A stretch of DNA of 64,000 nt from Asterias rubens (lineage: Eukaryota). Positions 1 to 64,000 of the stretch are shown here, piece by piece. Positions within the stretch are counted from its first letter, which is position 1; each line of letters opens with the position of its first letter. Where the stretch lies: the NCBI RefSeq assembly GCF_902459465.1, contig NC_047066.1:6569047-6633046 (forward strand). The letters are read 5' to 3'. The translations under genes were made by a program, and so were the position numbers. A model generated the notes under the pieces. That model worked only from the letters and a program-made list of their open reading frames with translations, did no database searches and was not told where the DNA came from.

Positions 1-565
1 ACGTTTGATGAAAGCTGCTACTTCGTCACTCTTCAAGGAGCGGGTGACAGTCTTGCCTAGCTGCTGACGAAAAATAATTTCTCTTTTTACTCAGTGACCA
101 CATCCAAATTTGAATATTTTACATCGCATTTGAAACAAACAGTGAAAGGTCAAAATTTAAAAAGCCTCAAAATCAACATGAACCAATGGTCAGATAAAAG
201 TGACAAATCTTTTCAATTAATGCAGTTTTATTGCCGACTTGCACAATAAAAAAATCAATAACAGTCAAAAGTCAATGCATTGTACAAGTTTGAAAATAGT
301 GACTTTTGACGGTCACTTTCATCCAACCATTGCAATGGTCGGATAAAAGTGAGAAAACTATTCAATCAACACAAATTTTTTGGCAGTCTTGCTCGATCCA
401 CTAGTCAATCAAAGAAAGTAAACCTTGTAAAAAAATTGTTAATACCTCTCATACATCAAACGTTGGTTTTATAGATGGCTTCATAAAAAACAATTCCTTT
501 TCCAAAAAATTGTTCAGAATATTTTTTTATTATTTTATTGTATCTTGTATTCTTTTTTTTTTTTT

Positions 566-580
566 TGGGGGGGGGGGGGT
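566..580. repeat. Homopolymer G tract (about 15 nt). Similar tracts are C20 at 6619..6640 and G13 at 38848..38860.
   Basis: Read directly. Confidence 0.9.
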
Positions 581-738
581 GTCAACTGGCCACAGCTAGA
601 CCAATCTGGCACACCATCCCCATACAGAAGCCATCATGAGGTCCTCTGCCTGTGTGGACGGCACAAGTCAAGTCAAGTGTCAACTTTGGCTCTTGGGTAC
701 TTGATAAATCGAGACAGACATGACACAAACAAACTTAC

Positions 739-49222
<48,484 letters not shown>

Positions 49223-50656
49223 CTGAAAAAGAAAGAACAGACAAAAAAAAAAATTAAGATGTTTCAAAAGACAAACAAATCTTTCTGAACAAACAGAGGA
49301 CAGAAAAAATAAAAAATTAAGACATTTCAGAAGATTCTTTCTTAACCTTCAAGATCAAAATAAAAGTTGTCATTTCAAGGATAGCAGCTAATCAATAACA
49401 TCATTTTGCAGGATGATTGCAACCACCCTTACACATTGAGGGTATCAACTTTTTTCAGACTTTTGTTCCTTTTTTCTTTAGTCAAATGTAATTTTTCTAT
49501 CCAAACACAGTGATCATTATCTGGGAGGATAATGTTGACTGTTTGCAATGAGTAGAGATCATTAAGTAGTAGAAGACTAGCTAGCCATGCAAAGTTTTGT
49601 GAGCTCACTGCTTTTGTATTTACGCAATGTCCAAATTGGCGACTATATGTAGGTTTAGCACTGAAGGAGAGGACCACCTAGGAAAATATATAATTGAAAA
49701 AACTAATAAATTTGGCTTATTGGGATATTTCCCTCAAAATTTTGATTTGATCCTTCCAAGGATTACTTTATTCCCTTGTGAAAAAGGAAACCGTTTTCCC
49801 CAAATGCATAAAATCTTTTGCGATCATAAAAATTTGTTATCTAAGTGTGGACAAATTTGCATTGGAAGAAGACAGGCAACTTTACAAATTGTCAAAAGTG
49901 AAGTATCAAAAGTTTCACTCGCTGATTAATTGTGGGTCACATTGATTTTTGTTTATCTTGCATGTTGCATACTCTGCCATTTTTTTGAGCCATACAGCTT
50001 GCATAATCTGAAAACGATTTGTTTAATGTTTAGGCTACCTTAATCATTAAATTAATTATAGGGAAGACAAACATTAATAGTTTTGCTTCCAAGGTTCAAG
50101 AAGAGCCATTGTGTTTTAACATAAAGTTGAAAAAACAGTTTCAAAAGCGTTCATATGGCGCCACCACAAATGGAATTTGTTACATAATTTTGCAAAGGAA
50201 TTCAATTAGTCTCAGTTTCTTACCATTGGCTTTGTAGAAACATAAAAATCTTAAGGAAATTTGCAAAGTTTTTTTTACGGTTTTCGACCCTAAAAATATC
50301 TATCGACTGCTGCTTTCTTACTCAACTCATTTAAGTTGGGATAACTTTCACTCATTTTTTCAAAAAAGGGATATCTCATTGAGGTAAATTAGATACTATA
50401 TTATTTCATATTGAATGAAAAAGTGGTGGCGCCATACGGAAACTTTTCCTGAAGTTGTTACCCAAATCAATATCTAATAATAGACATCATAATTGCACAA
50501 ACATCAATTTAATATATCTACACGGTAGACGAGTACGTAGACTAGGTGACTTTATATAACACCCAAGCAGATCCTTGCCATTTGATTGGAGGATTGTCCG
50601 TCACGTGATAGCAAATAAAAGTACCATTGCACGCTGAGTCACTCGCCGTGCTTTTT

Positions 50657-50745
50657 CGTTCCATCCGAAAAGTACCATTGCACGCTGGCACGCTGCCAGC
50701 GTGCAATGGTACTTTTCGGATGGAACGAAAAAGCTGAGTAAAACA
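50657..50745. repeat. Perfect hairpin/palindrome (cgaaaagtaccattgcacgctggca|cgctgccagcgtgcaatggtacttttcgg) with a flanking direct-repeat arm.
   Basis: Inverted repeat read directly. Confidence 0.7.
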
Positions 50746-50925
50746 TCACTGCGTGCGCGTGTCTTTGGTAACGCAGCAGGTGTTACTGCAAGAAGGCATA
50801 GTAAAATTACTAGCATTCGGCTTCTACAGTTGAAATTGTTTGTTTTGAAAGTTGTTTCTTTCAATCAAAATGACAAAGTTCTACTTGGATGTTATATAAA
50901 ACAAATATTAAATAATGAATGTTTT

Positions 50926-51050
50926 TCATTCGTGCAATGGTGCGAATATGTTCATTCGTTGAAAGCTGGAATGTTCCATTCAACTCGGCTCCGCCTCGTT
51001 GAATAGAACATTCCATCTTTCAACTCATGAACATATTCGCACCATTGCAC
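50926..51050. repeat. Hairpin element with 24-bp perfect inverted termini (gtgcaatggtgcgaatatgttcat ... atgaacatattcgcaccattgcac).
   Basis: Inverted repeat read directly. Shares gcaatggt with the 50657 hairpin. Confidence 0.7.
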
Positions 51051-51614
51051 TCATAAACATTCATTATGTGTATACTATTCTTTAGAAATAGAGCAGGAAT
51101 TTAAAAGGGGGAAAATCAGTCAAACGAAAATTGACGAAAGCTGCCATTTTTTCTTTCACTTTTCAGGGAAAAATTTCAATTGATCCCTGAAACCAAATGA
51201 AAGTTGCAAACAATGTAAATTATAAAACCTCAAAACTGTATTAAAATGTAATGTTACTGATGGAAGAAAGCGCCTGCACAGGTAGCAGACTACAGAGTGC
51301 GGGACAATTTCCCTGCGCCATGATGATCCAGCTACCTTCCCGGCCAACGTGTCACAAGTATGCAGTGCAAATGTGCCGTACAATCCATTACATTGCCCTT
51401 GCGTTATCACAATGCACGGCACACAGTGTTTGGCATACAATCGCATGACATCACGAGGCCGGCGAACGTCCATATTCCACCAACGAACACTACACAGAGA
51501 CAAAATACACTTACATTTTATCGGAGATATCGCAGCGAATTACAGCCCATCGGCGGGCTTGAACCCTCCATCCAGGTCGCTTGCACAACTAGGGACACAA
51601 TTCTGCCATTTTGG

Positions 51615-51643
51615 GCAGCCAATGTGACGTCTTAAATATAAAA
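51615..51643 (+). promoter_or_regulatory. CCAAT box + CRE (cagCCAATgTGACGTCtt) followed by TATA-like ttaaatataaaaa.
   Basis: Motifs read directly. About 2.4 kb upstream (in gene orientation) of the first mapped coding exon of the Domino-like gene. Orientation ambiguous. Confidence 0.35.
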
Positions 51644-51775
51644 ATGGTAAAATGTTCCTGTTTTTGTACGTTCTTCTTTTGACGAAACGGCCTCCAGAAT
51701 AATGGCGGACCCGTTCATCGCAATCTCATCATACATGCACAAAATCTGAATAAATTATGTAAAATAACCTCGCCC

Positions 51776-51802
51776 GGTGACGTATCTCTGCGCTGATTGG
51801 TT
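51776..51802 (-). promoter_or_regulatory. Second CRE half-site + inverted CCAAT (ggTGACGTAtctctgcgctgATTGGttg) module.
   Basis: Motifs read directly. Typical of NF-Y-driven chromatin and cell-cycle gene promoters. Candidate 5' region of the Domino-like gene. Confidence 0.3.
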
Positions 51803-53344
51803 GTTGAGCTAAAGGCTCACCCATTGCGTAGATAAGAGGCGGGAAATTTGGGGTGCAAAAATGGGAGATAGCATTTTCATTCATGGTGATATTTTATGCC
51901 TAAAAAGATTCAATAAGTGTTGATTACATTTGTTTCATTATTTTCTTATATTGAAAGATTCCATACTATAAGTTTCTTTTTCCTAAAGCTTGTTCTGGTT
52001 ACAATAAAAGAAAATAATTTAATGAATAAAGACTTCAAATAATATAATCAAAAGAAAAAGAAAATTTGTCAAGACCATACTTGTCTGATTTGTCAATAGA
52101 TGCCACACATCCACATTGATTTTCAATGATAAATAAATTAAATGTTCATGAAACTAATTTTATTGATTTCAAATATTTTCAAGGTTTGTCTCTTTTCAAC
52201 AAGATTGATATAAATCAAGAATAACACCCGGTTTGTCAAAAAGGCAGAATTTATACAAACTTAATGTGTAAATACCTTTACCAAATAAATGGAATTTCGT
52301 AAATCAAAAATAAGCACTTCTCTTAGCAATTTCATGAATATAATATGATAGTATAGAACAATAACATGATACTTATTTGGAGTAATAATAAGGCACATGA
52401 AAAACTTGGCAAAATATAATGAGACATATTTCTGACCGTGAAAAGCCGACTACATGTGCATAACAAGTTGAACTTTTTTTCACAATAATTAAGACAGTGA
52501 TAATTCACAGTGATTAACAATTGTTCCGATACTAATTTTTCAACTAAACTAAAACAATATCTCATTCTTTTATCAGAATTATCAATTATAAATTAGAAAC
52601 ACGAATGACATTGTGCATGACAGGGCCCAGTTTCATAAAGCTGGTTATAAGCATAAAAAAGTTGATAAGCTCAACAAAAATTTATCAGAATAAGTTTATA
52701 ACCTAAAATGACATGTTAAATGTACAAACTGTAACTGGTTATCCTGCTAAGTTTTGCTTAGCAGATAAAAATGTAAGCAATATTTTCTGCTTAAGCAGCC
52801 CTTTGTGAAATTGGGCCAAGAAGTTACACAAGATGCTATGGTCATAAGCCACTTTTGAGATTTGGTGGACACATATTATGTAAATGACATGAAATGAAAT
52901 AATGTTTTCAAATATTTTCACAAATCCTTTGATTCAAAAACAAGTTATAGTGACAATTTGCACACATGGTTTGAATACTTTAGATTTTAAACGAGGTTAC
53001 AAAGAACTCTTGTTTTGATCCAAGGAAATTTCAGTATTTTTTTAAGGATAATCAATAAAACAACCATTAAACCACTTAAAATATTTTAGTTCATGAGTTA
53101 ACCGTAAATTTTGCAATGTAACAAGTCAAAATTGCTGGTAACAAGTCAATTTGAAAAAGCGGCCCTTTGTTGTGGAGCAATTATTTTGTTTATTTGGGTT
53201 TTTCCCCGTCCAATCAATGCCCAAAATGAAGGATGGATATTATAGAATGATAAAATATTTAAAGCTTGCATGGTGTAGATAATAGGAAGGAACTACAACT
53301 AGTAAACTTCTGGGAGTTTTGTACAAAGTGTATGTGAGGTTAAT

Positions 53345-53790
53345 TCTTAAAGATGCTATGTCAGATTTTTTGCCGATTTGACCCAAAAATTTTGATATGG
53401 GGTATTTTGATGGGGGTCGAGAAAATAACAAGCTTTCATTTGAGCCATTGCTCGAAAAAGTCCGCCAATTATTAGTAGCGGTGAAATAAAGTGCTCAAAA
53501 TTAGTTTTAAATTTTGATATGGGGTATTTTGATGGGGGTCGAGAAAATAACAAGCTTTCATTTGAGCCATTGCTCGAAAAAGTCCGCCAATTATTAGTAG
53601 CAGTGAAATAAAGTGCTCAAAATTACACGTGACCAATTCTTATGTGTTTTATAAGAAATGTTTTAAATTTTTGTCATGGTTCCTGACCATTAAAAGTAAA
53701 AGTTAAACTTTTTTTCGTTAGAGCAGGTGATACTCTTTGAAATACCATTCACTCGCCAAAAATCTGACATAGCATCTTTAACTACAGGAA
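53345..53790. mobile_element. Inverted-repeat-bounded element (TIR ...taaagatgctatgtcagattttt / aaaaatctgacatagcatcttta) containing an internal about 125-bp tandem duplication (53388..53635).
   Basis: Inverted termini at 53349.. and ..53780, with two tandem copies of ttttgatatggggtattttgatgggggtcgagaaaataacaagc... Confidence 0.55.
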
Positions 53791-54037
53791 CAAGAGGAAA
53801 GAACAAAAGCTGTCTCCACAGGGATACGACAAAAATGTATGGTTCTCGACGTTTCAAACAGTATTACTTTGCTCACCTTAAAGTCACCTGGAAGTGTTTT
53901 TTTGTCAAAATAAAGCTTTTGTCATTTAAATATGTGTTTTGATGAGTAGAATATAAATATACAGTTAACTAAGGTTCTAAAAAATTAGTTTCCATTTTAT
54001 TAACAAATATAAAAGTAGGCCCGAACCGAGAGGGCAC

Positions 54038-54328
54038 TGTTCGTGACGTCAATCGAGGCGCGATATTTGAAGCAATACGGCTCGAAGTGTTTGCTGCACA
54101 GTGCTGGAAAAGACTTCGCACCGGACCACTTTGCAAACTGACCCCATTTTTAGTTGTTTTGCTGCCTCCAGCAGCAATACACGTGGTCGACATTGCCGGA
54201 AAAATGCAAGAAATAAACCTTTTTTTTGAAACGTACAAACTCATGAGTAGGACTTGCATGTACTTGTGTGTCTGTGTGTTCGATAATCGATCGAGGAAAA
54301 GTCTGCCTTGATTGACGTCACAAAAGGG
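54038..54328. mobile_element. MITE with 18-bp TIRs t[ct]gtgacgtcaatc[ag]agg.
   Basis: tcgtgacgtcaatcgagg at 54038.., ccttgattgacgtcacaa at ..54328. No ORF. Confidence 0.6.
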
Positions 54329-54984
54329 GTAGGCGGAGTCACCCGTTCAAACAACTTTATCTATTTTTTTAACATATAAATCGTTACAAACAATTACTAA
54401 AAAAATTATGTTATTGTTCATAAACATATACTCTAATGTTTGAAGAAACAAAAATTCTGTTTAAGTTACTTCCTAGTATTGAAAAAGATCGCTGGAGGAG
54501 AAACAACAGAATACAAAGATGGGTGCTGTAAATAATAGTTCATGAGTTGACAGCAAATAGACAATCAGAAATATAAGCATTTCTGGCAGCATTAAGAAAA
54601 ATAAACATCTGAATTTGGCTCTGAAACTTTTTGTATGGATCAGCATACATACAAAACACAGCACATTATCTTGTACGGCATCTACTATAGTCCTTCATCC
54701 AATGTTTATAGCACCCTCAGGGAAACAAACAAAATGTTGTAAACAATTTTTTGAGATTCAGTACTAATTAAAGTACTGAAGTATTCAGTGTTGTAATTAC
54801 ATTGATCTAAATATAAATTGCCAAACCTGATTTTGTTACTTATTGCTCAAAAAAGGTATTGTTGAAACAACCCCCAAAAAGGTATTTCAAATACAAACTT
54901 CAAACACCAATTAAATGACCAACGAAAATTCCTTTGAAAAACAGCACCATGGTAAATATTGAACATTATACAGTTGTTGCACGG

Positions 54985-55090
54985 TGTGACGGGTTCCATG
55001 GCGTTTTGTACACCCGAGGGGGAAAATGGCACCCAAGGCGAAGCCGAGGGTGCCATTTGCCCTCGAAGGGTGTACAAAACCCATGGACCC
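54985..55090. repeat. Perfect hairpin of about 105 bp (ggttccatggcgttttgtacacccgaggg ... ccctcgaagggtgtacaaaacccatggacc).
   Basis: Inverted repeat read directly. Two-strand ORFs here are palindrome artefacts. Confidence 0.7.
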
Positions 55091-55962
55091 CAGTCACAGC
55101 GTGCAACAATTGTTTTGTTATACCTTTGTTTAATTGTTATTCCTCTTCTCAAAGTTCTGTTGTCATCTTCAAACATCATTACGGCGGTCTATTCATTGTT
55201 TAATAAGCAGACGAACAAGAAACAATTCCCTCGAACCCACGGTTGTTTCGTACACAGCGCTGGAAATTGACCAACGCTGGGAACGATCAAGGTAATGTAC
55301 ACCGGTGTACATCACTTTTCATGTTACCCGGCCCGTTACACATGTAACATGCGTTTTTGTTGCGAGTCACATGATTGGTTCTCGACCAATCAAACTTCAC
55401 AGTTTGTTACCAAGGTATAAGAATTCTAGTTGTAAACCTCATAGGCCCCAACCGGGACCCCCCTGAAACTCTTTACCTGATTATCTTTACAGACACAGGA
55501 CAATTCAAAATTCCAAAAATCTCTTAAAACACAACGTATCAGATCGGCGTTCGAACACATGTGAGAATTTAGAGTAACCTTGACCGACGCCTTTGAAGGT
55601 TTTAAAGTCAAAGTGCACCTTACAAATGCGGTGTTGAAACCATTGTTATTATATAAGACCCACTTCACATACATGTATTGTAGCAGCCATATTGCTCTTT
55701 TTTGGGTGTACAATTTAGCATCACCTAGCCAGGAGTACGGTCGAGCAAAAGCCACTATTTACAAGTGTAAACAGTTCTTATTCACTCCATTTCCATACAA
55801 AAATAAGGGACGAATAATATTTTTGTTGGAAATAAATAATGGGTGAACAGTGAACTTTTACAACACACAAGTCTCACACAAAAAGTTGTCTGTTGCCAAA
55901 TCAGCTCTATCTAGTCTGGGATCATGCATTTGACCTGACTTGGGTAATGTCAAGGAGTTTTA

Positions 55963-56241
55963 AGGAACACGTTGCCTTAGATCGGACGAGTTGGTCTATA
56001 AAAAGTGGTTTACCTTTTACTGTGCCAACTAACACGGTCGGCCATTCATGGGAGTCAAAAATTGAAATGGCCCACCGTGTTAGTCGACGAGGTAAAAGGA
56101 AAACCGTGCAATTTCGAGGCATGTTTGTGTGGATCATTGTATTCTACTTTTACAACATCTTTCTACCCATATGCATTTTATAACAAACGGTTTCAAATGC
56201 TTTTCAAAGACCAACTCGACCGATCCAAGGCAACGTGTTCC
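55963..56241. mobile_element. Foldback element copy 2 (left arm partially deleted).
   Basis: Shares ggaacacgttgcc...ccaactaacacggtcggcc...ggcaacgtgttcc with the 9440..9856 copy. Confidence 0.65.
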
Positions 56242-56465
56242 TTTAATGAAACACGGGTCCAAGGCCGTGTCTGAATTGGCGGCTATTGCTAGGGCGATTG
56301 CTGGATCAGTGCATCATCATGCATTAGAGTATAGAGCGTCCTTAGCAACACACTTAGCAACAGACACAGCCGTAGCTGTAGTCACCTAGTTGGATACAGC
56401 CTGAGGGTAGACCGGAAAAAAAGTAGTGTGTACTCTTTATATCTGCTGATTACCAGGGATCGTTA

Positions 56466-56632
56466 CTGTCATAGACCCTTTTGGAAACCACGGCTTCAGC
56501 TTTGGATTCGGCTCAGGCTAGCTTGGCCCCCGCGGTTGTTTGATAGTTGCACATGCTTTGTGCATGCGCACAGGGCTTCATACGAGAGGACGGAGCGTGA
56601 AGCCGAATCCAAAGCTGAGGGTTCGAAAAGGG
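56466..56632. repeat. Hairpin element (arms cttcagctttggattcggctcagg / cctcagctttggattcggcttcacg inverted; outer arms ccttttggaaacc / ggttcgaaaaggg).
   Basis: Inverted repeat read directly. Confidence 0.6.
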
Positions 56633-57288
56633 CCATCGAGTTCCGGGAACCAGACGAAGATGGCAGCAGCTTGACAAAGGTCTACTTGATCGCCTTGATG
56701 AAGACTGTCTCATCTGTCTCTGGGTAGACTGCCGGCAGCATGTCGTACTCTATCCAACCATCAGACTTGACCTCGGCCTCCAATTTCTTTAACCTGTATG
56801 TGAGAAAGAAGACAGAGTTGACTTCTACCTATATGATCCTTTATCATGCTGTCACAATCTTGGTCATGTTCCCCGTTTCCAATAACAGAGATGAATGCTA
56901 ACATTCATTGCGCATGGCACCAGACTTATTTCTTCCAGCCTCAGTTTGGTTACAATGAGTGGGAATGGAGTAAAATCATGATGGCCACACCGTGATGAAG
57001 GTCTATAGCCCTTTCCCAAGAGCTGGTCGGATTTGGAACAGGCTACCGGTGGTTGCAGTCACTGCAACAAATCCGCAAGGGTTCCAGAGAGAAGCACTGC
57101 CAACTATAAGAGGGATGGAGGTTCCAATCTCTCTCAGGACAAACTGACAAAACCACAGCTTATAAAGAACAATGTTGACAGCATATAAGCACAGAGCACA
57201 AATGGAGTTTGCAAACGACCCTCTCCAGGACAGCAGCAATGCTTTATAACAACTCAAGATTCAAGACATAGTTCGAATGTCAGCTTTT

Positions 57289-57656
57289 AAAGGCACTGGA
57301 CACTATTGGTAACTACTCAAAATATTTGTTAGTATAAAAACTTACTTGGTCACGAGTAATGGAGAGCTGTTGATAGTATGAAACATTGTGAGAAACATCT
57401 CCCTCTGAAATAATGTAGTTTTTGAGAAAGAAGTAAATTCTCACTAAAATATTTGAATTTGATTTCGAGATCTCAGAATTAGATTTTGAGGTCCCGAAAT
57501 CAAGCATCTGAAAGCACACAACTTCGTGTGACAAGAGTGTTTTTTCTTCCATTATTATCTCGCAACTTTCGACGACCACTTGAGCTCAAATTTTCACAGG
57601 TTTGTTATTTTGTGCATATGTTGAGACAATTACCAAAGGTGTCCAGTGTCTTTAAA
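57289..57656 (+). mobile_element. MITE family A copy overlapping the last codons and stop of the K/S/D/E-rich protein gene.
   Basis: TIRs aaaggcactggacactattggtaactactcaa / gacaattaccaaaggtgtccagtgtcttt. Confidence 0.8.
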
Positions 57657-57907
57657 GAGTTCAAACATATACCTCCTTTTCTCTGCAGTGTTGGCTTTCT
57701 TGATTTCCTTAATCGTCGGGCATCTGTTAAGCTTCACATTTCCCGATCGACGTCGTGCGGCAATTCTGTTCTTTCTTCCCCTCTTGAGCAACGTATCGTA
57801 GAAAATGCTGCGAAGGGCACTCTGGTGATCCTCCCTGTCCTTACTAGAGATCAAAGGCTCTTCCCATTCCAGTGGCATTGGGGTAATCAGGCCCTCACAA
57901 ATGGCTC
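57630..57907 (-). CDS. Terminal coding exon of the same gene: (R)AICEGLITPMPLEWEEPLISSKDREDHQSALRSIFYDTLLKRGRKNRIAARRRSGNVKLNRCPTIKEIKKANTAEKRRYMFELFKDTGHLW*. Stop at 57630..57632 lies inside a MITE TIR.
   Basis: Acceptor tttccacag|GAGCC at 57907, phase-1 compatible with the upstream donor. Basic C-terminal domain. The last 8 codons overlap the MITE at 57289..57656. Confidence 0.6.
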
Positions 57908-58424
57908 CTGTGGAAATGAAATGTTCAAATAATTGTCACAGTCACAAGAAAGTATTAAAAGATTTGTCAGACTGTAAATTAACTATTAAAAATAGTTTAT
58001 TCTTGTGTTTTAACACTTCAAGGCAATAGAATAAAAGAATGAATCACTATTTCCAAATTCGAAAGCGATTCAAAGAGACATATTCTTTCATCCAACTGAA
58101 CCTGGTTATCTTTTAAATACTGATTCAATTTGGATATATAAATTTTTGATGACAAAAATCTTTAAAAGTGCTGTAACTGGGGCTCAATTTCATAGAGCTG
58201 CTGTAAAAGCAGTAAACGTAGCTCAATACAAAATATGAATGCTTACCAGACTACGATCAACAGCCATAACACCATGTCACATGTACCATTCATGACTGGT
58301 AACCTGCTCCTTTTTGCTAAGCAGAAATGTTAAGCAAAAGTTCCTGCTTAAGCAGCTCTATGAAATTGGGCACAGGTAAACTAGGCCTATAAACTAGGCA
58401 ACAAGACCACTGACTTCCACTTAC

Positions 58425-61400
58425 TGTTAGTATCAGACTTGATGGTGTACATGATAGGGTCGTAATTCTTGTCGCGGATCTCTCCAAAGTTGCGGCTGGC
58501 TTTCCAAGCATCTGGTTTCGCATCAGTGGCTGGAACATTCTCCATCATTTTTCTTGCTGCCTCCTGTTTGAAAATCGTCAGCAGTTTACCCTTGTCCTTT
58601 AACAATCCATGGACTAGTGGCTTGCTCTTAATAATGTCTGAATCCAGATGTTCACTTCCCGTCAGGACAGGATTTGTTGTAGCTTTCCTTTTTACTCTCT
58701 CCTTTCTCGGTCTATTACCAACTAAACATGTACAACCATGTTTCTTGCCCCTGAAGGATTTGCCCATGTGGTCAAACGGACAAGCAGAACTTTCAACTTC
58801 ATGTAGAAATCTGCTCGGAAAGATTTGGTCAACTGATTCTTCATCGCTACTGCATGAATGTTCATCCTCAAGAACTTCTTCAGCTGTCTTTGAGCTATTC
58901 CTTGGACCTCTATCTGCCTGTTTCTTCTTACACACAACACTACTACCTTCTACTGCAAGAAGGAGACTTGAATCATCGCTGTCAAAACCATCAACTCCTT
59001 CCTCATCATCTTTACTAGCATCTTCCTCAGCCAAGTTTTCTTGCACATCACCACCCTCCTCATCAGTGTTACTCCTCACATTATCTTCACCATTTTGCAA
59101 ATTTTTCCTCATTCCAAGCTCGGTGACGATCTGTCCGCCATGACCAACATCGTCACAATGACTGCCATCTCTCATATCATCAGCTTCCCTGAGATTTTTA
59201 TCTCCATTACCAGTAGAGTTCCCTTCTCTATCTTTGTCTTCATCATCCATGAGTTTGCCAACAAGGCTTTCGACATCATTGGAGCAATCATCGTACGAAT
59301 CACTTTCTTCTTCGTCTTGATCTTTCACGCTTAAAACCAAATCTACAGTGTCAAAGTAATAATCACTATCGTCGCTGTCTTTAGCGCTCTTTGAGCTGCT
59401 CTTACCCGATGACACAGTACTGTTCATCAATTTTGTCCATGCAAGATTTTTCTTTGATTTTGTTATCGTCAAGGTTTTCTTTTCTTTTGGTTGTCCTCCT
59501 TTGGTGTCTTCCTTTGTTTCTAATTTGGTAAACTTTGTGGATTGCGCCAAACTAGAAGTGCCTCCTTGCTCTTTATCTTCAGACTTCCCACCGGATGACA
59601 GTTGTTTATTCTTCTTTGTTAATTTTCTATCATTCATTAATTCTGCAACAACTTCTGTTGCTTCCATTGTCTTTAAGGATCTTCTAAAATCACTCTTCTT
59701 CGGTGCATTTTTTATTTCTCCTTTGAGGGCTTTCTCTTGTTTTGCTGTTTTACTCTTTGTAGATTTTTTCAAACTACTGGATTTGCCAATGATGCCTAGA
59801 TCACCTTGATGGTCAGTGCCGACAGCATCTTCACCGGTATTATCAATTCTTGATTCTCCACAGTTGTCTTCAGAAGTTTTCTCAATGGGACTATTTTGAA
59901 CATCCACTTGTTTAGTCTTCCTTGCCAGTTTAGTCTTTACCTGTTTACTCTCTGTCTGTGTCTCTGTCTTCTCCAACAGTGTTTTGTTTTTCAACTTCTT
60001 AAGCGGTCTGCTCTTGTCTGGTTCACCTTCCTTCCTTTTTCCTAAATCACAACTGTTTTTAACTTGTATACTCTTTGGTGAATTTCTTTCTTTCCGTTCT
60101 CCTTCTTGGGCATTTGTCTTTGTCGATGTCTTCTTTTTGGATTGTCTCGGGCTCTCTATCAGTTTACCATTGTCCACTCTTTCATTGCAGTTGTCCAAAC
60201 TAAGGTTCTTTTCCATGCTTTCTGTCAGGACAGATTTTATCTTGGATTTGCCCATGTCAGCCATTTCAGGTAGAGTTTTTTGTGTCAACTTTTTATGTGA
60301 TTTGCTCTTGTACAATAATCCAGCGTAATTTCGGGGGTCATCTTGTTCCCTGTCCGTTCGATCAAGACTCTTTTTGATATTTTTCCTCTGAGGTGGTTTT
60401 CCTTTTTTCAAAAGTCCATCTTTGGTTTGTTTGTCTGTCGTTAATTGTGTCACCTTTCCGGACTGTTTCAAAGAATCACTTTCTTCTTCGTCTTGATCTT
60501 TCACGCTTAAAACCAAATCTACAGTGTCAAAGTAATAATCACTATCGTCGCTGTCTTTAGCGCTCTTTGAGCTGCTCTTACCCGATGACACAGCACTGTT
60601 TATCAATTTTGTCCATGCAAGATTTTTCTTTGATTTTGTTATCGTCAAGGTTTTCTTTTCTTTTGGTTGTCCTCCTTTGGTGTCTTCCTTTGTTTCTAAT
60701 TTGGTAAACTTTGTGGATTGCGCCAAACTAGAAGTGCCTCCTTGCTCTTTATCTTCAGACTTCCCACCAGATGACAGTTGTTTATTCTTCTTTGTTAATT
60801 TTCTATCATTCATTAATTCTGCAACAACTTCTGTTGCTTCCATTGTCTTTAAGGATCTTCTAAAATCACTCTTCTTCGGTGCATTTTTTATTTCTCCTTT
60901 GAGGGCTTTCTCTTGCTTTGCTGTTTTACTCTTTGTAGATTTTTTCAAACTACTGGCTTTGCCAATGATGCCTAGATCACCTTGATGGTCAGTGCCGACA
61001 GCATCTTCATCGGTATTATCAATTCTTGATTCTCCACAGTTGTCTTCAGAAGTTTTCTCAATGGGACTATTTTGAACATCCACTTGTTTAGTCTTCCTTG
61101 CCAGTTTAGTATTTACCTTTTTACTCTCTGTCTGTGTCTCTGTCTTCTCCAACAGTGTTTTGTTTTTCAACTTCTTAAGCGGGCTGCTCTTGTCTGGTTC
61201 ACCTTCCTTCCTTTTTCTTAAATCACAACTGTTTTTAACTTGTATACTCTTTGGTGAATTTCTTTCTTTCCGTTCTCCTTCTTGGGCATTTGTCTTTGTC
61301 GATGTCATCTTTTTGGATTGTCTCGGGCTCTCTATCAGTTTACCATTGTCCACTCTTTCATTGCAGTTGTCCAAACTAAGGTTCTTTTCCATGCTTTCTG

Positions 61401-63969
61401 TCAGGACAGATTTTATCTTGGATTTGCCCATGTCAGCCATTTCAGGTAGAGTTTTTTGTGTCAACTTTTTATGTGATTTGCTCTTGTACAATAATCCAGC
61501 GTAATTTCGGGGGTCATCTTGTTGCCTGTCCGTTCGATCAAGACTCTTTTTGATATTTTTCCTCTGAGGTGGTTTTCCTTTTTTCAAAAGTCCATCTTTG
61601 ATTTGTTTGTCTGTCGTTAATTGTGTCACCTTTCCGGACTGTTTCAAAGAGCTGGTCTGACTCTTATCATCATGACCACCTTCATCTGATGATGTCATTA
61701 TTGCATCATCGCTGTTTTCATTTTCGTCATCACCAAGGCCCTCATCACAGCCATTTAAGCTTTGCTCACTTAAACTCCTTGACTCTCCATGTTGCTCCCC
61801 ACATGTCGATTGCTGATGGTCGTTTTTTCCATCTTCTTTAGTGTTCCTCGATTTTGTCTTTTCCCCAGTAGAAACCCCTCTGTTTTTTACTGTTTCCGCT
61901 TCAGACAACAATCCGGTCAGTTTCTGTGGCTTTTTCGCTTTTCTCTTCACCAATAGTCCACTGTTGTCTGGATCATATTCCAAACTTTCTGTCCGACTAA
62001 GACTCTTCTTTGTTTTTGGTCCCTTCGCAGATTTTCTTCCTCTCCGTAATCCAGCTTCGGTGACTTCTTTTGACTGTGTTGCTGTTGTAGTTTTTTGGAT
62101 GATGCTGCATTCACCTGAAACTCCTCTATTTTCATCATCTGGGGAATTCACAATAGTATCATCGCTATCTGAGCCACCAATGTCAGCATCAATGTCCTTG
62201 ATACCATCGTGCTCAGTTCTGTCAATGGTTGTTTGGCCATCAACATCTTCATCATCACCAAGGTTGTCGCCCTGAACAAGATTATTCTGATCACTGTTAG
62301 CATCACCATCTTCAGATTTAGCTGCCCGACTTCTTCTGTTAAGACCGCCTCTTTTGTTACTTCCTTTCTCTTTCCGATACTCACTTGTACTTTGCAGATT
62401 GGTTTTACCACAATCTTTTTTAACCTTCGTTGATTTTGTCCGTTTTCCATCACTCCTCTGCTTACGTGTCTTTAACATTTTTTGCTTGACTTGTAACGAT
62501 CCTTTCATTTCTGATTGTTTTTCTTTTTTTATTTGTGATTTGCTCTTCTTCAACAGTCTATCGTTGAGCTTAGCTGGACAATCATCTGAACTTACATAAT
62601 CTGGGATATTCAGACTTGTGTCATCGCTGTCAGAGCCACCAATGTCTTCAGTCTCATCTTTAAGAATATCTCCCTCCTCTCTGTTTTCTTTAACATTTAT
62701 TTGTGATTTGCTCTTCTTCTTCTTTAACAGTCTATCGTTGAGCTTAGCGGGACAATCATCTGAACTTACATAATCTGGGATATTCAGACTTGTGTCATCG
62801 CTGTCAGAGCCACCAATGTCTTCAGTCTCATCTTTAAGAATATCTCCCTCCTCTCTGTTTTCTTTAACATGGCCATCAAGATTTTCATCATTATCAAGTT
62901 TGTCCTCATCAGTACATTCCTTTCTTTCAACCTGACGTTCGTCACTAACATCCAGACGAAAAACTTCATCATCATGATCACTCCCATCCCTATGATCTTT
63001 CTCGTCTCTGTCAGTAGATTCAACTGCCTGACTGCTTGGCTCCTGCTGCTTATCCTTACAATCTATTTCATGATGGCTAGTTTCAAAACCTGTTTCTTTA
63101 AAGGCCTTTGATTCTGCTTGTTTCTCCTTTGCTATCATATTTTTCTCTGCCTGCTGTTTGAAAATCTTCAACATTTTACCCTTGTCAGCCAGTAACCCTG
63201 TGGGGTTCAATCGCTTCGTCGGTTTCACCTGTTCTGATTTACTCTCGTCATCATCTAAAACAATATTTGAGCTTACTTGCTTTTGTAAGACGTTTTCTTG
63301 ACTGCCTGAAGAATTTTGATCTGTATCACTATCAGAACCATTTCCACTACTACTGATATCATTCACCCTCTCACCAATGCTGACCTTCAAATGACCAGGC
63401 ATGCCATGGCTTTCTTTAGGGGTGCCAATTAAGCTTATCTCCTCACTACTTGAAAATAGTTCGTCCAGTATTCTTCTTCGATTCTTTCGGGGTGACATTC
63501 TCCTGCCATAGACCTTATTATCTGTTATGTTTCTGTGTTGTCTATCTCTGATCACGTCTTCCTCAACTAAATTTTCACTCTGACTGTCATCGGTTACGTC
63601 AAACTCTTTAGCATCGCTGTAACAATCACTCTCTGGGTCGTCTTTCAACCTAGACTCAGTTGCTTGATCAAGGATGAAGGGATTTCCATAATCTCCATCA
63701 TCAAGTTCTTCGCTCCATTCATCCCAATTGTCAATACTAGAGAGAACATCACCTTCACCACACTCACTGGCAGAAGTTCCAACTATGGTGTGGTCATTAT
63801 CTTCCTTGTCACTGATGCCAACTTCTTCAGCACTAATGCTACCTTCTTCAGCACTACTCTCATCATTATCAATGAACTCTTCCACCTCAAAGAGTTCAAG
63901 GCTGCAGTCACTGCCACTACCATCTGCAAAAAGATCTTGATTCTCTTTGTCACTTTCTCGATCACCCAA
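58425..63969 (-). CDS. Giant single coding exon (window-truncated at its 5' side) of an unidentified Lys/Ser/Asp/Glu-rich low-complexity protein. It carries acidic serine clusters (GGSDSDDT), internal tandem duplications, and two copies of the motif GLLxDKGKxLxIFKQxA.
   Basis: Uninterrupted 1860-codon minus ORF. Ends at consensus donor AACAG|gtaagtgg (58424..58423). No stop in about 5.5 kb despite AT-rich DNA. Confidence 0.8.
59297..61648. repeat. Two tandem, in-frame copies of a 1176-bp (392-codon) unit inside the giant coding exon (59297..60472 and 60473..61648), about 99% identical.
   Basis: Direct comparison of the two blocks shows fewer than 15 substitutions. The period is exactly 1176 bp. 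Confidence 0.85.
62531..62870. repeat. Two tandem copies of an about 170-bp coding unit (VKENREEGDILKDETEDIGGSDSDDTSLNIPDYVSSDDCPAKLNDRLLKK...) inside the same exon.
   Basis: Near-identical DNA blocks 62531..62696 and 62697..62870. Confidence 0.8.
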
Positions 63970-64000
63970 GCCATCATGGACTAGAGAAACACTAATGTTA

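What the first reader, a model, noticed from the sequence alone, without database searches (positions are those of the whole stretch)
57630..63969. Unidentified 1860+ aa Lys/Ser/Asp/Glu-rich protein with CK2-type acidic serine clusters and a repeated GLLxDKGKxLxIFKQ motif
This is a huge single-exon ORF plus a short basic C-terminal exon (…PMPLEWEEPLISSKDREDHQSALRSIFYDTLLKRGRKNRIAARRRS…). The composition resembles Nopp140/treacle-like nucleolar phosphoproteins: alternating K-rich blocks and SDSDD clusters. I could not match the terminal domains to any family I know. The motif [NK]P.{1,3}GLL[AK]DKGK[ML]L[KT]IFKQ[QE]A occurs near the N-terminus (NPTGLLADKGKMLKIFKQQAEKNM) and again near the C-terminus (KPLVHGLLKDKGKLLTIFKQEAARKM). 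This hints at a short linear binding motif.
Basis: seen in the sequence. Interest (0 to 1): 0.55.

Follow-up and report, generated by a model that had tools for sequence, protein, structure and literature searches.

The report
Sea-star-only giant disordered nuclear protein gene
The long open reading frame is the 3' two-thirds of a real, already annotated but uncharacterized starfish (Asterias rubens) gene for a 2870-residue, fast-evolving, disordered and probably nuclear protein that I could detect only in sea stars; it is an ordinary orphan gene, not a new kind of system.

Summary
The ORF at 58387..63969 (- strand), its K/S/D/E-rich composition and the twice-occurring GLLxDKGKxLxIFKQ motif are all real. 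The gene model given was incomplete. The ORF runs off the window end and is the 3' part of the giant first coding exon of Asterias rubens LOC117290414 (2870 aa, "uncharacterized protein"). Two small exons follow it, not one.

There were no Pfam hits and only non-significant PDB matches. An exhaustive phmmer search with the C-terminal 247 aa against 1.84 billion representatives found only sea-star proteins (Acanthaster, Patiria; plus Asterias amurensis from an earlier search), all uncharacterized. The four proteins share:
- an N-terminal FWxDV…ISPLR block containing a CDK-consensus site;
- basic NLS-like clusters;
- an LFSSS…ARAA block;
- an acidic region followed by a basic region;
- a C-terminal module with two predicted helices and two Trp motifs;
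- both intron positions;
- for Asterias and Acanthaster, an EP400 gene downstream.

The C-terminal GLL copy is conserved in all four species. The "N-terminal" copy lies mid-protein and exists only in Asterias. The alternating charge blocks come partly from recent tandem duplications (1176 nt ×2 at 98.9% identity; a different array in A. amurensis).

The Nopp140/treacle resemblance is compositional only. My best reading, which is inferred, is a phospho-regulated nuclear polyampholyte scaffold docked through short terminal motifs. Interest is low to moderate.

The parts
58425..64000 (-). 3' part of the giant first coding exon of LOC117290414 (residues 898-2756 of 2870). It continues beyond the window end. 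The donor A|GTAAGT starts at 58424.
   Evidence: ORF list. The frame is open to base 64000. tblastn of P0001 is 100% identical apart from 9 intron read-through residues. Donor read.
57673..57907 (-). Penultimate coding exon (…RAICEGLITPMPLEWEEPL…AEKRR). It carries the first Trp motif and the first predicted basic helix of the conserved C-terminal module. Acceptor AG is at 57909-57908 and donor GT at 57672-57671.
   Evidence: The intron position is the same in Acanthaster and Patiria.
56682..56793 (-). Last coding exon (…LKKLEAEVKSDGWIEYDMLPAVYPETDETVFIKAIK plus TAG stop at 56684-56682).
   Evidence: The second Trp motif, D(G/K)WIxYxxLP, is conserved in all four sea stars.
58546..58623 (-). C-terminal GLL motif copy (KPLVHGLLKDKGKLLTIFKQEAARKM). 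This is the ancestral copy.
   Evidence: It aligns with the single GLL motif of the Acanthaster and Patiria proteins. AlphaFold2 predicts a helix here, but at low confidence.
63136..63207 (-). Mid-protein GLL motif copy (NPTGLLADKGKMLKIFKQQAEKNM, residue 1165 of 2870). It is an Asterias-lineage duplicate.
   Evidence: It is 85% identical to the other copy over a 53-nt core with unrelated flanks. It is present in A. amurensis and absent from Acanthaster and Patiria.
59299..61650 (-). Two tandem 1176-nt (392-aa) K-rich units: 61650-60475 and 60474-59299. Each carries two degenerate GLL+basic motifs and an acidic …DSDDSDYYFDTVDLVLSVKDQDEEESDS end.
   Evidence: There are 13 differences in 1176 nt, 11 nonsynonymous and 2 synonymous.
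62521..62868 (-). Two tandem 174-nt (58-aa) units encoding VKENREEGDILKDETEDIGGSDSDDTSLNIPDYVSSDD…
63541..64000 (-). Window part of the strongly acidic D/E/S-rich segment (protein residues ~851-1050).
   Evidence: In 50-residue windows, 14-17 residues are acidic against 1-5 basic.

Best explanation
The region is the 3' two-thirds of Asterias rubens gene LOC117290414. The gene has three coding exons and encodes a 2870-residue, soluble, intrinsically disordered protein. It belongs to a fast-evolving family that I could detect only in sea stars.

Shown:
- the gene structure;
- orthologues in A. amurensis, Acanthaster planci and Patiria miniata, with both intron positions shared by Acanthaster and Patiria (no A. 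amurensis DNA was available);
- an EP400 gene downstream in both Asterias and Acanthaster;
- conserved short blocks at both ends of the protein;
- a central region that expands and contracts by tandem duplication.

Inferred: the protein is nuclear. It acts as a phospho-regulated multivalent polyampholyte scaffold, with alternating acidic CK2-type Ser/Asp patches and Lys-rich blocks. It is anchored to partners through short conserved modules:
- the N-terminal FWxDV…ISPLR motif, which contains a full CDK consensus site;
- the LFSSS…ARAA block;
- the GLL amphipathic helix;
- the C-terminal two-helix, two-tryptophan module.

The disordered centre would supply electrostatic valency whose exact sequence and length are under weak constraint.
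For: **Real coding gene**
- The open frame is 1860 codons in 40% GC DNA.
- It is 100% identical to RefSeq protein P0001 within exons.
- Splice sites are canonical.

**Family and orthology**
- An exhaustive phmmer search of the C-terminal 247 aa found only P0001, Acanthaster P0003 (E 5.6e-10) and Patiria P0004 (E 3.8e-6).
- Acanthaster and Patiria have the same three coding exons with both introns at aligned positions.
- An EP400 homologue lies downstream on the same strand in Asterias and in Acanthaster.
- Conserved blocks appear in the alignments.

**Disorder and solubility**
- Fraction of charged residues 0.35, net charge about 0, normalised hydropathy 0.38. The maximum 19-residue Kyte-Doolittle value is 1.02, so no transmembrane segment or signal-like stretch.
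- AlphaFold2 on the most conserved part gives only helices: pLDDT 55-59, pTM 0.20-0.27.

**Nuclear inference**
- Basic clusters such as KRKRRRKRRKRKR, KRLKKKKRIKK and KRRRR occur in all orthologues.

**Phospho-regulation inference**
- S-P-L-R is invariant in the N-terminal block.
- There are 8 full CDK consensus sites and repeated GSDSDD(T/S) clusters.

**Labile centre**
- The repeats are 392 aa ×2 in A. rubens against 125 aa ×~8 in A. amurensis.
- Differences between the two A. rubens units are 11 nonsynonymous to 2 synonymous, compatible with little constraint.
- Identity between the two Asterias species is 93.9% in the N-terminal part against about 98% in the last 130 aa.

**GLL motif**
- GLL is enriched 8-fold: 6 observed against 0.73 expected, reached by 0 of 5000 shuffles.
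Against: - Expression, localisation and phosphorylation are all untested.
- NLS-like clusters and CDK/CK2 consensus sites arise easily by chance in K/R/S/D-rich sequence.
- No partner is known for any of the conserved blocks.
- 'Sea-star-restricted' rests on one single-sequence exhaustive search with the C-terminus only. The N-terminal blocks were never searched exhaustively.
- Two index-based searches returned nothing, not even the query's own protein. They are therefore weak negatives.
- A profile-profile search such as HHpred could still reveal a diverged known family.
Confidence: 0.6

Rival explanations
1. It is a highly diverged orthologue of a known metazoan nuclear protein, for example a Ki-67-, treacle/Nopp140-, FLASH- or RAD51AP2-type giant-exon disordered protein. 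Its homology would have eroded beyond single-sequence detection.
For: - Evolution is very fast. Conserved blocks are only about 30% identical between Asterias and the Valvatida sea stars, and Acanthaster and Patiria are 39% identical overall. At that rate, homologues in sea urchins or vertebrates would escape phmmer.
- The architecture is typical of such proteins: a giant exon, NLS-like clusters, CDK sites, acidic and basic blocks, and a small C-terminal module.
Against: - All four family members gave no credible Pfam hit even at E<=10.
- There was no PDB sequence or profile hit below E 0.1 and no structural hit.
- None of the defining domains of the named candidates is present: FHA, LisH, SRP40_C, K167R, SANT, RAD51_interact.
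- Apart from a W-acidic (kinesin light chain) pattern that three of the four proteins match, none of the other known linear-motif patterns I scanned (KEN, D-box, PIP, APIM, LxCxE, PxVxL, WIN and others) is conserved across the family.
Confidence: 0.3
2. It is a cytoplasmic cargo adaptor. The conserved [LV]-[ED]-W-E-[ED]-P element would be a kinesin light chain 'W-acidic' motif that links the protein to kinesin-1.
For: - The motif P(L/V)(E/D)WE(E/D)P is conserved in all four species.
- An ELM-style W-acidic pattern written from memory matches three of the four proteins.
Against: - The W-acidic class is recalled from memory, not tested.
- The Acanthaster sequence fails the full pattern.
- The second Trp motif (DGWIxY) is not W-acidic.
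- Dense NLS-like basic clusters point to the nucleus.
Confidence: 0.05
3. It is not a functional gene: a chance or decaying ORF, a transposon- or satellite-derived sequence, or an annotation artefact.
For: - The central repeats show mostly nonsynonymous differences, 11 to 2.
- Repeat number differs between sister species.
- The introns carry dispersed repeats.
Against: - A 5.6-kb open frame cannot arise by chance.
- Orthologues with the same three coding exons and conserved terminal blocks exist across sea-star orders.
- No transposon domain was found.
- The coding exons have no other copy in the window; only intron segments do.
- The C-terminal 130 aa are about 98% identical between the two Asterias species.
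Confidence: 0.03

Closest known systems
Uncharacterized sea-star proteins LOC110980713 (Acanthaster planci, XP_022093319, 1413 aa), LOC119743122 (Patiria miniata, XP_038075409, 1123 aa) and the Asterias amurensis orthologue (3227 aa)
   Same: - They share the N-terminal FWxDV…ISPLR block, the LLRR…RRR block, the LFSSS…ARAA block and the order acidic region then basic region.
- They share a GLL motif just before a C-terminal module containing P(L/V)(E/D)WE(E/D)P and D(G/K)WIxYxxLP.
- Acanthaster and Patiria have the same three coding exons with both introns in the same positions.
- Acanthaster also has EP400 downstream.
   Different: - The Valvatida proteins are less than half the length, have no internal tandem repeats and carry only one GLL motif.
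- A. amurensis has a different repeat array and lacks a 161-aa segment in its model.
Nopp140 (NOLC1) and treacle (TCOF1) nucleolar phosphoproteins
   Same: Both are long, disordered, K/S/D/E-rich proteins with alternating basic blocks and acidic serine clusters that fit the CK2 consensus.
   Different: - No LisH, SRP40_C or Treacle-repeat hit was found.
- The acidic clusters here are short, D-rich GSDSDD(T/S) patches, few in number and partly duplicated recently.
- No homology was detected.
Ki-67 (MKI67)
   Same: Both are giant, mostly disordered, Lys-rich nuclear-type proteins. Both are encoded largely by one huge exon, have internal tandem repeats that vary between species, and carry many CDK consensus sites. 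This comparison rests on general knowledge.
   Different: None of the FHA domain, PP1-binding domain, K167R repeats or LR domain was detected.

Membership tests
Nopp140/NOLC1 (SRP40) family | Conserved C-terminal SRP40_C domain and N-terminal LisH motif | tested here: not met
   hmmscan against Pfam-A at E<=10 on the full 2870-aa protein and on the ORF returned 0 families.
Nopp140/NOLC1 (SRP40) family | About ten long acidic Ser/Glu runs alternating with K/A/P-rich basic repeats | tested here: inconclusive
   Acidic and basic 50-aa blocks do alternate. However, the acidic clusters are short GSDSDD(T/S) patches, and several alternations are recent duplicates.
Treacle/TCOF1 | LisH N-terminus plus Treacle repeat units (Pfam Treacle) | tested here: not met
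   No Pfam hit.
Ki-67 | N-terminal FHA domain, PP1-binding domain and K167R repeats | tested here: not met
   No Pfam hit. No RVxF-type match appeared in my regex scan.
Transposable element or satellite | Transposon-type protein domains, or multiple dispersed or arrayed copies of the coding sequence | tested here: not met
   No reverse transcriptase, integrase or transposase hit. blastn of the gene region against the rest of the window hits only intron segments. The internal repeats are two in-frame tandem duplications.
Unnamed sea-star family (LOC117290414 / LOC110980713 / LOC119743122) | Significant sequence similarity of the C-terminal module | tested here: met
   phmmer E-values of 5.6e-10 and 3.8e-6 against a library of 1.84 billion proteins.
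Unnamed sea-star family (LOC117290414 / LOC110980713 / LOC119743122) | Shared N-terminal and central blocks, three coding exons with conserved intron positions, and EP400 downstream | tested here: met
   Alignments. Exon maps. EP400_N hit in the window and in Acanthaster locus L001. EP400 was not seen within 10 kb in Patiria.
Kinesin-1 W-acidic cargo motif carriers | [L/M]-[D/E]-W-[D/E] motif in an acidic context that binds KLC TPR domains | tested here: inconclusive
   The pattern, recalled from memory, matches Asterias and Patiria but not Acanthaster. Binding cannot be tested here.

The most novel reading that the evidence does not exclude
The gene founds a truly sea-star-restricted protein family. 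Its conserved pieces are new docking modules for a lineage-specific nuclear process: the FWxDV…ISPLR N-terminal motif, the GLL-plus-basic amphipathic helix, and the two-helix, two-tryptophan C-terminal module. The GLL element is being multiplied in Asterias to raise valency.
Probability: 0.4. Interest if true: 0.4.

Novelty: new member of a known kind. Interest (0 to 1): 0.25.

Why it matters
As it stands this is a taxonomically restricted, rapidly evolving disordered protein, a common class of gene. Its value is modest.
- It gives a clean example of a giant-exon disordered protein whose central valency changes by tandem duplication between sister species, while short terminal motifs stay fixed over the Forcipulatida-Valvatida split.
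- It defines a handful of conserved motifs that could be tested by mRNA injection in Patiria miniata, a tractable sea-star oocyte and embryo system.
- It does not open a long-standing question.

Tried and rejected
- **Pfam.** I scanned the ORF, the small ORF, the full protein and all three orthologues at E<=10. The only hit was a chance sub-threshold MSP match in Patiria.
- **PDB sequence searches.** A single-sequence search and two profile searches gave only E>0.1 noise: SAM37, Cup and a ubiquitin-like protein.
- **Index-based searches.** The search for homologous proteins with the C-terminal 247 aa and with a 4-sequence block alignment both returned nothing, not even the query's own protein. 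I treat them as uninformative, not as evidence of absence.
- **Structure.** AlphaFold2 on the C-terminal 192 aa and 116 aa with 4-sequence alignments gave low confidence and isolated helices. Foldseek against the PDB gave no hit below E=4. The AFDB50 library was unavailable.
- **bZIP reading.** I considered the Asterias stretch RKNRIAARRRS as a bZIP basic region. I rejected it because it is not conserved in Acanthaster or Patiria and Pfam bZIP does not hit.
- **SUMO-interaction motifs.** Candidates such as VDLVLSV+acidic, IVLDDDES and IIEII were noted. They are expected by chance in D/E/S-rich sequence and are not positionally conserved, so I kept them only as a lead.
- **Other linear motifs.** KEN, D-box, PIP, APIM, LxCxE, PxVxL, NPF, WIN and SQ/TQ scans found nothing conserved across the family.
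- **Literature.** A search for the LOC, XP and UniProt identifiers found no paper.
- **Contig lookup.** The look-up of encoding contigs has no record for P0001.
Full report
**Observation**

The window holds an uninterrupted 1860-codon ORF at 58387..63969 on the - strand. Its composition is K 13.5%, S 11.4%, D 10.8% and E 9.0%. The pattern GLL.DKGK.L.IFKQ occurs exactly twice, at ORF residues 258 and 1788. The two copies share 14 of 21 residues. I removed one copy of each recent tandem duplicate and shuffled the rest 30 times; the best match between any two 20-residue segments never exceeded 10 of 20. The tripeptide GLL is itself enriched 8-fold, with 6 observed against 0.73 expected and 0 of 5000 shuffles reaching 6.

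**Gene model**

The ORF has no ATG in its first 157 codons, and the frame stays open to base 64000. A database search returned a 2870-aa RefSeq protein, "uncharacterized protein LOC117290414 [Asterias rubens]" (P0001), and a 3227-aa A. amurensis orthologue (P0002).

tblastn places the protein on the window as follows:

| Protein residues | Window coordinates (- strand) |
|---|---|
| 898-2765 | 63999..58396 |
| 2757-2834 | 57905..57672 |
| 2834-2870 | 56795..56685 |

The nine mismatches in the first block are intron read-through beyond the donor.

Reading the splice sites gives three exons:
- Exon A runs from the window end (open) to 58425. Its donor is A|GTAAGT.
- Exon B is 57907..57673.
- Exon C is 56793..56685, followed by TAG at 56684-56682.

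The finding is therefore the 3' two-thirds of a gene whose first ~897 residues lie outside the window. The "N-terminal" motif copy sits at residue 1165, mid-protein.

**Is it a transposon or satellite?**

No. There are no transposon domains. blastn of the gene region against the rest of the window hits only three intron segments, which are dispersed short repeats also found in the introns of the neighbouring gene.

The internal repeats are in-frame tandem duplications:
- A 1176-nt unit is present twice (61650-60475 and 60474-59299). The copies differ at 13 positions, 11 nonsynonymous and 2 synonymous.
- A 174-nt unit is present twice (62868-62521).

**Relatives**

Pfam found nothing for the ORF, the full protein or any orthologue, even at E<=10. 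PDB sequence and profile searches found nothing below E 0.1.

An exhaustive phmmer search of the C-terminal 247 aa against 1.84 billion representatives found only three proteins:
- P0001 itself;
- P0003, at E 5.6e-10;
- P0004, at E 3.8e-6.

P0003 is Acanthaster planci LOC110980713 and P0004 is Patiria miniata LOC119743122. Both are labelled uncharacterized. No paper mentions any of these identifiers.

Two index-based searches returned nothing, not even the query's own protein, so I do not count them as evidence. The N-terminal blocks were never searched exhaustively. "Sea stars only" therefore holds at single-sequence sensitivity and for the C-terminus.

**Family anatomy**

The alignments show a common plan:
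- an N-terminal (D/E)FWx(D/N)V…G…ISPLR block, where SPLR is a full CDK consensus site and is invariant;
- strong basic clusters, for example KRKRRRKRRKRKR;
- an LLRR…RRR block;
- a P(F/L)xF…RR…LFSSSxxxD…ARAAxxxF block;
- an acidic D/E/S region followed by a basic region;
- a GLL…KQxAxK…N element;
- a C-terminal ~115-aa module with NR, P(L/V)(E/D)WE(E/D)P, H…L…F…L.K and D(G/K)WIxYxxLP.

Acanthaster and Patiria have the same three coding exons, and both introns fall at the aligned positions. An EP400/p400 homologue lies about 7 kb downstream on the same strand in Asterias (EP400_N, E 1.5e-16) and about 9 kb downstream in Acanthaster. Orthology is therefore well supported.

**The motif**

The C-terminal GLL copy aligns with the single GLL of Acanthaster and Patiria, so it is the ancestral element. 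The mid-protein copy is present in both Asterias species but absent from the Valvatida.

At the DNA level the two copies share 85% identity over a 53-nt core, and their flanks are unrelated. Four of the 13 shared non-Met residues use different codons, so this is an old short duplication or a constrained element, not a recent copy.

Degenerate GLL+basic versions (GLLKKGKPP, GLLYKSKSHKK, GLLVKRKAKK) recur in the K-rich repeats. This suggests that the Asterias central expansion grew from the basic region next to the C-terminal module. AlphaFold2 places a helix on KGKLLTIFKQEAARKMME, but at pLDDT below 50.

**Physical character**

- The fraction of charged residues is 0.35, net charge is about 0, and normalised hydropathy is 0.38.
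- The highest 19-residue Kyte-Doolittle value is 1.02, so there is no membrane or signal segment.
- AlphaFold2 on the best-conserved part gives two long basic helices at pLDDT 70-80 and no compact fold, with pTM 0.20-0.27.
- Foldseek against the PDB returned noise.

**Evolutionary rate**

- Asterias and the Valvatida share about 30% identity in the best blocks.
- Acanthaster and Patiria share 39% overall.
- The two Asterias species share 93.9% in the N-terminal 1600 aa, but about 98% in the last 130 aa.
- Their repeat arrays differ: 392 aa ×2 in A. rubens against 125 aa ×~8 in A. amurensis.

The centre is labile and the termini are constrained.

**Mechanism**

This part is inferred, not shown. 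The combination of NLS-like clusters, an invariant CDK site, CK2-type acidic Ser/Asp patches, blocky polyampholyte composition and small conserved terminal modules fits a nuclear, phosphorylation-regulated multivalent scaffold. The termini would dock partners and the centre would supply tunable electrostatic valency. In physical terms this works like Nopp140, treacle or Ki-67.

Membership of those families was tested and failed, because none of their defining domains is present. The main rival, at about 0.3, is that this is an unrecognisably diverged orthologue of some known metazoan disordered protein. A W-acidic, kinesin-light-chain-type reading of LEWEEP is a weak lead. The non-gene and transposon readings are essentially excluded.

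**Verdict**

This is a real, already annotated but uncharacterized, lineage-restricted disordered-protein gene. Its gene model is incomplete and its Nopp140/treacle analogy is compositional only. Interest is low to moderate.

Noticed in passing
window 8353-49267 (- strand): The downstream neighbour on the same strand is an EP400/p400 (Domino) homologue. ORF 48056-49267 hits Pfam EP400_N (E 1.5e-16). ORF 8353-8781 has a sub-threshold Myb/SANT-like hit. A giant 1333-aa Q/P/S-rich exon lies at 15168-19169, inside the stretch 16001-18000 that has 50% GC and strong GC skew. The same neighbour follows the orthologue in Acanthaster (L001 24898-25479).
   Followed up: partly
window 4260-5678 (- strand): Two adjacent ORFs form a non-LTR retrotransposon fragment. 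ORF 5037-5678 hits the reverse transcriptase model RVT_1 (E 3e-12). ORF 4260-4976 continues it without a Pfam hit.
   Followed up: partly
window 56838-57005, 57286-57626 and 58214-58371 (introns of the gene): Dispersed short repeats at 74-90% identity have other copies at 3559-3776, 19872-19970, 23418-23744, 24808-24977, 26564-26881, 38242-38397 and 52712-52816. They look like SINE or MITE elements and were not classified.
   Followed up: no
P0002 (A. amurensis orthologue) against window 58630-59110: The A. amurensis model lacks a 161-aa segment (GMRKNLQ…SKPLV) that is present in A. rubens just before the C-terminal GLL motif. It carries about eight 125-aa repeats where A. rubens has two 392-aa repeats. 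I could not tell whether the 161-aa gap is a real deletion or a modelled intron.
   Followed up: partly
P0001 residues 608-627 and 694-713 (outside the window); also 843-848 (outside) and 1072-1078 (window ~63477-63457): Further internal repetition occurs upstream of and within the finding. There is an 86-aa-spaced duplicate, S(K/R)SP(P/Q)KPTPLLRRQSHRRRI. A recurring RR(R)I(L) element is also present, and RRI and RRR are the two most enriched tripeptides. Part of it is coupled to an LFSSS motif that is conserved family-wide.
   Followed up: partly
tool behaviour: the search for homologous proteins returned no hit at all for a 247-aa fragment and for a block alignment, although the database holds the parent protein. 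Negatives from the word-index search are unreliable for short or sub-sequence queries.
   Followed up: no

What the first reader, a model, noticed from the sequence alone, without database searches (positions are those of the whole stretch)
57620..57660. Stop codon and last 8 codons of a protein-coding gene lie inside a MITE terminal inverted repeat
The terminal exon reads ...AEKRRYMFELFKDTGHLW*. The stretch TTTAAAGACACTGGACACCTTTGGTAATTG is the TIR of MITE family A (copy 57289..57656). Either the MITE inserted into the 3' coding end and supplied a new stop by exaptation, or a weak donor (AGG AG|gtatat at about 57660) splices past it to an unseen exon.
Basis: seen in the sequence. Interest (0 to 1): 0.5.

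Follow-up and report, generated by a model that had tools for sequence, protein, structure and literature searches.

The report
Intronic MITE, not a coding end
The "stop codon inside a transposon repeat" comes from reading an unspliced intron: the starfish gene splices 17 bases before the small transposon and ends in a real exon 0.9 kb further on, so this is an ordinary intronic transposon.

Summary
The sequence facts are right. On the minus strand an open frame reads ...AEKRRYMFELFKDTGHLW* and its TAA (57632-57630) lies in the 27-nt terminal inverted repeat of a 369-bp, TTAA-flanked MITE (57287-57655). That frame is intron read-through, not the gene's end.

- **Splicing.** The donor GAG|GTATAT (exon ends at 57673) joins in phase to the acceptor ...ctcacatacAG|G. 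The terminal exon is 56793-56682 and encodes ...AEKRR-LKKLEAEVKSDGWIEYDMLPAVYPETDETVFIKAIK*.
- **Annotation.** This spliced model, built before any database hit, matches residue for residue (1963 aa) the C-terminal part of RefSeq XP_033627698.1, "uncharacterized protein LOC117290414", Asterias rubens.
- **Ortholog.** The A. amurensis ortholog is annotated with the same C-terminus. It carries the same MITE at the same site, with identical splice sites.
- **No coding sequence lost.** Without the MITE, read-through would already stop two codons past the TTAA (...ELFKS*).
The second one (a weak donor splicing past the MITE) is correct. The exaptation reading is not supported.

No RNA data could be checked, so a minor intron-retention isoform, or use of the cryptic in-phase donor TTG|GTAATT in the repeat, is not excluded. 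One oddity remains: the MITE is about five times less diverged between the two species than the neighbouring non-coding DNA. Interest is low.

The parts
58425..63969 (-). Giant coding exon (exon A) of LOC117290414, ending ...IKSDTN with donor AACA|GTAAGT. The part inside the window holds about 1848 codons. The gene continues upstream beyond the window.
   Evidence: 1860-aa ORF; donor located; identical to XP_033627698.1.
57673..57907 (-). Penultimate coding exon (exon B): (R)AICEGLITPMPLEWEE...KKANTAEKR(R). Acceptor ttccacAG|GA; ends ...AAAAGGAG with two bases of an AGG codon.
   Evidence: 100% match to residues 2757-2833 of P0003.
57667..57675 (-). 5' splice site GAG|GTATAT (GT at 57672-57671), phase 2. 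It is weakish (no +5 G) but has -2A, -1G, +3A and +6T.
   Evidence: Identical in A. amurensis.
57630..57671 (-). In-frame read-through of the unspliced intron: YMFELFKDTGHLW then TAA (57632-57630). It is not part of the annotated coding sequence.
   Evidence: Codon log-odds -8.75 over 13 codons. Absent from P0003 and P0005.
57287..57655 (.). 27-nt terminal inverted repeats and an internal 21-nt palindrome (57459-57503). It lies wholly inside the last intron, starting 17 nt after the exon end.
   Evidence: The TTAA duplication and AG...CT termini were confirmed at another orthologous site. No Pfam domain in its 88-aa ORF. RNA fold z = -6.6.
57628..57636 (-). Cryptic donor-like site TTG|GTAATT inside the repeat, overlapping the TAA. 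It has the same phase as the real donor. If used, it would add 13 residues in frame.
   Evidence: Inference only; no transcript evidence.
56794..57672 (-). Last intron, 879 nt, of which 365 nt (the 361-nt element core plus one duplicated TTAA) were added by the MITE insertion.
56682..56793 (-). True terminal coding exon (exon C): G + LKKLEAEVKSDGWIEYDMLPAVYPETDETVFIKAIK + TAG (56684-56682). Acceptor tctgtcttctttctcacatacAG|G.
   Evidence: best polypyrimidine tract, 0.8; coding score +10.1. Identical to the ends of P0003 and P0005. One synonymous difference from A. amurensis. The A. amurensis gene record ends at this stop codon.

Best explanation
The window is Asterias rubens DNA. The gene on the minus strand is LOC117290414, a 2870-aa uncharacterized protein with no recognised domain.

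Its penultimate exon ends at 57673. The last intron (57672-56794) is spliced from GAG|GTATAT to ...acatacAG|G. The terminal exon (56793-56682) supplies the last 36 full codons, the third base of the split AGG (Arg) codon and the stop.

A 369-bp TTAA-flanked MITE inserted at a TTAA 17 nt inside this intron, before A. rubens and A. amurensis split. Its termini read 5'-AGG...CCT-3', which is Kolobok/T2-like.

The frame of the penultimate exon happens to stay open for 13 codons in the unspliced intron. It therefore runs into the TGG-TAA of the MITE's repeat. That is a by-product of reading genomic DNA without splicing, not a coding exaptation.

Shown:
- the anatomy of the region;
- phase compatibility of donor and acceptor;
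- identity to annotated proteins in two species;
- presence of the MITE in both species.

Inferred: that the annotated splice is the predominant one in vivo. No RNA data were examined here.
For: 1. A spliced model was built from sequence alone, before any database hit. It is in frame and ends ...AEKRRLKKLEAEVKSDGWIEYDMLPAVYPETDETVFIKAIK*.
2. A search with exon B alone found P0003 with the match at residues 2757-2833 of 2870. That leaves 37 residues after the match, the number the spliced model predicts; read-through predicts 14.
3. P0003 is XP_033627698.1 / XP_033627699.1 of A. rubens. Its last 1963 residues equal the spliced model.
4. The A. amurensis ortholog P0005, from a separate assembly record (GCA_032118995.1), has the same last exon. 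Its gene record ends exactly at the exon C stop.
5. Donor, acceptor and MITE are all present and identical in A. amurensis.
6. Exon C differs by 1 substitution in 112 nt, and it is synonymous. Adjacent non-coding DNA differs by 4.06%.
7. The codon log-odds for exon C is +10.1, and only 4.5% of stop-free non-coding windows reach that. The read-through tail scores -8.75.
8. Among in-phase AG sites within 1.3 kb downstream of the donor, exon C has the best polypyrimidine tract among those followed by more than 6 open codons.
9. No AATAAA or ATTAAA lies on the minus strand between the repeat's stop and exon C.
10. With the MITE removed, the sequence reads ...CTC TTT AAA AGC TGA, so the insertion interrupted no longer reading frame.
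Against: - Both protein records are computational gene models. I could not inspect RNA-seq or cDNA support.
- The donor GTATAT lacks the usual +5 G.
- The two Asterias species are very close, so conservation of exon C is only marginally significant on its own (Poisson P = 0.06).
- No more distant ortholog was found, and none lacking the MITE.
- The unusually low divergence of the MITE is not explained by this model, though it does not contradict it.
Confidence: 0.9

Rival explanations
1. Exaptation: the MITE inserted into the 3' end of the coding sequence and now supplies the last codons (DTGHLW) and the stop of the main protein product.
For: The frame is open from exon B into the repeat and stops at its TAA. 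The donor is not a perfect consensus. The read-through stretch is identical in A. amurensis.
Against: - Annotated proteins in two species splice to exon C.
- The read-through tail scores as non-coding.
- The pre-insertion sequence already stopped two codons past the TTAA, so no coding sequence was displaced.
- There is no poly(A) signal before exon C.
- Identity of the tail between the species carries no weight, because the whole 700-nt block is nearly identical.
Confidence: 0.03
2. Minor-isoform use of the MITE. Either the last intron is sometimes retained, giving a protein that lacks the last 36 residues and ends ...YMFELFKDTGHLW. Or the cryptic donor TTG|GTAATT in the repeat is sometimes used, inserting 13 residues in frame before LKKLEAEV.... 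The main product would still be the annotated one.
For: - The cryptic donor has the same phase as the real one and is of similar strength.
- A retained last intron leaves no downstream exon junction, so it would not trigger nonsense-mediated decay (established knowledge).
- The MITE and its surroundings are unusually conserved between the two species.
Against: - There is no transcript evidence.
- RefSeq lists two transcript variants, and both encode the same protein without the MITE-derived residues.
- The low divergence covers the whole 369-bp element plus flanks, not just the 22 coding-frame bases, so coding constraint cannot explain it.
Confidence: 0.07

Closest known systems
Intronic MITE insertions in animal genes (non-autonomous class II elements sitting in introns and removed by splicing)
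   Same: Small (369 bp), 27-nt terminal inverted repeats, 4-bp target duplication, no coding capacity, multi-copy, located in an intron of an expressed-type gene model.
   Different: Nothing material. The only peculiarity is its position, 17 nt from the 5' splice site, which lets the exon's frame run into the repeat.
Kolobok superfamily / Xenopus T2-type MITEs, as described in PMC6004289
   Same: TTAA target-site duplication and element termini beginning 5'-AG (AGG...). Those are the two features that paper gives for T2-MITEs and Kolobok. They are seen here at 6 of 6 ends of three copies and at an orthologous site holding different elements in the two species.
   Different: The T2 motif is AGGRR, whereas this family has AGGCA/AGACA. 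No autonomous Kolobok transposase partner was sought or found. There is no sequence similarity to the Xenopus repeats listed in the paper.
piggyBac-derived MITEs
   Same: TTAA target-site duplication.
   Different: From my own knowledge, not tested against a library: canonical piggyBac ends start 5'-CCC...GGG-3'. This family starts 5'-AGG...CCT-3'.
TE exonization, or TE-derived stop codons and C-termini (as with Alu or MITE exonization)
   Same: A transposable-element sequence carries an in-frame stop and a GT donor-like site next to a coding exon.
   Different: In the annotated transcripts of two species the element sequence is not in the coding sequence. It would count as exonization only if a minor isoform were demonstrated.

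Membership tests
MITE (non-autonomous class II transposable element) | Terminal inverted repeats | tested here: met
   27-nt arms, 89% complementary. The same repeats occur in other copies.
MITE (non-autonomous class II transposable element) | Target-site duplication flanking the element | tested here: met
   TTAA on both sides of three full copies. At an orthologous TTAA site the flanks are shared between species while the inserted elements differ, which fixes the boundaries at TTAA|AG...CT|TTAA.
MITE (non-autonomous class II transposable element) | Short, multi-copy, no transposase | tested here: met
   369 bp. Four copies in the 64-kb window and one further full copy plus a fragment in 19 kb of A. 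amurensis. Its only ORF (88 aa) has no Pfam hit.
Kolobok / T2-type MITE | TTAA target and RR (AG) terminal bases of the repeat | tested here: met
   against the description in PMC6004289.
Kolobok / T2-type MITE | Mobilised by, or sharing ends with, an autonomous Kolobok element encoding the transposase | not tested
   No autonomous partner was looked for. No eukaryotic repeat library is available in these tools.
piggyBac-type MITE | Repeat termini 5'-CCC...GGG-3' with TTAA duplication | tested here: not met
   TTAA is present, but the termini are AGG...CCT. The CCC/GGG criterion comes from general knowledge.
TE exaptation into coding sequence | The TE-derived bases are part of the mature mRNA coding sequence | tested here: not met
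   The annotated proteins of A. rubens and A. amurensis skip the MITE. These are gene models, not RNA data.
TE exaptation into coding sequence | Transcript evidence (RNA-seq or 3' RACE) for use of the TE-borne stop | not testable with these tools
   No transcript data are accessible. Exact look-up of the read-through ORF found nothing.

The most novel reading that the evidence does not exclude
The intronic MITE is not inert. Its roughly fivefold lower divergence between A. rubens and A. amurensis could reflect constraint, in one of two ways:
- It provides a regulated alternative 5' splice site or retained-intron isoform, so that a fraction of the protein carries a MITE-encoded tail or a 13-residue insert.
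- Its strongly folding RNA helps define the weak GTATAT donor 17 nt upstream.
Probability: 0.08. Interest if true: 0.35.

Novelty: not a real feature. Interest (0 to 1): 0.08.

Why it matters
It matters little biologically. The MITE is a real but ordinary intronic insertion, and the gene model that explains it is already in RefSeq.

The value is as a caution. In intron-rich genomes, an exon's frame often stays open for a few codons past the donor. A stop found there, even inside a transposon, does not show that the coding sequence ends there.

If a minor MITE-using isoform were shown, it would be a small example of TE exonization in an echinoderm.

Tried and rejected
- **Word-indexed protein search** with the spliced 245-aa C-terminus found nothing. 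The same tool later returned P0003 when the whole protein was the query, so that negative was a limit of the index, not evidence of absence.
- **Pfam** on the C-terminus and on the whole P0003 found no domain. A PDB sequence search found nothing even at E = 10.
- **JGI metagenome scan** for relatives found none.
- **Exact look-ups** of the read-through ORF and of P0003 in the contig collection found nothing on record.
- **Literature search** for the repeat sequence found no papers.
- **Rfam** on the region gave only sub-threshold miRNA-like hits on the MITE's palindrome.
- **Bacterial promoter/terminator scan** is irrelevant for a eukaryote.
- **ORF length** as evidence for exon C was rejected as weak. 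Another frame is open for 78 codons across the same region, but it has a poor acceptor and a negative coding score.
- **A more distant ortholog without the MITE** could not be obtained. Only A. amurensis was found, and it has the MITE.

Full report
**1. What is in the sequence**

The window is eukaryotic, with about 40% G+C, introns and many short inverted-repeat elements. The TAA is at 57632-57630.

An inverted repeat with 27-nt arms (57286-57312 and 57630-57656, 89% complementary, 317 nt apart) encloses the region. Its 18-nt core, TTTAAAGRCACTGGACAC, occurs 7 times in the window against 0.01 expected.

Full-length relatives lie at 23418-23801 and 26507-26880. A fourth copy (3560-3776 and 5674-5704) is split by about 1.9 kb that encodes a reverse transcriptase.

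In three full copies, similarity begins and ends at TTAA|AG...CT|TTAA.

**2. The gene structure**

The same strand carries a giant open exon (the ORF 58387-63969) that ends at a strong donor, AACA|GTAAGT (58425/58424). It is followed by the exon in question (57907-57673, acceptor ttccacAG|GA).

That exon ends ...AAA AGG AG|GTATAT.

An acceptor lies 879 nt downstream, tctgtcttctttctcacatacAG|G, with a TCAAC branch-point-like site about 24 nt upstream of the acceptor AG. It opens a frame that is in phase: two bases from the exon plus one from here restore AGG. The frame reads LKKLEAEVKSDGWIEYDMLPAVYPETDETVFIKAIK, then TAG at 56684-56682. I built this model from the DNA before any database match was known.

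**3. Tests of the model from the sequence alone**

- Among in-phase AG sites within 1.3 kb downstream of the donor, the site at 56793 has the best polypyrimidine tract (80% C/T) among those followed by more than 6 open codons. ORF length alone does not discriminate, because another frame stays open for 78 codons across the same region.
- I trained a codon log-odds score on 4097 codons of the window's large exons against its non-coding DNA.
  - Exon C scores +10.1, or +0.28 per codon. Exon B scores +0.16 per codon.
  - Only 4.5% of stop-free non-coding windows of the same length reach the exon C score.
  - The 13-codon read-through tail scores -8.75, and the rival open frame scores -7.9.
- No AATAAA or ATTAAA occurs on the minus strand between the repeat's stop and exon C. 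The first, an ATTAAA, is at 56247.
- Removing the MITE and one TTAA restores ...GAA CTC TTT AAA AGC TGA. The unspliced frame already stopped two codons past the insertion site, so the MITE displaced no coding sequence.

**4. Database evidence**

A full HMMER search with exon B alone (77 aa) found two proteins.

- **P0003.** It is 100% identical, with the match at residues 2757-2833 of 2870. That leaves 37 residues, as the spliced model predicts; read-through predicts 14.
  - It is XP_033627698.1 / XP_033627699.1, "uncharacterized protein LOC117290414 [Asterias rubens]".
  - Its last 1963 residues are identical to my exon A + B + C model. This also identifies the organism.
  - It has no Pfam domain.
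- **P0004.** This rodent repeat protein gave only a weak, unrelated-looking match.

A search with the whole protein found one ortholog, P0005 of Asterias amurensis (3227 aa, 88% identity over 60% of the query). It ends with the same ...AEKRRLKKLEAEVKSDGWIEYDMLPAVYPETDETVFIKAIK.

Its locus (L005, from GCA_032118995.1) puts the gene end exactly at the exon C stop codon.

**5. The orthologous locus**

Window 58600-55753 (minus strand) aligns colinearly with L005 13162-16023 at 94% identity. The MITE is present at the same TTAA in A. amurensis, and the donor and acceptor are identical. The insertion therefore predates the split of the two species.

Divergence by region:

| Region | Substitutions / aligned nt | Divergence |
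|---|---|---|
| Intron A-B | 18 / 516 | 3.5% |
| Intron after the MITE | 26 / 487 | 5.3% |
| 3' flank | 34 / 917 | 3.7% |
| Exon B | 2 / 235 | 0.85% |
| Exon C | 1 / 112 (synonymous) | 0.89% |

Exon C is thus conserved like an exon. With so few sites this is only marginal on its own (Poisson P = 0.06).

**6. Verdict on the finding**

- The exaptation alternative is not supported.
- The main caveat is that both protein records are computational gene models. No RNA data could be examined, and exact look-ups for transcript-derived ORFs found nothing.

I put about 0.9 on the spliced, intronic-MITE explanation for the main product. I put about 0.07 on the MITE additionally contributing to a minor isoform. 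That could happen through retention of the last intron, or through the cryptic donor TTG|GTAATT at 57633, which overlaps the TAA and has the same phase. I put about 0.03 on the repeat's stop being the main stop.

**7. What kind of MITE**

Three features point to a Kolobok-type element:

- The target duplication is TTAA.
- The element ends read 5'-AGG...CCT-3'.
- At another locus the two species carry different MITEs between identical flanks at the same TTAA. A. amurensis has a family-A copy at L005 17684-18061, and A. rubens has a different AGATGC...GCATCT element at about 53353-53777. This fixes the boundaries and shows recent activity.

TTAA plus AG/RR termini are the features given for Kolobok and Xenopus T2-MITEs in PMC6004289. 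Canonical piggyBac ends (CCC...GGG, from general knowledge) do not fit. No autonomous partner was sought, so superfamily assignment stays provisional.

**8. An unexplained detail**

The MITE differs between the two species at only 3 of 357 aligned positions, plus one 12-bp indel. That compares with 14.5 substitutions expected from 4.06% in 1920 nt of neighbouring non-coding DNA (Poisson P = 3e-4).

The low-divergence block runs from about 57916 to 57218. It covers exon B, the donor, the MITE and 69 nt beyond. A different MITE in the 3' flank (55959-56246) shows ordinary divergence.

The explanation I favour is a shallow genealogy around an insertion that arose shortly before the species split. 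The family was still active then. Both substitutions in exon B are non-synonymous, which argues against strong constraint there.

Constraint on the MITE itself cannot be excluded. Its RNA folds with z = -6.6, as expected for any element of this kind, and Rfam finds nothing above threshold.

**9. Novelty and interest**

An intronic MITE in a gene whose correct model is already in RefSeq is ordinary. The claimed feature, a coding end supplied by a repeat, is not real for the annotated product. Interest is about 0.08.

Noticed in passing
window 57218-57916 vs L005 13863-14550: The intronic MITE and its immediate surroundings are about five times less diverged between A. rubens and A. amurensis than neighbouring non-coding DNA: 3 substitutions in 357 nt against 14.5 expected (P = 3e-4). 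The cause could be a shallow genealogy around a young shared insertion, or constraint. It is unresolved.
   Followed up: partly
window 53353-53777 vs L005 17684-18061: At one orthologous TTAA site the two species carry different MITE families between identical flanks. A. rubens has an AGATGCTATGTCAG... element with an internal tandem duplication. A. amurensis has a family-A AGGCAGTGGACAC... element, whose right TTAA has mutated to TTGA. This means either independent insertions at the same target or a replacement.
   Followed up: partly
window 3560-5704: A family-A MITE is split by about 1.9 kb that carries reverse-transcriptase ORFs on the minus strand (4260-4976 and 5037-5678; RVT_1, E = 3e-12). 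This is a retroelement fragment nested in a MITE.
   Followed up: partly
window 58425-63969 (-), especially about 59.4-61.6 kb and 62.6-62.9 kb: The giant exon contains a nearly perfect tandem duplication of about 1176 bp (about 392 aa) and a shorter duplicated unit (VKENREEGDILKDETEDIGGSDSDDTSLNIPDY...). A different, shorter unit of the same exon (...NLQKLTGLLSEAETVKNRGVS...SLKQSGKVTQLTTDKQTKDGLLKKGKPPQRK) is repeated about seven times in A. amurensis (3227 aa against 2870 aa). This accounts for the strong negative GC and AT skew at 58-64 kb.
   Followed up: no
window about 1-49300 (-): The rest of the window is mostly an EP400 (p400/Domino) homolog on the minus strand. It has an EP400_N domain at 48056-49267 (E = 1.5e-16), large Q/P-rich exons (15168-19169, 31276-31974) and an AT-hook-like [11 protein letters not shown]. 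Marine plankton metagenome contigs (the SOLA22 series and a Tara Oceans assembly) encode 100%- and 79%-identical fragments of the EP400_N exon.
   Followed up: partly
window 57675-57905 (-) vs P0004: The exon B motif (TPMPLEWEEP...SALRSIFYDTLLKRGRK) resembles a unit repeated five times (MPVIPPIGRQWEDYHCESK...FQKIIHDTLSKKKED) in a jerboa protein, 'MLP1-like' XP_045012999.1 (29% identity, E = 1.5e-9 summed over repeats). Its significance is unclear.
   Followed up: no
window 9440-9849, 55959-56246; 11224-11353, 24984-25114; 26197-26258: Other repeat families are present. A MITE with AAAGGAACACGTTGCCTTAGAT repeats has two copies, one of them in the 3' flank of the gene. A 130-bp hairpin element, AGGCCGTGTCCGAAACGACG..., also has two copies. 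A tRNA-like sequence (Rfam tRNA, 34 bits) lies about 250 nt from the family-A copy at 26.5 kb.
   Followed up: no
window 56480-56625: An imperfect inverted repeat (GGCTTCAGCTTTGGATTCGGCT / AGCCGAATCCAAAGCTGAGGGT) lies about 60-200 nt downstream of the true stop codon, in the presumed 3' UTR. It was seen by eye in the sequence and was not analysed.
   Followed up: no

What the first reader, a model, noticed from the sequence alone, without database searches (positions are those of the whole stretch)
59297..61648. Very recent 1176-bp in-frame tandem duplication inside a 5.5-kb coding exon
Two adjacent 392-codon blocks are about 99% identical at the DNA level, with an exact 1176-bp period. This is far more similar than the rest of this low-complexity protein is to itself. 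Either it is a very recent intragenic duplication that preserves frame, which suggests a tolerated or selected repeat-number change in a repeat protein, or it is an assembly collapse or expansion artefact.
Basis: seen in the sequence. Interest (0 to 1): 0.6.

Follow-up and report, generated by a model that had tools for sequence, protein, structure and literature searches.

The report
Starfish gene grows by internal duplication
A 1,176-base stretch is copied head to tail, in frame, inside the giant exon of an uncharacterised starfish-only gene; this is an ordinary way for a floppy, weakly constrained protein region to lengthen, and the sister species has made different copies at the same spot.

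Summary
Window 59297-60472 and 60473-61648 are gapless tandem copies with a period of 1176 (392 codons) and 13 substitutions (98.9% identity).

- **Gene:** the coding strand is minus. The exon belongs to Asterias rubens LOC117290414 (2870 aa, uncharacterised) and runs off the window end, so it is at least 5.6 kb.
- **Origin:** the junction joins non-homologous sequence at a 2-bp microhomology, with no assembly gap. This points to a real replication or end-joining event, not a mis-join.
- **Sister species:** A. amurensis lacks this junction. In the same ~2.5 kb it has an 8-copy 375-bp in-frame array and a 1137-bp duplication with other breakpoints. A. rubens also has a second young in-frame duplication (168/174 bp).
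- **Age:** copy divergence is about 0.4-0.6 of the between-species divergence, so the event is post-speciation but not brand new.
- **Constraint:** dN/dS is ~0.9 between the copies and ~0.76 between species. The unit is lysine-rich and predicted disordered.
- **Family context:** orthologues were found only in starfish. Their linker is ~200-430 aa, against ~1900-2300 aa in Asterias.

Verdict: a real, tolerated intragenic duplication and a new member of a known kind. Read depth and polymorphism could not be tested.

The parts
60473..61648 (-). Copy A of the 1176-bp unit (5' / N-terminal copy; P0001 residues ~1681-2072)
   Evidence: Offset-1176 identity profile and mismatch list; translation. 9 of the 12 polarisable differences are derived in this copy.
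59297..60472 (-). Copy B of the 1176-bp unit (3' / C-terminal copy; P0001 residues ~2073-2464)
   Evidence: 98.15% identical to the A. amurensis orthologous segment, against 97.75% for copy A.
60471..60474 (-). Duplication junction. On the coding strand it reads ...GAAGAAGAAAGTGATTC|TTTGAAACAGTCCGG..., with a 2-bp (TC) microhomology between the upstream flank end and the unit end
   Evidence: The flanks share no homology beyond 2 bp.
62544..62870 (-). Second young in-frame tandem duplication: a 168-bp unit plus a 6-bp AAG slip in the first copy, giving period 174. There are 2 mismatches in 153 nt. It is single-copy in A. amurensis
   Evidence: protein comparison.
61562..61936 (-). Single-copy A. 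rubens segment that is amplified to 8 tandem 375-bp copies in A. amurensis (L001 14602-17605). It overlaps the first ~90 bp of copy A
   Evidence: GAAAAA(T) microhomology lies at both ends.
58628..59119 (-). In-frame segment of about 480-490 bp present in A. rubens and absent from A. amurensis (direction of change unknown)
58425..63999 (-). In-window part of the giant first coding exon of LOC117290414 (P0001 residues 898-2756). It continues beyond the window end. The donor A|GTAAGT is at 58425/58424
57673..57907 (-). Penultimate coding exon (start of the conserved C-terminal block)
56682..56793 (-). Last coding exon with stop codon TAG (56684-56682)

Best explanation
This is a genuine, lineage-specific, in-frame tandem duplication of 392 codons. 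It lies in the giant first coding exon of an uncharacterised, apparently starfish-restricted gene, Asterias rubens LOC117290414.

Shown: two gapless head-to-tail copies; one ORF through both; a junction with only 2 bp of microhomology; absence of that junction in A. amurensis; near-neutral divergence between the copies.

Inferred origin: a homology-independent, microhomology-mediated event (replication template switch or slippage, or end joining between sister chromatids) in the A. rubens lineage after its split from A. amurensis.

Inferred persistence: the segment encodes a lysine-rich, highly charged, disordered linker whose amino-acid sequence and length are barely constrained. The reading frame must stay open to reach the conserved C-terminal block.

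It is the latest step in a long series of internal duplications. These have inflated the linker from about 200-430 residues in valvatid starfish to about 1900-2300 in Asterias.
For: - **Repeat geometry and frame:**
- **Identity of the gene:** the window ORF is 100% identical to the A. rubens protein P0001, which contains both copies.
- **Junction:** 2-bp microhomology, no flanking homology, no N anywhere in the window.
- **Differences between copies:** 13 substitutions, 0 indels, 7 transitions and 6 transversions, spread evenly. At 12 of the 13 sites one copy keeps the A. amurensis base (9 derived in A, 3 in B).
- **Sister species:** the A. amurensis locus L001 comes from a HiFi+Hi-C assembly (PMC10625585). 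It has no unit-end|unit-start junction. It does have a 375-bp x8 array, a 1137-bp duplication with different breakpoints plus an 876-bp deletion, and a single copy of the 168-bp unit. All are in frame.
- **Relative age:** 12 A/B differences against about 15 fixed A=B≠amurensis sites give t/T of about 0.57. dS is 0.013 against 0.035.
- **Weak constraint:** omega is 0.92 between the paralogues, 0.94-1.41 for the unit between species, and 0.76 for the central exon. The C-terminal exons show pN 0.008.
- **Disorder:** K 19%, charged residues 38%, GRAVY -1.3. In the AlphaFold model no residue reaches pLDDT 70.
- **Older internal repeats:** 33-64% identity.
- **Orthologues:** 1123 and 1413 aa, sharing only the N, middle and C blocks, with conserved adjacency to EP400.
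- **Clustering of large events:** they cluster after residue ~1270, while the N-terminal 1267 aa differ only by three 6-8-aa indels.
Against: - No reads, depth or population data could be examined. Copy number in the sequenced animal rests on one assembly.
- The 1.1% divergence between copies is of the same order as allelic heterozygosity (0.96% reported for A. amurensis). Divergence alone therefore cannot separate paralogues from mis-placed alleles.
- Only one outgroup was available, so the ancestral state is inferred from the breakpoints and not from a third species.
- The A. amurensis partial copies differ by 6 of 211 nt. Duplications in this segment may therefore have existed near or before the split and been lost or re-made.
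- Nothing here shows that the protein is expressed with both copies.
Confidence: 0.8

Rival explanations
1. Assembly artefact: the locus is single-copy, and two haplotypes (or error-laden read sets) were laid down in tandem (a false heterotype or homotype duplication). A variant of this idea is that the true copy number differs from two.
For: Copy divergence (1.1%) is of the same order as the 0.96% heterozygosity reported for the sister species. There is no independent assembly or read set for A. rubens in the tools. False duplications are documented even in curated long-read assemblies (PMC9516828).
Against: [quoted passage not shown] The window has no N. The junction joins sequences that share only 2 bp. 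An overlap-based mis-join has nothing to anchor on there, so reads carrying this junction must exist. The differences are all substitutions with a biological transition/transversion mix and no indels. The unit is an exact multiple of 3 (a 1 in 3 chance). The HiFi assembly of the sister species shows the same exon really does make tandem duplications.
Confidence: 0.07
2. The duplication is real and was selected, not merely tolerated. It raises the number of short binding motifs in a scaffold protein. These motifs are two 'GLL + basic' motifs and one acidic-flanked hydrophobic VDLVL motif per unit. The independent expansions in A. amurensis would then be convergent.
For: The GLL motif occurs once in each valvatid orthologue, 8 times in A. 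rubens (shuffle mean 0.96, maximum 4) and 19 times in A. amurensis. Each young unit in both species carries two. The motif survives in old repeat pairs that are otherwise only ~33-36% identical, where the GLLxDKGKxLxIFKQ core is 64% identical.
Against: Motif counts rise automatically when any motif-bearing segment is duplicated. dN/dS of about 0.9-1.4 in the unit shows no sign of purifying or clear positive selection. Non-coding tandem duplications of similar youth exist nearby (53387-53625), so mutation alone supplies such events. No binding partner or function is known. No Pfam or PDB match was found.
Confidence: 0.12
3. An ancient duplication kept similar by gene conversion (concerted evolution), not a young event.
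For: Tandem copies 1.2 kb apart can convert each other. A. amurensis also has duplicated material from this segment, with copies differing by 2.8%. One site (unit position 1048) shows the same A/G split between copies in both species.
Against: The two species have different junctions: unit-end|unit-start in A. rubens, and flank+70|unit110 in A. amurensis. Neither architecture derives from the other by simple deletion. The 13 differences are evenly spread, with no long conversion tract.
Confidence: 0.04

Closest known systems
Filaggrin (FLG) exon-3 intragenic copy-number variation in humans and primates
   Same: Nearly identical tandem units of about 1 kb (~972 bp in FLG) sit in frame inside one very large exon. 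Copy number differs between alleles (10-12 in humans) and between species (PMC3236450; PMC5225520).
   Different: FLG is a long, established array whose units are cleaved into functional monomers, and its variation arises by recombination between existing repeats. Here a previously single-copy segment was duplicated de novo at a 2-bp microhomology in an orphan gene of unknown function. Within-species variation is untested.
Microhomology-mediated tandem duplications (FoSTeS/MMBIR, replication slippage, MMEJ-type CNVs)
   Same: A simple breakpoint with 2 bp of microhomology (6-7 bp for the A. amurensis array) and no flanking homology. This is one of the breakpoint classes described for fly and human CNVs (PMC4056370; PMC3597517).
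   Different: The mechanism is inferred from the scar only. No stalled-fork or non-B motif was found at the breakpoints. The polypurine runs of 15 nt or more lie inside the unit, not at its ends.
False heterotype duplications in genome assemblies
   Same: Adjacent near-identical copies whose divergence is close to heterozygosity (PMC9516828).
   Different: There is no gap between the copies, the junction is precise and non-homologous, and the unit is in frame. Read depth was not testable.

Membership tests
In-frame intragenic tandem duplication / large-unit coding tandem repeat | Head-to-tail copies with no spacer | tested here: met
   Copies abut at 60472/60473; exact period 1176.
In-frame intragenic tandem duplication / large-unit coding tandem repeat | Unit length is a multiple of 3 and one ORF reads through all copies | tested here: met
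   392 codons. The minus-strand ORF has 0 stops in 5610 nt, against 38-264 in the other frames. The annotated protein contains both copies.
In-frame intragenic tandem duplication / large-unit coding tandem repeat | Copies are closer to each other than to the orthologue (a young, lineage-specific event) | tested here: met
   98.9% between copies, against 97.75% and 98.15% to A. amurensis. The A. amurensis locus lacks the junction.
In-frame intragenic tandem duplication / large-unit coding tandem repeat | Copy number varies among individuals of the species | not testable with these tools
   No A. rubens reads or second assembly were available. The junction-peptide search returned nothing, not even the source protein.
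False assembly duplication (heterotype/homotype) | Assembly gap or unsupported sequence between the copies | tested here: not met
   No N in the window. The junction is continuous sequence. Criteria are taken from PMC9516828.
False assembly duplication (heterotype/homotype) | Half (or very low) read depth over the copies | not testable with these tools
   No read data.
False assembly duplication (heterotype/homotype) | Divergence between copies equals allelic divergence | tested here: inconclusive
   1.1% between copies, against 0.96% heterozygosity reported for the sister species. A. rubens heterozygosity was not obtained.
NAHR between pre-existing repeats | Tens of bases or more of homology at the two breakpoints | tested here: not met
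   Only TC is shared.
Transposable-element insertion | Inserted DNA is foreign to the site and has terminal repeats, a target-site duplication or TE genes | tested here: not met
   The extra 1176 bp copies the adjacent sequence itself and is colinear with the single-copy orthologous segment in A. amurensis. No Pfam domain was found.
Any curated protein family for the host gene | Significant match to Pfam or to a solved structure | tested here: not met
   No Pfam hit for P0001, P0003 or P0004 at gathering level. No PDB hit with the full protein or with a C-terminal profile (best E = 0.06). An HMMER scan of 1.84 billion representatives with the C-terminal 237 aa found only the Acanthaster and Patiria orthologues.

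The most novel reading that the evidence does not exclude
The same ~2.5-kb stretch of one exon has been independently and repeatedly amplified in frame in two sister starfish species: 2 x 1176 bp and 2 x 168 bp in A. rubens, and 8 x 375 bp plus a 1137-bp duplication in A. amurensis. Every amplified unit carries 'GLL + basic' motifs, which exist once in distant starfish orthologues. The most novel reading still allowed is convergent, selection-driven tuning of motif valency in a starfish-specific nuclear scaffold protein, not neutral churn at a mutational hot spot.
Probability: 0.12. Interest if true: 0.5.

Novelty: new member of a known kind. Interest (0 to 1): 0.25.

Why it matters
If real, as I judge likely, this is a clean and well-bounded example of how disordered protein regions grow. 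The steps visible here are de novo microhomology-mediated duplication, survival only of in-frame events, and near-neutral drift of the copies. A sister species shows alternative outcomes at the same place, and distant orthologues show the short starting state.

For practical purposes it flags LOC117290414 and its A. amurensis orthologue as genes whose length and repeat number should not be trusted from a single assembly, and which will confuse orthology and alignment pipelines. It does not open a new biological question on its own. The host gene has no known function.

Tried and rejected
1. **Junction-peptide search.** I looked for independent A. rubens sequence across the junction with a 136-aa junction peptide in the 5.8-billion-protein collection. 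There was no hit, not even the source protein, so the negative is uninformative.
2. **Extending the gene family.** A 3-species N-terminal alignment gave no hit at E ≤ 0.01, again not even the query proteins themselves. The third search is spent.
3. **Naming the gene.** Pfam on all window ORFs and on the orthologues gave nothing above threshold. PDB sequence and profile searches gave nothing. A literature search by locus and accession names returned 0 papers.
4. **Structure of the C-terminal block.** The model built from a 4-sequence alignment was poor (pLDDT 58, pTM 0.23, helices only). I did not run a fold search on it, because matches to such a model are meaningless.
5. **TE origin.** Rejected: the extra DNA is a copy of its neighbour.
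6. **NAHR origin.** Rejected: only 2 bp are shared at the breakpoints.
7. **Ancient duplication with gene conversion.** Rejected as the main explanation, because the two species have different junctions.
8. **Rate asymmetry between copies.** 9 against 3 derived changes is not significant (my calculation from the counts: two-sided binomial p of about 0.15).
9. **Non-B DNA at the breakpoints.** Polypurine runs of 15 nt or more lie inside the unit, not at its ends.
10. **Absolute dating.** Not attempted. One genome paper gives ~28 Mya for the species split, but the calibration is remote.
Full report
**1. Observation**

At an offset of exactly 1176 bases, identity rises from chance level to 48-50 matches per 50 nt between 59297 and about 60474, then falls back. 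Inside the block there are 13 mismatches and no indels, which is 98.9%. The repeat finder reports the same pair at spacing 1176. The copies abut at 60472/60473.

The upstream flank and the end of the unit share only the dinucleotide TC on the coding strand. The junction therefore reads ...GAAGAAGAAAGTGATTC|TTTGAAACAGTCCGG....

**2. Coding context**

The coding strand is minus. One frame is open from 63999 down to 58390 (1870 codons, no stop). The other five frames of the same stretch contain 38-264 stops. 1176 is 392 codons, so the frame is preserved through both copies.

The ORF product is 100% identical to Asterias rubens 'uncharacterized protein LOC117290414' (P0001, 2870 aa), and that protein contains both copies. 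So the window is common-starfish DNA.

In the window the gene consists of:
- the 3' 5.6 kb of a giant first coding exon (63999-58425, donor A|GTAAGT);
- a 235-nt exon (57907-57673);
- a last exon ending in TAG at 56684-56682.

Residues 1-897 lie beyond the window. In A. amurensis the corresponding exon is one 9.5-kb ORF. The next gene downstream on the same strand is EP400.

**3. The two copies compared**

Of the 13 differences, 11 change the amino acid and 2 do not. The Nei-Gojobori omega is 0.92. Seven are transitions and six are transversions. They are spread evenly along the unit, with no long identical tract that would suggest conversion.

I polarised the differences with A. amurensis. 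Nine are derived in the upstream copy A, three in the downstream copy B, and one is ambiguous. By my own calculation from these counts the asymmetry is not significant (two-sided binomial p of about 0.15).

**4. Sister species**

The orthologue in A. amurensis (P0002, 3227 aa) was located on chromosome CP134957.1 of GCA_032118995.1 and fetched as L001. That assembly was built from PacBio HiFi and Hi-C (PMC10625585).

DNA alignment of the two loci shows that A. amurensis has no unit-end|unit-start junction. Instead it has the following:
- **A 375-bp array.** A 375-bp (125-codon) unit is present 8.0 times (L001 14602-17605), and its copies differ by 0-6 nt. In A. rubens this segment is single-copy (61936-61562). 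It comprises 288 bp upstream of copy A plus the first ~90 bp of the unit. GAAAAA(T) lies at both ends.
- **A different large duplication.** The order is unit1-172, then unit1036 to flank+70, then unit110 onward. This is most simply a 1137-bp (379-codon) tandem duplication with other breakpoints, followed by an 876-bp in-frame deletion in its first copy.
- **A single copy of the 168-bp unit.** A. rubens has this unit twice, at 62870-62544. There a later 6-bp AAG slip makes the period 174.
- **A missing segment.** About 160 codons present at 59119-58628 in A. rubens are absent.

Every one of these events is in frame. By contrast, the N-terminal 1267 residues differ between the species by only three indels of 6-8 residues. 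Large rearrangements therefore cluster in the distal half of the exon, and the two species have made different ones in overlapping places.

**5. Age**

Over unit positions 110-1176, the two A. rubens copies differ at 12 sites. Both differ from A. amurensis at about 15 further sites. With equal rates this puts the duplication at about 0.57 of the time back to the species split. Synonymous distances (0.013 against 0.035) give about 0.37.

The event is therefore post-speciation but not brand new. The 168-bp duplication has similar divergence, with 2 differences in 153 nt. I did not convert these ratios to years. One genome paper estimates the split at ~28 Mya (PMC11090083), but its calibration is remote.

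The A. amurensis partial copies differ by 6 of 211 nt. That is too few sites to order this duplication relative to speciation.

**6. Real or artefact**

I could not look at reads. The indirect evidence favours a real event.
[quoted passage not shown] The window contains no N.
- The junction joins two sequences that share only 2 bp. An overlap-based mis-join has nothing to anchor on there, so reads carrying this junction must exist.
- The differences are substitutions with a biological spectrum. There are no indels, which I would expect if long-read error were the cause (this expectation is from my own knowledge).
- The unit is a multiple of three.
- The HiFi assembly of the sister species shows the same exon truly makes tandem duplications.

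Against this, the 1.1% divergence is of the same order as the 0.96% heterozygosity reported for A. amurensis. Divergence alone therefore does not exclude mis-placed alleles, and the true copy number could differ from two. I put the artefact at about 7%.

**7. What the segment encodes, and why the duplication is tolerated**

The unit is 19% lysine and 38% charged residues, with GRAVY -1.30 and pI 9.6. An AlphaFold model has no residue at pLDDT 70 or above, with mean 47.5. It was a single-sequence model, so this is only consistent with disorder, not proof of it.

Between species the central exon evolves at omega 0.76, and the unit at 0.94-1.41. The C-terminal exons show about a third of that non-synonymous divergence (pN 0.008), though the counts are small.

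The amino-acid sequence of the linker is therefore barely constrained, while the frame is kept open. All six large events being multiples of three would have probability (1/3)^6, about 0.001, without that filter.

**8. The host gene**

- No Pfam domain was found.
- No PDB relative was found.
- No paper mentions these loci.

An exhaustive HMMER scan with the C-terminal 237 aa found only two further proteins:
- Acanthaster planci LOC110980713 (1413 aa);
- Patiria miniata LOC119743122 (1123 aa).

These share colinear N-terminal, middle and C-terminal blocks with the Asterias protein. They have the same gene plan of one giant first coding exon plus small 3' exons. In Acanthaster the same EP400 neighbour is present.

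Linker length between the middle and C-terminal blocks:

| Species | Linker length (aa) |
|---|---|
| Patiria miniata | ~200 |
| Acanthaster planci | ~430 |
| Asterias rubens | ~1920 |
| Asterias amurensis | ~2280 |

P0001 contains older internal repeats at 33-64% identity. The 1176-bp duplication is therefore the newest layer of a long history of growth by internal duplication.

**9. Mechanism (inferred)**

A 2-bp microhomology with no flanking homology fits the class of simple microhomology breakpoints attributed to replication template switching or slippage, or to end joining (PMC4056370; PMC3597517). It does not fit NAHR. Once two copies exist, unequal exchange can add more, as the 8-copy A. 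amurensis array suggests. In that array the variants fall into two types, copies 1, 2 and 6 against copies 3, 4, 5 and 7.

**10. A possible functional angle (weak)**

A 'GLL + basic' motif occurs once in each valvatid orthologue, 8 times in A. rubens (shuffle mean 0.96, maximum 4 in 500) and 19 times in A. amurensis. Each young unit carries two. The motif persists in old, otherwise diverged repeats.

Each 392-aa unit also ends in DSDDSDYYFDTVDLVLSVKDQDEEESDS. This resembles an acidic-flanked hydrophobic interaction motif, a resemblance I draw from memory and have not tested.

These points allow, but do not show, selection for motif number. Duplicating any motif-bearing segment gives the same counts.

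**11. Verdict**

It is a real (about 80%), lineage-specific, tolerated in-frame duplication in a disordered linker of an orphan starfish gene. This is a new member of a well-known kind, closest in form to the filaggrin exon-3 repeat variation (PMC3236450). The recurrence in the sister species is the most interesting aspect. Overall interest is low to moderate.

Noticed in passing
window 62544-62870 (-): A second young in-frame tandem duplication in the same exon. The unit is 168 bp, with a 6-bp AAG slip in the first copy giving period 174, and 2 mismatches in 153 nt. It is single-copy in A. amurensis.
   Followed up: yes
L001 14602-17605 (A. amurensis): A 375-bp (125-codon) unit repeated 8.0 times at 98% or more. 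It is single-copy in A. rubens (window 61936-61562). The copy variants fall into two types (copies 1, 2, 6 against 3, 4, 5, 7), suggesting block-wise expansion.
   Followed up: yes
L001 17677-17887 and 17882-19125 (A. amurensis): Remnant of a 1137-bp in-frame duplication of nearly the same segment as in A. rubens, but with different breakpoints and an 876-bp deletion in the first copy. The partial copies differ by 6 of 211 nt.
   Followed up: partly
window 58628-59119 (-): About 160 in-frame codons present in A. rubens and absent from A. amurensis. Whether this is an insertion or a deletion is unknown without an outgroup.
   Followed up: partly
P0001 residues 1165, 1578, 1593, 1700, 1732, 2092, 2124, 2695 (window exon 58425-63999): The 'GLL + basic' short motif is strongly over-represented: 8 in A. 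rubens and 19 in A. amurensis, against 1 in each valvatid orthologue and a shuffle mean of about 1. Each 392-aa unit also ends in an acidic-flanked VDLVL motif.
   Followed up: partly
window 53387-53625: A non-coding tandem duplication with period 122 (not a multiple of 3) and 99% identity. Young tandem duplications are therefore not confined to the exon.
   Followed up: no
window 15171-19181 (-) and 48059-49348 (-): Exons of the EP400 gene: an EP400_N Pfam match, and a 1337-codon Q/P-rich ORF with GC 0.50 and strong GC skew. The gene order 'orphan gene then EP400' is kept in A. amurensis and Acanthaster planci.
   Followed up: partly
window 26197-26258 (-): An Rfam tRNA match at 34 bits, just above the gathering score, that ARAGORN does not call. 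It is probably a tRNA-derived repeat or pseudogene.
   Followed up: partly
window 4263-5036 (-): An ORF with a weak reverse-transcriptase (RVT_1) match, E = 5e-4 and below the gathering score. It is probably a retroelement remnant.
   Followed up: no
window 34052-37101: Two pairs of ~180-nt direct repeats, each 786 bp apart (34052/34838 at 96%, 36131/36917 at 94%). More diverged copies lie further along, apparently inside EP400 introns.
   Followed up: no
tool behaviour: the search for homologous proteins did not return the query's own source protein for a 136-aa exact sub-sequence, nor for a 3-species alignment. Negatives from that tool for this low-complexity gene should not be read as absence.
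   Followed up: no
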